A stretch of DNA of 64,000 nucleotides from a bacterium. GTDB taxonomy: Bacteria > Babelota > Babeliae > Babelales > UASB340. The stretch's first letter is position 1, and the number at the start of each line of letters is the position of its first letter. Location: assembly GCA_030629005.1 (NCBI GenBank), contig DAOVPV010000001.1:57427-121426 (forward strand), given 5' to 3'. The notes under the pieces are model-generated. The model was not told the DNA's origin. It was given only the letters and a program-made list of their open reading frames with translations, and did not search any database. Made by a program: the position numbers and the translations under genes. Shown in pieces: positions 1-64,000 of the stretch.

Positions 1-72
1 AGAGATATAAGAAAGGATCGATGTACTTAAAATAACAAAAAAAATACCCAACAAAAAAACTATTGCGCTCAT
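1..72 (-). CDS. partial CDS, N-terminus of an unidentified membrane protein (continues beyond window start)
   Basis: minus-strand ATG at 72..70 opens hydrophobic frame MSAIVFLLGIFFVILSTSILSYIS, still open at position 1. Confidence 0.3.
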   Translation of the reverse strand, partial: MSAIVFLLGIFFVILSTSILSYIS

Positions 73-223
73 TTAAACTTTCTTTCGTCATAAAAAACCA
101 TATTTTCAATTAAAAATAACAGTTTTTATGCTTTTTAAAAGTTTTTTGTTGATTTACAGTTGGGAATAATTTACTATTTGTAATAGGGATATGTTTGTAT
201 AAGTAATAAAAAACCGGTGAAAT

Positions 224-760
224 ATGTTTTTTTTAAAAAATAAAGACAAAATTATTAACCTAATGTCAATAACAATTGTTGTTATTGGCATTTCATTTTA
301 TTTTTTAAAAAAAAATCATTATAAGAACAAAATAAAAAAAGAAAGAATAGAGCATACAGCACAAATTAAACAAACCCAACAAATGCCACCAATTAAATTT
401 TCTAGCAAATTAAAAAGCCATAAAGCTTCTTATGACTATGAAAATTTAATCAATCTTATGGACGCCTGCAGAAAACTTAAACGTGAATTCTATTCTAATT
501 TCAATGAATTTACAAATAAAAAAAGCAATATAAAGACTCTAAAGAAGACATTAAAAAATTTAAAAATAGAACGGTCAATATTCAAGAGATATTTAAAAGA
601 TATTAACCTTTATAAGCAACGAAGAGAGCCAAACAGATTCAAAACATCACTTAGATATTATTTTAGAGTTCTAGACGAAGAAATTGGTGATTTTAAAAAA
701 ATGCTATCAAGATTTAACCTAAGCAAACTACATATAGAATCTGATGTTTCTTACACCTAA
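224..760 (+). CDS. hypothetical N-terminally membrane-anchored Lys/Asn-rich protein
   Basis: 178-aa ORF with one hydrophobic helix (SITIVVIGISFYF) then a helical K-rich region; segment SYDYENLINLMDACRKL resembles TFENYPELYEAMKKAY of ORF 10860..11432. Confidence 0.4.
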   Translation: MFFLKNKDKIINLMSITIVVIGISFYFLKKNHYKNKIKKERIEHTAQIKQTQQMPPIKFSSKLKSHKASYDYENLINLMDACRKLKREFYSNFNEFTNKKSNIKTLKKTLKNLKIERSIFKRYLKDINLYKQRREPNRFKTSLRYYFRVLDEEIGDFKKMLSRFNLSKLHIESDVSYT

Positions 761-768
761 TACAAAAC

Positions 769-1716
769 TTAAGAAATATTTCGTTTAAAAAATTTATCAA
801 TCTTTTTTTTGAAAGTTATTGGAAACTCTTTATGAGCCCTAGCATGAACACAAGGTGGAGTTATCCATATTTTTGATTTTTTAGATAAGACTCTTGTGTA
901 CATATTTACACTATCGTTAACATCTACAATAACATCGTTACATGAATGTATAAAAAAAATAGGTTGTTTTATTTTATCTATACCATCTATAATTGATACA
1001 TCATTCATACTACAATCTGCAACATAATTTGCCATTCTAATCAAAACAGGCGCAAACGGATATGCTGGAAGTCTAGATTTTTTCTTTAAAGCTCCATAGA
1101 TAACCTTATTAAGATCTGCAAAAGCAGCTTCAACCACAAGTCCATCACATAAATTAGAATCTCTTTTTAGCGCATCAATCGCCACGGCACCACCCATTGA
1201 TATACCAAGAACAAAAGTAGGCAAAGATTTAGAATAACAACCTTTTTGTTTAGTATTTCCCTTTAAAAAATCAACCGCTGCAAACAAATCCTTATACTCA
1301 TGACAGCCTAATGTTCTAAAACGCCCTCCACTCTTACCATGAGCCCTAAAATCAAATAATAATAAATTATAGTCAGTAAACAAATCTATTAGATCTCTCG
1401 CTTTTTCTTTACAACTTTGATAACCATGAGCAATAACAATATTACCAATAGCACCTCGCCTTTTTACAAGATAACCAGATAAGCGAATTCCATCTTTAGA
1501 ACTGAAAACAACAGACGTCAGGTCTGATCTTTTTAAAAGTTCACTTCTAACTTCTGCAGCAAAAACAGACAGCCTTTTCCCATCTTTTAATATTACATCA
1601 TAAGGCAAAGCCAATTTTTTAAATGCAAAGAAAGATATTATCAGTATTGATAATATGACAACAGGAAAAACAATATACAAAATAAATTTAAAAAAACCGT
1701 TCGAATGCCTTCTCAC
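769..1716 (-). CDS. membrane-anchored alpha/beta-fold hydrolase
   Basis: N-terminal TM helix; HG-type motif IAHGYQS; nucleophile elbow GISMGG; 4-nt overlap with the downstream HIT gene. Confidence 0.8.
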   Translation of the reverse strand: MRRHSNGFFKFILYIVFPVVILSILIISFFAFKKLALPYDVILKDGKRLSVFAAEVRSELLKRSDLTSVVFSSKDGIRLSGYLVKRRGAIGNIVIAHGYQSCKEKARDLIDLFTDYNLLLFDFRAHGKSGGRFRTLGCHEYKDLFAAVDFLKGNTKQKGCYSKSLPTFVLGISMGGAVAIDALKRDSNLCDGLVVEAAFADLNKVIYGALKKKSRLPAYPFAPVLIRMANYVADCSMNDVSIIDGIDKIKQPIFFIHSCNDVIVDVNDSVNMYTRVLSKKSKIWITPPCVHARAHKEFPITFKKKIDKFFKRNIS

Positions 1717-2084
1717 AATTTTAAACCACCCTTATATAAATCTTTACCAGCAAGAAAGTGCCAATGTAAATGAAAAACAGATTGCCCTGCCGCAGCGCCA
1801 TTATTTGAGATTAAATTAAAAGCGACAGGCTCAGTCAAATTGCTCTCTTGCCTAATCTTTTTAGAAAGATCTCTTGCAACGGCAACCATGTCCGCGATAA
1901 TTCCCAAATCATCATCACCAATAAAATTTATATTTTCAACATGCTTTTTAGAAAGAATTAAGTAATGATAAGGAGCCTTTGGATGGAGATCCTCTATAAC
2001 CAAAACTCTTTCTGTTTCGTATATAATGTTACTCGGAATCTCTTTATTGATTATTTTACAAAAAATACAATTCTGTTCGAACAC
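1713..2084 (-). CDS. HIT (histidine triad) family nucleotide hydrolase/transferase
   Basis: CIFCKII N-terminal motif and histidine triad HLHWHFL near the C-terminus. Confidence 0.9.
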   Translation of the reverse strand: MFEQNCIFCKIINKEIPSNIIYETERVLVIEDLHPKAPYHYLILSKKHVENINFIGDDDLGIIADMVAVARDLSKKIRQESNLTEPVAFNLISNNGAAAGQSVFHLHWHFLAGKDLYKGGLKL

Positions 2085-2110
2085 TCTTCTTCCCTAAAAA
2101 TATAAAAAGT

Positions 2111-2150
2111 CACCTGGCCGTGCCAGCCATAGCTGCTTTGCAGCGACGGC
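2111..2150. repeat. GC-rich trailer directly 3' of tRNA-Leu
   Basis: minus-strand reading after CCA: GCCGTCGCTGCAAAGCAGCTATGGCTGGCACGGCCAGGTG; sharp GC island in AT-rich DNA. Confidence 0.6.
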
Positions 2151-2237
2151 TGGTGCCGAAGGTCGGACTCGAACCGACACAGTGTCACCACTACGAGATT
2201 TTGAGTCTCGCGCGTCTACCAATTTCGCCACTTCGGC
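2151..2237 (-). tRNA. tRNA-Leu (anticodon CAA), CCA encoded
   Basis: reverse complement GCCGAAGTGGCGAAATTGGTAGACGCGCGAGACTCAAAATCTCG..GGTTCGAGTCCGACCTTCGGCACCA; long variable arm; anticodon loop CTCAAAA. Confidence 0.92.
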
Positions 2238-2320
2238 AATAAAAAACTATCGCAAGAATATGCTTTAATCTAACAAAACAGATATTATCGTCAAGAAAAT
2301 TATGGCCCAAATTTCATTAG

Positions 2321-3529
2321 CTATGTTAACATAGCCATATCAAATATAGGCAAATATATTGATAGCAACAGCAAAGAAATAATCAAACCAACAAAAATTA
2401 ATAATATCGGCTGAAATATTACCGTCAAAAGATTCAATTTCTGCCACAATAAACGAGAACAATATTGAGCAGAATTGTTTAACATTAAAGTCAAATTCCC
2501 AGATTTTTCGCCTACACCAACAAAAGCAATAATATCATCTGGAATAGATAAATTGCTCCCTTTCTGTAATGCATACTGCAAGCAAGCTCCACCAATCACA
2601 TCATTTTTAACTTTATACATGTTTTTTTTAATATATATATTATCTATTGTCTCTACAGAAATATCTAAGGCTCTCTTTAAATCAACTCCAGAATCTAAAA
2701 CAATAGCTAAAGACTCGAAAAACCTGGCTAAGTTATAATTGATAAAAATTTTATTTATAAAATAGGTTTTAAAAAACAACCAATCTATGATTTTTTTCAC
2801 CGCCGGCAGCTTAAGTAAAAACCGAATCAACAATAAAAATAAAAGAAATACAATAAAAATAAAAAAACTATACTCTGATCTTAATAACTTACTTATCTTA
2901 AAAACAAATACTGTCGCCTCCGGAAGCTCTTTATCAAAAGAAGTAAAAATAGATTCAAATTGCGGTATAACAAATACAAAAATACCCAGAATCAAAAAAA
3001 ATGAAAAAATAAGAGTCAAAACAGGTAACAACGCTGCGCTCTTTAATTTTTTAATCAACTCACACTTCTTTGTTAAATTATCAAAAATATTTTTAAATGA
3101 ATTTGCCAGTCCTCCAGAGTTTTCTGCAGCAGCAATCATGCTAACTTCTGCCATTGTAAAAACCCCCAAATATTTTTTTAAAGCAACAGAAAAACTATAA
3201 CCCGCCTTTAAATCCTCTATCAAATTTAAAACAACATTCTTAAAATTTTTATGTTTAATTTGCTTTAAAACAAGAGTCAGTGAATCAGCAAGCGGTAATC
3301 CGCTAGACAACAGGATATGTAAATATTCAAAAAAATAAACTTTTTCTTCTCGCTTTATTTTACCTGTAAAAAAATATGAAAAATCAAACCTCTTCTTAGT
3401 ATCCAATAAAGCAATACCTTTTTTTAGTAATCTTTCAGCAAGCAATCGCTCATCCTCAACCTGCTCACAACCACTAACCTCTCGACCATATACATCAATG
3501 CCCCGCCAAAAGAAATTCTTCATAAACAC
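2321..3529 (-). CDS. pilC: type IV pilus / type II secretion platform protein (PilC/GspF family)
   Basis: 402 aa; duplicated T2SS-F type organisation with 3 TM blocks; N-terminus FFWRGIDVYGREVSG..LLKKGIALLD typical of PilC. Confidence 0.85.
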   Translation of the reverse strand: MFMKNFFWRGIDVYGREVSGCEQVEDERLLAERLLKKGIALLDTKKRFDFSYFFTGKIKREEKVYFFEYLHILLSSGLPLADSLTLVLKQIKHKNFKNVVLNLIEDLKAGYSFSVALKKYLGVFTMAEVSMIAAAENSGGLANSFKNIFDNLTKKCELIKKLKSAALLPVLTLIFSFFLILGIFVFVIPQFESIFTSFDKELPEATVFVFKISKLLRSEYSFFIFIVFLLFLLLIRFLLKLPAVKKIIDWLFFKTYFINKIFINYNLARFFESLAIVLDSGVDLKRALDISVETIDNIYIKKNMYKVKNDVIGGACLQYALQKGSNLSIPDDIIAFVGVGEKSGNLTLMLNNSAQYCSRLLWQKLNLLTVIFQPILLIFVGLIISLLLLSIYLPIFDMAMLT

Positions 3530-3549
3530 AATCTCCCACCAAAAGAACT

Positions 3550-3819
3550 TTATTCTTTTAGGCCTAATTTTTTCAACAAGCTTTCATAATCCATATCATT
3601 TACATCTATTTTTATTTTTTTCTTTCTAAAAGTCCGACCAGATATTATACCTATTCGATCATTAGATATTCCAAGTTTTTTTGATAAAAGCTTTATAAGC
3701 TCAGCATTTGCCTTTCCCCGCTCTGGAACACTTTTAAGGTAACACTTTAAAATACCGGATTCTTCTAATACAAATCCCTGTCTACCCGCAGCTGTAATTA
3801 CGCTAATCTCAATAATCAA
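3550..3819 (-). CDS. DUF167 (YggU) family protein
   Basis: 89 aa; motif ERGKANAELIKLLSKKLGISNDRIGIISGRTFRKKKIKI matches the YggU pattern GKAN..L...L......I.I.SG..SR.K. Confidence 0.75.
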   Translation of the reverse strand: MIIEISVITAAGRQGFVLEESGILKCYLKSVPERGKANAELIKLLSKKLGISNDRIGIISGRTFRKKKIKIDVNDMDYESLLKKLGLKE

Positions 3820-3933
3820 AACAAACTCCCTATCATAAAAAATTATTTGCTAATCTTGATTGCCATATAATATATAATTTTTTATAATAGCAAATGAATA
3901 TTTTTACATTATTTGAAATTTTGTATTACTTTC

Positions 3934-4010
3934 GCGCCCATAGCTCAATTGGATAGAGTACCAGACTACGAATCTGGCGGTTAGAGGTTCGACTCCTCTT
4001 GGGCGCACCA
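3934..4010 (+). tRNA. tRNA-Arg (anticodon ACG), CCA encoded
   Basis: GCGCCCATAGCTCAATTGGATAGAGTACCAGACTACGAATCTGG..GGTTCGACTCCTCTTGGGCGCACCA; loop CTACGAA. Confidence 0.93.
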
Positions 4011-4047
4011 GTCTTCGCTCCTTCGGAGCTTCGCCTGGCTCGGCCAT
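4011..4047. repeat. GC-rich trailer directly 3' of tRNA-Arg
   Basis: GTCTTCGCTCCTTCGGAGCTTCGCCTGGCTCGGCCATC; shares module CGCTCCTTyGGAGCTTC with 4685-4702. Confidence 0.6.
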
Positions 4048-4094
4048 CTACACATTATAGGTCCAATGGTAACAAAAAATTAAAACGACATTTT

Positions 4095-4124
4095 GTCATC
4101 CTGAATTTATTTCAGGATCCAGTC
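4095..4124 (+). repeat. about 30-bp palindromic repeat (GTCATCCTGAAyTTrTTTCAGGATCCAGTC family)
   Basis: gtcatcctgaatttatttcaggatccagtc; internal hairpin ATCCTGAA/TTCAGGAT; other copies listed separately. Confidence 0.8.
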
Positions 4125-4174
4125 GTAAAAAAATAGACAAATTTAATTGAAATTTATAAATTTATTTAGTATTC

Positions 4175-4266
4175 GGAGAGATGGCTGAGTGGTCGAAAGC
4201 GCTTGCCTGCTAAGCAAGTATCTTGGGAAACCGGGATCGAGGGTTCGAATCCCTCTCTCTCCACCA
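4175..4266 (+). tRNA. tRNA-Ser (anticodon GCU), CCA encoded
   Basis: GGAGAGATGGCTGAGTGGTCGAAAGCGCTTGCCTGCTAAGCAAG..long variable arm..GGTTCGAATCCCTCTCTCTCCACCA. Confidence 0.92.
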
Positions 4267-4360
4267 CCCTACGCTCTTCGCCTTCGGCTTGTAGCTTCCA
4301 GCCTACGCCCAAGTGGCTACGGCGGACAAGACGGGTGACAGGCCAGTCTACGCCGCTTGG
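4267..4360. repeat. GC-rich mosaic trailer directly 3' of tRNA-Ser(GCU)
   Basis: modules CTACGCTCTTCGCCTTCGGCTTGTAG (4269-4294), CCTACGCCCAAGTGGCTACGGCGGACAAG (4302-4330) and GGGTGACAGGCCAGT (4333-4347), all repeated after the next tRNA-Ser. Confidence 0.7.
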
Positions 4361-4407
4361 AACAAACTACATATGGCACAGCTAGCTTTTTAAAGTTTTT
4401 TAATAAC

Positions 4408-4484
4408 TAGATCCTGAAACGAGTTCAGGATGACAGATTGGCATTGCTTTTTTTGTCATCCTGAATTTATTTCAGAATCCAGTC
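4408..4484. repeat. inverted pair of the 30-bp palindromic repeat
   Basis: reverse copy tagatcctgaaacgagttcaggatgac (4408-4433), 21-nt spacer, forward copy gtcatcctgaatttatttcagaatccagtc (4455-4484). Confidence 0.8.
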
Positions 4485-4543
4485 ATAAAAAAACTCCAAA
4501 TAAAGCACTGAAAAAAAATACCGTAACTAAATAAAATCAAATT

Positions 4544-4635
4544 GGAGAGGTGGCAGAGTGGTTGAATGCGACGGTCTTGAAAACCGTTATTCCTGGAAAC
4601 AGGAATCGGGGGTTCGAATCCCTCCCTCTCCACCA
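4544..4635 (+). tRNA. tRNA-Ser (anticodon UGA), CCA encoded
   Basis: GGAGAGGTGGCAGAGTGGTTGAATGCGACGGTCTTGAAAACCGT..long variable arm..GGTTCGAATCCCTCCCTCTCCACCA. Confidence 0.92.
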
Positions 4636-4773
4636 GTCTACGCTCTTCGCCTTCGGCTTGTAGTTTCGGGTGACAGGCCAGTTTACGCTCCTTTGGAGCT
4701 TCCAGCCTACGCCCAAATGGCTACGGCGGACAAGACGTCTGGCATGGCCATCTTTCGCCGCTCGACTTCGCCA
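4636..4773. repeat. GC-rich mosaic trailer directly 3' of tRNA-Ser(UGA)
   Basis: same modules as 4267-4360 in a different order (4638-4663, 4668-4682, 4685-4702, 4706-4734), plus a further GC-rich tail. Confidence 0.7.
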
Positions 4774-4922
4774 ACTTTTAGAACCCAATCCTCTAAAATA
4801 TTCTAAGTCTCAACTAGAAAAATAATCTTTATTCCTTAAATCTAGAAATAAATATTACTTATTTGTTAGCATAACGATTGTATAAATAAAATTACTTTTG
4901 ATATTCAGAAAAGGGAGAAAGT

Positions 4923-5459
4923 ATGAAAAAAAAATCAAACATTTTTTATCTGTGCTTTTTAATAACAATCGTTATATTCTGCGCAAACTTTACAGATGGA
5001 GCCAAAAAGGAAACGGAAACGCTAACTCCTGAATTTGTATCACTTCTAGAAGGAGAGGGTATTTTAACAGGAACAATATATGACGACAAAAATATAATTC
5101 CAGTAAAGGAGCTATCGTTTACAGGACATAGCAGAATAGGTGGCATAAGAAGAAACAGCGATGATTCTGTAAGCGTTCTAGATTTAACAAAAATAAAAGA
5201 ATTAAAAATATTAAAAGGCATATATGTTTCTCCTAGATATCAAGATAAAGAATATATCCTTGCACAAGTAACATCTGCAAATGGTGCAATTACAAAAGAC
5301 TTACTCATACCAAGAGATTTAGTTATTTGTGGAATCGCAACAGAAACTGAAATGGAAAAGGCTTGGTTTCTCAAAAAAACATCTCGAGTAGAAGTTAATA
5401 TAGAAAAAAATATACCAGTCATTGAAGCGCCAACTGTTATTTTAGAACAAACGAACTAA
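4923..5459 (+). CDS. hypothetical secreted protein
   Basis: 178 aa; N-terminal signal-like segment MKKKSNIFYLCFLITIVIFCANF; RBS GGGAGAAAGT before ATG; followed by a terminator. Confidence 0.5.
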   Translation: MKKKSNIFYLCFLITIVIFCANFTDGAKKETETLTPEFVSLLEGEGILTGTIYDDKNIIPVKELSFTGHSRIGGIRRNSDDSVSVLDLTKIKELKILKGIYVSPRYQDKEYILAQVTSANGAITKDLLIPRDLVICGIATETEMEKAWFLKKTSRVEVNIEKNIPVIEAPTVILEQTN

Positions 5460-5471
5460 AAACTACAAAAT

Positions 5472-5505
5472 AAAAAATGGCGAGAATTGATCTCGCCATT
5501 TTTTT
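5472..5505. terminator. bidirectional rho-independent terminator
   Basis: perfect 9-bp stem ATGGCGAGA/TCTCGCCAT with loop ATTGA, flanked by an A-run and a T-run; lies between convergent ORFs 4923..5459 and 5521..5655. Confidence 0.8.
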
Positions 5506-5520
5506 ATTGAAAAATATAAT

Positions 5521-5655
5521 TTAATTTGCAAACAATTGAGCTTCTAAATTATTAGATTCAACACCTTCAACTTCAACCTGCTGTTCAACATTTTCAGCCT
5601 TAAGGCCAAATCCTAATGTTAATAATAATAAAAATTTAGCAAAAATCTTTTTCAT
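5521..5655 (-). CDS. small secreted acidic peptide (44 aa; below the ORF-track size cutoff), last gene of the Hint operon
   Basis: AAGGA RBS 7 nt before ATG; MKKIFAKFLLLLTLGFGLKA signal-like segment then ENVEQQVEVEGVESNNLEAQLFAN; starts 11 nt after the stop of 5667..6290. Confidence 0.45.
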   Translation of the reverse strand: MKKIFAKFLLLLTLGFGLKAENVEQQVEVEGVESNNLEAQLFAN

Positions 5656-5666
5656 GCAATTATCCT

Positions 5667-6290
5667 TTATAAGCTAACTGTTTTAACGAATTTAAATCTT
5701 TTATTTCTAGAATATTTTTCAGCAAGTTGCATAACTCTAACAAAAACAAACAATCCTCTATTTCTAAAAAATCGCTCATTATCAAAGTGATATTCATTAT
5801 ACATAGCATCAAATGTAGGAACTAATTCTAACGGTACAAATTTCTTAAAATTATATTCTAAACCAGAATTCAAATCAGGATTATAATTAACCATAAAACA
5901 ATAAAAAAGTCTTTTTGCTACATTTTTATTTAAATAATGATTAGAAACCAAATAAATTATCATGGATAATAAAACCAAAACCGGAAATAGCTTAAGTATC
6001 TTTTTTCCATCAATTAAATCATCTCCGTTCATAGAACTCAAAATCATAAACTCTATGGGAAGAATAATAGGAATTAACGATACCACAAAAGAAATCCCCG
6101 TAAACCTTTCTCTTGCTTTATCAGAAGATTTTACAAAAACATCTTCCAAAAAATCCCATGGATAAGTTTCGTAATAAGAAATTTCTGCTTTAGTGTAATT
6201 TCTTACAACAAAAGAATTATTTGGTTTTATAACATTAAACGTTCCAAATAATAACAAAATAAAAATTATAGTTTTAAATTTAGTATTCAT
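5667..6290 (-). CDS. hypothetical membrane protein (signal peptide plus 2 TM), paralogous to 11493..12257
   Basis: shared C-terminal motif NYNPDLN..FVPLELVPTFDAMYNEY versus KYNPEIN..LVPEELHETFDDMYQDY. Confidence 0.5.
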   Translation of the reverse strand: MNTKFKTIIFILLLFGTFNVIKPNNSFVVRNYTKAEISYYETYPWDFLEDVFVKSSDKARERFTGISFVVSLIPIILPIEFMILSSMNGDDLIDGKKILKLFPVLVLLSMIIYLVSNHYLNKNVAKRLFYCFMVNYNPDLNSGLEYNFKKFVPLELVPTFDAMYNEYHFDNERFFRNRGLFVFVRVMQLAEKYSRNKRFKFVKTVSL

Positions 6291-6315
6291 AAAAATTCTC
6301 AGATTAAAACATTTG

Positions 6316-6828
6316 TTATTTTATAAAATTTATCCTAACAGTCGGAGTCCACTGCTCTTCTTTTTTAAATAGCTCAACCATTGTATTGGCAAAATCAGAT
6401 ACCTTTATATCTAATTTATCAAACTCCTGATAATCAAATGTATTTAATGCATCTATATCAATAGAAGCGCCACTTACATTTTCATTAGCCAAAATTTCTT
6501 CAAAAAATTTCTGAACTCTTGTCATTCGTGAAAGCAAAGATTCACTTGTGTCTACTTCATATCCACAAACAGTCAAACTTATTCCATCTCCTAAAAACAA
6601 AGCCTCTGCATTTATGTCCATTGGATCATCCGTTAATTCAAAAAGAACCTCATTTTCATTTAAATTCTGCAATATTTCAGAAAAGTTTTTAGCTATATTA
6701 CCACCAAAGTTTGTTCCTATTTTATACTTTACCCCTAATCCTGTAATATTAAATGATAAATCTATTTTTCTATCTAACTCTATAAAATCGCGTTTCAGAA
6801 TTATCTTAACTAAAATTGCTGTACTCAT
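6316..6828 (-). CDS. hypothetical cytoplasmic protein, tandem paralogue 2 (immunity-like candidate)
   Basis: 170 aa, no signal peptide; full-length similarity to 6825..7349 with a near-identical C-terminal region DIDALNTFD.QEFDKLDIKVSDFANTMVELFKK..QWTPTVRINFIK. Confidence 0.55.
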   Translation of the reverse strand: MSTAILVKIILKRDFIELDRKIDLSFNITGLGVKYKIGTNFGGNIAKNFSEILQNLNENEVLFELTDDPMDINAEALFLGDGISLTVCGYEVDTSESLLSRMTRVQKFFEEILANENVSGASIDIDALNTFDYQEFDKLDIKVSDFANTMVELFKKEEQWTPTVRINFIK

Positions 6829-7349
6829 TTTATAAAATTAATCCTAACTGTCGGAGTCCACTGATCATGTTTTTTAAATAACTCAACCATTGTATTGGCA
6901 AAATCAGACACCTTTATATCCAATTTATCAAACTCCTGACCGTCAAATGTATTTAATGCATCTATATCAACAGAAATACCTTTTACATTTTCATTGCCTA
7001 AAAGCTCTTTAAAAAAACACTGCAACCGAGTCATTCTTGAAAATAATGATTCACTTGTATCTATCTTAGACCCAAAAAGAGTCAATGTGATTCCATCACC
7101 TAAAAATAAAATATCTGCATCTGCACTTACTGGACTATCTAATAATTCTATAATTATTTCATTCTGTTGTGCGTCCTTAAGCAAATTATAAAATTTTGGC
7201 GACATATTTGAACCAATATCAAGCCCTAATTTATATTTTAAACCTAAAGAAACCAACCTGAAAGAAAAATCCATTTTTGTTGGGATATTACTTAAATTAT
7301 CTGTGCAATCTATTCTTACTAAAGATTTAATACTCATATTTAAAACCAA
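6825..7349 (-). CDS. hypothetical cytoplasmic protein, tandem paralogue 1 (immunity-like candidate)
   Basis: 174 aa; overlaps the next gene by 4 nt; begins 16 nt after the Hint-protein gene 7366..8412. Confidence 0.55.
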   Translation of the reverse strand: MVLNMSIKSLVRIDCTDNLSNIPTKMDFSFRLVSLGLKYKLGLDIGSNMSPKFYNLLKDAQQNEIIIELLDSPVSADADILFLGDGITLTLFGSKIDTSESLFSRMTRLQCFFKELLGNENVKGISVDIDALNTFDGQEFDKLDIKVSDFANTMVELFKKHDQWTPTVRINFIK

Positions 7350-7365
7350 TTATTTTTAATTTTTA

Positions 7366-8412
7366 CTAATTTAACGGCGTTACCTTATCCTCTATTCGCT
7401 GCCCTTTTTCATTATACTTAAAAGTATGTACATGGCCCTTCTCACTTTTACCTTCTTTAATATGATGTGACCTATACTTGCCGTTTCCTGTATTAATATC
7501 TGCTCTTGTTGCAGGTTTCCCTTCAGAATTATAAACAGTTTTAGACTCAACTGTTGTTTTATCAGCATTATCTAGCTTATAATGCCCAGAATCTGGCTCT
7601 GAAGTCTTTGGAGCCTTTGATGTTCCACTTGTTATGTTACAAGAATCACCTTCGGTTGGTTTATCATCATCGTCGTCGTCATTAGGTCCTTTTCCACCAT
7701 TACCACCACCACTTTCATTTTCAAACAATGAGGGGAAACTATCTTCAATTCCAAACCCAGAAGTATCGACACCTTCTTTCTCTAATTTTTTCTTTACAAT
7801 ATCTGCTAATATTTTTCCTGCAAATACCGCAAGAGTTGTACCTCCAAGCCACTTTACCGCAACACCTCCTACTCCCCAAGAAATAGTAAATAAAGTTAAT
7901 GTAACAGGCTCATTATGAAATAATATATGATTTTCATCATCCATCAAAGCTAAAAATAAACATTTATCCTTTATAGCAATATCATATAGCTTTATTTTTT
8001 TATCGATTTTTTCTGTAAAAATATCTTCTATTACTAAATTACCCAATTCTGGCGAAAATATAACATCACCTTCTTTTAGTTCAGAAGCTCTTACAAACTT
8101 ACAAATTTTACGGTTGTAAATCCTTTGTTTTAGACCATAAATACAAACCCCAGCTTTTGTTTTTATTACAACTAACTTATTTGTCTTTTTTGTTTGTATT
8201 TTTTCTATTTCTTTAGCATCAATTTCTATAGTTTTATCTTTTATACTATAAATTCCAACTAAATCTCCAGCCTTTAAATCCTCAACCTTTTTATGCCCCC
8301 CATCTCCCATTAAAACCTTTGTCCCTGGAAGCATCGCAATTGAAAAATTAAAAGACAAAACAGAAAATAAAATTATAAAAATTATTGCTTTTATATTTTT
8401 TTGCACAAACAA
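7366..8412 (-). CDS. secreted Hint-domain protein with post-Hint glycine-zipper TM segment and orphan C-terminal domain
   Basis: signal peptide (26 aa); Hint blocks MLPGTKVLMGDGGHKKVEDLKAGDLV .. FVRASELKEGDVI .. HILFHN (nt 7912..8334); then WGVGGVAVKWLGGTTLAVFAG; G/D-rich linker; basic C-terminal region. Confidence 0.7.
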   Translation of the reverse strand: MFVQKNIKAIIFIILFSVLSFNFSIAMLPGTKVLMGDGGHKKVEDLKAGDLVGIYSIKDKTIEIDAKEIEKIQTKKTNKLVVIKTKAGVCIYGLKQRIYNRKICKFVRASELKEGDVIFSPELGNLVIEDIFTEKIDKKIKLYDIAIKDKCLFLALMDDENHILFHNEPVTLTLFTISWGVGGVAVKWLGGTTLAVFAGKILADIVKKKLEKEGVDTSGFGIEDSFPSLFENESGGGNGGKGPNDDDDDDKPTEGDSCNITSGTSKAPKTSEPDSGHYKLDNADKTTVESKTVYNSEGKPATRADINTGNGKYRSHHIKEGKSEKGHVHTFKYNEKGQRIEDKVTPLN

Positions 8413-8415
8413 TCC

Positions 8416-9480
8416 TTAATATTTAAAAATTTGTAACTTGGCAACCTTGCCATCACTATTTTTTATTAAACAACCATCAAGACCAACCAAAGGTTCTTCC
8501 AAAACTAAATTATTTAAATCCAAAGAAGAATCTTCACTTATTTTCTCTTTAGCGCTAGGATCTATAAAATTTATATTTAATAAATTAATTGCATCCAATT
8601 CAGACTTAGCCTTTTTTTCTAATAAATAAGAAAATTTAAATGGAAGAAGATTTAAGTTTTTTAAATCTGAAAAAGAACTTAAGTTATAAGAACCCGCCAC
8701 CGATTCAAGTCTATTCGCAACTAAAAAAGAAATTTGCCATACAAATTCTACTAATGCGGCACTAAAAATTGCTGTTTTAGCAAAGTCTTTTAAAAAATTT
8801 TTAGGCTCAAGTAAATTATCAATTTTTTTAAAATCATATGACCAAACAAATAATCTAAAATGCCATCTCAACAAATTACTAATTACCACAGACTCTAATA
8901 AAAATTTTAAATGTTCCTTAGAAAAAATTCTTTTTAAATAAATATTCTTTTGTTTATCAAAGCTCTCCCTAAAAAATAAAGGCTGATCCTTAAGCTTAGC
9001 CAACTCAGAAGTAGCACCACTACTTAAATGAACACTATGTATTTTTTTTATCACAAAAAAATTACCCAAATCCGTAATAGTTTGACCTATTTTTAAATTT
9101 TTGGCTTTAACAAAACGAGCATCTAATATTAACTCAGCTAAAGATTTTAAAGAATTATTTTTTAAATCTTCAAAAGAAGTCTTTTTTATAGTATTTATAA
9201 GCGTTTCATTTATAATCTTTTTAGAAGAAGCATTAGAAAAAATTTGCTCCTCATTAGACAATAAAAATAGTTTTTTTGCACTAAATTTACTTTCTAACTC
9301 AAATAAAACCCATTTAGCACCACACTCAATAACATTAGATTTTAAACCAAATACAACAAAATCATCTGGCGCCTGTTCAGCTTCTACATTCAAGCTTTGT
9401 AATTTAAGAGAATGTTCACCTGCACCAGCATTTAAACTATTAAAAAGTAAAACCAATAAAATAAGTTTCAAAAATTTCAT
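8416..9480 (-). CDS. secreted hypothetical protein, possibly a degenerate Hint-like paralogue
   Basis: signal peptide MKFLKLILLVLLFNSLNA; ARFVKAKNLKIGQTITDLGNFFVIKKI resembles the W..A..LK.GD block of its neighbours; terminal HN absent. Confidence 0.4.
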   Translation of the reverse strand: MKFLKLILLVLLFNSLNAGAGEHSLKLQSLNVEAEQAPDDFVVFGLKSNVIECGAKWVLFELESKFSAKKLFLLSNEEQIFSNASSKKIINETLINTIKKTSFEDLKNNSLKSLAELILDARFVKAKNLKIGQTITDLGNFFVIKKIHSVHLSSGATSELAKLKDQPLFFRESFDKQKNIYLKRIFSKEHLKFLLESVVISNLLRWHFRLFVWSYDFKKIDNLLEPKNFLKDFAKTAIFSAALVEFVWQISFLVANRLESVAGSYNLSSFSDLKNLNLLPFKFSYLLEKKAKSELDAINLLNINFIDPSAKEKISEDSSLDLNNLVLEEPLVGLDGCLIKNSDGKVAKLQIFKY

Positions 9481-9495
9481 AAATTCCCCAATAAA

Positions 9496-10656
9496 TTACA
9501 AACCATAATCACCATCTACGCAATCCTTATCCTTCGCTTCAGGATCATATGGATCATCAACATGAGACCAATCCACCTGCTTATACTCGTAATCATAAGC
9601 ATCATCAACAATCTTATCAACCAACATTCCACCCTTCTTGCAAGCATAAAAAGATTGTCCGAAAACAATCCCAGCAACATCAATATCTTCACTTAAAGTT
9701 GTAATGTAATCTTTAATTTTCTTTAAAAATTTAATAATCGGCTCAGGCAATTTTTCCTTATATTCCGAAAGTGAATTTAAAATCGGCTTTATTATTTCCA
9801 TAAATTTATCTAAAGGGACATGTTCAGATATCTTTTTAACCAAGACGGATGATTCATGAGAAAAATTATCAAGACGATAAAGAACGGATGCGTGTATAGC
9901 AAATCCAAGAAATCCCCCAACCAAAACACCCACAAGGGTAGCTTTTGCAACCGTTTTTACAGATAATATACCTTTCTTATGAGACTTCCATGCTGCATAA
10001 CCACCACCTGCAATACCACCAATTAAAGCACCAATCCAGATACAAGTCAAAACACCAATATTATGAGTTAGAACATAATGACCTTCACTATCTATTAAAT
10101 AAAAAGTGTGATGCTCTTTCAATGAAAGTTCAACCAAATCAACTTTACTGTTAAATTCAACACGCTCTGCTTTAACAACCTCCAATTCATTATATTGCGA
10201 ACCTCTTATTCTATCTCCAACCTTTAAATCCCCCGCGCTAGCCCAAATTGCATTCAAAAAAAGATTTAGGTATTTTTCTTTACCTTTTTTTATACTATTT
10301 ATTAACTTTGGTTTTAACTTATGTAAAACATCCATTCTATAAAACTTTTGGTCCTCCCCAACCATTAATAAACCAGATTTACCATCGCTATCTCTCAACT
10401 CAAGTAAAATTGCAGATTTTGTACCACCATCTTTTACCATTAAATCAAGAACTTCTGTTTTATACAAACGACATTCTTCTTGATCTTCAGCCATTGATAT
10501 AACAGTGTCACCCTTCTTTAAATCTTGAACCATTTTAAATTCATTTTTACCCGTTTCAACAATAGACTCCGGAAGAAGGCCTGCAACAACGGTTCTTGAA
10601 TTTAACAAAAGCAGAATAAATAAAATTTTATAAAAAATACTTTTTACGTAAAACAC
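9496..10656 (-). CDS. secreted Hint-domain protein with post-Hint glycine-zipper TM segments and orphan C-terminal domain
   Basis: signal peptide; Hint blocks LLPESIVETGKNEFKMVQDLKKGDTV .. IWASAGDLKVGDRI .. HHTFYLIDSEGHYVLTHN (nt 10060..10578); then GALIGGIAGGGYAAW and LVGVLVGGFLGFAI. Confidence 0.75.
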   Translation of the reverse strand: MFYVKSIFYKILFILLLLNSRTVVAGLLPESIVETGKNEFKMVQDLKKGDTVISMAEDQEECRLYKTEVLDLMVKDGGTKSAILLELRDSDGKSGLLMVGEDQKFYRMDVLHKLKPKLINSIKKGKEKYLNLFLNAIWASAGDLKVGDRIRGSQYNELEVVKAERVEFNSKVDLVELSLKEHHTFYLIDSEGHYVLTHNIGVLTCIWIGALIGGIAGGGYAAWKSHKKGILSVKTVAKATLVGVLVGGFLGFAIHASVLYRLDNFSHESSVLVKKISEHVPLDKFMEIIKPILNSLSEYKEKLPEPIIKFLKKIKDYITTLSEDIDVAGIVFGQSFYACKKGGMLVDKIVDDAYDYEYKQVDWSHVDDPYDPEAKDKDCVDGDYGL

Positions 10657-10859
10657 GGAATCCCTTCAAAAATGTAAACTTAAAAGAAATTAAAACATGC
10701 TTTAGAATATTAAATAATATCGAAAAGTAAAGGCATTTTTGACAAAAAATAATTTCATAAAATATCAATTTTTAAAAATTTTATTTTACTTAAACTTTAC
10801 ATACCAAAAAAGAAATAGTAATTTAAGCCAAAAATTAACAAAAATCAAAGGAATTCATT

Positions 10860-11432
10860 ATGAAAAAATATTTTATAACATTATATTGTTTAACTCTTTT
10901 TGGAAATGTTTTTGCCACAGACAACCCAGTGAATTTACAAGAAATTTCCTCCACTAATAAAAAAGATGAACAAGCATTAGAAGAAATAATAGATAATTCT
11001 ATCATTCAATCAAAATTATCAAATTTAAAAGATAAAGTCTCAGACGCAATATCTGTGAAAAACTTAATTTACATAAGCATAATTGGTGCAATTGCATACA
11101 ACTATAATTTTATAATAAAGCATTCAAAGCAATTTTTAAAAAAGAAATACAATAAAAAAAGAGATTCAGTTCCTTATACAATACCATTAGATACACCACT
11201 GATTCATACATTTGAAAATTATCCAGAATTATATGAAGCAATGAAAAAGGCTTATGAAAATTTAACAACAACAAGACGACGATGCCTAGAAAGCTTAAAA
11301 AAGAAACTTGAAGATACAAACACGGAAGATATACGTAATGGTAAAAAACCATCAAAAAAAGATGCGTATAAATGCTTAATTGAGCAAATAAAAATATTTG
11401 AAGAAGATTACGGCAAAGCCGAAGAATTATAA
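10860..11432 (+). CDS. hypothetical signal-peptide / single-TM protein
   Basis: 190 aa; MKKYFITLYCLTLFGNVFA signal-like; TM LIYISIIGAIAYNYNFII; K/E-rich C-terminus. Confidence 0.45.
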   Translation: MKKYFITLYCLTLFGNVFATDNPVNLQEISSTNKKDEQALEEIIDNSIIQSKLSNLKDKVSDAISVKNLIYISIIGAIAYNYNFIIKHSKQFLKKKYNKKRDSVPYTIPLDTPLIHTFENYPELYEAMKKAYENLTTTRRRCLESLKKKLEDTNTEDIRNGKKPSKKDAYKCLIEQIKIFEEDYGKAEEL

Positions 11433-11435
11433 ATA

Positions 11436-11474
11436 AAAAGGCCTCCTACAAAATTTTATAGGTGGCCTTTTTTA
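11436..11474. terminator. hairpin terminator between convergent genes
   Basis: AAAAAGGCCTCCTA..TAGGTGGCCTTTTTT (one mismatch in the stem), A-run and T-run on either side. Confidence 0.6.
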
Positions 11475-11492
11475 TTATATTAATTATCTTTT

Positions 11493-12257
11493 TTAATCTC
11501 GAGTCACATTAACAATATTACGCACAACTTCATTAAAACGTTTTCCTTGTCTATTACGGTCTTTTCTCTTTTCTTTATATATTTCCCCTTTAACCTCATA
11601 TTCAATTTTTTCTATGATAAAATCATAAATATCTAGACAACATTCTTTTAAACCATCTTTACCACTATCTAAATAGTCTTGATACATATCATCAAATGTT
11701 TCATGTAATTCTTCAGGAACAAGCTCTCTTGTATTTAACTCATTAGCATCTTCGTTTATTTCAGGATTATACTTTTCAAAAAATAATTCGAAAATCCTTA
11801 TAATTTTTTCTCGTTTAATCTTTTTGGTTAAAAACAACCAAGAAATAAAATCTGCAGAAAAGAAACCAATAGCAGAACCAATCCCTATCAGAATAATACT
11901 TGTAGCTGCACCTTCAAAATCAAGACCAATTTTCTGATCCATAAAACATGAAAAACCAGCCGGAATAGCTAAAATTGCTTTACCAATATTTTTAGTTATG
12001 TTTTCTGTTTTTGAATCTGCAAGACCTAATTCTTTTATTAATATTTTTTCAAAATAACCCCACTTTTTATCTGAATAAAATTTTTTCATAGTTTTTGTTA
12101 AAGCTGTAGGATCCTTTTTTCCAGCCAATAAACCAGAAAAAGAAACTATCGAAATAGTCATTAATAAAACGAATAATTTAATATTATGCTTTGCCATATA
12201 ATCCTCGCCAACACCGCAGGTTAATAAAACACCGATTTCAAAAGGCAAATCTAGCAT
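11493..12257 (-). CDS. hypothetical membrane protein, paralogue of 5667..6290 (likely true start 12197)
   Basis: internal ATG at 12197 is preceded by GAGGA and yields signal-like MAKHNIKLFVLLMTISIVSFSGLLAG; shared YNP..N / VP.EL..TFD.MY..Y motif. Confidence 0.5.
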   Translation of the reverse strand: MLDLPFEIGVLLTCGVGEDYMAKHNIKLFVLLMTISIVSFSGLLAGKKDPTALTKTMKKFYSDKKWGYFEKILIKELGLADSKTENITKNIGKAILAIPAGFSCFMDQKIGLDFEGAATSIILIGIGSAIGFFSADFISWLFLTKKIKREKIIRIFELFFEKYNPEINEDANELNTRELVPEELHETFDDMYQDYLDSGKDGLKECCLDIYDFIIEKIEYEVKGEIYKEKRKDRNRQGKRFNEVVRNIVNVTRD

Positions 12258-12300
12258 TTTTATTTTTTATAAGCAAGAGGCTTTAAACTGCTAAAATTAA

Positions 12301-12330
12301 AAAAAGGGCTTTGCGTAAAGCCCTTTTTTT
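12301..12330 (-). terminator. rho-independent terminator after 12357..13139
   Basis: AAAAAGGGCTTTGCGTAAAGCCCTTTTTTT, GC stem GGGCTTT/AAAGCCC with flanking runs. Confidence 0.75.
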
Positions 12331-12356
12331 AAATATATTTACAAAATTTATTTTAT

Positions 12357-13139
12357 TTAGCTTCCTGGAAACCATTTATTTTTAACCCAAAGCCCTATAA
12401 CCACAGGCACAACAGAAACAACAATCCCCATTGCTTTAGATACTCCATCAGTAAACATTAAACCAATTGAATCCATTTTATTATTAAATAAATTATCCCA
12501 AAATCCAGTATTTAAACCAAGTTTTTGCTTAAACTCAATAGTTCCATCAATTTCACCTCTTAACTGTCCATACTCAGCTAAAACAGGTAAAATTTCATCT
12601 TTTCGTTCAACTACAGAATCTAAAAAAGCACCTGTTACCTTTGATGTACCAGTAACTAAAAGACCTATAAAAGAATCTGTTATTTTTTGAGCAACATCTA
12701 AGGGATAATAATGAGTTAATATCACATATAAAGGAACAACGATTAACATCGTCTCGATAAAGCCTTTTCTTGTAAACATGGCATCAACACGGCCAGCGGT
12801 CCAATTATAGCTTGTATTAATAACATTCCATGTCTTAGAAAGTACCGCCAATCTTTTTTCATTTTTTTTATGACTTACAACCTGTTCTAATTTTTTAGAA
12901 TAATGCTTTAAAGCTTCAGAAATAATTTTTCGTTCATCCGAACTAAAAGACCTTAAGCCATCTTTAGCAAAAGAACCATCATTTTCATCTTGAATGTATA
13001 ATGTTTTTTCAGGGTAAATTTCAGCAAAAGACCTCTCTGTTGTAATATTTGCTACAACAAAAGAAGATGTCATTGCTAAAATTATAAGAATTGTTCCGAA
13101 GATAACCTTTTTCATAATAAACCTCCAATTCATATTCAT
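12357..13139 (-). CDS. hypothetical membrane protein
   Basis: 260 aa; signal-like MKKVIFGTILIILAMTSSFVVA (from internal Met); several hydrophobic segments; no recognisable motif. Confidence 0.45.
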   Translation of the reverse strand: MNMNWRFIMKKVIFGTILIILAMTSSFVVANITTERSFAEIYPEKTLYIQDENDGSFAKDGLRSFSSDERKIISEALKHYSKKLEQVVSHKKNEKRLAVLSKTWNVINTSYNWTAGRVDAMFTRKGFIETMLIVVPLYVILTHYYPLDVAQKITDSFIGLLVTGTSKVTGAFLDSVVERKDEILPVLAEYGQLRGEIDGTIEFKQKLGLNTGFWDNLFNNKMDSIGLMFTDGVSKAMGIVVSVVPVVIGLWVKNKWFPGS

Positions 13140-13236
13140 TAAGTTACAAGTTTATTATCCCTCTTTAATGAAAAAGGACAAATGCTCTATCAATTGAAAG
13201 TGCGAATTGAAGATAAACTTCACGTTTTTATGATTT

Positions 13237-13257
13237 TCGGAAGAAACATTTAATGTT
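13237..13257 (+). repeat. copy 1 of recurrent motif TCGGAAGAAACATTTAATGTT
   Basis: exact 21-mer; contains the 6-1-6 palindrome AACATT-T-AATGTT; intergenic. Confidence 0.8.
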
Positions 13258-13344
13258 TTGGAATAAAATAAATATAAGCTTACAATGTGTAACAATTTCA
13301 ATGTGTAAACTTTTATCGAACAAGCAGGAAATAACCTTAAGAAA

Positions 13345-14097
13345 TTAATGATTCAAAAAATTATATAGATCTGTTTTATCTTCTAAAATATCATTCTCTT
13401 TATCAAAAGTATCCACAATCTGCCCATCTTTCATAAAATAGATAATATCTAAAATAGATTTTATAAAAGGCATATCATGACTACAAAGAACAACTGTAAC
13501 GCCATCTTTGACAAGGTCTTTTAAAACATTTTTAAATGAATTGGTGCTTTCCGGATCTAAAGCAGAAGTTGGTTCATCAAACAACAACAATTCTGGTTCA
13601 AGGCAAAGAGCTCTAGCAATTGCAACACGCTGCTTCTGTCCACCAGAGATATTCGCAGGATACTTGTTTGCCAGCTCCTTTATGTCCAAGGACTCTAAAA
13701 CAAGCTCCGTTTTAAGCAAAGCTTCTTCTTTTTTTCGTTTAAGAACATCAATTTGAGGGTGCAAACAATTTTGTAAAACTGTCATATGAGGGAAAAGATC
13801 AAAGTGCTGAGTTACAAAACCAATATGTTTCACTCTTTCGGCCAAAGAAAAATCTTTTATTCTTTTAGAGCCAAACTTTTTAGAACTTAAAGTTAATGTT
13901 CCTGAATAATTATTAATAAGATTACAAATACATTTTAAAAGTGTAGTTTTTCCAGATCCACTTCTTCCTATAAAAGAAGTAACCCTACCTTTTTTTATTT
14001 CAAAATTAACAGACTTTATAATCTTTTTTCCAGCGATCTCTACAACTATATTTTTAGCTTTCACCATGAGTAAGCCCCTTTTCAATTTTTTTAGCAA
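13345..14097 (-). CDS. polar amino acid ABC transporter ATP-binding protein
   Basis: Walker A GRSGSGKTT; signature ISGGQKQRVAIARAL; Walker B LLLFDEPTSALD; FDLFPHMTVLQN. Confidence 0.9.
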   Translation of the reverse strand: MLKKLKRGLLMVKAKNIVVEIAGKKIIKSVNFEIKKGRVTSFIGRSGSGKTTLLKCICNLINNYSGTLTLSSKKFGSKRIKDFSLAERVKHIGFVTQHFDLFPHMTVLQNCLHPQIDVLKRKKEEALLKTELVLESLDIKELANKYPANISGGQKQRVAIARALCLEPELLLFDEPTSALDPESTNSFKNVLKDLVKDGVTVVLCSHDMPFIKSILDIIYFMKDGQIVDTFDKENDILEDKTDLYNFLNH

Positions 14098-14728
14098 TAG
14101 CAGATATCGTTGTAGTTACAACCAAATAAAGAAATGCAAGAGAAAGAAATATCGGCATGGGCTGCAATAGTCTTGCATTTATATTTCCCCCAATACGAGT
14201 CATTTCAACTAATCCAATAACAGAAAGAATAGATGTATCTTTTATAAGAACAACCAACTCACTTGTAAGAGCCGGTAAAATATTTTTTAACATTTGTGGC
14301 AAAATTATATATCTCATACTAGAAAAGAAGTCATAACCCAAAACATAACAAGCATCCCATTGACCTTCTGGAATAGAATTAATTCCAGATCTTACAATCT
14401 CAGAAACATATGCAATAGAATTACAACCAAGCGCTAAAACACCTGCTGCAAATGGAGTTAAATTTATTCCCAAAAGATCCGGTAAAGCAAAGTAAACAAT
14501 AAGAACCTGTACATATAAAGGCGTTCCTCTAATTATCAAAACATAAAAATTTATAAAAGCAGAAATCCATTTTGTTTTAACTTTTTTGGAATTTAAAATA
14601 CCAAATAAAAGTCCTCCAGCTATTCCTATAGCCGTTGAAAGAACACCAACCTTTAAGGTTACAACCAGCCCCTTTAATAAAAAGGGAAAAGCATAAGATA
14701 ATAAATCAATAAGCTTACTATTTACCAT
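14054..14728 (-). CDS. polar amino acid ABC transporter permease
   Basis: 224 aa, multi-TM; His/Glu/Gln/Arg-type permease pattern (IIRGTPLYVQVLIVYFALP); operon with ATPase and binding protein. Confidence 0.85.
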   Translation of the reverse strand: MVNSKLIDLLSYAFPFLLKGLVVTLKVGVLSTAIGIAGGLLFGILNSKKVKTKWISAFINFYVLIIRGTPLYVQVLIVYFALPDLLGINLTPFAAGVLALGCNSIAYVSEIVRSGINSIPEGQWDACYVLGYDFFSSMRYIILPQMLKNILPALTSELVVLIKDTSILSVIGLVEMTRIGGNINARLLQPMPIFLSLAFLYLVVTTTISAIAKKIEKGLTHGES

Positions 14729-15494
14729 TACTAAACCACTTCTTCTCTAATTTTTTTATAGTTCCATCTTTTTTTAAACTTAAAACAATATTATTAATTT
14801 GCTCTATAAGCTTTTTATTTTCCTTTTTTATAGCAATACCATGTCCAAAATCTTGGTCTTGAGGATCTAAAGGTACATTTAAAATTTTTAATTCATTAAA
14901 TTTATTTTTTAAATCTTCTACGACCAACGTTTCTATTACACAGGCAACAGATTTTCTGTATTTAATGTCCATAATTAAATCCGATATTTCAGCTAATGGC
15001 TTTATATCAAGAAAATCAAATTTAGATAAAAACTCTTCTTGAATATTTCCAGCCTGAACAGACACAGTTTTGTTTTTGTAATCCTTTAAATCATCAATAG
15101 AATTTATATCCTCAGGAATCTCTCCCCAAAAGACCAATGGAAATTCCTTTTCTCCGTCTCCAGAATAATGAATCATTTCAACTTCTTTTTTCTTATCCTG
15201 AGTAATAGAAAGGCCTGCAATAATCAAATCTATTTTAGATTGCTTTAACGATATAACTAAAGCATCAAACGGCATATTCTTTACAACCAATTTTTTACCC
15301 ATTTTATCTGCAATAATTTGAGCCAAGTCAATATCAAAACCAATAACCTCGCCCATTGCATCCATAAATTCATATGGCACAAAACCTGAATTGGTACCCA
15401 CAACCAAAATTGAATCCTTATTAACTTGATTGTCTTTAAAGCATCCAACCAACAAAATAAGTGGCAGAAATAAAACAATTATTTTTTTAAACAT
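14718..15494 (-). CDS. amino acid ABC transporter substrate-binding lipoprotein (family 3)
   Basis: lipobox LLVGC; GFDIDLAQIIADKMGKKLVVKNMPFDALVISLKQSKIDLIIAGLSIT typical of family-3 binding proteins. Confidence 0.85.
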   Translation of the reverse strand: MFKKIIVLFLPLILLVGCFKDNQVNKDSILVVGTNSGFVPYEFMDAMGEVIGFDIDLAQIIADKMGKKLVVKNMPFDALVISLKQSKIDLIIAGLSITQDKKKEVEMIHYSGDGEKEFPLVFWGEIPEDINSIDDLKDYKNKTVSVQAGNIQEEFLSKFDFLDIKPLAEISDLIMDIKYRKSVACVIETLVVEDLKNKFNELKILNVPLDPQDQDFGHGIAIKKENKKLIEQINNIVLSLKKDGTIKKLEKKWFSNGK

Positions 15495-15570
15495 TAAAAA
15501 CCTTTTTAGAAAATTTTAGAATTAAGAAACAATATAACACATCTGATTGCAAATAATAAGCTATTAACAA

Positions 15571-15740
15571 GGACTTAGACCCCGCATCCAGTGCAGGGTA
15601 ACAAATTCAATAATATTAGACCGTTCGTAAGACCCATTCGACTTCGTGGCAAGCCACTACGCTCAGGGCGAACGGGAAACCGTACAAACCTGACCGTTCG
15701 CCCTGAGCGTAGCAACTTGTTGCGTAGTCGAATGGGTTTT
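15571..15740. repeat. GC-rich long imperfect palindromic element (MITE-like or structured RNA)
   Basis: nested inverted repeats ACCCATTCGACT (15632-15643)/AGTCGAATGGGT (15727-15738) and 19-bp CTACGCTCAGGGCGAACGG (15657-15675)/CCGTTCGCCCTGAGCGTAG (15694-15712); shares CCGTTCGCCCTG with the mutL insert. Confidence 0.7.
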
Positions 15741-15779
15741 ATCAAACTTATTCATATTAACAGCTTAAATAAAGGCTAT

Positions 15780-15825
15780 TGACAAACCCCCCTCACAAAA
15801 TGTATTATATGAATATATATTCATA
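15780..15825 (+). promoter_or_regulatory. putative sigma70 promoter plus 16-bp perfect palindrome upstream of the DUF5320/DUF134 operon
   Basis: TTGACA (15780-15785), 18-nt spacer ending in TG, TATTAT (15804-15809), then ATGAATATATATTCAT (15810-15825). Confidence 0.45.
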
Positions 15826-15862
15826 ATGATTTTATTATACTTAAAACAGAAGGGAAATAAAT

Positions 15863-16162
15863 ATGCCAAGATTTGATGGAACAGGACCTCGTGGCCTCGG
15901 TTCAAAAACAGGAAGAGGTCAAGGAAGATGTCAAAAAGGCGGTACCGAGGCTCAAAATCCAGGTTTTGGTCAAGGTAGAGGCGCAGGGCAAGGTCGTGGT
16001 CAAGGCTTAGGACAGGGACAAGGACAAGGTTTCGGCAAAGGGTTGGGGAATGGTTTTGGATATAGCCAAAATTTAGACTCACAAAGCAAACTTGAAGAGC
16101 TAAAGGCATACAAAGCTAGACTTGAAAGCGAAATTGCCGACTTAGAAAAACAAACAAAATAA
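15863..16162 (+). CDS. DUF5320 family protein
   Basis: hallmark N-terminus MPRFDGTGPRGLGSKTGRGQGRC; Gly/Gln/Arg-rich middle; C-terminal coiled coil LEELKAYKARLESEIADLEKQ. Confidence 0.8.
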   Translation: MPRFDGTGPRGLGSKTGRGQGRCQKGGTEAQNPGFGQGRGAGQGRGQGLGQGQGQGFGKGLGNGFGYSQNLDSQSKLEELKAYKARLESEIADLEKQTK

Positions 16163-16164
16163 AA

Positions 16165-16566
16165 ATGAGGTTTGGAATGAATAATATAAAAAAAATAACA
16201 AAAATAAGCTTAATTCTTGTATTTGGATTGCTAATAACAAAAGCATATTCAAGAAACTTTGATGGAACCGGTCCAAGAGGATTCGGTCCAAAAACCGGTT
16301 TAGAACAGGGAGACTGCCAAGAACCCAACAAAAATCAACCTAAAACGGAACGTTTTGGTCGTAAACAACGAAGAAATTATAAACAAAGACAAGATTTTAA
16401 AAGAAATAATACAAGAAATGGTGGACTTGGCTTAGGAATCAATCGCAATAAAAATCTTAATTCACAAAAAAAGATTAAAGCGTTAAAATCACATCAAATT
16501 GAAGTTCAAAAAAAGATTGATGATTTATCGGAAGAAACATTTAATATTAATGAAAATTTAAAATAA
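16165..16566 (+). CDS. DUF5320-like protein with N-terminal signal/anchor sequence
   Basis: ITKISLILVFGLLITKAYS then RNFDGTGPRGFGPKTGLEQGDC (same motif as the upstream gene); C-terminal coiled coil. Confidence 0.65.
   Translation: MRFGMNNIKKITKISLILVFGLLITKAYSRNFDGTGPRGFGPKTGLEQGDCQEPNKNQPKTERFGRKQRRNYKQRQDFKRNNTRNGGLGLGINRNKNLNSQKKIKALKSHQIEVQKKIDDLSEETFNINENLK
16528..16548 (+). repeat. copy 2 of recurrent motif (TCGGAAGAAACATTTAATATT, 1 mismatch)
   Basis: inside the 3' end of 16165..16566, ending 20 nt before the DUF134 start codon. Confidence 0.7.
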
Positions 16567-16567
16567 A

Positions 16568-16843
16568 ATGGTTCGCCCAAGAAAAAGACGTTTTTTAAGG
16601 GGAGACCCAAAGGTTTCATATTTCAAACCTAGAGGAATCCCCTTAAGATCTTTAATGGAAATATCTTTAGGCCCAGATGAATTTGAAGCGATCAAGCTTC
16701 ATGACGTTGATGGTCTAAATCAAACCGACTCTGCTAAACAAATGAAAATCTCTCAACCAACATTTGCAAGAATTTTAAACCGAGCATACAAAAAAATCGC
16801 AACTGCACTTGTTGAAGGCAAAGCTATAAAAATAGAAAAGTAG
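16568..16843 (+). CDS. DUF134 (UPF0251) family predicted DNA-binding protein
   Basis: MVRPRKRRFL..FKPRGIP..L..DEFEAIKLHDVDGLNQTDSAKQMKISQPTFARILNRAYKKIATALVEGKAI matches the DUF134 pattern with sigma-region-4-like HTH. Confidence 0.85.
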   Translation: MVRPRKRRFLRGDPKVSYFKPRGIPLRSLMEISLGPDEFEAIKLHDVDGLNQTDSAKQMKISQPTFARILNRAYKKIATALVEGKAIKIEK

Positions 16844-16847
16844 GCTT

Positions 16848-17087
16848 TTATAAGAAATGTTTTTTAGTAAAAGCCCGACCTGAACCAGACTTTAAGTATC
16901 GTTCAAAATTCATAGCCAACTTTATCCTATTAAAACCAAATAAAGATACTAATTTCCATGGCGCATACTTAGAAGTATAGATACCATCATCAGAATTATG
17001 TTCATTTAAACGACGTTTTAAATTATTTGTAAACCCAATGTAAACTTGATTAGTACTGATCGATTTTATTATATAAACGTAAAACAT
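16848..17087 (-). CDS. small GIY-YIG nuclease family protein
   Basis: 79 aa; FYVYII..VYIGFT (GIY..YIG), LKRRLNEHN, C-terminal FERYLKSGSGRAFTKKHF. Confidence 0.85.
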   Translation of the reverse strand: MFYVYIIKSISTNQVYIGFTNNLKRRLNEHNSDDGIYTSKYAPWKLVSLFGFNRIKLAMNFERYLKSGSGRAFTKKHFL

Positions 17088-17109
17088 TATTATTTCATTT
17101 TTAAATTAA

Positions 17110-17223
17110 GACTGTCCTCCACCGCTCTTACAAGCTATGGCGGACACCTACGACATTTTCTATTTATTATCAAATTAAAACCAACAAAATCACTGGCCCT
17201 GGCCGCCGTAGCCTTGGCGTAGG
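17110..17223. repeat. bipartite GC-rich spacer between tRNA-Gln and the GIY-YIG gene
   Basis: module A 17191-17223 (minus strand CCTACGCCAAGGCTACGGCGGCCAGGGCCAGTG), AT-rich gap, module B 17110-17154 containing GTCCGCCATAGC. Confidence 0.7.
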
Positions 17224-17297
17224 TGGCTGGGATGAGAGGATTCGAACCTCTGTTGACGGAACCAGAATCCGTAGTCCTGCCACTAGACGACATCCCA
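17224..17297 (-). tRNA. tRNA-Gln (anticodon CUG), CCA encoded
   Basis: reverse complement TGGGATGTCGTCTAGTGGCAGGACTACGGATTCTGGTTCCGT..GAGGTTCGAATCCTCTCATCCCAGCCA. Confidence 0.9.
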
Positions 17298-17335
17298 AAA
17301 ATAAACTAGATTCTAACAAATAAGGAGATTTTGTC

Positions 17336-17557
17336 ATGCAAAACAATAATAAAAAGAATAATCAAACAATTCTAAAAAAAATATTTGGTATATTGCTAAT
17401 TCTAATTGGAATCTTGGGACTATTTTTACCTTTTTTACAAGGCATCGTATTTATAACAGCTGGCATAATTCTTTTAGGTAATAAAAAACTGCTAAACTTT
17501 TCCAAAAGATATTATTCAAAAATTAAAGAATATTTCAAAAAAAAATTTAGAAAATAA
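17336..17557 (+). CDS. small two-TM membrane protein
   Basis: 73 aa; IFGILLILIGILGLFLPFLQGIVFITAGIILLG hydrophobic hairpin; basic tail; GGAG RBS upstream. Confidence 0.45.
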   Translation: MQNNNKKNNQTILKKIFGILLILIGILGLFLPFLQGIVFITAGIILLGNKKLLNFSKRYYSKIKEYFKKKFRK

Positions 17558-17576
17558 TAGGCATTCTTCTTTTATA

Positions 17577-17658
17577 ACTGGATCCTGAAACAAATTCAGG
17601 ATAACACGTGCAAGAAATTATCTAATTTGTCATCCTGAACTTGTTTCAGGATCCAGTC
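17577..17658. repeat. inverted pair of the 30-bp palindromic repeat
   Basis: reverse copy actggatcctgaaacaaattcaggataac (17577-17605), spacer, forward copy gtcatcctgaacttgtttcaggatccagtc (17629-17658). Confidence 0.8.
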
Positions 17659-17770
17659 ATATAATAAATTCATATAAATAATATGTAAAAGCATACAAGT
17701 AATTAAGGGCTGCCTTTTACAGCAGCCCCATAATCCCTAGCTATCCCCCCAAATTTTGGGTAATTTTTGT

Positions 17771-19582
17771 TTATTTAACTAGAGATCCTTGCAAATTATG
17801 AATATTACCCGGAGCATTTAATTCTTCTCCAAAAGCTTTAACTTCTTTTTCTAATTCAGGATATTTACCACAAAAGAAATACTCTATCGTTGGCCAATAT
17901 TCTTTTACAATATCAAAATTAGAAGATATTAAAGCTATACGTTTAGCAAAATTTTCTCTTACTGTTCTATATTTTTCATCTTCACCAAATGCAGCCAAAG
18001 AGATTTTATCAAAATTAAAAACAGTTTTTACTGTTTCTAACAAAGTTTTATTTTGTACTCGTTGCAAGAAACCATCTGAATAATCACTTGTCATTAAAGC
18101 CTGTAAAGCTTCTATTTCTTCAGTTACTATTCTTAATTGCTCTTCTATATCTACAACATCTTTTTTGTAATAACCAATAAGAACTTTATGATCTTCTAAA
18201 GCTCTTTTATTTATTAATCTACTAAATACACTCGAATTTCCATCTATGTATTCTTGAACTCTTATTACTTCTGCATAGACTTTATTAAGAGATCTTTCTA
18301 ATTCTTTTCTTTGTTTTAGTAAATCATTCAACCTTATATCTAAAGAATCAGAGCAAACAGGTTCTAAAAGAGTTTTAATATCTTGACCACTAATTTCTCG
18401 ACATTCTTCTACGAGTTTGTAAACAGCCGCTACTACATGTTTTATAATCTCTTTATAATCAACAAAGCTACCCTCTGTGCCAACAAAATAAATCCAGGCT
18501 TCACCATCATTGTCTTTTGAATTAAGATAAGCACCTGAAGCAACTGTAGCGACTAACAATCCTGGTTGACCATCAGATACCTTAACTTGACTTAAATCTG
18601 ATCCAAAATCCTTAGATCCAACAAAACCAAAAGATGTTGTTTGCCCATCAAGCTTTTTAAAATCTTCATATGAGCTAATACTAAAACGCTTAAATGAATC
18701 TGATGCAAAAATATCATCTGATGCTGGAACACTATAAAACTCAACAAAACCTTTTACAGAATTTTTAAAATCTTTTACAGAATCTGAAGATTTAACTTTA
18801 TCAAAACAAGCTCTAGCCATATTTTCATCACTAAAAACATAACCTACAGCTTTTGTTTCTTGTTCTTTAACTGTTAAGTTTTCAAAATCAACATCTTTAA
18901 AACCATTATTAAATGCTACAAACATGTCTTTTATAAATACTGCAAATTCTGGCTCAACAAAATCACCTAATTTGCCAAGAAGCTTTAATGCTGCATTTTG
19001 GCCTAAACTCTTATTTGTTATCATAAGTTTATATGTAAGAGCAGAAAACTCTATGACTTTTAAACTTTGATAGCCTTGCCCCAAGTCTGTTTTGTAAAGC
19101 ATGTAGCTTTTTAACAAAAATTCATCTATCGGAGTAAGTTCGCCATTTTCTGCTATACGCTGAACAAACCATCTAGCATAAGGAGGTATCCCTTCTAACA
19201 AAGCTTGAATATTTCCATTTTCTAAATATTCTTTAACTTTATTAATTGCAATATTAGCAGTAAGCATTTTTGCCAATCCTGCAAAACTAAAATCTTCAGC
19301 CTCACCAGAGTTGTCTCTTACAAAACCAGGTTTTATACCAGTAAATGACTCCGATAATTTACCATGTGCCGGATATCCCCAATCTAAAACCACCATAAAC
19401 CCAGCTCCGGGAATCGGGAACTCGAACTTAGTAGAATCAAAATAATCAAGATTATTTAAGTCCTGAGAAACTGGTGCTAAACTTGCATTAGCAGACACAA
19501 AGAATAAAACTAACAATAGATTAGTGAACAAAAACTTTTGTATTATATTTTTCACAAAAAGCCCCCAATTAAAATAACCCAA
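17771..19582 (-). CDS. large hypothetical secreted protein with C-terminal coiled coil
   Basis: 603 aa; N-terminal hydrophobic signal-like FLFTNLLLVLFFVSANA; no motif I recognise. Confidence 0.5.
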   Translation of the reverse strand: MGYFNWGLFVKNIIQKFLFTNLLLVLFFVSANASLAPVSQDLNNLDYFDSTKFEFPIPGAGFMVVLDWGYPAHGKLSESFTGIKPGFVRDNSGEAEDFSFAGLAKMLTANIAINKVKEYLENGNIQALLEGIPPYARWFVQRIAENGELTPIDEFLLKSYMLYKTDLGQGYQSLKVIEFSALTYKLMITNKSLGQNAALKLLGKLGDFVEPEFAVFIKDMFVAFNNGFKDVDFENLTVKEQETKAVGYVFSDENMARACFDKVKSSDSVKDFKNSVKGFVEFYSVPASDDIFASDSFKRFSISSYEDFKKLDGQTTSFGFVGSKDFGSDLSQVKVSDGQPGLLVATVASGAYLNSKDNDGEAWIYFVGTEGSFVDYKEIIKHVVAAVYKLVEECREISGQDIKTLLEPVCSDSLDIRLNDLLKQRKELERSLNKVYAEVIRVQEYIDGNSSVFSRLINKRALEDHKVLIGYYKKDVVDIEEQLRIVTEEIEALQALMTSDYSDGFLQRVQNKTLLETVKTVFNFDKISLAAFGEDEKYRTVRENFAKRIALISSNFDIVKEYWPTIEYFFCGKYPELEKEVKAFGEELNAPGNIHNLQGSLVK

Positions 19583-19836
19583 AATCCATTAATTTGAACA
19601 TTACAAAACACGATATTAGCACCGACGCAACATAACCTCAAACGCCCCCCAGCTACAGGCAATAATCGTTACACGCAGACTCATCCCAACAAAGCGTCAG
19701 AATGAAAAGCATACAAATAGAAATAAAGCGGTTGCATTTTTAGATCAATTGAATATTCTCAATATTAGGTAGTAATTAATTTGGAACTTATCCGCAAACT
19801 AATTCGGAATCGGGAACGCCCTTACGTATAGAAAGA

Positions 19837-21399
19837 TTGGAGAACTTCATGAATAAAAAAATTAATAATCAATTATTTTTAAAAAACAAAAAACAAAAAG
19901 TTTTTCTGTTTTTAATATCATTTTTATTAATTTTTCTAACTATTTCAACCATAATCTTCTTACGATATAGAAAAAAAACACAACAAGTAGAAATAATCCA
20001 AACAAAAGAACAACCGCCTGAAAAACTAACAATTTTCACCCATGGGTCGTTTGGATCACTAATGGGCTTAATAAACTTTTTTGATGTTATAAACGATGAT
20101 ATTAGTAAAACCAAATACAAAAAAATAATCTCTAAAATGCGCAAAGCCTCTGAATTTTATAGAGCTCAACCGATTATGCAAAGAGGACTTATAAAAATAG
20201 AACCTTCTTTTAACTTATCCTCATCACCAAATACCAATTTTGCAACATATCCACTTATAAAAGCCTATCAAAAGCTAGACAAAAACCTATACTCAAATCA
20301 ATTCAATAACAAATTCTACACATTTGGCTGGAGTGGCCTTTTAAGCCAAAGCAGACGACGCAAAGAAGCAATCCGTTTTTACAATGCATTATCTGAAGAG
20401 TTAAAAAAATTTAATAATCAAAAAACAACTCCAATAATAAGAATTATTAGCCATAGCCACGGTGGAAATTTAACTCTAAACCTTGCAGCGGTTCACACTG
20501 TAATCAATAACTTCAAAAACATCGACTCCATATTACACTCAGCAATAAACAACCATGCCAAAGAAACTTTGCGACTTATGTATGAAGAAATAAAAAAATT
20601 ACCCCAAAAATCAAATCTTAAAAAATTTAATAATCAAAAACGATACGACTATTTTCCGGAAGAAAAAAATATATCTATTGACGAATTCATAATGTTTGGC
20701 TGTCCAATTCAACATGAAACAGAAGCTTTTGTTTTGAATAACTTCTTTAAAAAAATTTATAATATTTATTCTGACGAAGATGTTATTCAAGATTTAGACG
20801 TATTTTCAACAAAAAAAGAAAGTAAACGAAGAATAAAAATAATTAAAAAAGTAGATCTATCAAAAATTCCACAAAGACCACAAATTGTTCAACTAAAAGT
20901 TATGAACGACAGAGAAATGCAAAAAACAATTATAAACGCACAAAAAACATTCAGTCTAAATACCACCAATACACAACAAAACAAACAAAGCGAAAGCTTT
21001 TGGAGAAAACTATTCTCACCTAGCAGACTTTTTTATAAAAAAGAAAAGGACCCAACTCACAAAGAATTATGGTTTATATCATGGGACAAATTTAAAGAAG
21101 ATTCCAATCAACCATTAGAATATTTACCATCAGTTATTTTTACACCATTAATTTTAAAATCTATAGAAAATATAACATCCCAAATAAATGATATAGATAT
21201 AAATATACGATTCACAAAAAAATATTTAAAAGTTTATGCATTCAAGCACAAAGAAAAAATAAAAACGCTTAAAAATAAAGCCTCTGTACCCAAGGCAATT
21301 TTAAATAACATAAAAGATCAGTTACTTAAATGGGCTCCAAACGAAATTTCAATTCAAAAACAATTTGATCTTATAAAAAGTTATCAAGCTAAAAATTAG
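19837..21399 (+). CDS. membrane-anchored putative lipase/esterase (alpha/beta hydrolase-like)
   Basis: TM VFLFLISFLLIFLTISTIIFL; TIFTHGSFGS (HG oxyanion-type) and RIISHSHGGNL (G/S-H-S-x-G-G nucleophile elbow). Confidence 0.55.
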   Translation: MENFMNKKINNQLFLKNKKQKVFLFLISFLLIFLTISTIIFLRYRKKTQQVEIIQTKEQPPEKLTIFTHGSFGSLMGLINFFDVINDDISKTKYKKIISKMRKASEFYRAQPIMQRGLIKIEPSFNLSSSPNTNFATYPLIKAYQKLDKNLYSNQFNNKFYTFGWSGLLSQSRRRKEAIRFYNALSEELKKFNNQKTTPIIRIISHSHGGNLTLNLAAVHTVINNFKNIDSILHSAINNHAKETLRLMYEEIKKLPQKSNLKKFNNQKRYDYFPEEKNISIDEFIMFGCPIQHETEAFVLNNFFKKIYNIYSDEDVIQDLDVFSTKKESKRRIKIIKKVDLSKIPQRPQIVQLKVMNDREMQKTIINAQKTFSLNTTNTQQNKQSESFWRKLFSPSRLFYKKEKDPTHKELWFISWDKFKEDSNQPLEYLPSVIFTPLILKSIENITSQINDIDINIRFTKKYLKVYAFKHKEKIKTLKNKASVPKAILNNIKDQLLKWAPNEISIQKQFDLIKSYQAKN

Positions 21400-21497
21400 A
21401 TTCTTACTAAAAAATGTGGTAATTTTTTAGCAAAATTGTATTCTATATTTTTAATGAACTTTGTTAATAAAGCTGTGAGTCGGTTTGGAGTTATATA

Positions 21498-23945
21498 ATG
21501 CATAAAAAATTTTCTTTAGGTGAAATTTTTCTCTCTATCTTTTTTTCATGTTGTTTATTTTTTTCACTATCAGCCCAAAAGCCGCTGAAAATTAATAAAA
21601 TTGTTATCCAAGGAAACAATCACGTGAAAAAGTACGTAATATTAAATAAATTACCATGGAAAATTGGCCAAGATTTTGATGAATCAAAAAGCAACATCGC
21701 CATCAATAACGTATATTCTTTAGGATATTTCAGACAGGTCAAAATAAAAACCGAAAGACTAAAACACCATAAAATTAATTTATATATAAAACTTGAAGAG
21801 AAAAAACTATTAGCAAAAATAGAATTTGAAGGTAATAAAATAATAAGCAGCAAAAAAATACGTGAAAAGTTAAATCTCGATAAACTAACAACGGTTGATG
21901 AAGAAACAGCTCACAGAATATCCAACAATATAAAAAAACTATACGCAGAAGAAAGCTTTCATAAAACAACAGTAGAAACAAAAATAATATCTGATCCAAA
22001 GACACCGGAAAAAGCAACGGCTAAATTTATCATAGACCAAGGACCTCGCTCCGTAATTAAAAGAGTAAATTTTGTTGGCAATACAAAAATACCAGATAGA
22101 AAATTGCGCAACATGGTAGGAACACAAGAAGAATGGTTACTTGGTTTTATTTCTGATGCTGGTAAATATAAAAAAGACGATTTGGAGATGGACAAACATA
22201 AAATAGAATTTTTATACCGCAACTTAGGATACTTGACAACAACTGTTCAAAAAACAGATTTAAAATATATAAACGGAGGTAAAGAAATAGAAGTTACTTT
22301 CTATATAAAAGAAGGCGATCAATTTATAATCTCCAAGATGAACATAATAGATGACTCGGATGACAAAAGTATTACAGAACAAGAGCAACTAGAATATATA
22401 GAACTAGAAGAAGGTCGGCCATACTCCCAGTCAAAAATAGCAGCATCTATTACAAACCTTAGAAACTTCTGGGGAACAAAGGGTTACATCAATGCCGACG
22501 TTTACCCACAAGTTAAACCAAACGAAGAAACAGATAGCGTAGAAATAGTATTTCATGTTGAAGTTGGGAAAAAACTATATACCAACAGAATAAACATAAC
22601 AGGAAATACCTACACAAGAGATAAAGTTATAAGAAGACAAATCGACATAGAAGAAGGTGACCTTATAACAACAAAAATACTAAACAGATCTAAAGCAAAC
22701 GTTGAATACCTAAGTTTTTTTGAACGAGACGGCGTTAATTGGAAAATTAATAGATTAAATGACACGGAAGCAAATTTAGAATTAAATGTAAAAGAAACAA
22801 AAACAGGCAATATCGGCGGTGGGCTATCTTATGGTAGTGATAAACTAAATCCAAGACCATCACTAAAAGGTCAATTTAGTGTTGAGAAAAAAAATCTACT
22901 AGGCTTAGGATTTGACGGTGGATTTTTAATGCAAGGAAACAGACATGGATTCCAACGTTTAGAAGCAACATATTTTGAACCAGCATTATTCGATTCAGAT
23001 GCATCGGTATTTGCAACATTCTATAAACGCTGGGAAGAATATGAACACTGGGCAAGTGTAGATGTTCTTCCAAAAGAAAGTACCGCCGGCGCAAGCGCAC
23101 GATTTGGTTTTTTACTCCCCAAGCTAGATAAACGCTTACAATTTGTAACAGAGCTCGGAGTTGAACACATAAAAAACAATCAACCTCACGCCATAGGACC
23201 AAACAGTGATATCTTTGAACCAATCGTAAGACAAAAATTCCAACAAGGAACTCTCTCCTGGCTAGGTCTTGATTTAATAAAAGATACGAGAAACCACAAA
23301 GTTTATCCAAATCATGGATACAGATTAATGTGGCACACAAAAATAGCTCCTCCTGCTATAAACGGAGAATATAGTTTTATAAAATCAGAAATAGAGGGTA
23401 GCTGGTATACTCCGCTTATTGGAGACGACAATTTAGTACTTATGGTTCATGCAAAAACAGGAGCCATAACAACTGTTGGTGGAACTTATATAGTAAAAAC
23501 CACAGATGTAAATAATGTTACAACGGAAAGCAGAAAGAATAAAATTATACCTTACAAAGAATTATTCCACATGGGTGGCCAGGATACAGTAAGAGGCTTT
23601 ACATGGGGTGGCATAGAACCTGCATGGATTACAAACAATCCATTAGGTGCAAAATATATGGTACAGTTTAATGCAGAATTAATCTTCCCTCTCATCCCCG
23701 ACTATTCCATGAAGGGACACGTATTCTACGATGCTGGTGCCGGTTGGGATACACCTAAAAGCGAAGTCCACAGGGATGGTTTTATTAAACGAGATAAATT
23801 TAAACTACGTCATGCTGTCGGTTTTGGTTTAAATCTTACACAACCAATGCCGGCTAAAATAGACTGGGGTTATAAGCTAGACAGAGACAAAGCTGCTGGT
23901 GAAAGTGCCCATGAATTCCATTTAAGCATGAATTATGCCTGGTAA
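21498..23945 (+). CDS. bamA: outer membrane protein assembly factor BamA (Omp85 family)
   Basis: 815 aa; signal peptide; repeated POTRA-like units (INKIVIQGNNHV.., IAKIEFEGNK.., IKRVNFVGNTK.., INRINITGNTYTRDKVIRR); C-terminal beta-barrel ending ..HLSMNYAW. Confidence 0.9.
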   Translation: MHKKFSLGEIFLSIFFSCCLFFSLSAQKPLKINKIVIQGNNHVKKYVILNKLPWKIGQDFDESKSNIAINNVYSLGYFRQVKIKTERLKHHKINLYIKLEEKKLLAKIEFEGNKIISSKKIREKLNLDKLTTVDEETAHRISNNIKKLYAEESFHKTTVETKIISDPKTPEKATAKFIIDQGPRSVIKRVNFVGNTKIPDRKLRNMVGTQEEWLLGFISDAGKYKKDDLEMDKHKIEFLYRNLGYLTTTVQKTDLKYINGGKEIEVTFYIKEGDQFIISKMNIIDDSDDKSITEQEQLEYIELEEGRPYSQSKIAASITNLRNFWGTKGYINADVYPQVKPNEETDSVEIVFHVEVGKKLYTNRINITGNTYTRDKVIRRQIDIEEGDLITTKILNRSKANVEYLSFFERDGVNWKINRLNDTEANLELNVKETKTGNIGGGLSYGSDKLNPRPSLKGQFSVEKKNLLGLGFDGGFLMQGNRHGFQRLEATYFEPALFDSDASVFATFYKRWEEYEHWASVDVLPKESTAGASARFGFLLPKLDKRLQFVTELGVEHIKNNQPHAIGPNSDIFEPIVRQKFQQGTLSWLGLDLIKDTRNHKVYPNHGYRLMWHTKIAPPAINGEYSFIKSEIEGSWYTPLIGDDNLVLMVHAKTGAITTVGGTYIVKTTDVNNVTTESRKNKIIPYKELFHMGGQDTVRGFTWGGIEPAWITNNPLGAKYMVQFNAELIFPLIPDYSMKGHVFYDAGAGWDTPKSEVHRDGFIKRDKFKLRHAVGFGLNLTQPMPAKIDWGYKLDRDKAAGESAHEFHLSMNYAW

Positions 23946-24011
23946 AAACACAAAATCAAGCATTTGATTTTTAAAAAAATATGAACTAATCTGGCCTTCT
24001 TAACAATTTAA

Positions 24012-24032
24012 TCGGAAGAAACATTTAATGTT
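24012..24032 (+). repeat. copy 3 of recurrent motif TCGGAAGAAACATTTAATGTT
   Basis: exact 21-mer; its ATG (24028) is the listed start of ORF 24028..24684. Confidence 0.8.
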
Positions 24033-24684
24033 GAGGACCATACTTATGAATAAAAATATTATTTCTAGCTTATTTTTAATTTTATTACTTAATATTAACA
24101 CATCCGTAAAACCGAAAACAGCCGTAGAAGAACTTCCTGAAGACTTATTTGAAGCTTATGAAGGCAAAGCCAATTCTCAAAAATATAAAAGCTTTAAAGA
24201 ATCCGAAAATTACGAAGACGAAAATACTGAAATAGAAAAATCTAGCGAAAAATTAGTTAAGACTCTAAAATTTCTAAAAAATTCTGAATACAATAAACAA
24301 GCTTCCGAAACTTTAAAAGAATCATTAAAAGAAAGCTCCAAAGAATTAGAATCTCAAGATAGAAAAGAAATCAATGATATTCTAAGAAAATTAATCAATA
24401 TTAAAAAAAACAAAAAAAGTTATTCTGAACAATCTGTAAAAAACACAATCTTAAATTCAATAAACAATTTAACCAGCTCCGTAAAAAATGTAACTAGCTC
24501 TACATCAAAACTAGTCTGTATAACAATAATAATATCTTTCGCATACATGAACAACATGCTTACAAGCCACGTACTCCTAGATATTATAGAAGAATTACAC
24601 TATGTAGTTAGATGGGGAGCATGGATCCAAATTGGAAGAGTTGCTCTTGTATCAATACCAATCATTGGTAGTTTCTTTGCGTAA
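24028..24684 (+). CDS. hypothetical secreted/membrane K/E-rich protein (alternative start 24046)
   Basis: 218 aa; signal-like MNKNIISSLFLILLLNINTSV; charged helical middle; hydrophobic C-terminus. Confidence 0.45.
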   Translation: MLRTILMNKNIISSLFLILLLNINTSVKPKTAVEELPEDLFEAYEGKANSQKYKSFKESENYEDENTEIEKSSEKLVKTLKFLKNSEYNKQASETLKESLKESSKELESQDRKEINDILRKLINIKKNKKSYSEQSVKNTILNSINNLTSSVKNVTSSTSKLVCITIIISFAYMNNMLTSHVLLDIIEELHYVVRWGAWIQIGRVALVSIPIIGSFFA

Positions 24685-24754
24685 TTAAAAATCAACTATT
24701 CAATATTTATTATTTTTTATAAACTAAACTTTAATTTAAATTAGGACAGCGTTT

Positions 24755-25375
24755 ATGAAAAAAATATTTATTCTTTTAATCAATCTTTTTTTGCTATTCA
24801 ATTTTGGAATCGCAAAAGAAAAAACAAATCCATTTTCTAAAATAGAAATAACAAGCAACAAAGCCATTGGTAAAAAAGATAACAATCAAGAAAACATTCT
24901 AATCTTTACTTATCTAGAAAATGTGAATATTAATTTTGCAGATAATAGTACAGCAAAGTGTAAAGAGTTAACCATCGAACTTGATACAAAAAAAAAATCA
25001 AACCCTAAAGAAGTAAAAATTACACAAAAAAATATCGATCTTGGTCCGATAACAAAAATAACTTTAAACAAAAATATTTTAATCTCACAAGCTAATAGAA
25101 AAATAAAAGCAGATAACGCAATCTTTTTACCAAATAAAAAAATATGCAATCTTTCCGGGAATATCGAAATAAAACAAGAAAAAAACAATTCTAAAGATCT
25201 ACCAATAACAACAAAATGTAACAAAGCAACTTTAAATTTAGAAACAGATCAAGTTTTATTCGAAGGAAAAACAGATCAACCTGTAAGTACAATAATATCA
25301 TTACAAAATTACCCTAGTCTAATCAAAACAAATAATCGAAAAAAACATTTAATGTTAAAGAAAAAAAATAAATGA
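24755..25375 (+). CDS. periplasmic OstA/LptA-like protein (tentative)
   Basis: signal peptide; repeated beta-strand pattern (IEITSNKAIG.., KCKELTIELD.., KIKADNAIFLPNKKICNLSGNIEI.., KCNKATLNLETDQVLFEGK) as in LptA/LptC-type jellyrolls; located after bamA. Confidence 0.45.
   Translation: MKKIFILLINLFLLFNFGIAKEKTNPFSKIEITSNKAIGKKDNNQENILIFTYLENVNINFADNSTAKCKELTIELDTKKKSNPKEVKITQKNIDLGPITKITLNKNILISQANRKIKADNAIFLPNKKICNLSGNIEIKQEKNNSKDLPITTKCNKATLNLETDQVLFEGKTDQPVSTIISLQNYPSLIKTNNRKKHLMLKKKNK
25336..25356 (+). repeat. copy 4 of recurrent motif (TCGAAAAAAACATTTAATGTT, degenerate left half)
   Basis: palindrome AACATTTAATGTT intact; ends 15 nt before the mutL ATG. Confidence 0.6.
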
Positions 25376-27291
25376 ATAAGATAAAAATATTATCACCCGA
25401 ACAAGCCGCAAAAATTGCAGCTGGAGAAGTTATAGAACGTCCATCTAATATCATAAAAGAAATAATAGAAAACTCTATAGACGCCAAAAGTACACAAATT
25501 AGTTTATACATAAAAGAAGCCGGCAAAAAATTAATTAGAATCGTAGACAATGGTACGGGTATGAATTTTAAAGATGCGCTATTGTGCTTTGCAAATCATG
25601 CAACCAGCAAAATAAATTCTATCGATGATTTAGAACAAATAAATTCTTTTGGCTTTAGAGGAGAAGCTCTATCTAGTATTAATGCAGTAAGCAAAGTAAC
25701 TCTTATTACAAAAACTAAATCGCAAGAGTTAGGAACAAAAATAGAATACACTGAAAATAAAGTATTATCCCAAGAAGAAACATCTTGTCCTGTTGGAACA
25801 GATCTACAAGTAAAAGAACTTTTTTACAACATCCCTGCCCGCAAAAAATTTTTAAAACAAGATGAAACAGAATGGAATCAAATTTTAAATATTTTTCAGG
25901 CTTTCTGCTTAAGCAATATTAATATTCACTTTAAATTATTTAAAGATGAAAGAATTGTAATAAATGCACCGGCAACAAAAAAACTACAAGATCGCACAGC
26001 CCAACTCTGGGGGCATAATTTTAGTCAAAATTTAATACAACTTAAAAATGATAGTGCTGATAAAATTGCAGCAAAAAATAATATTAAACTCACAGGCTCA
26101 ATTTCTAATCATAATTTTTGGCGATATGGAAGACAACAAATCTTCTTTTTTGTTAATGGTAGATACATAAAAAATACCGACCTAAACAAAGCATTGTTAA
26201 AGGGCTACACAGGAGTTTTACCCCCAGCAAGATTTCCTGCAGGTTTTATTTTTTTAGACGTTCCTAGTGATTTTGTAGACATCAACGTACATCCCAAGAA
26301 AGAAGAAGTTAGGTTTTTAAAACCAAATACCGTATCAAATATATTACAAAGATTTGTTAAAGAAACTTTAGATAGTAACGTTAGAAGTTTATTTGGTAGA
26401 GATGACAATGTTATGAATCCTAATATAGCTGTACCGTTTGATGAAAAAACAAACAGCTCCCCGTTCGCCCTGCCGTGCCCGACGAAGCCTTGCGCGAAGT
26501 CTGGGAGTAACCAACATAGCGTTAGCGAAGGTGGTTGTATCGAAGGGTCTAACCGAACGGCCCAAGCTCCACTTAACCTCAACACCTTTTACAATCCTAA
26601 TCAAGAATTAACAGAAACAAAAATTAGACAAAATACTCTTCGCCCACGCGAATTGGAATATGAGAAAACACAAACAACAATTTCTTCTCAAGAGAGCTCT
26701 CAACCAGAAGCAAATTTTAAAATAATTGGACAATATCTAAAAACATATATAATCACTCAAAATGGCGATAACTTAATTATTCTTGATCAACACGCAGCAC
26801 ATGAGCGAATAATCTATGATGAAATAACAAAAAACTTTGAGCAAAAATCTGGAATCAAATCAATGTTTCCTGAAATAATCAACTTAAATTCCCAGGAAAT
26901 AGAAAAAATAACTCTGGCACAAGAATTTTTATTAAACCAGGGGATAGGAATCGAAGTCTTTGGTAAAAACCAAATCGCCATAAAATCTAGTCCACCCAAA
27001 ATACAAAATCAATCCTTAAAAGAGCTAATTTTTGAAATCTTAGAGTTTATAAAAGAAAATGAAGCTCTAGATCAAGAAATATTCAGAAAAAAGCTCAACG
27101 ATAGAATACATGCTCAAATTGCATGCAAATCTGCAGTCAAAGCTGGTGATATTTTAACATTTGAGCAAATGGAAGAAATCGTTAAAAAACTACAAAAAAC
27201 TCAAAACCTTCTAACTTGCCCTCATGGCCGGCCAACAACATGGATTTTGAATAAACATAATATTGAAAAACAATTTAAAAGAAAATTGTAA
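25372..27291 (+). CDS. mutL: DNA mismatch repair protein MutL (endonuclease type) with in-frame GC-rich insert in the linker
   Basis: GHKL ATPase N-terminus (IAAGEVIERPSNIIKEIIENSIDA, DNGTGM, FGFRGEAL); C-terminal DQHAAHERIIYDE endonuclease motif; ATGA overlap with the upstream gene. Confidence 0.95.
   Translation: MNKIKILSPEQAAKIAAGEVIERPSNIIKEIIENSIDAKSTQISLYIKEAGKKLIRIVDNGTGMNFKDALLCFANHATSKINSIDDLEQINSFGFRGEALSSINAVSKVTLITKTKSQELGTKIEYTENKVLSQEETSCPVGTDLQVKELFYNIPARKKFLKQDETEWNQILNIFQAFCLSNINIHFKLFKDERIVINAPATKKLQDRTAQLWGHNFSQNLIQLKNDSADKIAAKNNIKLTGSISNHNFWRYGRQQIFFFVNGRYIKNTDLNKALLKGYTGVLPPARFPAGFIFLDVPSDFVDINVHPKKEEVRFLKPNTVSNILQRFVKETLDSNVRSLFGRDDNVMNPNIAVPFDEKTNSSPFALPCPTKPCAKSGSNQHSVSEGGCIEGSNRTAQAPLNLNTFYNPNQELTETKIRQNTLRPRELEYEKTQTTISSQESSQPEANFKIIGQYLKTYIITQNGDNLIILDQHAAHERIIYDEITKNFEQKSGIKSMFPEIINLNSQEIEKITLAQEFLLNQGIGIEVFGKNQIAIKSSPPKIQNQSLKELIFEILEFIKENEALDQEIFRKKLNDRIHAQIACKSAVKAGDILTFEQMEEIVKKLQKTQNLLTCPHGRPTTWILNKHNIEKQFKRKL
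26455..26570 (+). repeat. GC-rich palindromic element inserted in frame within mutL
   Basis: abrupt GC island; termini CCGTTCG (26461)/CGAACGG (26560) are inverted; AGCTCC occurs on both sides (26455-26460, 26565-26570); encodes SSPFALPCPTKPCAKSGSNQHSVSEGGCIEGSNRTAQAP. Confidence 0.7.
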
Positions 27292-27383
27292 AAAAATACT
27301 CATTGAATAAAACACCCTCCAGACTTTAAATCCAAAGTTGTATATAAATATTTAAAAGAATTAGAAACAGTTTAATTTTTAAA

Positions 27384-28736
27384 TTATCCTAGCAAAACTC
27401 TTTCTTCCGGATACTTATACAAAGCATGCACTTGTTTTTTACGCAACGCCAAAACAAGTGTCAACGCACCCGCTCTTCCCATAATCATAGAAAGTACTAA
27501 TACAATTTTTCCAGGAATAGAAATATATGGAGTAATACCTGTAGAAAAACCAGTAGTGGAAAATGCAGCAACAGACTCAAATAAAACATCCATAAAACCA
27601 AATTCTGGATCCGTTAACAATAAAATGAAAGTCGTAATCGCAATCCAACCTAAAGATAAAGCAATAATAACTGTGGTTTTAAAAATCTGCTCCGCAGCAA
27701 TACTTCTTCCAAAAATTTCCACTGTATCTTTATTTTTAATAGTAGCTATAACAGTCGTAATAAAAATGGCAAAAGTTGTTACTTTTACACCACCGCCAGT
27801 AGAAGAAGGACTAGCACCAATAAACATCAATATCAATAATATTAATAATATCGGCATACCCAGCTTGCTCATCTCAACAATTTCGAATCCAGCAGTTCTA
27901 GATACTACTGATATAAAAAATGAATTAAAAATCTGATCCCAAATTCCCAACCCTCGCAAACAGTTTGTCCGCTCTAATATAAAAAACATTACTGTTCCTA
28001 AAAAAATTAAAATCGCTGATGACACTAACACTATTCTTGTATGAAGAGATATAGTTATTTTTTTAGGATCTTCGTTCCACCAATTTTTTATAAATAAAAT
28101 AATATTTTTACCAAATTCATACCAAACTATAAAACCAAGGCCTCCCAAAAAAACCAAAATTGCCATTATAAAGAGAGGAAAACTACTTTTATTTAAATAA
28201 ATAATACCTGGTTCAAATAAAGAAAGCCCGGCATTGCAAAAAGCACTTACAGAATGAAAAATCGCATAAAAAAGAGCATCTGTCTCTGGTAAAATTTTGC
28301 TAAACGGAATATACAAAACAAATGCACCAATGGCCTCTACCATAAAGGTAAATCCTATTATCAACTTTAAAAATGTTTTTATTTTTCCTGAAAATTCAAA
28401 ATCTAAAATCTTCCCAGCAACAAATTTTGTAACTAAACTTAAATTTAAAACCAGCGATACCAAAAATAAGGACAAAGTCATCAATCCCAAACCACCAATC
28501 TGCACAAGGGCTAAAATCACACATTGGCCAAAAAATGAAAAATATGACATTGGCACCATTTTCAATCCAGTAACACAAGTTGAAGATGTTGCGGTAAAAA
28601 AAATATCTATTAATGGAATATCAACAACTCTGGAAATAGGCAAAGACAACAAAAAAGCACCCGCAGTTATAATAAATAAAAAAGACAATAATAAAATTCG
28701 GCCTGGAGAAATTTTTAAAATTTTTAGAGCAGCCAT
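27384..28736 (-). CDS. trkH: TrkH/KtrB family cation (potassium) transporter
   Basis: 450 aa polytopic; repeated pore-loop motifs (TSSTCVTGL, SAFCNAGLSL, SRTAGF, GGVKVTT, FSTTGFSTG). Confidence 0.85.
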   Translation of the reverse strand: MAALKILKISPGRILLLSFLFIITAGAFLLSLPISRVVDIPLIDIFFTATSSTCVTGLKMVPMSYFSFFGQCVILALVQIGGLGLMTLSLFLVSLVLNLSLVTKFVAGKILDFEFSGKIKTFLKLIIGFTFMVEAIGAFVLYIPFSKILPETDALFYAIFHSVSAFCNAGLSLFEPGIIYLNKSSFPLFIMAILVFLGGLGFIVWYEFGKNIILFIKNWWNEDPKKITISLHTRIVLVSSAILIFLGTVMFFILERTNCLRGLGIWDQIFNSFFISVVSRTAGFEIVEMSKLGMPILLILLILMFIGASPSSTGGGVKVTTFAIFITTVIATIKNKDTVEIFGRSIAAEQIFKTTVIIALSLGWIAITTFILLLTDPEFGFMDVLFESVAAFSTTGFSTGITPYISIPGKIVLVLSMIMGRAGALTLVLALRKKQVHALYKYPEERVLLG

Positions 28737-28866
28737 ATATAACCTTTTTTTTAAATTATAAAATACAAACGATGTAACAGTATACTAAAACATATGTCTG
28801 AATAAAATAGAGTAACAAATTCGTTGTTTTAACACGAGTTTCTCATAAAAAACAAAGATAAAAAAT

Positions 28867-29874
28867 TTATCTATTTTCCCATTCCAGAGCTGAATGTATA
28901 ATGTTTTCTAAATTAGAATAACTAGGCTCCCAATTTAAAATAGATTTTATTTTTTTATTATCAGCAATTAAAGTATCCACATCACCCGCTCTACGAGCAA
29001 AAACTTCTATATTAGCCTCTTGCCCAGCTTCCTTTTCAGCAGCCGTTATTAATTCTTTAACAGAATAACCATGCCCAGTACCCAAATTAAAAACCTGAGA
29101 TTTCTTTTCTTTAATCAAATATTCAAAAGCCAACAAATGTGCAAGTGCTAAATCTTTTACATGAATATAATCTCGAATACACGTGCCATCTGGAGTATTA
29201 TAATCATCGCCAAATATTTTAAATGTCTTTTTATTTTTAATAGCACGAAGTAATAACGGAATTATGTGAGTCTCTGGAATATGTTGCTCCCCTAAATTAT
29301 TTTTAGGATCGGCACCTGCCGCATTAAAATAACGCAAAGAAATATATTTTAAATCATAAGCTTGAGCATAATCTTGCAAAACATATTCTACGATTAATTT
29401 ATTTTTACCATACGGGCTAATTGGCGCATATGGATGAGCTTCATCTATAGGAACTTTTACAGGATTACCATAAACCGCACAACTTGAAGAAAAAATAAAA
29501 TTCTTAACACCATGCTTTATCATGGTATCTAAAAACTTAATAGTTTTTACAACATTATTGTCATAAAATTCAGCCGGGTTTGTTACAGAAACACCAACTT
29601 CTATAAAAGCCGCAAAGTGCATAACTGCGTCTATTTTGTATTTTTCAAAAACAGATTCTAGTAAATTAGTATCTGCAAAATCTCCTACTATCAATTTTGC
29701 AAAATCATGATCGAATTTTTGCTTGTATATCAATTTATCAATAATTATTATTTCATAGCCTCTTTGATTTAGTAAATATGCGGTATTTGAACCTATGTAA
29801 CCAGCCCCTCCCAAAACAAGAATCGTTTTTTTCATACTAATCTCCGCTCTTTGCATACTTTTTATCAAAAACAT
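28867..29874 (-). CDS. galE: UDP-glucose 4-epimerase GalE (likely true start 29835)
   Basis: MKKTILVLGGAGYIGS Rossmann motif preceded by GGAG RBS; SSSCAVYG; YGKNK (YxxxK). Confidence 0.9.
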   Translation of the reverse strand: MFLIKSMQRAEISMKKTILVLGGAGYIGSNTAYLLNQRGYEIIIIDKLIYKQKFDHDFAKLIVGDFADTNLLESVFEKYKIDAVMHFAAFIEVGVSVTNPAEFYDNNVVKTIKFLDTMIKHGVKNFIFSSSCAVYGNPVKVPIDEAHPYAPISPYGKNKLIVEYVLQDYAQAYDLKYISLRYFNAAGADPKNNLGEQHIPETHIIPLLLRAIKNKKTFKIFGDDYNTPDGTCIRDYIHVKDLALAHLLAFEYLIKEKKSQVFNLGTGHGYSVKELITAAEKEAGQEANIEVFARRAGDVDTLIADNKKIKSILNWEPSYSNLENIIHSALEWENR

Positions 29875-29920
29875 ATATTTTTGATATTATAAAACAAAAT
29901 TGAAATAAAAAATAAAATAT

Positions 29921-31174
29921 TTGGGAGCAAATATGATAAACAGAGTTCGCGGCACACAAGATATTCTAGATTTGACGCTATACAACTTTGTATTGGATAA
30001 AATAAAAGAACATACGCAACTTTACAACTTTACACATATAGAAACACCAATACTAGAATATACAAAATTATTTTTTCATTCACTCGGCTCCACAACAGAT
30101 ATAGTTTCTAAAGAAATGTATACATTCCCTGCGAAATCAGAAGAGGAAAGCATCTGTCTACGACCAGAAGCAACATCCGGTATCATTAGAGCATATCACG
30201 AAAATAGAATTGAAGAAAAACCATTTAAAACATTTAGCTACGGCCCCATGTTCAGAAGAGAGCGTCCACAAAAAGGTCGCTGGAGACAATTTGACCACCT
30301 AAACTTTGAAGTAATAAATACAGCTTCTATTGCTCAAGATGCCCTATTCATAAAAATGTTAGACTCATTTTTTTCTGACAAATTAAATTTAGAAAATTAC
30401 GTTCTAAAATTAAATTATCTTGGATGTAGCAAAGATAGAAAACAACACAAAAAAGCTTTAAAAAATTACTTGGATAAAGTTGATTCTAAAATTTGCGACA
30501 CATGCAAAGTAAGAAAAGACGCTAATATTCTAAGGATCTTTGACTGTAAAAATGATACATGCCAAAAAGTATATGAAAATGCCCCTAAACTTACAGCCTT
30601 TTTATGTGATGAATGCAACTCTGAATGGAAAGATATTAAAGAAAAATTGCAAATATTGTCTGTTAACTTTATTGAAGACCCAAAACTAGTACGTGGTCTA
30701 GATTATTATAACAAAATTGTTTTTGAATTTGCATCTCCACTTTTAGGCGCACAAAGTACATTCTGCGGAGGTGGCAGATATTCACTAGGAAAAGATGTTG
30801 GTGCAAAAGAAAATTTCCCATGTGTCGGCGCAGCCATTGGATTTGGAAGATTATTACTTTTAACAGAACAAAACATAAACAATTTAAACCTTCCAACACA
30901 GCCCGCTCTTTATTTAATAATACCGATGGACAAAAAACAATATGACCTGTCTCTAATATTAGCTGACGAGCTAACAGCAAATAAATTTTGTGTAGATGTT
31001 TTATTAGAAGGAAATTCTATAAAAAGCATGATGCGCAAGGCGAATAAAGTTGGGGCAAAAAAGGTTTTAATTATCGGCGAAGATGAACAACAAACCGGTA
31101 CCGTAACGGTTAAAAATATGCAAACCGGAGAGGGTGTTAAAGTTAAACAGGCTGAAATTTTAAAACATTTGTAA
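29921..31174 (+). CDS. hisS: histidine--tRNA ligase (likely ATG start at 29933)
   Basis: VRGTQDIL, LRPEATSGIIRAY, YGPMFRRERPQKGRWRQFDHLNFEVI class II motifs. Confidence 0.93.
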   Translation: MGANMINRVRGTQDILDLTLYNFVLDKIKEHTQLYNFTHIETPILEYTKLFFHSLGSTTDIVSKEMYTFPAKSEEESICLRPEATSGIIRAYHENRIEEKPFKTFSYGPMFRRERPQKGRWRQFDHLNFEVINTASIAQDALFIKMLDSFFSDKLNLENYVLKLNYLGCSKDRKQHKKALKNYLDKVDSKICDTCKVRKDANILRIFDCKNDTCQKVYENAPKLTAFLCDECNSEWKDIKEKLQILSVNFIEDPKLVRGLDYYNKIVFEFASPLLGAQSTFCGGGRYSLGKDVGAKENFPCVGAAIGFGRLLLLTEQNINNLNLPTQPALYLIIPMDKKQYDLSLILADELTANKFCVDVLLEGNSIKSMMRKANKVGAKKVLIIGEDEQQTGTVTVKNMQTGEGVKVKQAEILKHL

Positions 31175-31876
31175 TTAAAAAACTTTATTGATAACTATTA
31201 TAAAAAATAACAATAAAGAAACAAAGAACACAGAATCAAACCTATCTAAAAGCCCTCCATGACCAGGCAATAAGACACCTGTATCCTTTAAACCTTTTAT
31301 TCTTTTTAACTTAGATATAAAAATATCACCCAAAAAAGAAACTATTGTTACCAAAAAAGAAAATAATAACAAAACCCAAATAGATTTCAAATATAAAACA
31401 AAAGGAAAACTCTTTATTCCCGGCAATACAAAAATATTGAATAATAAAACAAATACATAACCACCAAACAACCCCTCCCAAGATTTACCAGGACTTATAG
31501 AAGGACAAATCTTATGCTTACCAATAAATTTACCTAGAATATATCCACCTGTATCTGCAATCCAAGACACAATAAATGGATACAATGGGAAAATAAAATC
31601 TTGCGATCTATAACAAAATGCTAAATAAATTAAAATTAATATTGGCAAAATCGGATAAAAAAAAGATATTAGCCAAAACTTATAATTATAAATTGAAAAA
31701 TCTATTAACCTTGACCATTCAAAGAATAATATTATTAACAACAATGCAAACAAAATAAAAACAAATAATAGCAAAGAATGAAAATAAGCCGCAAAAAAAC
31801 AAAAACCTAAAATTGAGCTCGTCAAAAATCTTTTTAAATTCTCATTATTTAAATTTAGTTTCATTTTTATACACAA
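31175..31876 (-). CDS. cdsA: phosphatidate cytidylyltransferase
   Basis: SPGKSWEG and GDIFISKLKRIKGLKDTGVLLPGHGGLLDRFDS signature. Confidence 0.9.
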   Translation of the reverse strand: MCIKMKLNLNNENLKRFLTSSILGFCFFAAYFHSLLLFVFILFALLLIILFFEWSRLIDFSIYNYKFWLISFFYPILPILILIYLAFCYRSQDFIFPLYPFIVSWIADTGGYILGKFIGKHKICPSISPGKSWEGLFGGYVFVLLFNIFVLPGIKSFPFVLYLKSIWVLLLFSFLVTIVSFLGDIFISKLKRIKGLKDTGVLLPGHGGLLDRFDSVFFVSLLLFFIIVINKVF

Positions 31877-32615
31877 TCTTTCTTAAACATAAACCACAAG
31901 CATCAGCCTTCGTTAAAATCTGATTTGGACTTGGATTATTTAATATATTTTCTAAATATTCTAAAGACTTGCTCTCTTGTCGAGCTAAATCCAAAGCATA
32001 ACCAACCATACGTCTTATTTGAAATCTTAGAAAAGACTTTCCCCTAATTTCTACTCTTAATAAATTATACTTATCAAATTTCTTGACCGTTATACTATCT
32101 ATTTTTTTTATAGTTGACCTTGTATCTGTTTTATCCATCTTACAAAATGAACCAAAATCATGCTCCCCAACATACAAATTTAATGCAATATGAAATTTTT
32201 CTAAATCAACAAAATCCATAAACTTATAATAACAACCAAATCTAGCAAGAAATGGATTAGGCCTCTTCAAAAATAAATGATAATAATATGTTTTTTGTGC
32301 AACCTTATACATTGGGTGAAAATCGCTACAAACCTTTTCTAATGATCGAATAAAAATAGACTTTGGCAAAATCCGATTCCATACTTCAAGAATATATTCT
32401 TCTGGCAAATCAAGACTTGTTACTGCGCGTGCAACCTGACCAAAAGCATGAACACCTGAATCGGTCCTGGAAGCTCCACATATAGAGACTTCGGATTTAA
32501 AAGCATGTTCAAATGTTTTTTTTAAATGCGCCTGAACAGTCGAACCATTAGGTTGCTGCTGCCATCCACAAAAGTCTGTTCCATCATAAGCAACTACAAT
32601 TTTATAATTCTGCAT
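31845..32615 (-). CDS. truA: tRNA pseudouridine(38-40) synthase TruA
   Basis: YDGTDFCGWQQQ and GASRTDSGVHA catalytic Asp motif. Confidence 0.92.
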   Translation of the reverse strand: MQNYKIVVAYDGTDFCGWQQQPNGSTVQAHLKKTFEHAFKSEVSICGASRTDSGVHAFGQVARAVTSLDLPEEYILEVWNRILPKSIFIRSLEKVCSDFHPMYKVAQKTYYYHLFLKRPNPFLARFGCYYKFMDFVDLEKFHIALNLYVGEHDFGSFCKMDKTDTRSTIKKIDSITVKKFDKYNLLRVEIRGKSFLRFQIRRMVGYALDLARQESKSLEYLENILNNPSPNQILTKADACGLCLRKIVYKNETKFK

Positions 32616-32667
32616 GAAAACAATCGCCCCAAAAAAAATAATACGTTTTATACTAATATAAAATTTT

Positions 32668-32741
32668 ACTATTGATACAAATTAGAAACCCCCATCCCGA
32701 CAAGAAAGTCTGGGACAGGGGAAATGGAGGTTATCAATAGT
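32668..32741 (-). terminator. GC-rich hairpin terminator embedded in a longer inverted repeat
   Basis: minus strand CCCCTGTCCCAGAC-TTTCTT-GTCGGGATGGGGG followed by TTTCTAATTT; outer arms ACTATTGATA (32668-32677)/TATCAATAGT (32732-32741); downstream of the glycosyltransferase gene. Confidence 0.55.
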
Positions 32742-32802
32742 AATCTTAGAAAGATTATAAACTAGTTATAAATAAAATGCAATATGATTTTTGAAATTTA
32801 AA

Positions 32803-33960
32803 TTAATTTCTTACCACTGTAGCAGACAGTTTTTTGAAAATTTCAAAATAACTATCCTGAACTCTACTAATAGAAAAACTTTGCTTAATCAAATTCAAAT
32901 TTTCTTTACCAATCTGCATAGAAAAATCTTGATCGCAATAAAATTTTTCCATAGCCCGAGACAAGGCTAAAGGATTTCCAGGGCACACCAACAGTGCATT
33001 TACACCATCAACCAAGACATCATGTTTCGGAGAATATGTTGTACTTATAACAGGCAACCCAAAAGCCATCGCTTCCAAAAGAGCAATGGACAACCCTTCA
33101 CTTTTAGATGAAATAGCAAAGCAATCAAATATATTAAAATATGGATATGGATTATTCGCTGCACCAGCAAAAACAACATCTTCAACCAAACCCAAATCTT
33201 GAGTTAACTTTCTTAACTCACCATAACAACGACCACCCCCAACCAAACACAATTTTACATTTTTAGCCACACTTCCATTACAATTTGTATTTGTTTGATT
33301 TAAGTTATTTTTAAATATATAGAAGGCTCTTATTAGTAAATCATAAGATTTTATTTTTTCTAATCTTCCAACAGCACCTATTATAAAATCACGTTGCAAG
33401 AACCCAAGCTCAACCCTATTTAACTTACTAATATTTTTTTTAATATAATTTATATCTATAGCGTTGGGAATAACAACAGTCTTTTTTTCCAAGGCATCTT
33501 TATAAGAACAAAATGTTTTTATAAAACCATTTTTAGTATTATTAGAGACAGCTACATAAATATCTGCATCAAGCAAATTAATCCGTTCTAAAATCTTACG
33601 AATTTTACCATCGTGTAAAAAATTGCTATGAAGATCACAAACAACGGGAATACTCAAAGACTTTGCAACAAACTTAGAAAAAAAATTAGCAAACCATAAA
33701 GAAGAATGTATTACATCCGGTTTAATATCTTTTATGATTCTTCTTAATTTTAAATAAGATAAAAAATCATATTTATTTAATAAACCGGTAATGTGAAATG
33801 TTTTTATTCCAAGATTTTGAATTTTTTCTAAATTTGGCCCCGGATAAAAATAAGCAACGTAGTGCACATGCTCTGAATTTTTATCAACCCTCAAAAAATT
33901 GAGTAGGGCCGATTCGGCCCCACCGATTTTTAAACTTGTAATGACATGAAAAATTTTCAT
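32803..33960 (-). CDS. glycosyltransferase family 4 (GT-B fold)
   Basis: N-terminal KIGGAESAL; C-terminal SKSEGLSIALLEAMAFGLPVISTT (E-x7-E). Confidence 0.85.
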   Translation of the reverse strand: MKIFHVITSLKIGGAESALLNFLRVDKNSEHVHYVAYFYPGPNLEKIQNLGIKTFHITGLLNKYDFLSYLKLRRIIKDIKPDVIHSSLWFANFFSKFVAKSLSIPVVCDLHSNFLHDGKIRKILERINLLDADIYVAVSNNTKNGFIKTFCSYKDALEKKTVVIPNAIDINYIKKNISKLNRVELGFLQRDFIIGAVGRLEKIKSYDLLIRAFYIFKNNLNQTNTNCNGSVAKNVKLCLVGGGRCYGELRKLTQDLGLVEDVVFAGAANNPYPYFNIFDCFAISSKSEGLSIALLEAMAFGLPVISTTYSPKHDVLVDGVNALLVCPGNPLALSRAMEKFYCDQDFSMQIGKENLNLIKQSFSISRVQDSYFEIFKKLSATVVRN

Positions 33961-33971
33961 TCTAAAAAGAC

Positions 33972-36227
33972 TTACTCAATACCGTCAGATCCTGACATAT
34001 CATATTCTTTATCAAAAAAACTTTGCAGCCTTTTGCTTCTGGATGGATGTCTTAATTTTCTTAATGCTTTTACCTCTATCTGTCTTATACGTTCACGAGT
34101 AACAGAAAAGTCTTTTCCTACTTCTTCTAAAGTATGTTCAGATGCAACATCTATTCCAAATCGCATCTTCAAAACCTTTTCTTCTCTCGGCGTAAGAGAT
34201 TTTAAAACCTCACGAACCTTTTCTTTTAAATCATCATTAACAACAGCATCCATTGGAGTATATTCATTTTCATCTTCGATAAAGTCTTTAAGATAAATAT
34301 CATCACTATCTCCAACAGGAGTTTCTAAAGATACAGGTTCTTTAGAAATTTTTATTATGTTTTTTATTTTCTTTTCATCTAAATCTAATTCTTTTGCAAG
34401 CTCACTAAAAGAAGGCTCTCGACCATGCTCTTGCATATAAATTCTTGTAATCTTATTAATTTTACTTAAAGTTTCAACCATATGAACCGGAACACGAATC
34501 GTTCTTGATTGATCAGCAATCGCCCTTGTAATAGCCTGCCTAATCCACCATGTTGCATATGTTGAAAATTTAAATCCTCGTTCAAACTCAAATTTTTCAA
34601 CAGCCTTTAAAAGACCAATGTTACCTTCTTGAATTAAATCCAAGAAATGCAGCCCTCTGTTTATATATTTTTTTGCAATATTAACAACCAGCCTTAAATT
34701 TGCTCGAGCCAAATTATCTTTAGCTTCTTTATCTTTTTTTTGCGCAACTATAAATTGTTTATAGTACTTATTAATTTTATCCAGACTAATACCAGCTTCA
34801 TTTTCGCTCTTTTTAATAACCTTACCTGACATTCTAATCTGCAATTCCAATTCTTCTATTAATTTTAAATCCTGTTCTGCCGGTTTTTTTAGTCCCTTAT
34901 AAAATTTGAGCTTATCTTCTCCTGATTTTATTTCGTCTTCACGCTCTTTAATTTTACTTGCTATTTTTTCTATTTTTTTACCAAACTTGTGAATAAGTTT
35001 ATTTGCGAATTTAATACTCTTAATAAACTGAATGCTATTCTTTTTATTCTCTTCAATCTCTGCAAGCATTTTTTTCTTTGAAGATTCATAATTAAGCTTA
35101 CTTCGATAAAACTTATAAATCTTTTCTTCGTTAGTTATAAATTTCTTAAGATCAACAAGAATCTTTAAAAAATTCTTTTTTTCTTCTTCAAATCTTGGAG
35201 CATTATCCTCATCAAAATCTGAAAACTGAATTAAATCTTTCAAAATTAAAGGATCTTTTATTAGCTTCTCTTCAAGAGAGGCTAAATCTTTTATAACAAA
35301 TGGAAAATGTGCAATCGCATCTATAAAGCTGCGTTTTACTTCAGCAATCGTATCTGCAATAACTTTTTCTGTTATTTTATTTAATAACGGAATCTTACCA
35401 ATCTCTTTTAAATATAATTTTACAGGATCATTTAACTGTGAAGGTTCTGCAAATCCTCGTAATTTTTCCATTTCCTTCGAAGAAAAATTCTCCGTAGAAA
35501 ATGTAATCTTGTCTATAGAAGATTTTATATCTATAGGAGACTCTTTTTCATCGTCTTTCCCAAAACCAGTTAACCCTTCAGTTTGGGATTCAAGCTCTTC
35601 TTTAGATAATAAATCTATATCTTCGGTTTCAAATATATGTAATAACTCATTAACACTTTCTTCTATAAGTCTATATTTACGGGAAAATGCCGTAACTTCT
35701 TCTATGCTCAAAACACCGAGTCTTTTACCCTTCGAAACTAACAATTTTACCTTGTTATCAATATCTACTAAAGACAAATTCTTTTCGGCTTTGGATGCCT
35801 TAGAATCAAGAGACTCTTTTCCTTTTCTACCAACCCTTTTTTCAACAGGCTTACTAATTTTCTTTTTCTTAACTGTAACATCAGCAATAACACTGATCTT
35901 TTTTTCAATCGTTTTTTTCTTTACAGGCTGTTTTTTTTCAACCGCCTTTTTAACCAACTTTTTATTCGCTGTTTTCTGTTTTTTTACAGCCTTCGATGTA
36001 GTCTTTGTTTCTTTTTTTAGAATGGTTTTAACACTTTTTTTAATTTTGCCAACAACCTTTTCCAATGCTGTTTTCTTTTTCTTTACCACAACATTACCTT
36101 TTGTAACGCTTTTTGTTTTCTTCTTTGTAGCTACAACCTTACCCTTTGACTGCTTTTTAGTTTTAGAAGCAACCTTTACAGCTTTTTTAACTATTTTTTT
36201 TACAACTTTCTTTGTATTTTTTTTCAT
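33972..36227 (-). CDS. rpoD: RNA polymerase sigma-70 factor RpoD with about 135-aa lysine-rich N-terminal extension
   Basis: regions 2-4 conserved ([56 protein letters not shown]; [30 protein letters not shown]); ATGA overlap with dnaG. Confidence 0.95.
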
Positions 36228-38017
36228 ATCAACCCCCTAGTTTCAATTCCGCTCTTCAGCCGTGTAAACAGCTCTAACAACTTTTTAACTCTTTCATCAT
36301 TGCCACCATTTTTTGCATCTTGTATTTTGAATTTAACATCTTGTACAATTTGCTTCCAATTCTTTTTAGAAAACAACATTAACAATTCATCAAACGCATC
36401 TTTAGATATATTTGAATCATATTTGAGGCTACATGCTGTAACCCAATCTTTATTTTCCTGCTCTAGAAATTCAACTAAAAGTCGCGTTGATCTTGCTGTA
36501 TTATCATTGTTCTCTCCAACAAAATCATCCACCCTTTTTAACAAAACTTGAATATAATCAGAAAAATACCGTCTCAAGTCTTGAGGAACAAAAAGCTCTT
36601 CTTTTCCAAGATTGTTTATTATAGCAGAAAATATTCGTTCCTCCAAAACAGGAACAACTAAACCATCTTTGGCAACTATATCGCTATCAACAAGCTTATT
36701 ACCTACAATCTTACTATCAACAATCAACCTAGAACGTTCACCAAAAATCATAGAATTTAGAGATGTCGAAGATATACCCATATATTTAGCAGCGCGTTGC
36801 ACTAATATTTCCCGCTTCAATGGATCATTTATTTTAGCAATTAACTGCAAAACCTTACGCCCTGCAACCATTTGCTTAGATAAAACATTTTCTGAAAAAT
36901 TCACCAATGTGATATCTATAAAAAACTCAAACACAGATTTAGTCGAACTTAACAAAGAATCTAAACTACCATTTTTTTCTAGAAAATCAGCCGGATCTAT
37001 CTTTGCAGGCAACGTTACAATTTTCAATTCCAAATCTACATCCCAACATAGCCCAACAAGACGTAACATCGCCTTTTGCCCCGCATCATCACCGTCATAA
37101 ACAACATTAACAGTATATACAAACCTAGATAACATTCTAAGATGAGCTTCTGTACAGGCTGTACCAAGAGTTGCAACAACATTTTTGTACCTATACTTTG
37201 CCATACTAACACAATCAGTATAGCCTTCAACAAGAAATACATCTTTTTTTTCTTGCATATGACTTTTTGCCAAGTCTAAGCCAAATAAAAGCTTACCTTT
37301 TAAAAACCACAATGACTCTTTGCTATTATAATATTTTGCTCGAGTATCCTCTTTTCTAAATACACGCCCTCCAAAACCACAACAACGAGACATAATGTCA
37401 TGTATCGGGAAAATTATTCGCTCTTCAAATGGAGAATACAAGACAGAATGTCCCTGAATAAGTATGCCCGCTTCAACGAAATCTTTAACCAGAAATCCTA
37501 AACTATTCGCCTGCCTTAACATACTTCCAATATTTTTTACTCCACCTGGAAAATATCCAATCTTGAAGTATTCTATATCAACTTTATCTATATTTCGATC
37601 TACCAAATATTGCAAAGCACTTTGGCTTTCCAACAGTTTTCCATTAAGCCAACTAGAAAAAAACTTACAAACCCCAAAATAATTATCTTTAGCAGCAAAC
37701 CTTGAATCAAATTTATTAAAAAACTTATCTTTAATTTCGCTTGGCAAGTCTATACCATACTTTTCAATAAGATACTTCGCCGCTTCAATTTGAGATAAAT
37801 TCTCCTTTTGTGCAATAAAGGAAACAATATCACCTTTAGCATGGCATCCAAAACAATAAAAAATTTGTTTATCGGGACTCACCGTAAAAGAAGCTTCTTT
37901 TTCATAGTGAAAAGGACAAGGCCCCTTCCAATAATTACCAGCAACCTTTAAAGGAACATATTCAGAAATAAGATCTAAAATAGAAATATTATTCTTTAAA
38001 TAATTAAATAAAGGCAT
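36224..38017 (-). CDS. dnaG: DNA primase
   Basis: zinc finger [30 protein letters not shown]; Toprim EGYTDCVS .. [10 protein letters not shown]. Confidence 0.93.
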
Positions 38018-38023
38018 ACAAAG

Positions 38024-38797
38024 CTACTTTTTAATTCGAATATAAGCCAAACATAAACTTGAAAAAACAATAATTGCTAATGCTACCAATTGATAATAAG
38101 AAAACAAGGAAAAATTAAAAACAAAATCCCTATCTCCTCTAAAAAAATCTATAACTATTCTAGATACACTTAACAAAATCAAAAATAAAAATAACAACTC
38201 TCCATCTTTGTATCGAAAAAATTTTGCTCTAAAATAAATAATCGCAAAAATAAAAAATGCCGCCAAGCTAGAATATAGTTGCGTAGGATGCAACGAAACT
38301 CCCAATGGAGCTAAACCGTCAGGATTCTTAAAAACCACCGAAAAAAAACAATCCGCGCTAGTCACCTTACCATAACAACACCCTGCAAGAAAGCAACCAA
38401 TACGCCCAAACCCTTCCATGAGAGGGGCATAAATAGCAACAACATCAAGCAAAGACAAAACCTTTATTTTTTTTATCTTCAAATAAATAAAAGTAGAAAT
38501 TAACACGCCGACAACAGAACCTAAAATTCCAAACCCACCAACCCAAGGATAAAAAACTTGTAATACATCATCCTTGAAAGAATCCCACTCATATAAAGCA
38601 AAAATAATTCGACCACCAACAATTCCAGCCAATAACCCAATAAATAATGTATTTAAAAACACCTCATCAGAAATCAATTTAATTCTTTTAGGATTTTTAT
38701 AGAGAAAATATACGAAAAACAAAAAACCCACAGCTATCATAACACCGTAACTGTGGATCCAAATCGGACCAAAAATATGAAGTAACCTTGGACACAT
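38024..38797 (-). CDS. lgt: prolipoprotein diacylglyceryl transferase
   Basis: polytopic 257 aa; GRIGCFLAGCCYGK and HPTQLYS motifs. Confidence 0.9.
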   Translation of the reverse strand: MCPRLLHIFGPIWIHSYGVMIAVGFLFFVYFLYKNPKRIKLISDEVFLNTLFIGLLAGIVGGRIIFALYEWDSFKDDVLQVFYPWVGGFGILGSVVGVLISTFIYLKIKKIKVLSLLDVVAIYAPLMEGFGRIGCFLAGCCYGKVTSADCFFSVVFKNPDGLAPLGVSLHPTQLYSSLAAFFIFAIIYFRAKFFRYKDGELLFLFLILLSVSRIVIDFFRGDRDFVFNFSLFSYYQLVALAIIVFSSLCLAYIRIKK

Positions 38798-38807
38798 AAT
38801 ATTCTTT

Positions 38808-38884
<77 letters not shown>

Positions 38885-38971
38885 ATAAAATTCAAACTAA
38901 TCTTAATCTTGCCCTAATTATAGGACCGTATATCTCTTTGTCAACCATTGTTAGAGTAAAGTAATGATTTT

Positions 38972-40319
38972 CTATTTAACAATCTTACCTTCCTTAACAA
39001 GCCTATGAAACTTATTTCCAACAAAAAAAGCAATAACAACCCAAATGCTAACCAAACCTAAAGAAAGAATTGTACCATAATACAATAAAGCGATAGGAGT
39101 TCTCTTTAGAAATTCATTAAAACCGGAACCCATTGCCTTTGCACCCCTTGCACCAAACATATCAATCCAACCCTTAGCCTTAAACTTTGCATCACGACTA
39201 GTTGGAATATACACAACCTCTTTTGCCGGATTATTTAAAGCATAACTTAAACCTTTAGCGATAACTACAACACCAAAAGTAAGCCAAAGCATATTTTGTC
39301 CTGTTAAAAGATCCAATTTTATAAAACCATATAAAACTGAAATCGAAACACCTATAGCAATAGGAAACACTAATAACGAAACCCTTATTCCAAACTTCTT
39401 TATTAAATAACCGGTTCCGAAAAGAGCAATTACAAGTGCCAAAACATTTGTAGCCATCCCAAACATTCCCATAAAGGAAGTTAAACCCTCTCTTGTTGCA
39501 TACTCTGGCAATGCTTGCGCCTGCATCTTCATTTGATAATCAACAATTGTTGTTACTATTTCATAAAACGCTACAAGTAGAAAAACACCAAATAAATATG
39601 GTCTCGTAGTAACCAACTTCAAACCTCTGAAAAAGCCTGTTTTCCTCTCTGAAGGTAAATCTTGTTTTCCACCAATCAACTCATCTTCCGGCATAACCAT
39701 TCTAAAGTGACGAATAACTAACATAACAGCCACAATACATAGTGTTGCAATGGCAAATAACAATGGTAAACCCAATAAATGCGCATTCCAAGACAAAAAT
39801 GGACCGATAATTGCACCTAATTGAGCTCCAGCAATAATTAAAAAATATCCTCTTTTTGCAGATGCAGCATCAGTCGTACTTGCAACAAAGGACCAAAAAA
39901 GAGCAATCATAATGGAACCATAACTCTCAATTAAAACATAGGAAACCCAACCCAAAATTTTAATAAATGAATAATAAGAAGATTCCGGTTCACCAAAGGG
40001 AAAAGATATAAATATTGTAAACAGCGCAAAAAAAGTCGCATAGAAAGTTCAAATAATATAAAAAAGCTGATGTCTATGAAACATATCAACTAATTTACTA
40101 TAAACTAAAACTAAAATAGAAATAACAACCAAAGAGAGCATTTTAGCATAAGGCTGGTTCTGCCCGCCGACAACGTTAAAAAAAAAATCCGTCTTTCAAT
40201 GTTTTTAAAAGCCAGTATCCACCAACCGTAAAGAAAAAAGCTAATGCAAGAAGGCTAAATTTCGCTACCTCTTTATTACTTAAATCCTTACCAAAAAACC
40301 TAAAAAACCGCGTAAACAT
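38972..40319 (-). pseudogene. tlc: ATP/ADP translocase (NTT/Tlc) paralogue disrupted by a frameshift and a nonsense codon
   Basis: colinear with 40466..41815 from ATG 40319; +1 frameshift in a 10-nt A run (plus strand 40178-40187) and in-frame TGA at 40051..40049; only the 327-aa tail (38972..39955) remains an ORF. Confidence 0.8.
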
Positions 40320-40409
40320 AAATCTTACACTTTCTTTTAAAATGGTTACCTTTTTTTATCAAAAGAAAATATAACATATAAAATAAATTTAAAATTTAAA
40401 ATTTAAAAT

Positions 40410-40437
40410 AATAAAAAAGGCCGACGTTTTGTCGACC
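40410..40437 (-). terminator. rho-independent terminator after tlc
   Basis: minus strand GGTCGAC-AAAAC-GTCGGCC followed by TTTTTTATTATTT. Confidence 0.7.
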
Positions 40438-40465
40438 TTTATATTTTCAATGAATAAAATTGTTA

Positions 40466-41815
40466 TTACTCAACAATTTTACCTTCAGAAGTTAGACGTT
40501 CGAACTTACTACTTACAAAGAATGCAGCGACAATCCAAAAACCAATAAAACCTAAAGATAAAATTGTACCATAAGCTAACAATGCGTGAGGAGAAGCTTT
40601 TAATGAGTCTGTAAACGCAGCACCCAATGCTTTAGAACTTCTGCTGCCAAACATATCTATCCAACCCTTAGACTTAAATTTAACGTCCTTACTTGTTGGA
40701 ATATACATCATTTCTTTTGCAGGATTATTCAAAGCATAACTAAGTCCTTTAGCGATCATCATAACACCAAAGGTTGCCCATAGCATCATCATAGGATTAA
40801 AGTTACCCCATGAGTAAGATGCATACAGTCCGGCTACGGCAGTACCCAAAACTATTGGAAATGTTAATAAACAAAACCTAAGACCAAGTTTTCTCATCAT
40901 GTAACCAGTACCAAGTAAAGCCATAAGGAAAGCTAAAGTGTTTGCAGCCATACCAAATACACCCAAGAAAGCTGTTAAAGATTCTCTAGAAGCATACTGA
41001 GGCAACGCCTGAGCTTGCATTTTCATTTGATAATCAACAATTGTTCCGACTACTTCATAGATTGTAACAACAGCAAAAATTCCTAATAAATATGGCCTTG
41101 TTAATAAAAGCTTTAACCCCTCCATAAAACCAGTTTTCTTAGCAGTAGAAGTTGTTTCTGGTTTGCCTAGTTCTAGTTGTTCTGTAGGTATAACTGCCAT
41201 AAAACGCTTGACAACAAACATCATCATAACAATTCCAAGACTTCCAATAACAAAAAGAGTCCTTAGTCCCAAGACTTCAGCATTTGTTGCCATGAATGGT
41301 CCGAAAATAGCACCAACCTGGGCACCAACAACAACTAAAGAATAACCTTTTTTTGCTGTTTTTGCATCAGAAACACTAGCCGTAAATGACCAAAAAAGAG
41401 CAACAACTATAGAACCAAAACTTTCTATAATAAAGTAAGTTGCCCAACCAAAAAACTTTAAAATTGAGGGATTTAATGCACCAGGTCCAGAAACCGGCAA
41501 ACCTATAACATAGGCAACTATGGCAAATAAAACAGCATATATGGATCCCAAAACATAAAATAGATTGTGCTTTTTAACAATATCTACAAGTTTTGAATAG
41601 ACCATAACCAGCAAACCAACGATAACAACTGATAACATCTTTGCTGTAGGTTGAAACGTTCCGCCAACTGTACTAAAGAAAAAACCATCTTTTAATGGAC
41701 GCAGTAACCAATAAGTCCCGATTATAAAGAAGAAAGTCATAGAAAGTAACCCATACTTCTTTATCTCGTCATTGTTCAAATCTGGCCAAAAAAACTTGAT
41801 TATCCTGGATAACAT
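40466..41815 (-). CDS. tlc: ATP/ADP translocase (nucleotide transporter, NTT/Tlc family)
   Basis: 449 aa, about 12 TM; family-typical segments LRPLKDGFF, IESFGSIVVALFWSF, YALNNPAKEMMYIPTSKDVKFKSKGWIDMFG as I recall them from rickettsial/chlamydial NTTs. Confidence 0.85.
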   Translation of the reverse strand: MLSRIIKFFWPDLNNDEIKKYGLLSMTFFFIIGTYWLLRPLKDGFFFSTVGGTFQPTAKMLSVVIVGLLVMVYSKLVDIVKKHNLFYVLGSIYAVLFAIVAYVIGLPVSGPGALNPSILKFFGWATYFIIESFGSIVVALFWSFTASVSDAKTAKKGYSLVVVGAQVGAIFGPFMATNAEVLGLRTLFVIGSLGIVMMMFVVKRFMAVIPTEQLELGKPETTSTAKKTGFMEGLKLLLTRPYLLGIFAVVTIYEVVGTIVDYQMKMQAQALPQYASRESLTAFLGVFGMAANTLAFLMALLGTGYMMRKLGLRFCLLTFPIVLGTAVAGLYASYSWGNFNPMMMLWATFGVMMIAKGLSYALNNPAKEMMYIPTSKDVKFKSKGWIDMFGSRSSKALGAAFTDSLKASPHALLAYGTILSLGFIGFWIVAAFFVSSKFERLTSEGKIVE

Positions 41816-41857
41816 AAAATCTCCTATAATAAAATAAATTAAATAAACATTTCACTC

Positions 41858-41904
41858 AAAAAAGAAAAACTCCTCGCCCCAAAAACAAAAATGGCGACAA
41901 GGAG
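41858..41904 (-). promoter_or_regulatory. terminator-like hairpin plus T-run inside the tlc 5' leader (possible attenuator)
   Basis: minus strand CTCCT-TGT-CGCC..loop..GGCG-AGGAG followed by TTTTTCTTTTTTGAG, ending about 40 nt upstream of the tlc ATG; no upstream minus-strand gene to terminate. Confidence 0.4.
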
Positions 41905-42033
41905 ATTACAATTATATCAAAAAGAAAATATCAATCAATCTAATTTTTCCATTTTTATTAAAACTTTATCCCAAAATACATGGTTTTAAGGTTGTTTTTA
42001 GATTTTTTAATACTAATAACACAAATATATTTA

Positions 42034-42071
42034 TTTCCTATTAGAAATATTGCTATAATCCTAATAGGAAA
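42034..42071 (+). promoter_or_regulatory. extended -10 promoter bracketed by an 11-bp perfect inverted repeat (operator-like)
   Basis: TTTCCTATTAG (42034-42044) .. TGCTATAAT (42051-42059) .. CTAATAGGAAA (42061-42071); 43 nt upstream of ORF 42114. Confidence 0.5.
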
Positions 42072-42113
42072 CTTTTTGTATTAAAGTTTGAGGATTTTTT
42101 AATTAACATAATA

Positions 42114-43421
42114 ATGCACTTTGGGGGAGCTATGAAAATTAAAATTGGCTATTTTTATCTATTTACGCTTAATTTTATTTTATTCTCAAGTTTATTTTCA
42201 ATCCCCAAAATGACAATCGTTCTTGTTATAGACCAATTTGCCTATAGCTATATAGAAAAATTAAATAAAAATTTTAACTATGCCCTAAAAGATCTATTGG
42301 AAAACGGTGTAAATATAACGAATGCACACCATCCACACGGAACGCCCTCTACAGCAACAGGACACACGGCCCTTAGTACCGGTGTATTTGCTAAAGATCA
42401 TGGTATCATTAATAACAGCTGGTTTACACTTAGTGGTAAAAAAATCAAATGTGATGATGATAATTCAAAAAAAACTCTTGTTTTTGGAAAAGGTAACAAC
42501 CTACAAAGCTATGGTAAAAGTGCAAAAAACGTACTGCGCACAAATATTACAAACAAATTTGTACAAAAATATCCAAATTATAAAACCTATTCTATCTCTT
42601 TAAAATCTCGTGCAGCCATAGGAATGTCTGGAAAAAAGGGAAAACCAATTTGGTTTGATAAAAACACAGGTGAATTTACAAGTTCAAAGGCATTTTTTGA
42701 TCAAAAACCTGATTGGATTGCAAACTTTAACAAAAATTACAATATCAATAACCGTATAAAAAATTATACATGGAGTTTATTTTATCCAGCCGAAAGCAAA
42801 TATTATAATTTTGATTTTATAAACTTTCATAAAGAAACCAATTACAAACACGTCCAAGACAACAAAACTCTTATTAATGATAAAACGTTAAAGAATTATT
42901 ATAAAAGCATCTCAGATGCCCCAAACTACCCAGACTTTATAAAAACACCTTTAGCTAATAAGATGATATTAGATTTTAGTCAAAATTGCATAGACAATAA
43001 TTTTAAAAACAAGCCCATACTTTTGTGGATTTCACTTTCTCCACTAGACCACTTGGGACATATTTATGGACCAGATAGTATAGAAACTACAGATATGATT
43101 TATCATCTTGATAAACAAATACAAGAATTCATGCAATTTCTTAACAAGAAAATAGGAGAAGAAAATATTTTATTTGTTTTAACAGCAGATCATGGTATTA
43201 AACGCAACGTAGAGATAAGCCAAAGAATGGGTTTTGATGCCCATAGAATAGACATTCACAAACTAACAAAAGAAATAAACTCTTTTATCAAAAATAAATA
43301 TAATATAAAAAACATCTTGTATAAAATTAAGACATCTCAATGTTATTTAGATAAAAAAATAAAAAACTTATCAGAAAAAACAAAAATCCAAATAATAAAA
43401 GACATAAAAAAATTATTTTGA
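42114..43421 (+). CDS. alkaline-phosphatase-superfamily nucleotide pyrophosphatase/phosphodiesterase, N-terminal 435-aa part of a split gene
   Basis: signal-like N-terminus; VIDQF.. and HPHGTPSTATGHTALSTGVFAKDHGIINNSWF (metal-ligand/nucleophile Thr region); LTADHG. Confidence 0.75.
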   Translation: MHFGGAMKIKIGYFYLFTLNFILFSSLFSIPKMTIVLVIDQFAYSYIEKLNKNFNYALKDLLENGVNITNAHHPHGTPSTATGHTALSTGVFAKDHGIINNSWFTLSGKKIKCDDDNSKKTLVFGKGNNLQSYGKSAKNVLRTNITNKFVQKYPNYKTYSISLKSRAAIGMSGKKGKPIWFDKNTGEFTSSKAFFDQKPDWIANFNKNYNINNRIKNYTWSLFYPAESKYYNFDFINFHKETNYKHVQDNKTLINDKTLKNYYKSISDAPNYPDFIKTPLANKMILDFSQNCIDNNFKNKPILLWISLSPLDHLGHIYGPDSIETTDMIYHLDKQIQEFMQFLNKKIGEENILFVLTADHGIKRNVEISQRMGFDAHRIDIHKLTKEINSFIKNKYNIKNILYKIKTSQCYLDKKIKNLSEKTKIQIIKDIKKLF

Positions 43422-43774
43422 GTAAACCAGGAATATATAAAGTCTATACATATGACGAGTTAAAAAATACAAATTTTGAATTTGATGCCATAGAAAATTT
43501 TTATAAACAACAACTTTATCCAAAAAGATCTGGCCAAATTTTTATAATTCCAAATAAATATTCAACAGTAACTAATAAAAAAATAGGCACTGCTCACAGA
43601 TCTGGACATAAGTGCAATACACATGTTCCGTTAATAATTTATCAAAAAAACAAATATTCAAATAAAACAATAAACAAAAAAACATGGATACCTCAAGTAC
43701 CTGCAACCCTCGCAAAAATATTAAAAATAGAAAAACCAAAAGATTGTCAATTTGAATTAATTAAACTCGACTAA
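43418..43774 (+). CDS. C-terminal part of the same phosphodiesterase gene (other frame)
   Basis: GTAHRSGHKCNTHVPLIIY matches the C-terminal metal-binding region of the family; the frames abut at A7/T4 runs (43406-43419). Confidence 0.6.
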   Translation: MSKPGIYKVYTYDELKNTNFEFDAIENFYKQQLYPKRSGQIFIIPNKYSTVTNKKIGTAHRSGHKCNTHVPLIIYQKNKYSNKTINKKTWIPQVPATLAKILKIEKPKDCQFELIKLD

Positions 43775-43804
43775 TTTTGAGAAAATTTTAATAAATAAAA
43801 AAAC

Positions 43805-44620
43805 GTGATATGTTTAAAGTTTAATCAGAAAATTTTAATGAACTTGGTAAAAAAATTTATTATAAATAAAATCATACTTAGTCTAATTTTTTTATCAGGT
43901 TGTACTTTTTTTAATAAAACAAACAAAAATAAAGAGGTAATAAAAAATATGTCAGAACATAAAAAAACAATCTTTACTTTTTTGAGTGCACCTGGAGGTG
44001 GCAAGGGAACATTAGCTCAAAAAGCCATTGATAAACTAAATTTTATAGTTCTTTCTACCGGAGATCTATTCAGACAATATATTGCAAACTCAACAAATAT
44101 TGGACTAGAATTAAAAAAATACATGGACAAAGGAGAACTTGTTCCCGATGAGCTTGTAATAAGCATGGTAAAAGAATGGCTATTATCAATTAAAGACTCT
44201 GACAAACCTATAATTCTAGATGGTTTTCCAAGAACATCTGTTCAAGCAAAAAAATTAATCGAACTTCTTCAAAAAAACTTGCCTGAATTTGGATTTAGAG
44301 TAATAAAATTAGAAACACCTCAAGAAGAAATTACCGAACGTTTAATTAACAGACGAGTTTGTCCAAACAAAGAATGTCAGGCTGTTTATAATACTTCTAT
44401 GCCAGAAATAACAGAAGGTAAATGTTTAAAGTGTGACACCCAGCTTATTCAAAGAGCTGATGACAAACCAGAAATTATTAAAGAACGCTTCGACGTTTAT
44501 TATAAAAATGAAAAAGAACTAATTAATGCTTACGAATCTGAAGGTATTGATATAGAAACGATAAATGTTTCTAAAAAAACACCTAATACCATATTACAAA
44601 ACTTCACAGATATTTTGTAA
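43805..44620 (+). CDS. adk: adenylate kinase (zinc-lid type), possibly with N-terminal lipoprotein signal extension; core alternatively starts at 43949
   Basis: P-loop SAPGGGKGT, LSTGDLFR, GFPRT, lid CPNKEC..CLKCD; upstream in-frame MNLVKKFIINKIILSLIFLSGC (lipobox LSGC). Confidence 0.88.
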   Translation: MICLKFNQKILMNLVKKFIINKIILSLIFLSGCTFFNKTNKNKEVIKNMSEHKKTIFTFLSAPGGGKGTLAQKAIDKLNFIVLSTGDLFRQYIANSTNIGLELKKYMDKGELVPDELVISMVKEWLLSIKDSDKPIILDGFPRTSVQAKKLIELLQKNLPEFGFRVIKLETPQEEITERLINRRVCPNKECQAVYNTSMPEITEGKCLKCDTQLIQRADDKPEIIKERFDVYYKNEKELINAYESEGIDIETINVSKKTPNTILQNFTDIL

Positions 44621-44667
44621 TTACAAATATTTACATAATAAAAATTAAGCCAAATGCTAATATTTGA

Positions 44668-45975
44668 TTAACTATTATCCAAAGAATCGTGCGTAAGATC
44701 ATGGATGATCATCTTCTCTGCAACTCTTGAAAATAATGGAGCCGAAATTTGTGATGCCCACCAACCTGCACCCTTTGGTTCTTTTACAAAAATAATAATA
44801 ACACGTCTATAATCATCTTTTTCTATAATACCAGCAAAAGAATAAATGTGATCTTTTTTCGAATATTGCCCATCTTTAAATACCCTTGCTGTACCGGTTT
44901 TACCCATAACCCTAAATCCCTCTAAATTTTTAGAAAATTTAGAGCCAATAGCTTCTAAAATATCCTTCATATCATCTATTGTTTTAGATTTATAAATCTT
45001 TTTTCTAAAACTATTTTTTATCTTTACAGGTTCTTTCACCAAAAAGGGTTCGACTAAATATCCACCATTAGCAATTACAGAAAAGGCCTTGCCCAGTTGC
45101 AATAACGTTGCCATAAGTTCATAACCAAAAGACATCACTATTAGCGATGATTTAGACCAATTTCTTGGTGGATTTAAAAAACCGTCTCTTTCTCCAGGGA
45201 AAGCAATTCCTGTTTTTTGACCAAATCCTAATCGCCATAAATGCGTATAAAACTTAGGACCAAGCCGACTAGCTACTTTCGCTATACCAACATTACTAGA
45301 AAACCTTATAACATCCGAAAATGATAAAATATCAACAGACTTCCAATTTTCAACCCTAAATCTATTTATATAGGCAACTTTCCCTTCACAATCTATTTGT
45401 TCATCAGGAGTTACAACACCTTCTTCTAAGGCAACAAGAGCTGTAAAAGTTTTAATAACAGAACCAAACTCATAACACTCCGTAACAATTCTATTTTTTG
45501 TATTCTCTATATTCTTAATAGAACCAACATTCGGGTCAAAGCCTGGATAGTTTGCCATTACAAGAATTTCCCCGGTATCAGGATTCATAATTAAAACAGA
45601 ACCATCTTTTGCATCAAACTGTTTTACAGTTTTTTCAAGCTCTTGCTCTGCTAAAAATTGCAATTTTGAGTCTAAAGTTAAAATAACAGGATCACCCTTA
45701 CAACCAGTTTCAACTATTTTCTTATCAAAATAAAAAGAGCCAGCCCGAGCATCCTTTTTTATTTCAACAACAGAAGGCTGACCTTTTAAACGGCTATTAA
45801 AATAAAGCTCCGTACCAGCTAAGCCAACATTGTCTACATCAGTAAATCCAACAATCGGACTTGCACAGGCGTGAGGATAAAATCGAGACGGCTCTGTCAT
45901 AAAATGAATATCTTTTAATTCTTGTTTTTTTAACCAATTAAAACGCTCTTCTTGCAAATGGCGCTCCATCCACAA
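44668..45975 (-). CDS. ftsI: penicillin-binding protein transpeptidase (FtsI/PBP3-like), C-terminal 435-aa part of a frameshift-split gene
   Basis: SxxK (GSVIKTF), SxN (SSNVG), KTGT (GKTGTA) all intact. Confidence 0.85.
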   Translation of the reverse strand: MWMERHLQEERFNWLKKQELKDIHFMTEPSRFYPHACASPIVGFTDVDNVGLAGTELYFNSRLKGQPSVVEIKKDARAGSFYFDKKIVETGCKGDPVILTLDSKLQFLAEQELEKTVKQFDAKDGSVLIMNPDTGEILVMANYPGFDPNVGSIKNIENTKNRIVTECYEFGSVIKTFTALVALEEGVVTPDEQIDCEGKVAYINRFRVENWKSVDILSFSDVIRFSSNVGIAKVASRLGPKFYTHLWRLGFGQKTGIAFPGERDGFLNPPRNWSKSSLIVMSFGYELMATLLQLGKAFSVIANGGYLVEPFLVKEPVKIKNSFRKKIYKSKTIDDMKDILEAIGSKFSKNLEGFRVMGKTGTARVFKDGQYSKKDHIYSFAGIIEKDDYRRVIIIFVKEPKGAGWWASQISAPLFSRVAEKMIIHDLTHDSLDNS

Positions 45976-45988
45976 AAATTTTGTATGC

Positions 45989-46348
45989 TTAGACTTTTGA
46001 ATTCTTGTATATACATGCTTGTAATTTTTTTTTCAAAAACGTCAATGTCTTGTTTTTTTCTTGAAATTGTTTGGGCAAAATAAATGCAGAATAAGTCTGA
46101 ATATTTAAAGCTAAAGGATTTTTTCCCGTTCTATCATACACCTTTCCGCGACTTGGACTAGTTTTTAATTCAACTAAATACTGCTGATTCGCTAAGTTTT
46201 TGAAAAAATTTTTACCATAAATTTGCAATATATATAATCTGGTAAAAATTATCAGATAAAACAAAATAAAAACAAAAAAAACAATCACAACTCTCGGTTT
46301 ATAATCATTTTTAAACATAAAAACTTTTATCCTTTTTTTTAATATCAT
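45989..46348 (-). CDS. ftsI: FtsI N-terminal part (TM anchor and start of dimerisation domain)
   Basis: RVVIVFFVFILFYLIIFTRLYILQI TM; SPSRGKVYDRTGKNPLA typical PBP N-terminal motif; reading frame lost at an A9 run (plus strand T9 at 46025-46033). Confidence 0.75.
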   Translation of the reverse strand: MILKKRIKVFMFKNDYKPRVVIVFFVFILFYLIIFTRLYILQIYGKNFFKNLANQQYLVELKTSPSRGKVYDRTGKNPLALNIQTYSAFILPKQFQEKNKTLTFLKKKLQACIYKNSKV

Positions 46349-46610
46349 GAGTAAATGTTTTAATTTGAGATAATTTTAACTCATGAAAATCAAATTTTTC
46401 TTCAGCAATATTCTTAATTCTCTTAAAGTCTTTTAATTTAAACAATTCTACCAAGAGCATATTTTTTTTTCGTTTTAATTTCAAATTTTTCTTTTCTAAA
46501 CGCTGTTTTTCATAATTAAGTTTTATTAATAAATTGTGTTGATAAATTTTAATAAAAACAAAAAACAAACAAATAAAAAACAATCCCGAAAAAAAACTAC
46601 TTCTTGTCAT
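46311..46610 (-). CDS. ftsL: cell division protein FtsL-like
   Basis: 99 aa bitopic: short N-terminus, one TM (FFSGLFFICLFFVFIKI), coiled coil; immediately upstream of ftsI. Confidence 0.6.
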   Translation of the reverse strand: MTRSSFFSGLFFICLFFVFIKIYQHNLLIKLNYEKQRLEKKNLKLKRKKNMLLVELFKLKDFKRIKNIAEEKFDFHELKLSQIKTFTHDIKKKDKSFYV

Positions 46611-46672
46611 TGTACTATATCCAATCTAAGTTCCTTTATTATACAAAAGAATAAAAGCACTCAAAAAAACTA

Positions 46673-47752
46673 TTATAATCTTTGATGTTTTGCTGTACTT
46701 AAACAAACTAAAAGACTATCTGGCTTTAGATTTATAGCCAAAAGCCGATGGTCTCTCTTACTTTTTTCCCTCATAACCCAAATTGAAAATACCACAGACA
46801 TTATTATCAACAATATCCCAATTAACATCCTTATTTTACTAGTACCTGCTTTTATTAAGTAATAAAGCCCAGCAGCCAAAATTAAAACAACATACAGCTT
46901 GTAAAAAGCAAATCCACCTAAAAATGGCTGTATAAAATATATGGACATACCCAATAAAACAAATCCAAAAAACTTTTTAACTTCAACCATCCACATTCCA
47001 GCTTTAGGTAACATAGTAAGAGACGTTGAAAATGTTCCAACTAAAATCAATAATAATCCCATTCCCAGAGCAAAGAAAAACAATGTAAAAAAACCAACTA
47101 TTGGACTACCAGCTTTCGTAACAAAACCCAAAAGTATGGCCAAAGATGGTGTTAAACATGGCGACGCAATAGACCCTGAAATTAAACCAAATAAAAAACT
47201 ATAGAAATAAGATCCACCAACACGAACGCCCTGCCTACGAATTAAAAAACCTGGCATTTTTATTTCATAAAAACCAAACATCGAAAACGCTAAGTAAATA
47301 AAAAAACAAACTATAAATAATATAAGCCAAGGATTAGAAAGCCACTGCCCAAAAATTATAGTCGTTGTAGCAGCAATATAACCAAGAAGTGCATAAACAG
47401 TACTAATGCCCAAAACATAACTTAATGACAACAAAAAGTTTTTAAAAACAGAAGACGTTGCCTGCGTCTGCAAAATACCCAAAGTAACCGGTATCATCGG
47501 ATAAACACATGGAGTAAAACTGGTAATAATACCTATTAAAAATGCCATAATGAATAAAACCAATATTGATTTCTCTGGCGAAAATATTCGTTTTAAATTT
47601 TCTAAACTAAAAAAAGAAACCTTTTGTTTTGTAATCGTATCGTTAGATGATGACAAAACATTACCAGCATTAGTAACTTTACTTGTTAAAATTGATAAAA
47701 AAACAACCAGAAGCAAACAAAGCCAACCGTTTTTCCTAACTACTCCAACCAC
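46673..47752 (-). CDS. CcdA/DsbD-type thiol:disulfide electron-transfer membrane protein
   Basis: polytopic; FTPCVYPMIPVT and second-half SPCLTPSL cysteine motifs characteristic of the DsbD beta/CcdA core; no fused thioredoxin domain. Confidence 0.8.
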   Translation of the reverse strand: MVGVVRKNGWLCLLLVVFLSILTSKVTNAGNVLSSSNDTITKQKVSFFSLENLKRIFSPEKSILVLFIMAFLIGIITSFTPCVYPMIPVTLGILQTQATSSVFKNFLLSLSYVLGISTVYALLGYIAATTTIIFGQWLSNPWLILFIVCFFIYLAFSMFGFYEIKMPGFLIRRQGVRVGGSYFYSFLFGLISGSIASPCLTPSLAILLGFVTKAGSPIVGFFTLFFFALGMGLLLILVGTFSTSLTMLPKAGMWMVEVKKFFGFVLLGMSIYFIQPFLGGFAFYKLYVVLILAAGLYYLIKAGTSKIRMLIGILLIIMSVVFSIWVMREKSKRDHRLLAINLKPDSLLVCLSTAKHQRL

Positions 47753-47969
47753 CCTTAAACCCTTTCTTTTTATTTTTTATTAAAAAAATTTAGTTTCATA
47801 TTTTAAATTATATTTAAGTAAAAAATATTATCCATCAAAAAATTTAACCAATCAACAAATAGGAAAATAGAAACTTTATTGCTTAACTTAAGTTTAACTT
47901 TTGTTAAGCTTCTTATGTTTAAAACTTATTCGGGAATTAATAAATATTTTTCTATAAAAAAGGAAATGT

Positions 47970-49424
47970 ATGAATGCCATAAAAAACGTAACATTAATCT
48001 TATGCCTATTTTTCTTAGTCGGTTGCCTAAATTACTCCTCCACAAAAAATCTCAAAAAATTAGACGCAAGTACAGTAACATTAAATGATAATACATATCC
48101 TGTTGTTATAATTGGAGGAGGTTTTGCAGGACTTACAGCTGGTCTCTACTTAAGCCAAGCAAATATAAAACACGTTGTAATAGAAGGTCCCGAGCCAGGA
48201 GGCGCAATAACAGCATCTCATTCTGTTTGTAATTGGCCGGGAGAAAAAAACATCACCGGTGTAAATTTAGCAAATAAACTAAAAGATCATGCCGTAAGTA
48301 GCGGCACAAATATTTTAAATACATTTGTCGAATCTGTAGATTTCTCTGTATGGCCATATTTAATAAAAACCAAAAATCAAAATATTAAAGCCTTATCATG
48401 CATAATTACAACGGGCTCAACAGCTAACTTTTTAAACATACCAGGCGAATCTGAATATTTTGGCCGAGGTGTATCCAAATGTGCAACTTGTGATGGTCCT
48501 TTTTATAAAAATAAAACAGTTGCAATTATTGGAGGCGGAAACACAGCGATAACAGATGCCTTATATTTATCTAACATTGCTAAAAAAATATACCTAATCG
48601 TAAGAAGAGGTGTACTACGGGCTTCAGGAAGATCTACTCAAACAGTTAAAAACAAAAAAAACATCGAAATATTATACAATACTAATGTAAAAGAAGTACT
48701 TGGAGATAACAACAAAGTTACAACCCTAAAAATTTTTAATAACAAAAACAACACGATATCAGAACTTCCTGTTGATGGAATGTTCTTAGCCATAGGAGCA
48801 ATCCCAAATACAACTCTTTTTGAAAACAAACTAGAATTAGATAAAAGTGGTCACATAATAACCCAAAAGCACCAAAATACATCCAAGCAAGGTATTCTTA
48901 CAGCTGGAGATGTAAATGAACCAGAGTATAAACAATTAATAATAGCAGCAGGCCAAGGTGCTAAGGCTGCAATGCAGGCTCAAAAGTTTTTAGATAAAAT
49001 AGGCTTTGTCTCTGAAAATTCAAGAGTTCTAAGTGAAAAACAAGAAACAAGTCAAAAAATACAACCTACACTAGAGAAAAAACAAGCTTCAAAAACTTTT
49101 GGCTCTGTTTTAGAAATAACAAGTCCACGACAATTCCAAAAAGAAATATTAGATTATGATGGTAAAGTTGTTGCAGACTTTTATGCCCATTGGTGCTACC
49201 CATGCAAAATGATGCATCCAATAATAGAAAAACTAGCTAAAGATTTAAAATCTATAAAATTTGTTAAAGCTGATATTTCTAATATTGACGCCTTAGGCAA
49301 TGTCTGGGGAATAAGGGGTGTGCCAACATTCATTTTATTTGAAAATGGAAAAGAGGTTCATCGCTTCTCCGGCGGAAGAAACGAAGATGACTTCAGGGCA
49401 ATTATTGAAGAAAAGCTAAAATAA
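47970..49424 (+). CDS. thioredoxin reductase-thioredoxin fusion protein with lipoprotein signal peptide
   Basis: lipobox LVGC (MNAIKNVTLILCLFFLVGC); GGGFAGLTAG FAD motif; CATCDG redox centre; GGGNTAITDA NADPH motif; C-terminal Trx domain with WCYPCK and GVPT. Confidence 0.85.
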   Translation: MNAIKNVTLILCLFFLVGCLNYSSTKNLKKLDASTVTLNDNTYPVVIIGGGFAGLTAGLYLSQANIKHVVIEGPEPGGAITASHSVCNWPGEKNITGVNLANKLKDHAVSSGTNILNTFVESVDFSVWPYLIKTKNQNIKALSCIITTGSTANFLNIPGESEYFGRGVSKCATCDGPFYKNKTVAIIGGGNTAITDALYLSNIAKKIYLIVRRGVLRASGRSTQTVKNKKNIEILYNTNVKEVLGDNNKVTTLKIFNNKNNTISELPVDGMFLAIGAIPNTTLFENKLELDKSGHIITQKHQNTSKQGILTAGDVNEPEYKQLIIAAGQGAKAAMQAQKFLDKIGFVSENSRVLSEKQETSQKIQPTLEKKQASKTFGSVLEITSPRQFQKEILDYDGKVVADFYAHWCYPCKMMHPIIEKLAKDLKSIKFVKADISNIDALGNVWGIRGVPTFILFENGKEVHRFSGGRNEDDFRAIIEEKLK

Positions 49425-49454
49425 CCTACAACATTTATTTCAAATTGTATACTG

Positions 49455-49483
49455 AAAGGCACTAATCTAGGTGCCTTTTTTCT
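49455..49483 (+). terminator. rho-independent terminator
   Basis: AAAGGCAC-TAATCTAG-GTGCCTTTTTTTCTTT. Confidence 0.7.
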
Positions 49484-49543
49484 TTAATATATTTTGTGCT
49501 ATAGTAAATTCTCATTTTTAGGGATAAATCTTAGGGGGATTTT

Positions 49544-51112
49544 ATGCAAAAAAGTTTAAATAAACTTATTAAATTTATATTAATAGTAATAATTCTAAAT
49601 CCAACAAACATATTAATGGCTGCTTTTTGGGGCAGCAACTTCGGGCAGTATACACGATCGCAATCAACAGAATGGACACTAAGAGAATCTGATATTCCAA
49701 CCAATCCAGAACTCATAACAATTAATGGCAAAAATCTAGAAAACATTTTCGATATAACAGAAAGAAACATTCAAGCCCTATATACAAAAATAGATGAATG
49801 GAGGCGTTATATAGCTGGTATCGAAAATAGAATAGTAGAATTAGAAAAAGACAAAAAGAAAAATAATCTACACATTGTTAAATCTAGAATGGAAAACTAC
49901 AGAAAAAAAGTCGAAGCACTAGAACAAGAAATAGTAAACCAACAAGAACTTAGAAAGGCTGCCCTAGCACAAATTACAGATATAAAAGCAACTGAGGCTA
50001 AAACTGAAATTATGGCAGAAGAAAACGACAAAAATAGAGATAATGAAATAAAAAAAGTTCAAGAAGGTATTAAAACATTTATCAATGAAACATTAAAAAA
50101 AGAAAACCTAGAAAAAACCGGAATATTTGCAGCTCTTACAACAGCAGGCATAACAGCAGCATACTATGGCAGCAAACTCGGCTTCAATTTACTGCAAGCA
50201 TATATTAATCAACCAACTCTTATTCGAGAATCAAACAAATTGGGTTTAAAACAAAATTTAAAACAATTTTGGAATCACAAAATATTAAGTAAACCAATTA
50301 TAGAAGCAAAAATAGAAGAAGTGATATTGAGCCCAGATCATAAAACAAGCTTAAGTAATTTTGCATATGATACAAAAAGAACTCATGAAAATCGCTTAAA
50401 CTTTAGAAACGCACTATTTTACGGTGAACCAGGAACAGGTAAAACCATGTTCGCAAAAAGACTCGCTAAATATTGTAACATGGATTATGCGATACTTTCT
50501 GGAGCAGATTTCTCACAATTTAAAGACGGTAAAGATATCGAAGAACTACACAAGTTTTTTGATTGGGCACAACATAGCAAACAAGGTCTTATTGTTTTCA
50601 TAGATGAAGCAGATTCATTTTTAAGAAAAAGAAAAGATTTAACAAACAAAGCAATAAACTTAATAAATGCCTTCCTGTCTCGTACAGGTGAATCTTCTAA
50701 TAAAATCATGTTTATATTTGCAACAAACCACCCGGAAATATTAGATCCTGCAGTTATGAGTAGAATACACAGTAAAATAAACTTTCCAGCACCAGAAACC
50801 AATGAACGAAAACAAATCCTAGATTTATATTTAGAAAAATATATTAAAAATGATACTAAAACAGTAAAAATAAATGGACAAAAAACAACTAGACAAATAT
50901 ATATGCAACCAGAAATAGATTCTAACTTCATAAATCATTTAGCTCAAAAAACAGATGGGTTTTCTGGTAGAGATTTAAGCCAAACCGTTTTAGATATGCA
51001 AATTAGTGCATACAACAGAGGCAATGATGTTCTTACAAAAGAGATGGCAGAACAAGCTATAGATCAAAAAATTAGAGAAGCTAGAGAACTCAAAGATATG
51101 TATGCAAGCTAA
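49544..51112 (+). CDS. ATAD3-like AAA+ ATPase (coiled coil, TM segment, AAA domain)
   Basis: Walker A GEPGTGKT, Walker B IVFIDEAD; long stretches resemble human ATAD3A as I recall it ([11 protein letters not shown] / [18 protein letters not shown] / [18 protein letters not shown] / [40 protein letters not shown] / [29 protein letters not shown]). Confidence 0.7.
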   Translation: [522 protein letters not shown]

Positions 51113-51127
51113 GTAAAAATTAAAGTT

Positions 51128-51171
51128 CAAAAATGAAAAAGGACGCCTTCCATGTTCAAAAAAAGGCGCCC
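51128..51171 (-). terminator. rho-independent terminator after trxB
   Basis: minus strand GGGCGCCTT..AAGGCGTCC followed by TTTTTCATTTTTG. Confidence 0.6.
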
Positions 51172-51252
51172 AAAATTAAGGGGACTATACTATACTACAT
51201 ATATCTATAAAAACAAGACTTATTTTAATTTTTTTTAAAATAAATTTTGCAG

Positions 51253-52170
51253 TCATTTTTTAGACAAATATTTTTGACAATCAAGAGCAGACATTGCACC
51301 AAACCCAGAAGCAATTATCGCCTGTTTATAAATGAAATCTGCAACATCTCCTGCAGCAAAAACACCGTCTTTAGAAGTAGTAGTTTTACCAGTCAAAACA
51401 ACATAACCGTAATCATCTAAATCTATCTGTGATTTTAAATAATCAGTATTTGGCTTCATACCAATTGCGATAAAAAGACCTTCGGCTTGAATAACTTTTG
51501 TATCACCAGTCTTTTGATGCTCTATTGTAACTTTTGTCATACGCAAACCATCACCATCTATCTTCTTAACTAAAGAATTGTAAATAACATTTACTTTTTG
51601 ATTTTCTAGAACTTTATCTTTAATTGGATCTGTTGCCGTTAACTCCTCTAAAAGATGTATTATCGTTACACTTTTTGCAAAATGAATTAAATGCTCTGCT
51701 TCTACAACGGCGCTATCACCACCACCAACAACAATTATATCTTTATCTTGAAAAAATGGAGCATCGCATGTAGCACAAACAGAAACGCCCTTTGCCCAAT
51801 ATTTTTGTTCACCGGGAATATTTAGTTTTTTGTGACTAGCCCCAGAAGCTATTATTACAGATTCGGTTTCAATCTCTTTGCCTAATTTTGTAAAAATCTT
51901 ATAAGGTTTAACAGAAAAATCAACGCGCTCTACCGTATCAGAAATTATTTTGCAACCAGAAGCTTTAGCATGTTCTTTCATGTCCATCATAAGTTTAAAG
52001 CCCATAACTTCTTTTAATCCTGGCCAATTTTCAACCTTAGTAGTTGTAGTAAGTTGACCACCCGGTTGCATACCTTCAATCAAAAGTGGTTCAAACTTAG
52101 CTCTGCCCAAATAAATACCGGCAGTTAATCCCGCAGGACCAGAACCTATAATCACAACTCGTTCAGCCAT
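51253..52170 (-). CDS. trxB: thioredoxin-disulfide reductase
   Basis: 305 aa; GSGPAGLTAG, CATCDAPFF, GGGDSAVVEA, GDVAD. Confidence 0.93.
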   Translation of the reverse strand: MAERVVIIGSGPAGLTAGIYLGRAKFEPLLIEGMQPGGQLTTTTKVENWPGLKEVMGFKLMMDMKEHAKASGCKIISDTVERVDFSVKPYKIFTKLGKEIETESVIIASGASHKKLNIPGEQKYWAKGVSVCATCDAPFFQDKDIIVVGGGDSAVVEAEHLIHFAKSVTIIHLLEELTATDPIKDKVLENQKVNVIYNSLVKKIDGDGLRMTKVTIEHQKTGDTKVIQAEGLFIAIGMKPNTDYLKSQIDLDDYGYVVLTGKTTTSKDGVFAAGDVADFIYKQAIIASGFGAMSALDCQKYLSKK

Positions 52171-53500
52171 TATTTTCCTTTTCTGTAATTTTTTCTTTTA
52201 AGTTCTTCCAAAATTCAATGCGACGTTTAAGCTCTTTTTCAAAACCCAAATCTCCAGGACTATAGTATATACTTCCTTTTAATTCTTCCGGCAAATAATC
52301 TTGACCCGAGTAATGATATCTAAACTCATGGTCATATTTATAATCTTTACCATACCCCAAGTCTGACATAATCTTAGATTCAGAATTACAAATATTTAAT
52401 GGTACAGGTGAATTTTTTTTATCTCTAACATCTTTTATAGCATCGCTTATTGCAATATAAGCACTATTAGATTTTGGAGCTGTTGCTAAGTAAACAACAA
52501 GTTGAGACAAATTTATTCTGCATTCAGGAAGACCTAAAAACTCTACAGCTTGCCTTGTTGCTATCGCTTGCACAATAGCATCCGGATCTGCAAGCCCAAC
52601 ATCTTCACTTGCTATAACGGTTAATCTTCTACAAACAACTAACGGATCGGCACCCGATTCTATCAATCTCGCCAACCAATAAACACTTGCTTGAACATCA
52701 GAACCTCGAATGGATTTTTGCAAAGCAGATAGTAAATTATAATGCTGCTCTCCATTTTTATCATAAGAAAATTTTCTGGTAGATAGAATTTGTTTTATAA
52801 TATCAATTGTAATAATAGTGCAATTCGTTACAACACCACTAGAAATATTAGAAGCCATTTCCATAATATTTATAATATTTCTGGCATCACCATTAGAATA
52901 ATTAATTAACGCAGCCCTTGCATCATCATCTATCAAAACTTGCTTATTAAGTTCTTTATAATAATCTAAAATTTTATTAATAATATTATTTAAATCGGAA
53001 TCCTTAAGCTGACTTAATGTATAAACAGAACAACGGCTTAACAGAGCAGAATTTATTGCAAAGCTAGGATTTTCTGTTGTAGCACCAACAAGAATTAATA
53101 AACCCAACTCTATCGGCTTTAAAAATAAATCTTGCTGTGATTTATTAAACCTATGAATTTCATCAACAAACAAAATTAATGGCTTGTTTCCAAAATTAAC
53201 TTCTTTACGAGCTAAATCTATAATTTCCTTCACATCTTTAACACCATTAAAAGCTGCATGAAAGGAAATAAATTTTCGTTCTGTTATATGTGCTATAACA
53301 TTTGCAAGAGTTGTTTTACCAGTTCCAGGCGGTCCCCAGAAAATCATACTGCCAAAACTATCAGCTTGAATTAATTTTCTAAATATAGAATCTTTATTCA
53401 ATAAATGATCTTGTCCAAAGATGCCATCCAATACTTTTGGACGGATTCTTTCTGATAACGGTTTTATATTTTTTTTAAAAAGAGAAAGTTGTGCATCCAT
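52163..53500 (-). CDS. rarA: replication-associated recombination protein A (RarA/MgsA)
   Basis: [37 protein letters not shown], C-terminal MgsA-type [17 protein letters not shown]. Confidence 0.92.
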   Translation of the reverse strand: [445 protein letters not shown]

Positions 53501-53587
53501 AATTTATTACTTTTGTTTAAATGTTATTAATTTTATTTAAATATTAAAATTAATAATAAATAGATGCAAATAAATTTAAAATCCAAC

Positions 53588-54271
53588 TTAGGTAATACTA
53601 AATAACTCAGATAAAATAAAATTTAAATTACAAGAAGAATTCCAATCCATCATCCCTAAATAATCAATAGAAACAAAATCTCCAACACAAGTGCTAAAAA
53701 CATTAGGAGAATTCGTTGGAAAAATTAAAGGAAATTTAATATAAAAAGTTTGCTCATTTATTTTTGCTGTTAAAATAAGCGTAAAATCATCTGTAATGTT
53801 AATTGCCATAAGACTTGTATTATCTAAAATTTCTTGATCCTGATAATCATATATAAATTTCAATACATTAGAAACATATTCTCGATTTTGTTCTAAGCAA
53901 GTTCTAAAATTTTCATCTATAATCACAAAATCACTATCATTTGATTCTAATGTAACAAATTCAATCTCACTTTTTCTTCTCACAAGATCAAATAAAAGAT
54001 CTTCTAAACTAACGAAAAAAGTTTCTAATGAAAGTTCCTCTTGTGAAAAAACATCTCCAGGATAATCTGTACCAGATTCTGAACCAAAGCAAGTAGAAGA
54101 TTGTTCTGAATTAGGAGCACTAGCCGATAAGGAACTAATACCATCAAAAATATCTCTTGAATCTGCAGAAACAAAAGACCTTAATCTTCTTGATTGTGCA
54201 TCCAAACTTGATGTTATAAAAAAAACAAAAATTAAAATTTTGATATAAAAAGAAATTTTCATAAAATCCAT
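53588..54271 (-). CDS. hypothetical secreted acidic protein
   Basis: 227 aa; signal-like ISFYIKILIFVFFITSSLDA; no recognisable motif. Confidence 0.45.
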   Translation of the reverse strand: MDFMKISFYIKILIFVFFITSSLDAQSRRLRSFVSADSRDIFDGISSLSASAPNSEQSSTCFGSESGTDYPGDVFSQEELSLETFFVSLEDLLFDLVRRKSEIEFVTLESNDSDFVIIDENFRTCLEQNREYVSNVLKFIYDYQDQEILDNTSLMAINITDDFTLILTAKINEQTFYIKFPLIFPTNSPNVFSTCVGDFVSIDYLGMMDWNSSCNLNFILSELFSIT

Positions 54272-54329
54272 AAAAAATAATGTTGTTTATAAAAAAATTA
54301 ATTTACTGGCCGAGCCATACTATATTAAA

Positions 54330-54569
54330 CTAAAAATGCCTTTTAGCAAAAGACCGACCTGAACCAGATTTTAAATACCTTTCAAACTCTTGAGCTTTTA
54401 TTTTATCAGCAAAGGCAATATATGTTTCTAATCTCCAAGGCTTTAATTTCGCAGTATGTTTAGACATAGAGCTGTTATGATAAAGTAAACGCTTTTTCAA
54501 ATCAACGGTTATACCAGTATATCTTCTATCTGGATTATCAATAGATTGAATTATATAAACGTAATGCAT
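54330..54569 (-). CDS. small GIY-YIG nuclease family protein (paralogue of 16848..17087)
   Basis: 79 aa; HYVYIIQS..RYTGIT, LKKRLLYHN, FERYLKSGSGRSFAKRHF. Confidence 0.85.
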   Translation of the reverse strand: MHYVYIIQSIDNPDRRYTGITVDLKKRLLYHNSSMSKHTAKLKPWRLETYIAFADKIKAQEFERYLKSGSGRSFAKRHF

Positions 54570-54595
54570 CCAAATTACCTTCTAGATATCAAAAT

Positions 54596-54706
54596 AGTCC
54601 GCCTTCGTGATACTTCGGCGTGACAGCCTTCGCACCGTCTTCTATAAATATTATTTTTAAAATAAATACCTTTACTGGCTCGCCAAGCCGTAGCTTTAGC
54701 GAAGGC
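54596..54706. repeat. bipartite GC-rich spacer between tmRNA and the GIY-YIG gene
   Basis: module A 54674-54706 (minus strand GCCTTCGCTAAAGCTACGGCTTGGCGAGCCAGT), AT-rich gap, module B 54596-54643. Confidence 0.7.
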
Positions 54707-55089
54707 TGGTGGAGGCGATGGGAGTCGAACCCATGTCCGCAACGCATTCAATTTCAAGCACTACATGTTTATCTCTCGAATATACTCTTACTTCACCTCA
54801 AGAGCAAAGAAAGAAGTAAAAGCCGGTTTAGTGATTTTCGCTTCATACAAAACCAAAAAATCTATAAAGCGAGTTCTATCTTGTTTAATACGAGCCAGTT
54901 CCACTGATAGACATGCTTCACTGACAAGACCTACTAATAGCTATTATTAGCAGACAGCGGTAGCCCCTGTAGGAATACCGGTATTAACTAAGTTTGCACT
55001 TATTAATTCGTATGATTTTTACAAGCTCCCATACAAAACTCGACATGCTCTCAAAACGTCAAACATCACGTCGAAACCGTGACGCCCCC
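54707..55089 (-). ncRNA. ssrA: tmRNA (SsrA)
   Basis: 5' GGGGGCGTCACGGTTTCGACG..; 3' ..GGGTTCGACTCCCATCGCCTCCACCA; acceptor pairing includes the G3-U wobble; internal tag frame GCA AAC .. TGC followed by TAA TAA TAG. Confidence 0.9.
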
Positions 55090-55317
55090 AGAAATTTCAA
55101 AGAATCATTAAAGCTTATATATTTTAAAGCATTTATCTAAATATAAGGAAACTAAAATACTGTCTAATTGTCAAGCAGAACGCTAATTATAACTTAATAA
55201 TAAGATAAAAACAGAGCTTTTTACAAAATATGATATAATTGTAAAACTCTTAATTAAGAATAGTTTTATAGGTTATATCGAATAAAAACTCAAAAATAGA
55301 TAATATTTAAAATAATT

Positions 55318-56121
55318 ATGATAAAAAAACAGCAAAACTTGCGCCCTCCACACCAAAGGCCAGCTAAGAAAAAACAGTTTGGTCAACACTTTTTAAAAAA
55401 TTTTTCTGTTGTTGAAAATATGATAAAAAAAGTAAAAGTAACAAAAGAAACTAGAGTTTTAGAGATTGGCTGTGGTGACGGTTTTTTGACAAAAGCTATT
55501 TTAAACTTAACAAATTGCAAAGAACTTTTTGTTTATGAAATAGATCCAGAATGGGCCGAGTATGTTAAAAATACAGTAAAATCCCCTAAGCTTAAAATTA
55601 ATGTCGAAAATATTTTGGATGTAGATCTAAGCAAACTTCAAAATCTAAAACCCTGGGTATTGCTTGCAAACCTTCCTTATCAAATAACATTTCCAATTTT
55701 CTATTTAATACAAAAAAATAGAAATCTGTTCAAAGAAGGTGTTGTTATGATACAAGAAGAAGTTGCACAAAAAATTGTAGCGAAATCGGGTAGAAGCTTT
55801 AGTGCAACATCTATATTCTTACAACATTACTTTGACTTCAAACTAATGGAAAAAATAGGGTCCGAAAATTTTGTACCACCACCAAAAGTAGACTCTAGGT
55901 TGATTCACTTTAAACCAAAAGAAACGGTAACAAAAATTAAAGACGAAGAAAAATTTTGGAAATTTTTAAGATTATGCTTTATTTCTCCAAGAAAAACTTT
56001 AACCAATAATTTAAGACAAACTCACTATGATCTTGCAAAAATACCAGAAAATATTTTAAAACTCAGAGCTCAACAAATGACTTTTGACGATTTTATTAAA
56101 ATTTGGGAATTATTTCTTTAA
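55318..56121 (+). CDS. rsmA: 16S rRNA (adenine1518/1519-N6)-dimethyltransferase
   Basis: FGQHFL, EIGCGDGFLT SAM motif, ANLPYQIT. Confidence 0.92.
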   Translation: MIKKQQNLRPPHQRPAKKKQFGQHFLKNFSVVENMIKKVKVTKETRVLEIGCGDGFLTKAILNLTNCKELFVYEIDPEWAEYVKNTVKSPKLKINVENILDVDLSKLQNLKPWVLLANLPYQITFPIFYLIQKNRNLFKEGVVMIQEEVAQKIVAKSGRSFSATSIFLQHYFDFKLMEKIGSENFVPPPKVDSRLIHFKPKETVTKIKDEEKFWKFLRLCFISPRKTLTNNLRQTHYDLAKIPENILKLRAQQMTFDDFIKIWELFL

Positions 56122-56870
56122 AAATTAATCTAAAAAGGGAACACATGAAAAATAAACTCTTTATTCTGTTTTTAAGTTGTTTTTGTTTTTTACCACAAAT
56201 GAATGCAATATTCCGAGGCTGCCTCATGCCAGAACAAATAAAAGAAAGACACTTAAACCTTGCGGGTGTTTTTGATTTTGTTTGTCCAGAAACTCAAGAA
56301 CCAATCTTAAGTTTTGAAGAACGCAGACTGTTTTTATTAACAAAATTTTTAGGTTCAATATCAAAAAAACAACTTGGAGAAAATGTATTAGAACGCATTG
56401 AATACTATAACTGTTTTTTCCAAGTATCAAATAAAAACTTAGATAGAGCAGAAGTAACCATTGTTTTTAATCCAGAAACAAAAGAACTGATTTTAACAAA
56501 AGAAGAACAAATTATATTTTATTATTTTGATGAAAATACAATAAAACATAAAACTTTACCTAAAGAATTATCTGAAGAAATATTAGAAAAATTACAAAGA
56601 ATAAACGAAAATTTATCTGAAAAATTTGATTTCTATCGAGAAATGCGTCATAAAAAAAGAGTTTTTGAAGCTAAAACATATATTAAAACTCGAACAGAAT
56701 TTAATCCATTCGCTCCAGACGAGCCAAGAAGAGAGGATGAAGAAGACTTTCAACGAAATCAAGCCGAATTAATTAGAATATTTGGCAACCAACGAAAAGA
56801 ACAAACTATAAAAAGAAGTAAGTCTTCTAGAAGAAGAGAAATTGTTGAAAAACTAGAAGAACGACGCTAA
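56103..56870 (+). CDS. hypothetical secreted protein (likely start at internal MKNKLF)
   Basis: signal-like MKNKLFILFLSCFCFLPQMNA; charged C-terminus; no recognisable motif. Confidence 0.45.
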   Translation: MGIISLKINLKREHMKNKLFILFLSCFCFLPQMNAIFRGCLMPEQIKERHLNLAGVFDFVCPETQEPILSFEERRLFLLTKFLGSISKKQLGENVLERIEYYNCFFQVSNKNLDRAEVTIVFNPETKELILTKEEQIIFYYFDENTIKHKTLPKELSEEILEKLQRINENLSEKFDFYREMRHKKRVFEAKTYIKTRTEFNPFAPDEPRREDEEDFQRNQAELIRIFGNQRKEQTIKRSKSSRRREIVEKLEERR

Positions 56871-56871
56871 T

Positions 56872-56901
56872 AAAAAAAGGGAGCTTCGCACTCCCTTTTT
56901 T
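56872..56901. terminator. bidirectional rho-independent terminator
   Basis: AAAAAAAGGGAG-CTTCGCA-CTCCCTTTTTT between convergent genes. Confidence 0.8.
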
Positions 56902-56906
56902 ACTTC

Positions 56907-57587
56907 TTATTTTTTTAAAAAATCAAAAACAAACTTAGTCCAATTCTCCATATTTTCATAATACTCAGACAGTTCTTGCAATGTTAAAAGATTACCAGAC
57001 TTTAATTCTGATTTTACCTTTATATCTTGAGAATCACCTTTTAATAAATAAACAAAACCAACATGAACTTTGCCAACATCATTAGAATCATCATTTAAAA
57101 TACCAATAGGCTCTACTTTTAAATCTCCCGAATATTCAACTTCTTCCAAAAACTCTCTTTTTGCCCAAGCTGAAATATCGGAACCAGACAAGTCTTCTTC
57201 TCTTATATGCCCACCAATTCCAAGAGAATATAAATTTTGTAACCGAACTTCACTAGCCTTAGACTGACGTTGCATTAAAAAGTATTTATCTTCAAAATTA
57301 AAAATTAAATATGGAATTATTTGCTTATAATTTGGATCTATCTCCATTTGAGAACGCCACAAAAACTCTTTTTTATCTTCTATTAAATTTTGATAATAAT
57401 TAAAATCAACTTTTTCTAAACCAGAAATAACTTTTTCCCCAAAAAGCACATCTCGCTTTATAACTAATATTTTTTCATCTTCTTTTTTTACAAAAACATT
57501 CTTCGAATCAAGATTCTTTGAGTCAAGACTCTTTGAATCGAGATTCGTTGAATCGAGATTCGTTGAATTAACTTTTTGACTTTGCAT
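56907..57587 (-). CDS. NUDIX-family hydrolase with N-terminal pentapeptide-repeat extension
   Basis: Nudix box GGHIREEDLSGSDISAWAKREFLEEVEY; N-terminal STNLD/SKSLD/SKNLD repeats. Confidence 0.75.
   Translation of the reverse strand: MQSQKVNSTNLDSTNLDSKSLDSKNLDSKNVFVKKEDEKILVIKRDVLFGEKVISGLEKVDFNYYQNLIEDKKEFLWRSQMEIDPNYKQIIPYLIFNFEDKYFLMQRQSKASEVRLQNLYSLGIGGHIREEDLSGSDISAWAKREFLEEVEYSGDLKVEPIGILNDDSNDVGKVHVGFVYLLKGDSQDIKVKSELKSGNLLTLQELSEYYENMENWTKFVFDFLKK
57506..57570. repeat. 15-bp in-frame tandem repeat (about 4.3 units)
   Basis: gaatcaagattcttt / gagtcaagactcttt / gaatcgagattcgtt / gaatcgagattcgtt / gaatt. Confidence 0.85.
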
Positions 57588-57698
57588 AAAATTACCCCGC
57601 TTACTAAATTTTCAAATTATTTAATAAGCAAGGTAACACAAACAAAATAGTAAGTCTCTTGTTATTATAGGGCTATTTTGCTACCAACCATACTTCGA

Positions 57699-59093
57699 CT
57701 ACACAGCAACATCTTTTATCAAATCTAACCATAAAGTATCTTTTACAAATGTAGTTTTATAATAAGAATAATCTATTCCTGAAACAGGAAAGTATATCGA
57801 AAGCCCACTTGCTGCTGCAAACTTTTTACCTGCAGTTTTTGCAATTACAGCGGCATCTATAACCTTCATACCTAAAGAAAGCTCATTTTTTAAATTAATA
57901 AGACTTGTCTTTAATGCTGGATTACTAAGACCATTTAAAGATCTACTTATTTGGTTTGATAATTCCGAATAAAAAGAACGTATATCTACATAGCTTCTAT
58001 TGGTAAATTGAATCGATGTTCGCCTGGCTATTCTAATCAAGTTTCTAACATAATTCGCAGAATGTTTTTTAGCATTATTAACACCAACTACAATTCTATT
58101 AATACTATGCTTTATATTATCCATCTGTTCTAAATCCACAGCTGATTGTGTATAAAAATCTATCCTGTTTTTATAATAATTGTGATATGTAACAACAGAA
58201 TTTTTTACCAAATCTAATGGAGAAAGAATTTCAGACTTCATTGCTCCGAATAATTCTATATAATTCCAACCATATGCAAGCTCAACCTCCTGAGAACTCA
58301 ACATATATTTAGCATAATCTTTTACCAAATAACCAACTTCCACCATAGACATTAAACAGGCATCCATTCCAAAAACATCTAATTTTTTGTTGTTTAAAAC
58401 CTTAGTTTTTATCTGCTTTAATGCTTCAAGAAGCTCTTCGTTATTCAAATATGTTCGAGTGTGTTCGTTAAATAAAATACCCCTATGACCATGATCTAAG
58501 ATTGAAAAATCAAACTCATCAGACATACCTAACTTTTCGGTTAGTAAACTATCTATTTTTATAGGCAAACTATCTTCAGAGAAATTCTGCTCTTCTAAAT
58601 ATTCAGTTGAATTTATATCATACTCAGATAAATTTATATTTTGCTCAAAACCCAAACCTAAACTATTGACACCCCCAGCTCCAGGTCTTCTTTGCCAAAC
58701 AGGATCTAAAATACCAACCCCATGGTTCCATAAAATTAAAAATTTCTTATTTGCAGGATACGCCTTAACAGCCCAATCCATAGAATCTACAAGATCTTTA
58801 ACATTAGTACCATCACTGCTTACCGGTGAATAAGACTCTAATTTTATCTGATTCTTCAAAATCCTATACCTCCAAATACCATCCTTTCCAGGCTGATACC
58901 ACTGAACCAAAATATTTAAATTATTATCAGATCCAATTTTGGACATAGAATACAAATTTTGAGTTGCAAACCTACTTAAGTTATTTTTTGCCTGCACATA
59001 AATTAAAACCGTCCAATCTGCTGTAGCAAGAACAATGTTAAAAAATAAAACTGGCAAAAACAAAAGCAATTTTAGATTATACCTCTTTTTCAT
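57699..59093 (-). CDS. secreted clostripain-like (C11 family) cysteine peptidase
   Basis: signal peptide; WTVLIYVQAKNNL start typical of C11; WNHGVG (catalytic His region); FGMDACLMSMVEV (catalytic Cys region). Confidence 0.75.
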   Translation of the reverse strand: MKKRYNLKLLLFLPVLFFNIVLATADWTVLIYVQAKNNLSRFATQNLYSMSKIGSDNNLNILVQWYQPGKDGIWRYRILKNQIKLESYSPVSSDGTNVKDLVDSMDWAVKAYPANKKFLILWNHGVGILDPVWQRRPGAGGVNSLGLGFEQNINLSEYDINSTEYLEEQNFSEDSLPIKIDSLLTEKLGMSDEFDFSILDHGHRGILFNEHTRTYLNNEELLEALKQIKTKVLNNKKLDVFGMDACLMSMVEVGYLVKDYAKYMLSSQEVELAYGWNYIELFGAMKSEILSPLDLVKNSVVTYHNYYKNRIDFYTQSAVDLEQMDNIKHSINRIVVGVNNAKKHSANYVRNLIRIARRTSIQFTNRSYVDIRSFYSELSNQISRSLNGLSNPALKTSLINLKNELSLGMKVIDAAVIAKTAGKKFAAASGLSIYFPVSGIDYSYYKTTFVKDTLWLDLIKDVAV

Positions 59094-59378
59094 GATCCCT
59101 TCCCCCTCAATCTTTATGAATTCTAACTGCGCACTACCGCACCCCTAATTCACAATAAGAAATTTTGACAAAGAAAATCAACTTAACTGTTTTTATCTTA
59201 AAAAAAGCCTTTTTAGATTATAATTTTCTATTGGAAATTTTATTTCACATGATATGTTTTTTGAGCAAAAACAATACAAAAAAAATTTTTCGGTTTCATC
59301 TGAAAGCTTAAAAGATAAATTTTCTTATCTCTTAAACAAAATTGAATTTGTTGTTTTAATAAGCTAAAATTATTTGAG

Positions 59379-59408
59379 GTCATCCTAAACCTGCTTCAAG
59401 GTCCAGTC
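59379..59408 (+). repeat. degenerate copy of the 30-bp palindromic repeat
   Basis: gtcatcctaaacctgcttcaaggtccagtc. Confidence 0.6.
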
Positions 59409-59471
59409 TTATAATTTTCCCATTTTGCAGCAAGCTGCGGGAAATTAACCTTAAAAACAAAAAGGTAACAA

Positions 59472-61919
59472 ATGAACTACAATTTTTTAGAAATAGAAAA
59501 AAAATGGCAAAAATATTGGGAAAATAATCCATATTATAATGCTAAAGACAATAAAAACTTAAAAAAATTTTATTGCTTAGATATGTTTCCATATCCATCT
59601 GGCTCTGGCCTACACATAGGGCATTGGAAAGGCTATGTCTTTTCTGATCTTTATGCACGAAAAAAGTTTTTACAAGGATACAACGTTTTACATCCAATGG
59701 GATGGGACGCATTTGGTCTTCCTGCAGAAAACTACGCAATTAAAAACAAAATTCATCCTAAAAAAGCAACCGCTGATAATATTACTGTTTTAAAAAAACA
59801 AATCAAACAAATGGGGGCGATCTATGACTGGACAAAAGAAATAAATACAACAGACCCTAACTATTATAAATGGACACAATGGATTTTTTTACAAATGTTT
59901 AAAAAAGGCCTTGCATACGAAGAGAACATGCCGATAAACTGGTGTCCTTCTTGCTTAACAGGCCTTGCCAACGAAGAGGTTATTTCTGGTGAGTGTGAAA
60001 GATGCGGAACTAAGGTTGAAAAGAAAAATATAAGACAATGGGTCCTAAAAATTACAGAATATGCAGAAAAATTACTTGATGGCCTCGATAATTTAGAATG
60101 GCCAAAGAAAGTAAAACTAATGCAAAGAAATTGGATTGGCAAAAGTAAAGGAGCGAATGTAATTTTTAAAACAAAAAACGGATTAAGTCTGCCAGTTTTT
60201 ACAACTAGACCAGACACCCTATTTGGTGCAACTTTTATGGTAATGGCTCCAGACCACGATTTGGTTAACAAGCTTATAACAACTAAACAAAAAAACGAGG
60301 TTAAAAAATACCAAGAAGAAGTTGCGCTCTTAAGCGAAATAGACAGAACCGCAGAAAACAAAGAAAAAACGGGTATATTCACAGGTTCTTATGCAATAAA
60401 CCCTGTAAACAAGAAACAAATTCCAATTTGGCTATCAAGCTATGTTTTAAAACATTATGGCACAGGCACAATTATGTGTGTTCCTGCTCACGATCAACGA
60501 GATTTTGACTTTGCAACAAAGTTCAATATAGAAATAACTCCAGTGATAGAAAATAAAAAGTTAGATGACAAATATTACAATAAAAACAACAATTTAATAA
60601 AAGCAATGGAACTGGACGGTGTTTTAATAAATTCCGAAAAATTTAATGGTCTGGAAGCAAAGACTGCTGGCGCAAAAGCAATTGTAAAATCTTTATCCAA
60701 AAACAAAATCGCCGAATTTAAAACCACATATAAATTAAGAGATTGGATATTTTCAAGACAACGCTACTGGGGTGAACCAATTCCAATCATCCATTGTCCC
60801 AAATGTGGTATTGTACCAGTTCCAGAAGATCAACTTCCAGTACTTTTACCTGAAGTAAAAAATTATCAACCATCAGGTACAGGTGAATCTCCATTAGCAA
60901 ACATAGAAAGTTTTGTTAATACAATATGTCCAAAATGCTCAGGAAAAGCCAAACGAGAAACTAATACCATGCCTCAATGGGCAGGATCTTGCTGGTATTT
61001 TTTACGTTATCCAAATCCAAACTTAAAAGATAAAGCCTTTGATCCAGAAGAAATGAAATACTGGCTTCCAGTCGATTTTTATATTGGTGGAATAGAACAC
61101 GCAGTGTTGCATTTATTATATTCTAGATTCTACATAAAAGTGCTTTATGACCTTGGATATTTAAACTTTGACGAACCATTTACACAATTATTTAATCAAG
61201 GAATGGTTTGTATGTATTCAGAAAAATCTGGTCGTGTAGAAAAAATGTCCAAATCTAAAGGAAATGTTATAAGCCCTGATGACATGATTGCAGAATATGG
61301 TACAGATGCATTGCGAATGTATATTCTGTTTATGGGCCCACCAGAAGATAATGTAGTTTGGCAAACAGATTCTATTAAAGGTGTAAAAAACTTTTTAAAT
61401 AGACTGTGGGTTTATTTAACAACACCAGAAAATATAATATCTGATCAGGAAAGTATTTCTGAAGAATCTCTAAAACGATTTCACATATTCTTAAAAGAAT
61501 TCGAGACAAGAATAGAAAACTTTAAAACAAATACCGCAGTATCTGCAGCAATGGAATACTTGAACGATTTAACTGGTAAAAAATTAAAAATAAATAAAGA
61601 AATTCTTGAACAGCTATTAGTTGCTATTTCCACTATGGTTCCGCACTTTTCTAGTGAATTAACAGAAAAACTATTAAATAAAAAACTAGAAAATTTATAT
61701 TTTCCTAAATACAATCCAAAACTAGCACAGGTAAATGAAATAGAAATAGCAATTCAAATAAATGGCAAACTAAGAGGTACTATAAATACCACAAAAGACA
61801 CCGACCAAGAATTATTAGAACTTCAAGCCAAAGAAGTTATACAAAAATGGTTAGTCGATAAAAAAATAGTAAAAGTAATTTATGTTTCAAATAGATTATT
61901 AAATTTTGTAATAAAATAA
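59472..61919 (+). CDS. leuS: leucine--tRNA ligase
   Basis: 815 aa; HIGH (GLHIGHW) and KMSKS motifs; editing-domain region present. Confidence 0.95.
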
Positions 61920-61920
61920 A

Positions 61921-61950
61921 GACTAGATCCTGAACTTGTTTCAGGATCTC
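61921..61950 (-). repeat. copy of the 30-bp palindromic repeat (inverted orientation) directly after the leuS stop
   Basis: gactagatcctgaacttgtttcaggatctc. Confidence 0.75.
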
Positions 61951-61973
61951 TTCCTATAGAAAGGATAAGAGAC

Positions 61974-62633
61974 GTGAAATTTTTCTTAGATACAGCAAAC
62001 ATAGAATTAATAAAAGAATGGATACCAACAGGACTTGTTGATGGTGTCACAACAAACCCAAGTCTTATTGCAAAAGAAGGTGGCAATATAAAAGATATCT
62101 TATTAGAAATATGCAAAATAGTTGACGGAGATGTCAGCATAGAAGTTGTAGAAAAATCACCGGAAAAAGTTTACGAACAAGCCAAACAAATTAGTAATTT
62201 AGCCAAAAATGTTATTGTAAAAATTCCATTCGCCAAAGAATATTTACCTGTAATATCAAAGTTATCTAAAGAAGGTATAAAACTAAACATCACACTAATA
62301 TTCTCACTAACTCAAGCACTTTTAGTCTCAAAGCTTGGAGTGGCATACGTATCTCCATTTATTGGCAGATGGGATGATATAGATATAGATGGAATGGACC
62401 TAGTAAAAAACTTAGTAACAATGAAAAAAAACTACAACTTTAAAACTGAAATACTTGCAGCATCAATTCGAAACGTAATACATTTACAAAAATGTATTCT
62501 ATACGGTGCTGATGTTGCAACAATACCACCAAAGCTTCTTGATAAATTGTTTAACCATCCATTAACATTACAAGGCATAGAAAAATTCGACAACGACTGG
62601 AAAAAACTTGCGAAAACGGATTTATTTAATTAA
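61974..62633 (+). CDS. transaldolase type 3B / fructose-6-phosphate aldolase (GTG start)
   Basis: MKFFLDTANIELIKEW..GVTTNPSL; Schiff-base lysine context VIVKIPF. Confidence 0.9.
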   Translation: MKFFLDTANIELIKEWIPTGLVDGVTTNPSLIAKEGGNIKDILLEICKIVDGDVSIEVVEKSPEKVYEQAKQISNLAKNVIVKIPFAKEYLPVISKLSKEGIKLNITLIFSLTQALLVSKLGVAYVSPFIGRWDDIDIDGMDLVKNLVTMKKNYNFKTEILAASIRNVIHLQKCILYGADVATIPPKLLDKLFNHPLTLQGIEKFDNDWKKLAKTDLFN

Positions 62634-62733
62634 AATTTAAAATAACTATTGCATATTTTAAATCCAATATTATATTATCATTACGTTTGTAAATAAAAAA
62701 TATAAACATATTAATTTTCAAGGAAGAGGACAC

Positions 62734-63021
62734 ATGAACTTTCTTTATATAAATGAAGAATTATCGGAAGAAACATTTAATGTTAACAAAAAATTAGAGT
62801 TACTAACTGAGAATATTTCTTTATTAGCCAATGACGACGATAACCTTAAAAATAATCTTGACGATAAAGATTTCGACGACAAAGATTTCGATGACAAAGA
62901 TTTCAATGATGACGATTTCGACGATGACAAAGATTGGAATGACGATGATGAAGATTGGGATGACGAAGACGAAGACGATGATGACGACGACGATGAAGAC
63001 GATGACGACGATGACAACTAA
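62734..63021 (+). CDS. hypothetical extremely acidic repeat protein
   Basis: 95 aa; DDKDF pentapeptide repeats then a poly-D/E tail; GGAAGAGGA RBS upstream; terminator-like hairpin downstream; coding status uncertain because of low complexity. Confidence 0.4.
   Translation: MNFLYINEELSEETFNVNKKLELLTENISLLANDDDNLKNNLDDKDFDDKDFDDKDFNDDDFDDDKDWNDDDEDWDDEDEDDDDDDDEDDDDDDN
62764..62784 (+). repeat. copy 5 of recurrent motif TCGGAAGAAACATTTAATGTT
   Basis: exact 21-mer, here inside ORF 62734..63021 (read as SEETFNV). Confidence 0.8.
62860..63018. repeat. 15-bp tandem repeats grading into a GAY/GAR low-complexity tract
   Basis: gacgataaagatttc / gacgacaaagatttc / gatgacaaagatttc / aatgatgacgatttc, then a (gac/gat/gaa)n tract. 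Confidence 0.8.
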
Positions 63022-63117
63022 CCGTTTATATTAAAAGACAAAAAGGGTTCGCGTTAGAGTGAGCCCTTTTTTATTTATATATATCGCCCAAAGATTATGT
63101 AAAAAAAACACATCGCA

Positions 63118-63879
63118 TTAATCAATTAAAATATTTTCAACAATATTAAACGAAACTTGCTTATAAGTATTATCTCGTAACGCTAACAATAAATCTCCAT
63201 TGCTCAAAACTTTCGTAAACTTACCATTAATTATAGTGCCATCAAATTTATGTACTGATATCTTTTTATTAACTAAATAATCTAATTGAAATTTCCAATA
63301 ATTAAAGATCTTATCAAAATCTAAACTCAACCAATCATCATAAAACTTATCAATTGAAACAAGAATATCCTTTAATAAATCTTCTTTATCTATTTTTTGA
63401 TCTAATATCTCAGATAAACTATATGCTTTAAAATTTAGATTTTTATCTTTTATAGAATTATTAACATTTATTGCAAAACCAAAGATTATTCCCAAAATTT
63501 TGCTATCCTGCCAAACAACAGTAGATAAAATGCCACCGACCTTACCATCTTGATAATAAAAATCGTTTGGCCATTTTAATTTTACATCAAATTTTTCTAA
63601 AACTTTTAATATACCAGATGTTATAGCCATATTAAGTTGAATTAACCTTAAGCCCAAATCTTTTTTAGAAATATTATCTAAATTTTTTGGTTTTAATAAA
63701 ATTGTAATCGCAAGTTGATCTTTATCGAAACTCCAAAGCCTACCCTGACGCCCACGTGTAAATTCATGCTCTTCTGCTATAAAAACAGAACCGTCGGGGA
63801 CTGTATTTATGTTTTCTTTTGCCCAATCTATAGAATTATAAACTTTTGATTTTCGAAAAATCTTTGAACCAATCGTCAT
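63118..63879 (-). CDS. birA: biotin--[acetyl-CoA-carboxylase] ligase (no N-terminal HTH)
   Basis: TRGRQGRLW biotin-binding loop; KWPNDFYY. Confidence 0.88.
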   Translation of the reverse strand: MTIGSKIFRKSKVYNSIDWAKENINTVPDGSVFIAEEHEFTRGRQGRLWSFDKDQLAITILLKPKNLDNISKKDLGLRLIQLNMAITSGILKVLEKFDVKLKWPNDFYYQDGKVGGILSTVVWQDSKILGIIFGFAINVNNSIKDKNLNFKAYSLSEILDQKIDKEDLLKDILVSIDKFYDDWLSLDFDKIFNYWKFQLDYLVNKKISVHKFDGTIINGKFTKVLSNGDLLLALRDNTYKQVSFNIVENILID

Positions 63880-64000
63880 ATTTTATATTTAACTTCTCTT
63901 TTGGCAGAACGCAAAATATCTCGTTCTTTTAATTCTCGTTTTTTACTTGCAGCCTTTTTATGCTTACCAATACCAAGTTCTATCTTAACCAATCCCCTAT
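63876..64000 (-). CDS. smpB: partial SsrA-binding protein SmpB (C-terminal 40 aa; gene continues beyond window end)
   Basis: frame open from 63998: RGLVKIELGIGKHKKAASKKRELKERDILRSAKREVKYKI then TGA overlapping the birA ATG (ATGA); matches the SmpB C-terminal pattern ..lalaKGKk..dKR...K.Rd..Re. Confidence 0.55.
   Translation of the reverse strand, partial: RGLVKIELGIGKHKKAASKKRELKERDILRSAKREVKYKI

Follow-up and report, generated by a model that had tools for sequence, protein, structure and literature searches.

Introduction

REP sequences that carry a CGTC or TGTC tag, among them RPE-4 and RPE-6 of Rickettsia and dRS3 of Neisseria, have CCA tails, occur in several phyla, and are arranged mostly as head-to-head pairs (Di Nocera et al. 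2013, PMC3733652). They are also found as in-frame insertions in genes, including DNA repair genes, and are stated to "lack a dedicated transposase" (PMC3733652). A link of CGTC REPs to GIY-YIG proteins or to tRNA ends is not reported in that work.

Slx1 and At-HIGLE are structure-selective nucleases of the GIY-YIG type that act on branched DNA (PMC9071465). Prokaryotic Slx1-like proteins are fused to, or in operons with, methyltransferases, one of them TrmH-like, which was taken by the authors as a hint of a role in RNA metabolism (PMC1564403). Stand-alone SLX1/UPF0213-type GIY-YIG proteins are widespread in bacteria, and our literature search found no established function for them.

Here, we analyze a stretch of 64,000 nucleotides of a Babelota genome (the window), in which one such gene lies behind the tmRNA gene (cassette 2) and a paralog lies behind a tRNA gene (cassette 1). 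The first-pass annotation had singled out the parallel layout at two tRNA-type genes as the key feature of the region. This layout is real, and represents one case of a widely recurring architecture. A full-text search of the literature, which combined GIY-YIG with tRNA, tmRNA, palindromic repeats, REP, COG2827 and YhbQ/UPF0213, did not find this architecture described. Cassette 2 is best explained as a member of a class of small accessory modules, widespread and so far without a name, at the CCA ends of tRNA and tmRNA genes.

Results

Organization of cassette 2

The order of elements originally proposed for cassette 2 (tmRNA, module A, gap, module B, 79-aa GIY-YIG ORF) was confirmed by ARAGORN, Rfam and Pfam searches and by inspection of the sequence. 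Repeat units were located with a covariance model (R1) that was built from B-type hairpins alone. In the direction of transcription, the cassette contains the following features:

54707-55089, minus strand: tmRNA gene (ssrA), complete with CCA end, upstream anchor of the cassette (ARAGORN and Rfam)
54674-54706, minus strand: module A, an A-type palindromic unit (GCCTTCGCTAAAGCTACGGCTTGGCGAGCCAGT), its first base directly after the tmRNA CCA; made up of S1 (GCCTTCGC, 54706-54699), a TAAA loop, S2 (GCTACGGC, 54694-54687) and TTGG-CGAG-CCAGT (54686-54674)
54634-54673, minus strand: AT-rich gap between A and S3, weakly conserved
54626-54633, minus strand: S3 (GCGAAGGC), 8 nt that match S1 (the first 8 nt of A) as an exact reverse complement
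54597-54625, minus strand: module B hairpin, a B-type unit (R1 match 54595-54625, 34.7 bits, E 4.5e-7)
54570-54596, minus strand: leader of 27 nt between B and the ORF start, with a ribosome-binding-site-like GAAGG
54330-54569, minus strand: 79-aa GIY-YIG nuclease gene of SLX1/UPF0213 type, catalytic domain only
54305-54319, minus strand: TATGGCTCGGCCAGT past the stop codon of the ORF, a second S2-like segment with a TGG-CTCGG-CCA mini-hairpin

The tmRNA gene matched Rfam family RF00023 over its full length (163.4 bits against a cut-off of 47, model positions 1-374), and its tag according to ARAGORN is ANLVNTGIPTGATAVC. Modules A and B are GC-rich, in a window with a GC content of 30.7%. The stem of module A runs on into the tmRNA CCA by CCA:TGG pairing, and S3 together with the TG that follows it also pairs with the CA of the same CCA. 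The AT-rich gap differs in length and sequence across loci, with about 68% identity (31 nt scored) to the orthologous locus L145. Module B consists of an outer stem (GTCaCGCC/GGCGGAC), a 3x3 internal loop (GAA/GAA), an inner stem (GU/AC) and an apical loop. It had earlier been drawn from 54643 to 54596; the GC-rich element is there, but these limits had to be replaced by those of S3 (54633-54626) and the hairpin (54625-54597). A scan from ssrA to the ORF detected no promoter-like or terminator-like site.

A repeat search identified a weak direct repeat, D3 (GCCAGTAAA..., 25 nt, 76%), which is shared by the end of module A and the segment past the stop codon and thus brackets S3, B and the ORF. 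Stronger counterparts are a direct repeat of about 90 nt in L149 and a second full A unit in L150.

Cassette 1 and other units in the window

Cassette 1 and the copies of the A-type unit elsewhere in the window are arranged as follows:

17224-17297, minus strand: tRNA-Gln(CTG), anchor of cassette 1 (ARAGORN, Rfam)
17112-17223, minus strand: spacer of cassette 1, with A (17223-17191), an AT-rich gap, S3 (CGTAGG, 17152-17147) and the B hairpin (17146-17112)
16848-17087, minus strand: paralogous 79-aa GIY-YIG gene (Pfam PF01541)
2107-2150, minus strand: A-type unit right after the tRNA-Leu CCA, followed by a T-run, no nuclease gene
4011-4054, plus strand: A-type unit right after the tRNA-Arg CCA, no nuclease gene, partial R1 match at 4013-4033 (-), E 0.11
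4267-4363, plus strand: nested A-type units after tRNA-Ser(GCT), the inner one following an internal ...TTCCA, R1 match at 4295-4329 (-), no nuclease gene
4636-4775, plus strand: nested A-type units after tRNA-Ser(TGA), R1 match at 4699-4733 (-), no nuclease gene

The order in cassette 1 (RNA gene, A, AT-rich gap, S3 with B, ORF) is that of cassette 2, and the two GIY-YIG proteins are 53% identical. With filters off, R1 also matched the tRNA-Leu unit at 2120-2156 (+) (13.8 bits, E 0.013). Altogether, R1 placed units at nine or more sites in the window, and the B orientation together with S3 was found within the window only in front of the two nuclease genes.

The A-only copies are followed by T-runs and look terminator-like; the cassette copies have no T-run. 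The window also contains 7 copies of a second, different REP family, which fits the definition of CGTC/TGTC-tagged REPs.

Modules A and B are inverted copies of one repeat

R1 matched module A of both cassettes, as well as the tRNA-Ser units, on the strand opposite to the tRNA or tmRNA gene. The matches were at 54681-54712 (+) with 24.4 bits for module A of cassette 2, and at 17200-17229 (+) and 17112-17146 (-) for cassette 1. A model derived from B thus recognizes A when the other strand is read, which makes the two modules inverted copies of a single palindromic repeat. The "bipartite GC spacer" of the first description is therefore not a spacer. Across 50 sources, R1 gave 97 matches, with 56 units in the B orientation and 37 in the A orientation and the same loop classes (GTA/GAA and GAA/GAA) in both. 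The units are built alike: the outer stem leads to a 3x3 internal loop, which reads G-N-A over G-N-A on one of the strands, and then to a GC:GC step and an apical hairpin that varies.

Folding of single spacer sequences was unconvincing (z about -1.8), and a comparative analysis was therefore needed. In alignment A2, the B stems were paired to 94.6%, with 21 double-change cells, and none of 500 shuffles reached the observed score. The A stem (S1:S2 including the CCA) was paired to 95.3% with compensatory changes (0/500 shuffles), and the long-range S1:S3 pairing to 95.6% over 16 loci with 11 double-change cells (0/500 shuffles). S1 thus has two mutually exclusive covarying partners, S2 and S3. 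A pairing of S2 with the 5' half of B was also considered, and was dropped since A and B do not have the same outer stem in L002 and L019.

On the strand with the purine loop, unit stems contained 11 G:T and 0 A:C mismatches in both orientations, a count that may carry a bias from the model used to collect the units. This suggests that the same DNA strand of a unit folds whichever way the unit faces transcription. Rfam searches gave noise alone for positions 54250-54760 at E values up to 10, and no match to the spacer in 20 related loci at the gathering score. Units are also present in-frame in mutL (in the MutL linker) and in intergenic DNA away from tRNA genes.

The nuclease

The cassette 2 protein matched the Pfam GIY-YIG family PF01541 over residues 1-71 (56 bits, E 4.9e-15), and the cassette 1 protein matched the same family with 62.1 bits (E 6.4e-17; cut-off 22.6 in both cases). 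Residues Y5, Y17, G19, R27, H31 and E63 were invariant in 21 homologs. A second set comprised 35 homologs; Y5, Y17, R27 and H31 were invariant there as well, and E63 was conserved in at least 90%. The AlphaFold model of the 79-aa protein (pLDDT 94.6) was compared with known structures by Foldseek. The best PDB matches were Slx1, At-HIGLE and BH0048 (probability 1.0, TMq 0.55-0.78), of which Slx1 (TMq 0.78, rmsd 1.2 A) and At-HIGLE were nearest to the predicted fold. The fold matches listed did not include UvrC or I-TevI. By sequence, the best PDB match was BH0048 (E 4e-5).

There is no RING or zinc-finger domain in the 79-aa protein, no domain beyond GIY-YIG, and no extra DNA-binding domain past the core. 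The homing endonuclease profile TIGR01453 gave a score for the paralog alone, and this score (22.1 bits) was below the cut-off of 56. PHROG matches were weak and likewise restricted to the paralog, and included a GIY-YIG homing endonuclease. PADLOC gave no meaningful match, and the three matches of the nuclease family in viral contigs were all at contig ends. The nuclease is a catalytic domain of SLX1/UPF0213 type with intact GIY-YIG residues and, according to the model, an SLX1-like fold.

Recurrence and linkage in other genomes

The layout of a tRNA or tmRNA CCA end, A, B and a GIY-YIG gene was found at about 40 loci in many named bacterial groups. Relatives of the nuclease occur in Babeliales, Alphaproteobacteria, Acidobacteria, Neomarinimicrobiota, Patescibacteria, Verrucomicrobia, Lentisphaerae, Planctomycetes and others, and cultivable carriers include Actomonas aquatica, Mesorhizobium hunchu and Bradyrhizobium. 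The recurring layout is anchored at genes for tRNA-Ser, Arg, Gln, Leu, Ala, Val and Pro. In Acidobacteria (L015) and Peribacteria (L021), two further named groups, the anchor is a tmRNA gene. A tRNA or tmRNA gene on the same strand ended within 400 nt upstream in at least 29/62 loci, and the order was repeated in two loci that were sampled independently via protein ids. In L007, L009 and L011, the sequence upstream of the cassette ends in ...ACCA or ...GCCA, and no RNA gene was identified there. The low GC content of the window, the compensatory changes in the hairpins and the recurrence in many unrelated genomes show that the arrangement is not due to chance.

In 38 GIY-YIG loci, 64/68 unit matches fell between -400 and +250 nt of the ORF, which corresponds to a density of 2.78 units per kb near the ORF against 0.024 per kb elsewhere, or a 115-fold enrichment. 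In 26 loci, a B-oriented unit ended 2-66 nt ahead of the ORF. This proximity, and the restriction of the B orientation in the window to the positions before nuclease genes, argue that the linkage of gene and units is not coincidental. Units flank the gene on both sides in L014, L033, L149 and L150; they are inverted in L014 and L033 and direct copies in L149, the second A of L150 has the same orientation as the first, and behind the ORF in the window there is only a partial unit.

In Bacteroidota, more distant relatives of the GIY-YIG gene adjoin tRNA genes without any GC unit, so that linkage to tRNA genes may be a property of the gene rather than of the units. Partial tRNA duplications lie beside GIY-YIG copies in L022, L031, L033 and L039, and in L039 they form a tandem array with tRNA pieces that span the region from the D-loop to the 3' end.

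Conservation and insertion sites in relatives

Module A is identical to that of the ortholog L145 at 33/33 positions, and S3 with B is 85% identical, with changes confined to the inner loop and the apex. Identity to L145 was 78% for the tmRNA, 73% for the ORF, 58% for third codon positions and 55% for the leader; by codon position, the ORF was identical at 61, 67 and 46 of 79. The modules are under purifying selection, and module A is more conserved than the ORF.

Whether relatives have an unoccupied ssrA flank had been raised at the outset, and such flanks were found among relatives with rsmA-ssrA synteny. In eight of these relatives, the flank was bare (2), or held a plain terminator (3), a partial unit (1), a terminator with one unit (1), or A, S3 and B without the ORF (1). 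The cassette was missing after ssrA in seven syntenic rsmA-ssrA relatives. As relatives have unoccupied flanks, the cassette is an accessory insertion.

In the closest relative (L063), ssrA is followed by A, S3 and B and the nuclease gene is missing; no GIY-YIG remnant of it was found even at E values up to 50. Units without a nuclease gene within 8 kb were present in L063, L142 and L103. The first-pass annotation had linked flanks of this kind, retained in relatives without the nuclease and in the absence of a target duplication, to a merely coincidental association. L063 shows this very pattern, but coincidence is not supported in view of the 115-fold enrichment.

At orthologous tRNA-Ser(CGA) flanks, 3/18 loci were filled. 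The filled junction in L082 reads CCA / unit...CCAG / TAAAAT and the empty flank CCA / TAAAAT, which indicates that there is no target duplication. The filled and empty flanks of both tRNA-Ser(CGA) and ssrA are consistent with insertion directly after the CCA without duplication. The right end of the unit resembles the target (...GCCAG).

Discussion

The layout points to a small mobile module of repeats and a nuclease, and not to a classical integrated island. Our main reading, to which we assign a probability of roughly 0.4, is that palindromic repeats and a structure-selective GIY-YIG nuclease are paired in a REP/RAYT-like manner and would have been inserted after CCA ends. A more specific form of it, that the mini GIY-YIG protein is the dedicated enzyme of the REP-like repeats, a non-HUH counterpart of RAYT that would insert or copy units 3' of stem-plus-CCA ends, is possible and, taken by itself, somewhat unlikely.

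According to the main reading, the nuclease gene, which has no detectable promoter of its own, would be read through from the tmRNA or tRNA promoter. By analogy with REP/REPIN-RAYT systems, the nuclease may recognize the hairpin or cruciform DNA form of the units and cut there. Units, and now and then the gene as well, might next be copied by repair or strand transfer into new positions immediately 3' of a stem with CCA behind it, and no target duplication would arise. Where an A-only copy has gained a T-run, it would now act as a tRNA terminator. Several observations speak against the main reading: units also occur without a nuclease gene nearby, the Bacteroidota relatives of the gene adjoin tRNA genes without units, the protein has no DNA-binding domain beyond its core, and the contact of A with the CCA, the two partners of S1 and the methyltransferase links of Slx1-like proteins, taken up below, point to RNA.

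The main rival to the REP/RAYT-like reading is a role at the RNA level, in a co-transcript of the tmRNA or tRNA with the nuclease mRNA, which we regard as rather unlikely. Module A would sequester the CCA, and S1:S3 with B would serve as a platform for processing or stability, by which the stable RNA is parted from the nuclease mRNA and the expression of this mRNA is set. The endoribonuclease that frees the CCA end may even be the GIY-YIG protein itself, and genomes with many A units would then depend on it. The start of A at the base after the CCA and the pairing of the CCA itself in both the A stem and S1:S3 fit this proposal, and the two exclusive covarying partners of S1 are switch-like; for these features, an RNA-level switch or processing role fits as well as the main reading. 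The uninterrupted stretch between ssrA and the ORF, free of promoter-like or terminator-like sites, the terminator look that is confined to A-only copies, the tRNA linkage in Bacteroidota that holds without units, and the methyltransferase links and fusions of prokaryotic Slx1-like proteins, one TrmH-like (PMC1564403), point in the same direction. However, A as RNA would show a U-U-C/U-A-C loop and not G-N-A/G-N-A, and since A is the reverse complement of a B-type unit, one RNA-binding specificity cannot read both. The G:T wobbles of A units sit on the strand antisense to the tRNA, units lie in-frame inside mutL and in non-tRNA intergenic DNA, and there is no match to an Rfam family. Moreover, the closest solved relatives of the protein act on branched DNA (PMC9071465), and unit-free orthologous tRNA sites show that relatives mature their tRNAs without the element.

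The gene could instead be an ordinary free-standing GIY-YIG homing endonuclease gene that targets tRNA and tmRNA genes, with the GC units as unrelated REP-like passengers or terminators in the same safe flanks. The partial tRNA duplications look like footprints of cutting and repair, repeats are common in this window, as the second REP family illustrates, and the tRNA linkage without units in Bacteroidota and the weak PHROG match of the paralog would also be explained. We consider this improbable all the same, because the DNA-binding domain on which target specificity rests in known GIY-YIG homing enzymes is missing from the protein, the TIGR01453 score remains far below its cut-off (22 against 56 bits), the fold is nearest to SLX1, with UvrC and I-TevI not among the listed matches, and the family is nearly absent from viral contigs. 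The position of B and S3 only before nuclease genes in the window, the short distance of B to the ORF in 26 loci, and the stronger conservation of module A than of the ORF do not fit passengers either. tmRNA genes are known integration targets, and an island integrated at ssrA had been the lead taken from the first-pass annotation, in line with the empty ssrA flanks of relatives. With neither an att repeat nor an integrase present, an integrase-type islet is nevertheless refuted and very improbable indeed. The ssrA 3' end has no second copy as a 23-mer (up to 3 mismatches) or an 11-mer (up to 1 mismatch), no integrase gene lies between ssrA and the next genes, where only the 79-aa ORF precedes a 227-aa ORF and rarA (both syntenic in relatives), and the insert as a whole measures only about 400 bp. 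The same layout also recurs behind many different tRNA genes without att repeats.

Units A and B provide the stand-alone SLX1/UPF0213-type proteins with a candidate nucleic-acid partner, which makes their function testable. The position behind tRNA and tmRNA genes escapes gene-neighbourhood methods that consider proteins only. For annotation, GC-rich sequence behind tRNA genes in such AT-rich genomes is repeat DNA and lies outside the RNA gene. If the nuclease does act on the units, they would be the first family of REP-like repeats to be linked with an enzyme other than an HUH protein, and the large uncharacterized bacterial SLX1/UPF0213 family would gain a function. A candidate answer would then be at hand to why CCA-tailed REPs appear without a transposase, which bears on the question of their origin and spread raised earlier (PMC3733652). 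A mechanism that targets CCA ends would also account for variation in tRNA and tmRNA flanks that does not stem from integrase-borne islands.

Comparison with known systems

The modules resemble REP/REPIN-RAYT systems (REPtrons) in their short GC-rich palindromes, which occur singly and as inverted pairs, in intergenic and sometimes intragenic positions. They also share with them the single small enzyme gene, flanked by units at some loci, and the presence or absence that differs between relatives. Unlike in REPtrons, where the enzyme is an HUH/Y1 transposase, it is a 79-aa GIY-YIG nuclease here; a conserved 3x3 G-N-A/G-N-A loop inside the stem of the units takes the place of the unpaired GTAG head of REPs, and copies cluster in fixed orientation at the CCA end of tRNA and tmRNA genes. 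CGTC/TGTC-tagged REPs are likewise palindromes in several phyla with a CCA motif at one end and in-frame copies in genes, and the B units carry TGTC at their 5' foot. However, those REPs have an unpaired tag and a perfect stem of 8-9 bp that starts with AT and closes on a loop of 4-5 nt, whereas in the GC units the stem is interrupted and the apical hairpin varies.

Within the lineage of SLX1, At-HIGLE and the UPF0213 proteins BH0048 and YhbQ, the nuclease matches BH0048 best in sequence and At-HIGLE, Slx1 and BH0048 best in predicted fold, with conservation of the Y, Y, R, H and E residues. In contrast to eukaryotic SLX1, it has no RING or zinc-finger domain and no room for an SLX4-type partner interface. 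Within the SLX1/UPF0213 lineage, it is distinguished by a C-terminal YLKSGSGRxFAKRHF signature and by the position of its gene behind a tRNA or tmRNA gene with palindromic units. Free-standing GIY-YIG homing genes, such as SegB of phage T4 in a tRNA gene cluster (PMC2330249), are also small selfish genes of variable presence beside tRNAs; the nuclease differs from them in its lack of a DNA-binding domain, in being cellular and not phage-borne, and in palindromic units that are more constrained than the gene.

A likeness to IS200/IS605 elements extends to the subterminal hairpins, the apparent insertion in fixed orientation directly behind a short motif (CCA in this case) with no duplication of the target, and a right end of the element that resembles the target. 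Unlike IS200/IS605 elements, the cassette has no TnpA/HUH gene, and its units are far smaller than an IS.

Organization of the cassettes

Behind the tmRNA gene ssrA (cassette 2), as behind tRNA-Gln (cassette 1), a GC-rich spacer leads into a short GIY-YIG nuclease gene. ARAGORN, Rfam, Pfam and the sequences of both cassettes bear out the coordinates of the first-pass annotation and the parallel that it drew between the two. In the following list, S1 and S2 are the two stem halves of module A, and S3 is a segment complementary to S1.

54707-55089, minus: complete tmRNA gene (ARAGORN, Rfam)
54706-54674, minus: module A, GCCTTCGCTAAAGCTACGGCTTGGCGAGCCAGT, beginning at the base right after the tmRNA CCA
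between module A and S3, minus: AT-rich stretch
54633-54626, minus: S3, GCGAAGGC
54625-54597, minus: B hairpin, the core of the module B of the first-pass annotation
between B and the ORF, minus: leader of 27 nt, with a GAAGG resembling a ribosome-binding site
54569-54330, minus: GIY-YIG ORF of 79 codons (Pfam GIY-YIG, E 4.9e-15)
16848-17087: cassette 1 ORF, 79 aa, 53% identical to the cassette 2 ORF
17224-17297: tRNA-Gln, upstream of the cassette 1 spacer and ORF

The spacer between tRNA-Gln and its ORF has an equivalent arrangement of A, AT-rich stretch and S3+B. The GC content of the window is 30.7%, which makes the GC-rich segments of the cassettes conspicuous. A scan of the interval between ssrA and the GIY-YIG ORF detected neither a promoter nor a terminator. 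Three stop codons come after the tmRNA tag predicted by ARAGORN, ANLVNTGIPTGATAVC; such an ending is unusual beside that of the tag in the ortholog L145 (...NAAFA).

L145 shares the synteny of the window (rsmA-ssrA-GIY-YIG-x-rarA), with 71% protein identity.

Identity between the window and the orthologous locus L145
tmRNA: 78%
module A: 33/33 (100%)
AT-rich gap: 68%
S3+B: 85%, with changes in the inner loop and apex only
leader: 55%
ORF: 73%
downstream sequence: 25%

Within the ORF, 61/79 first, 67/79 second and 46/79 third codon positions were identical, a pattern indicating purifying selection on the GIY-YIG gene. Judged by these identities, constraint on the modules exceeds that on the gene.

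One repeat unit in inverted copies

The structure of the GC-rich unit was derived from the spacers of related loci and is read on the purine-rich strand. It comprises, in order, an outer stem, a 3x3 internal loop, a GC:GC step and a variable apical hairpin; the loop is G-N-A over G-N-A (GAA/GAA, GTA/GAA, GAA/GTA, ATA/GAC and others). In an alignment of 28 B hairpins, stems were 94.6% paired and 21 cells carried changes on both sides, a score reached by 0/500 shuffles. Rfam contained no family matching the unit or spacer sequence.

R1, a covariance model of the unit, matched B in both window cassettes and, on the opposite strand, module A of cassette 2 (54681-54712 (+), 24.4 bits) and of cassette 1 (17200-17229 (+)). 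Units behind two plus-strand tRNA-Ser genes were matched on the minus strand. As R1 was built from B hairpins only, yet found A on the opposite strand, A and B represent a single repeat in inverted copies, and what had been described as a bipartite GC-rich spacer is really two such copies.

In the A orientation, the stem extends into the RNA gene (CCA/GCC-TTC-GC...GC-TAC-GGC-TGG, with the slash at the gene end). This helix, including CCA:TGG, was 95.3% paired in 16 loci, with compensatory changes (0/500 shuffles). It is followed by a small hairpin, TGG-GCAAG-CCA, so that the unit once more ends in ...GCCA(G). S3 is perfectly complementary to the first 8-12 nt of A together with the CA of CCA; this helix was 95.6% paired, with 11 double-change cells (0/500 shuffles). 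Both helices covary, so that the start of A can pair with either of two covarying partners. On the purine-loop strand, stems of both orientations contained 11 G:T and 0 A:C mismatches, a count that the model used may bias, suggesting that a specific strand of the unit's DNA folds, whatever the direction of transcription.

Recurrence across bacteria

Relatives of the nuclease, taken from one genome per species, gave 62 loci from groups including Babeliales, Alphaproteobacteria (Mesorhizobium, Bradyrhizobium, Micavibrio), Acidobacteria, Neomarinimicrobiota, Patescibacteria, Verrucomicrobia, Lentisphaerae, Campylobacterota and Bacteroidota. Judged by the loci closest to it, the window probably comes from a Babeliales-like organism. 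At least 29 of the 62 had a same-strand tRNA or tmRNA end no more than 400 nt upstream (tRNA Ser, Arg, Gln, Leu, Ala, Val or Pro; tmRNA in L015 and L021), and in several more a tRNA 3' end was recognizable by eye. The A / S3 / B layout was common to these spacers. R1 matches clustered around the gene, with 64/68 falling within -400/+250 nt of the ORF (38 loci); their density there, 2.78 per kb, was 115-fold that found elsewhere (0.024 per kb). A B-oriented unit ended 2-66 nt upstream of the ORF in 26 loci, and about 28 of 37 A-oriented matches began at an annotated tRNA/tmRNA end, as tallied against ARAGORN and Rfam coordinates.

The order was repeated in two loci found independently via protein identifiers. 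In the complete genome of Actomonas aquatica (L149), tRNA-Ala is followed by A, S3+B, the ORF, and S2-linker-S3-B again. The ORF thus lies between two near-identical direct copies of about 90 nt, each made up of S2, linker, S3, B and tail (~1392-1483 and ~1753-1843), which suggests that it entered or left via recombination between the copies. In a Planctomycetes MAG, tRNA-Pro, A, S3+B and the ORF were followed by another A unit. More distant Bacteroidota relatives were also tRNA-linked, but with a plain terminator in place of the GC units.

Several loci had other arrangements. L039 (Cytophagales, 2151-3420), one of the Bacteroidota loci, has no GC units: behind an intact tRNA-Asp, a block of terminator, GIY-YIG ORF and degenerate tRNA piece (D-loop to 3' end) occurs in tandem at least three times; L056 has a similar array with tRNA-Ser pieces. 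In L022 (2740-3372), the units and GIY-YIG gene lie between the 5' half of a tRNA-Arg(TCT), which breaks off just past the anticodon loop, and a complete tRNA-Arg behind the gene; upstream there is also the C-terminus of another GIY-YIG protein. This arrangement looks like a rearrangement within a tRNA gene. A conserved sequence of about 70 nt with no recognizable tRNA, ending in ...GACACCA or ...GACAGCCA, precedes the cassettes of L007 (2760-2834), L009 (2770-2844) and L011 (2810-2883). ARAGORN and Rfam gave no match and the three-sequence consensus fold was weak; the sequence may be a small RNA gene of unknown type that ends in CCA.

Occupied and empty sites

With the neighbouring RsmA protein as query, 80 metagenome loci were retrieved, 8 of which kept the divergent rsmA-ssrA pair. 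Relatives with an unoccupied ssrA flank, the existence of which had been raised as a check, were found. The sequence 3' of the CCA varied, being unrelated and AT-rich in 2 and a plain terminator in 3. One further flank held a partial A unit with a T-run, and another a terminator with one B-like unit. The closest locus (L063; RsmA 78%) carried A+S3+B of variant sequence, GCC being changed to GTC in S1 with matching changes in S2 and S3, and neither a GIY-YIG ORF nor a remnant of one. Among orthologous tRNA-Ser(CGA) flanks, 3/18 were filled. The filled junction in L082, CCA/unit...CCAG/TAAAAT, compared with the empty CCA/TAAAAT, is consistent with insertion directly 3' of the CCA, without duplication.

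In the window, A-type units without a nuclease gene lie behind tRNA-Leu, tRNA-Arg and both tRNA-Ser genes, the tRNA-Ser copies being nested, with an inner unit after an internal ...TTCCA; tRNA-Met has none. Two further sites do not adjoin a tRNA:

~15628-15737: intergenic composite of GC units, with a long hairpin CCCATTCGACTTCG...GCGTAGTCGAATGGG around TGGCAAGCCA and a second perfect hairpin
26448-26570, plus: two B-oriented units, in-frame in MutL (ORF 25372-27291), in the disordered linker between DNA_mis_repair (residues 210-333) and MutL_C (452-594)

A T-run often comes after an A-only unit or its terminal mini-hairpin (window 2107-2150; flanks in L073, L103, L007 and L145), giving it the look of an intrinsic terminator for the tRNA/tmRNA gene. 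Unit copies before the GIY-YIG gene are without a T-run.

The nuclease

All 209 of 209 database relatives are about 80 aa long and carry generic names only. Residues Y5, Y17, G19, R27, H31 and E63 are invariant in an alignment of 21 homologs, and the C-terminal tail YLKSGSGRxFAKRHF is specific to the family. The AlphaFold model (pLDDT 94.6) matched At-HIGLE, Slx1 (TMq up to 0.78, rmsd 1.2 A) and the UPF0213 protein BH0048; neither UvrC nor I-TevI was among the structure matches listed. Nucleases of the SLX1 lineage are structure-selective and act on branched DNA (PMC9071465). For prokaryotic stand-alone SLX1-like members we found no established function; cases are known in which they are fused to, or share an operon with, methyltransferases, one of them TrmH-like (PMC1564403). 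The nuclease family of the cassettes is nearly absent from viral contigs, and its protein had no match to known defence proteins.

Discussion

Its occurrence in both orientations, nested and within a gene, its presence or absence at orthologous sites, and non-autonomous A+B copies without the gene (L063, L142) identify the unit as repeat DNA of the REP/MITE kind. Several observations speak for a functional pairing of nuclease and units: the units cluster closely and specifically about a gene whose catalytic residues are intact, they are more strongly constrained than that gene, and the predicted fold of its product is that of a structure-selective enzyme. We therefore favour the view that the cassette is a DNA-level module of repeat plus nuclease. 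Such a module would insert 3' of stem-plus-CCA ends, and its nuclease would be expressed through read-through from the tRNA/tmRNA gene.

The main rival is a role of the modules at the RNA level. It draws support from the junction exactly at the CCA, the pairing of the CCA itself, the choice of S1 between two partners, and the links of the protein family to methyltransferases. A plain homing endonuclease next to unrelated repeats, or an integrase island, is less likely or excluded. The integrase island, towards which the first-pass annotation pointed for ssrA, did not hold up, as a search for a duplicate of the ssrA 3' end found none and there is no integrase gene near the cassette.

The nearest analogy to GC units and nuclease is REP/REPIN with RAYT, and the in-frame MutL units resemble Rickettsia palindromic elements (RPE), of the in-gene insertion kind. 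Palindromic repeats with a dedicated enzyme are known; on the reading we favour, a GIY-YIG nuclease as the enzyme and the targeting of CCA ends would be new. Full-text literature searches turned up no account that connects GIY-YIG genes with tRNA/tmRNA ends or with palindromic repeats. Among published repeats, the nearest class is that of CCA-tailed REPs tagged with CGTC/TGTC, described as families that "apparently lack a dedicated transposase" (PMC3733652); the GC units fall outside its consensus. The window has 7 copies (0 expected by chance) of a second, separate palindromic family, (T)GTC-ATCCTGAA-loop-TTCAGGAT-CCA, at 4095-4121, 4408-4434, 4455-4481, 17579-17605, 17629-17655, 59379-59405 and 61924-61950, with one head-to-head pair (17579-17655). 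This family does fit the super-family (PMC3733652).
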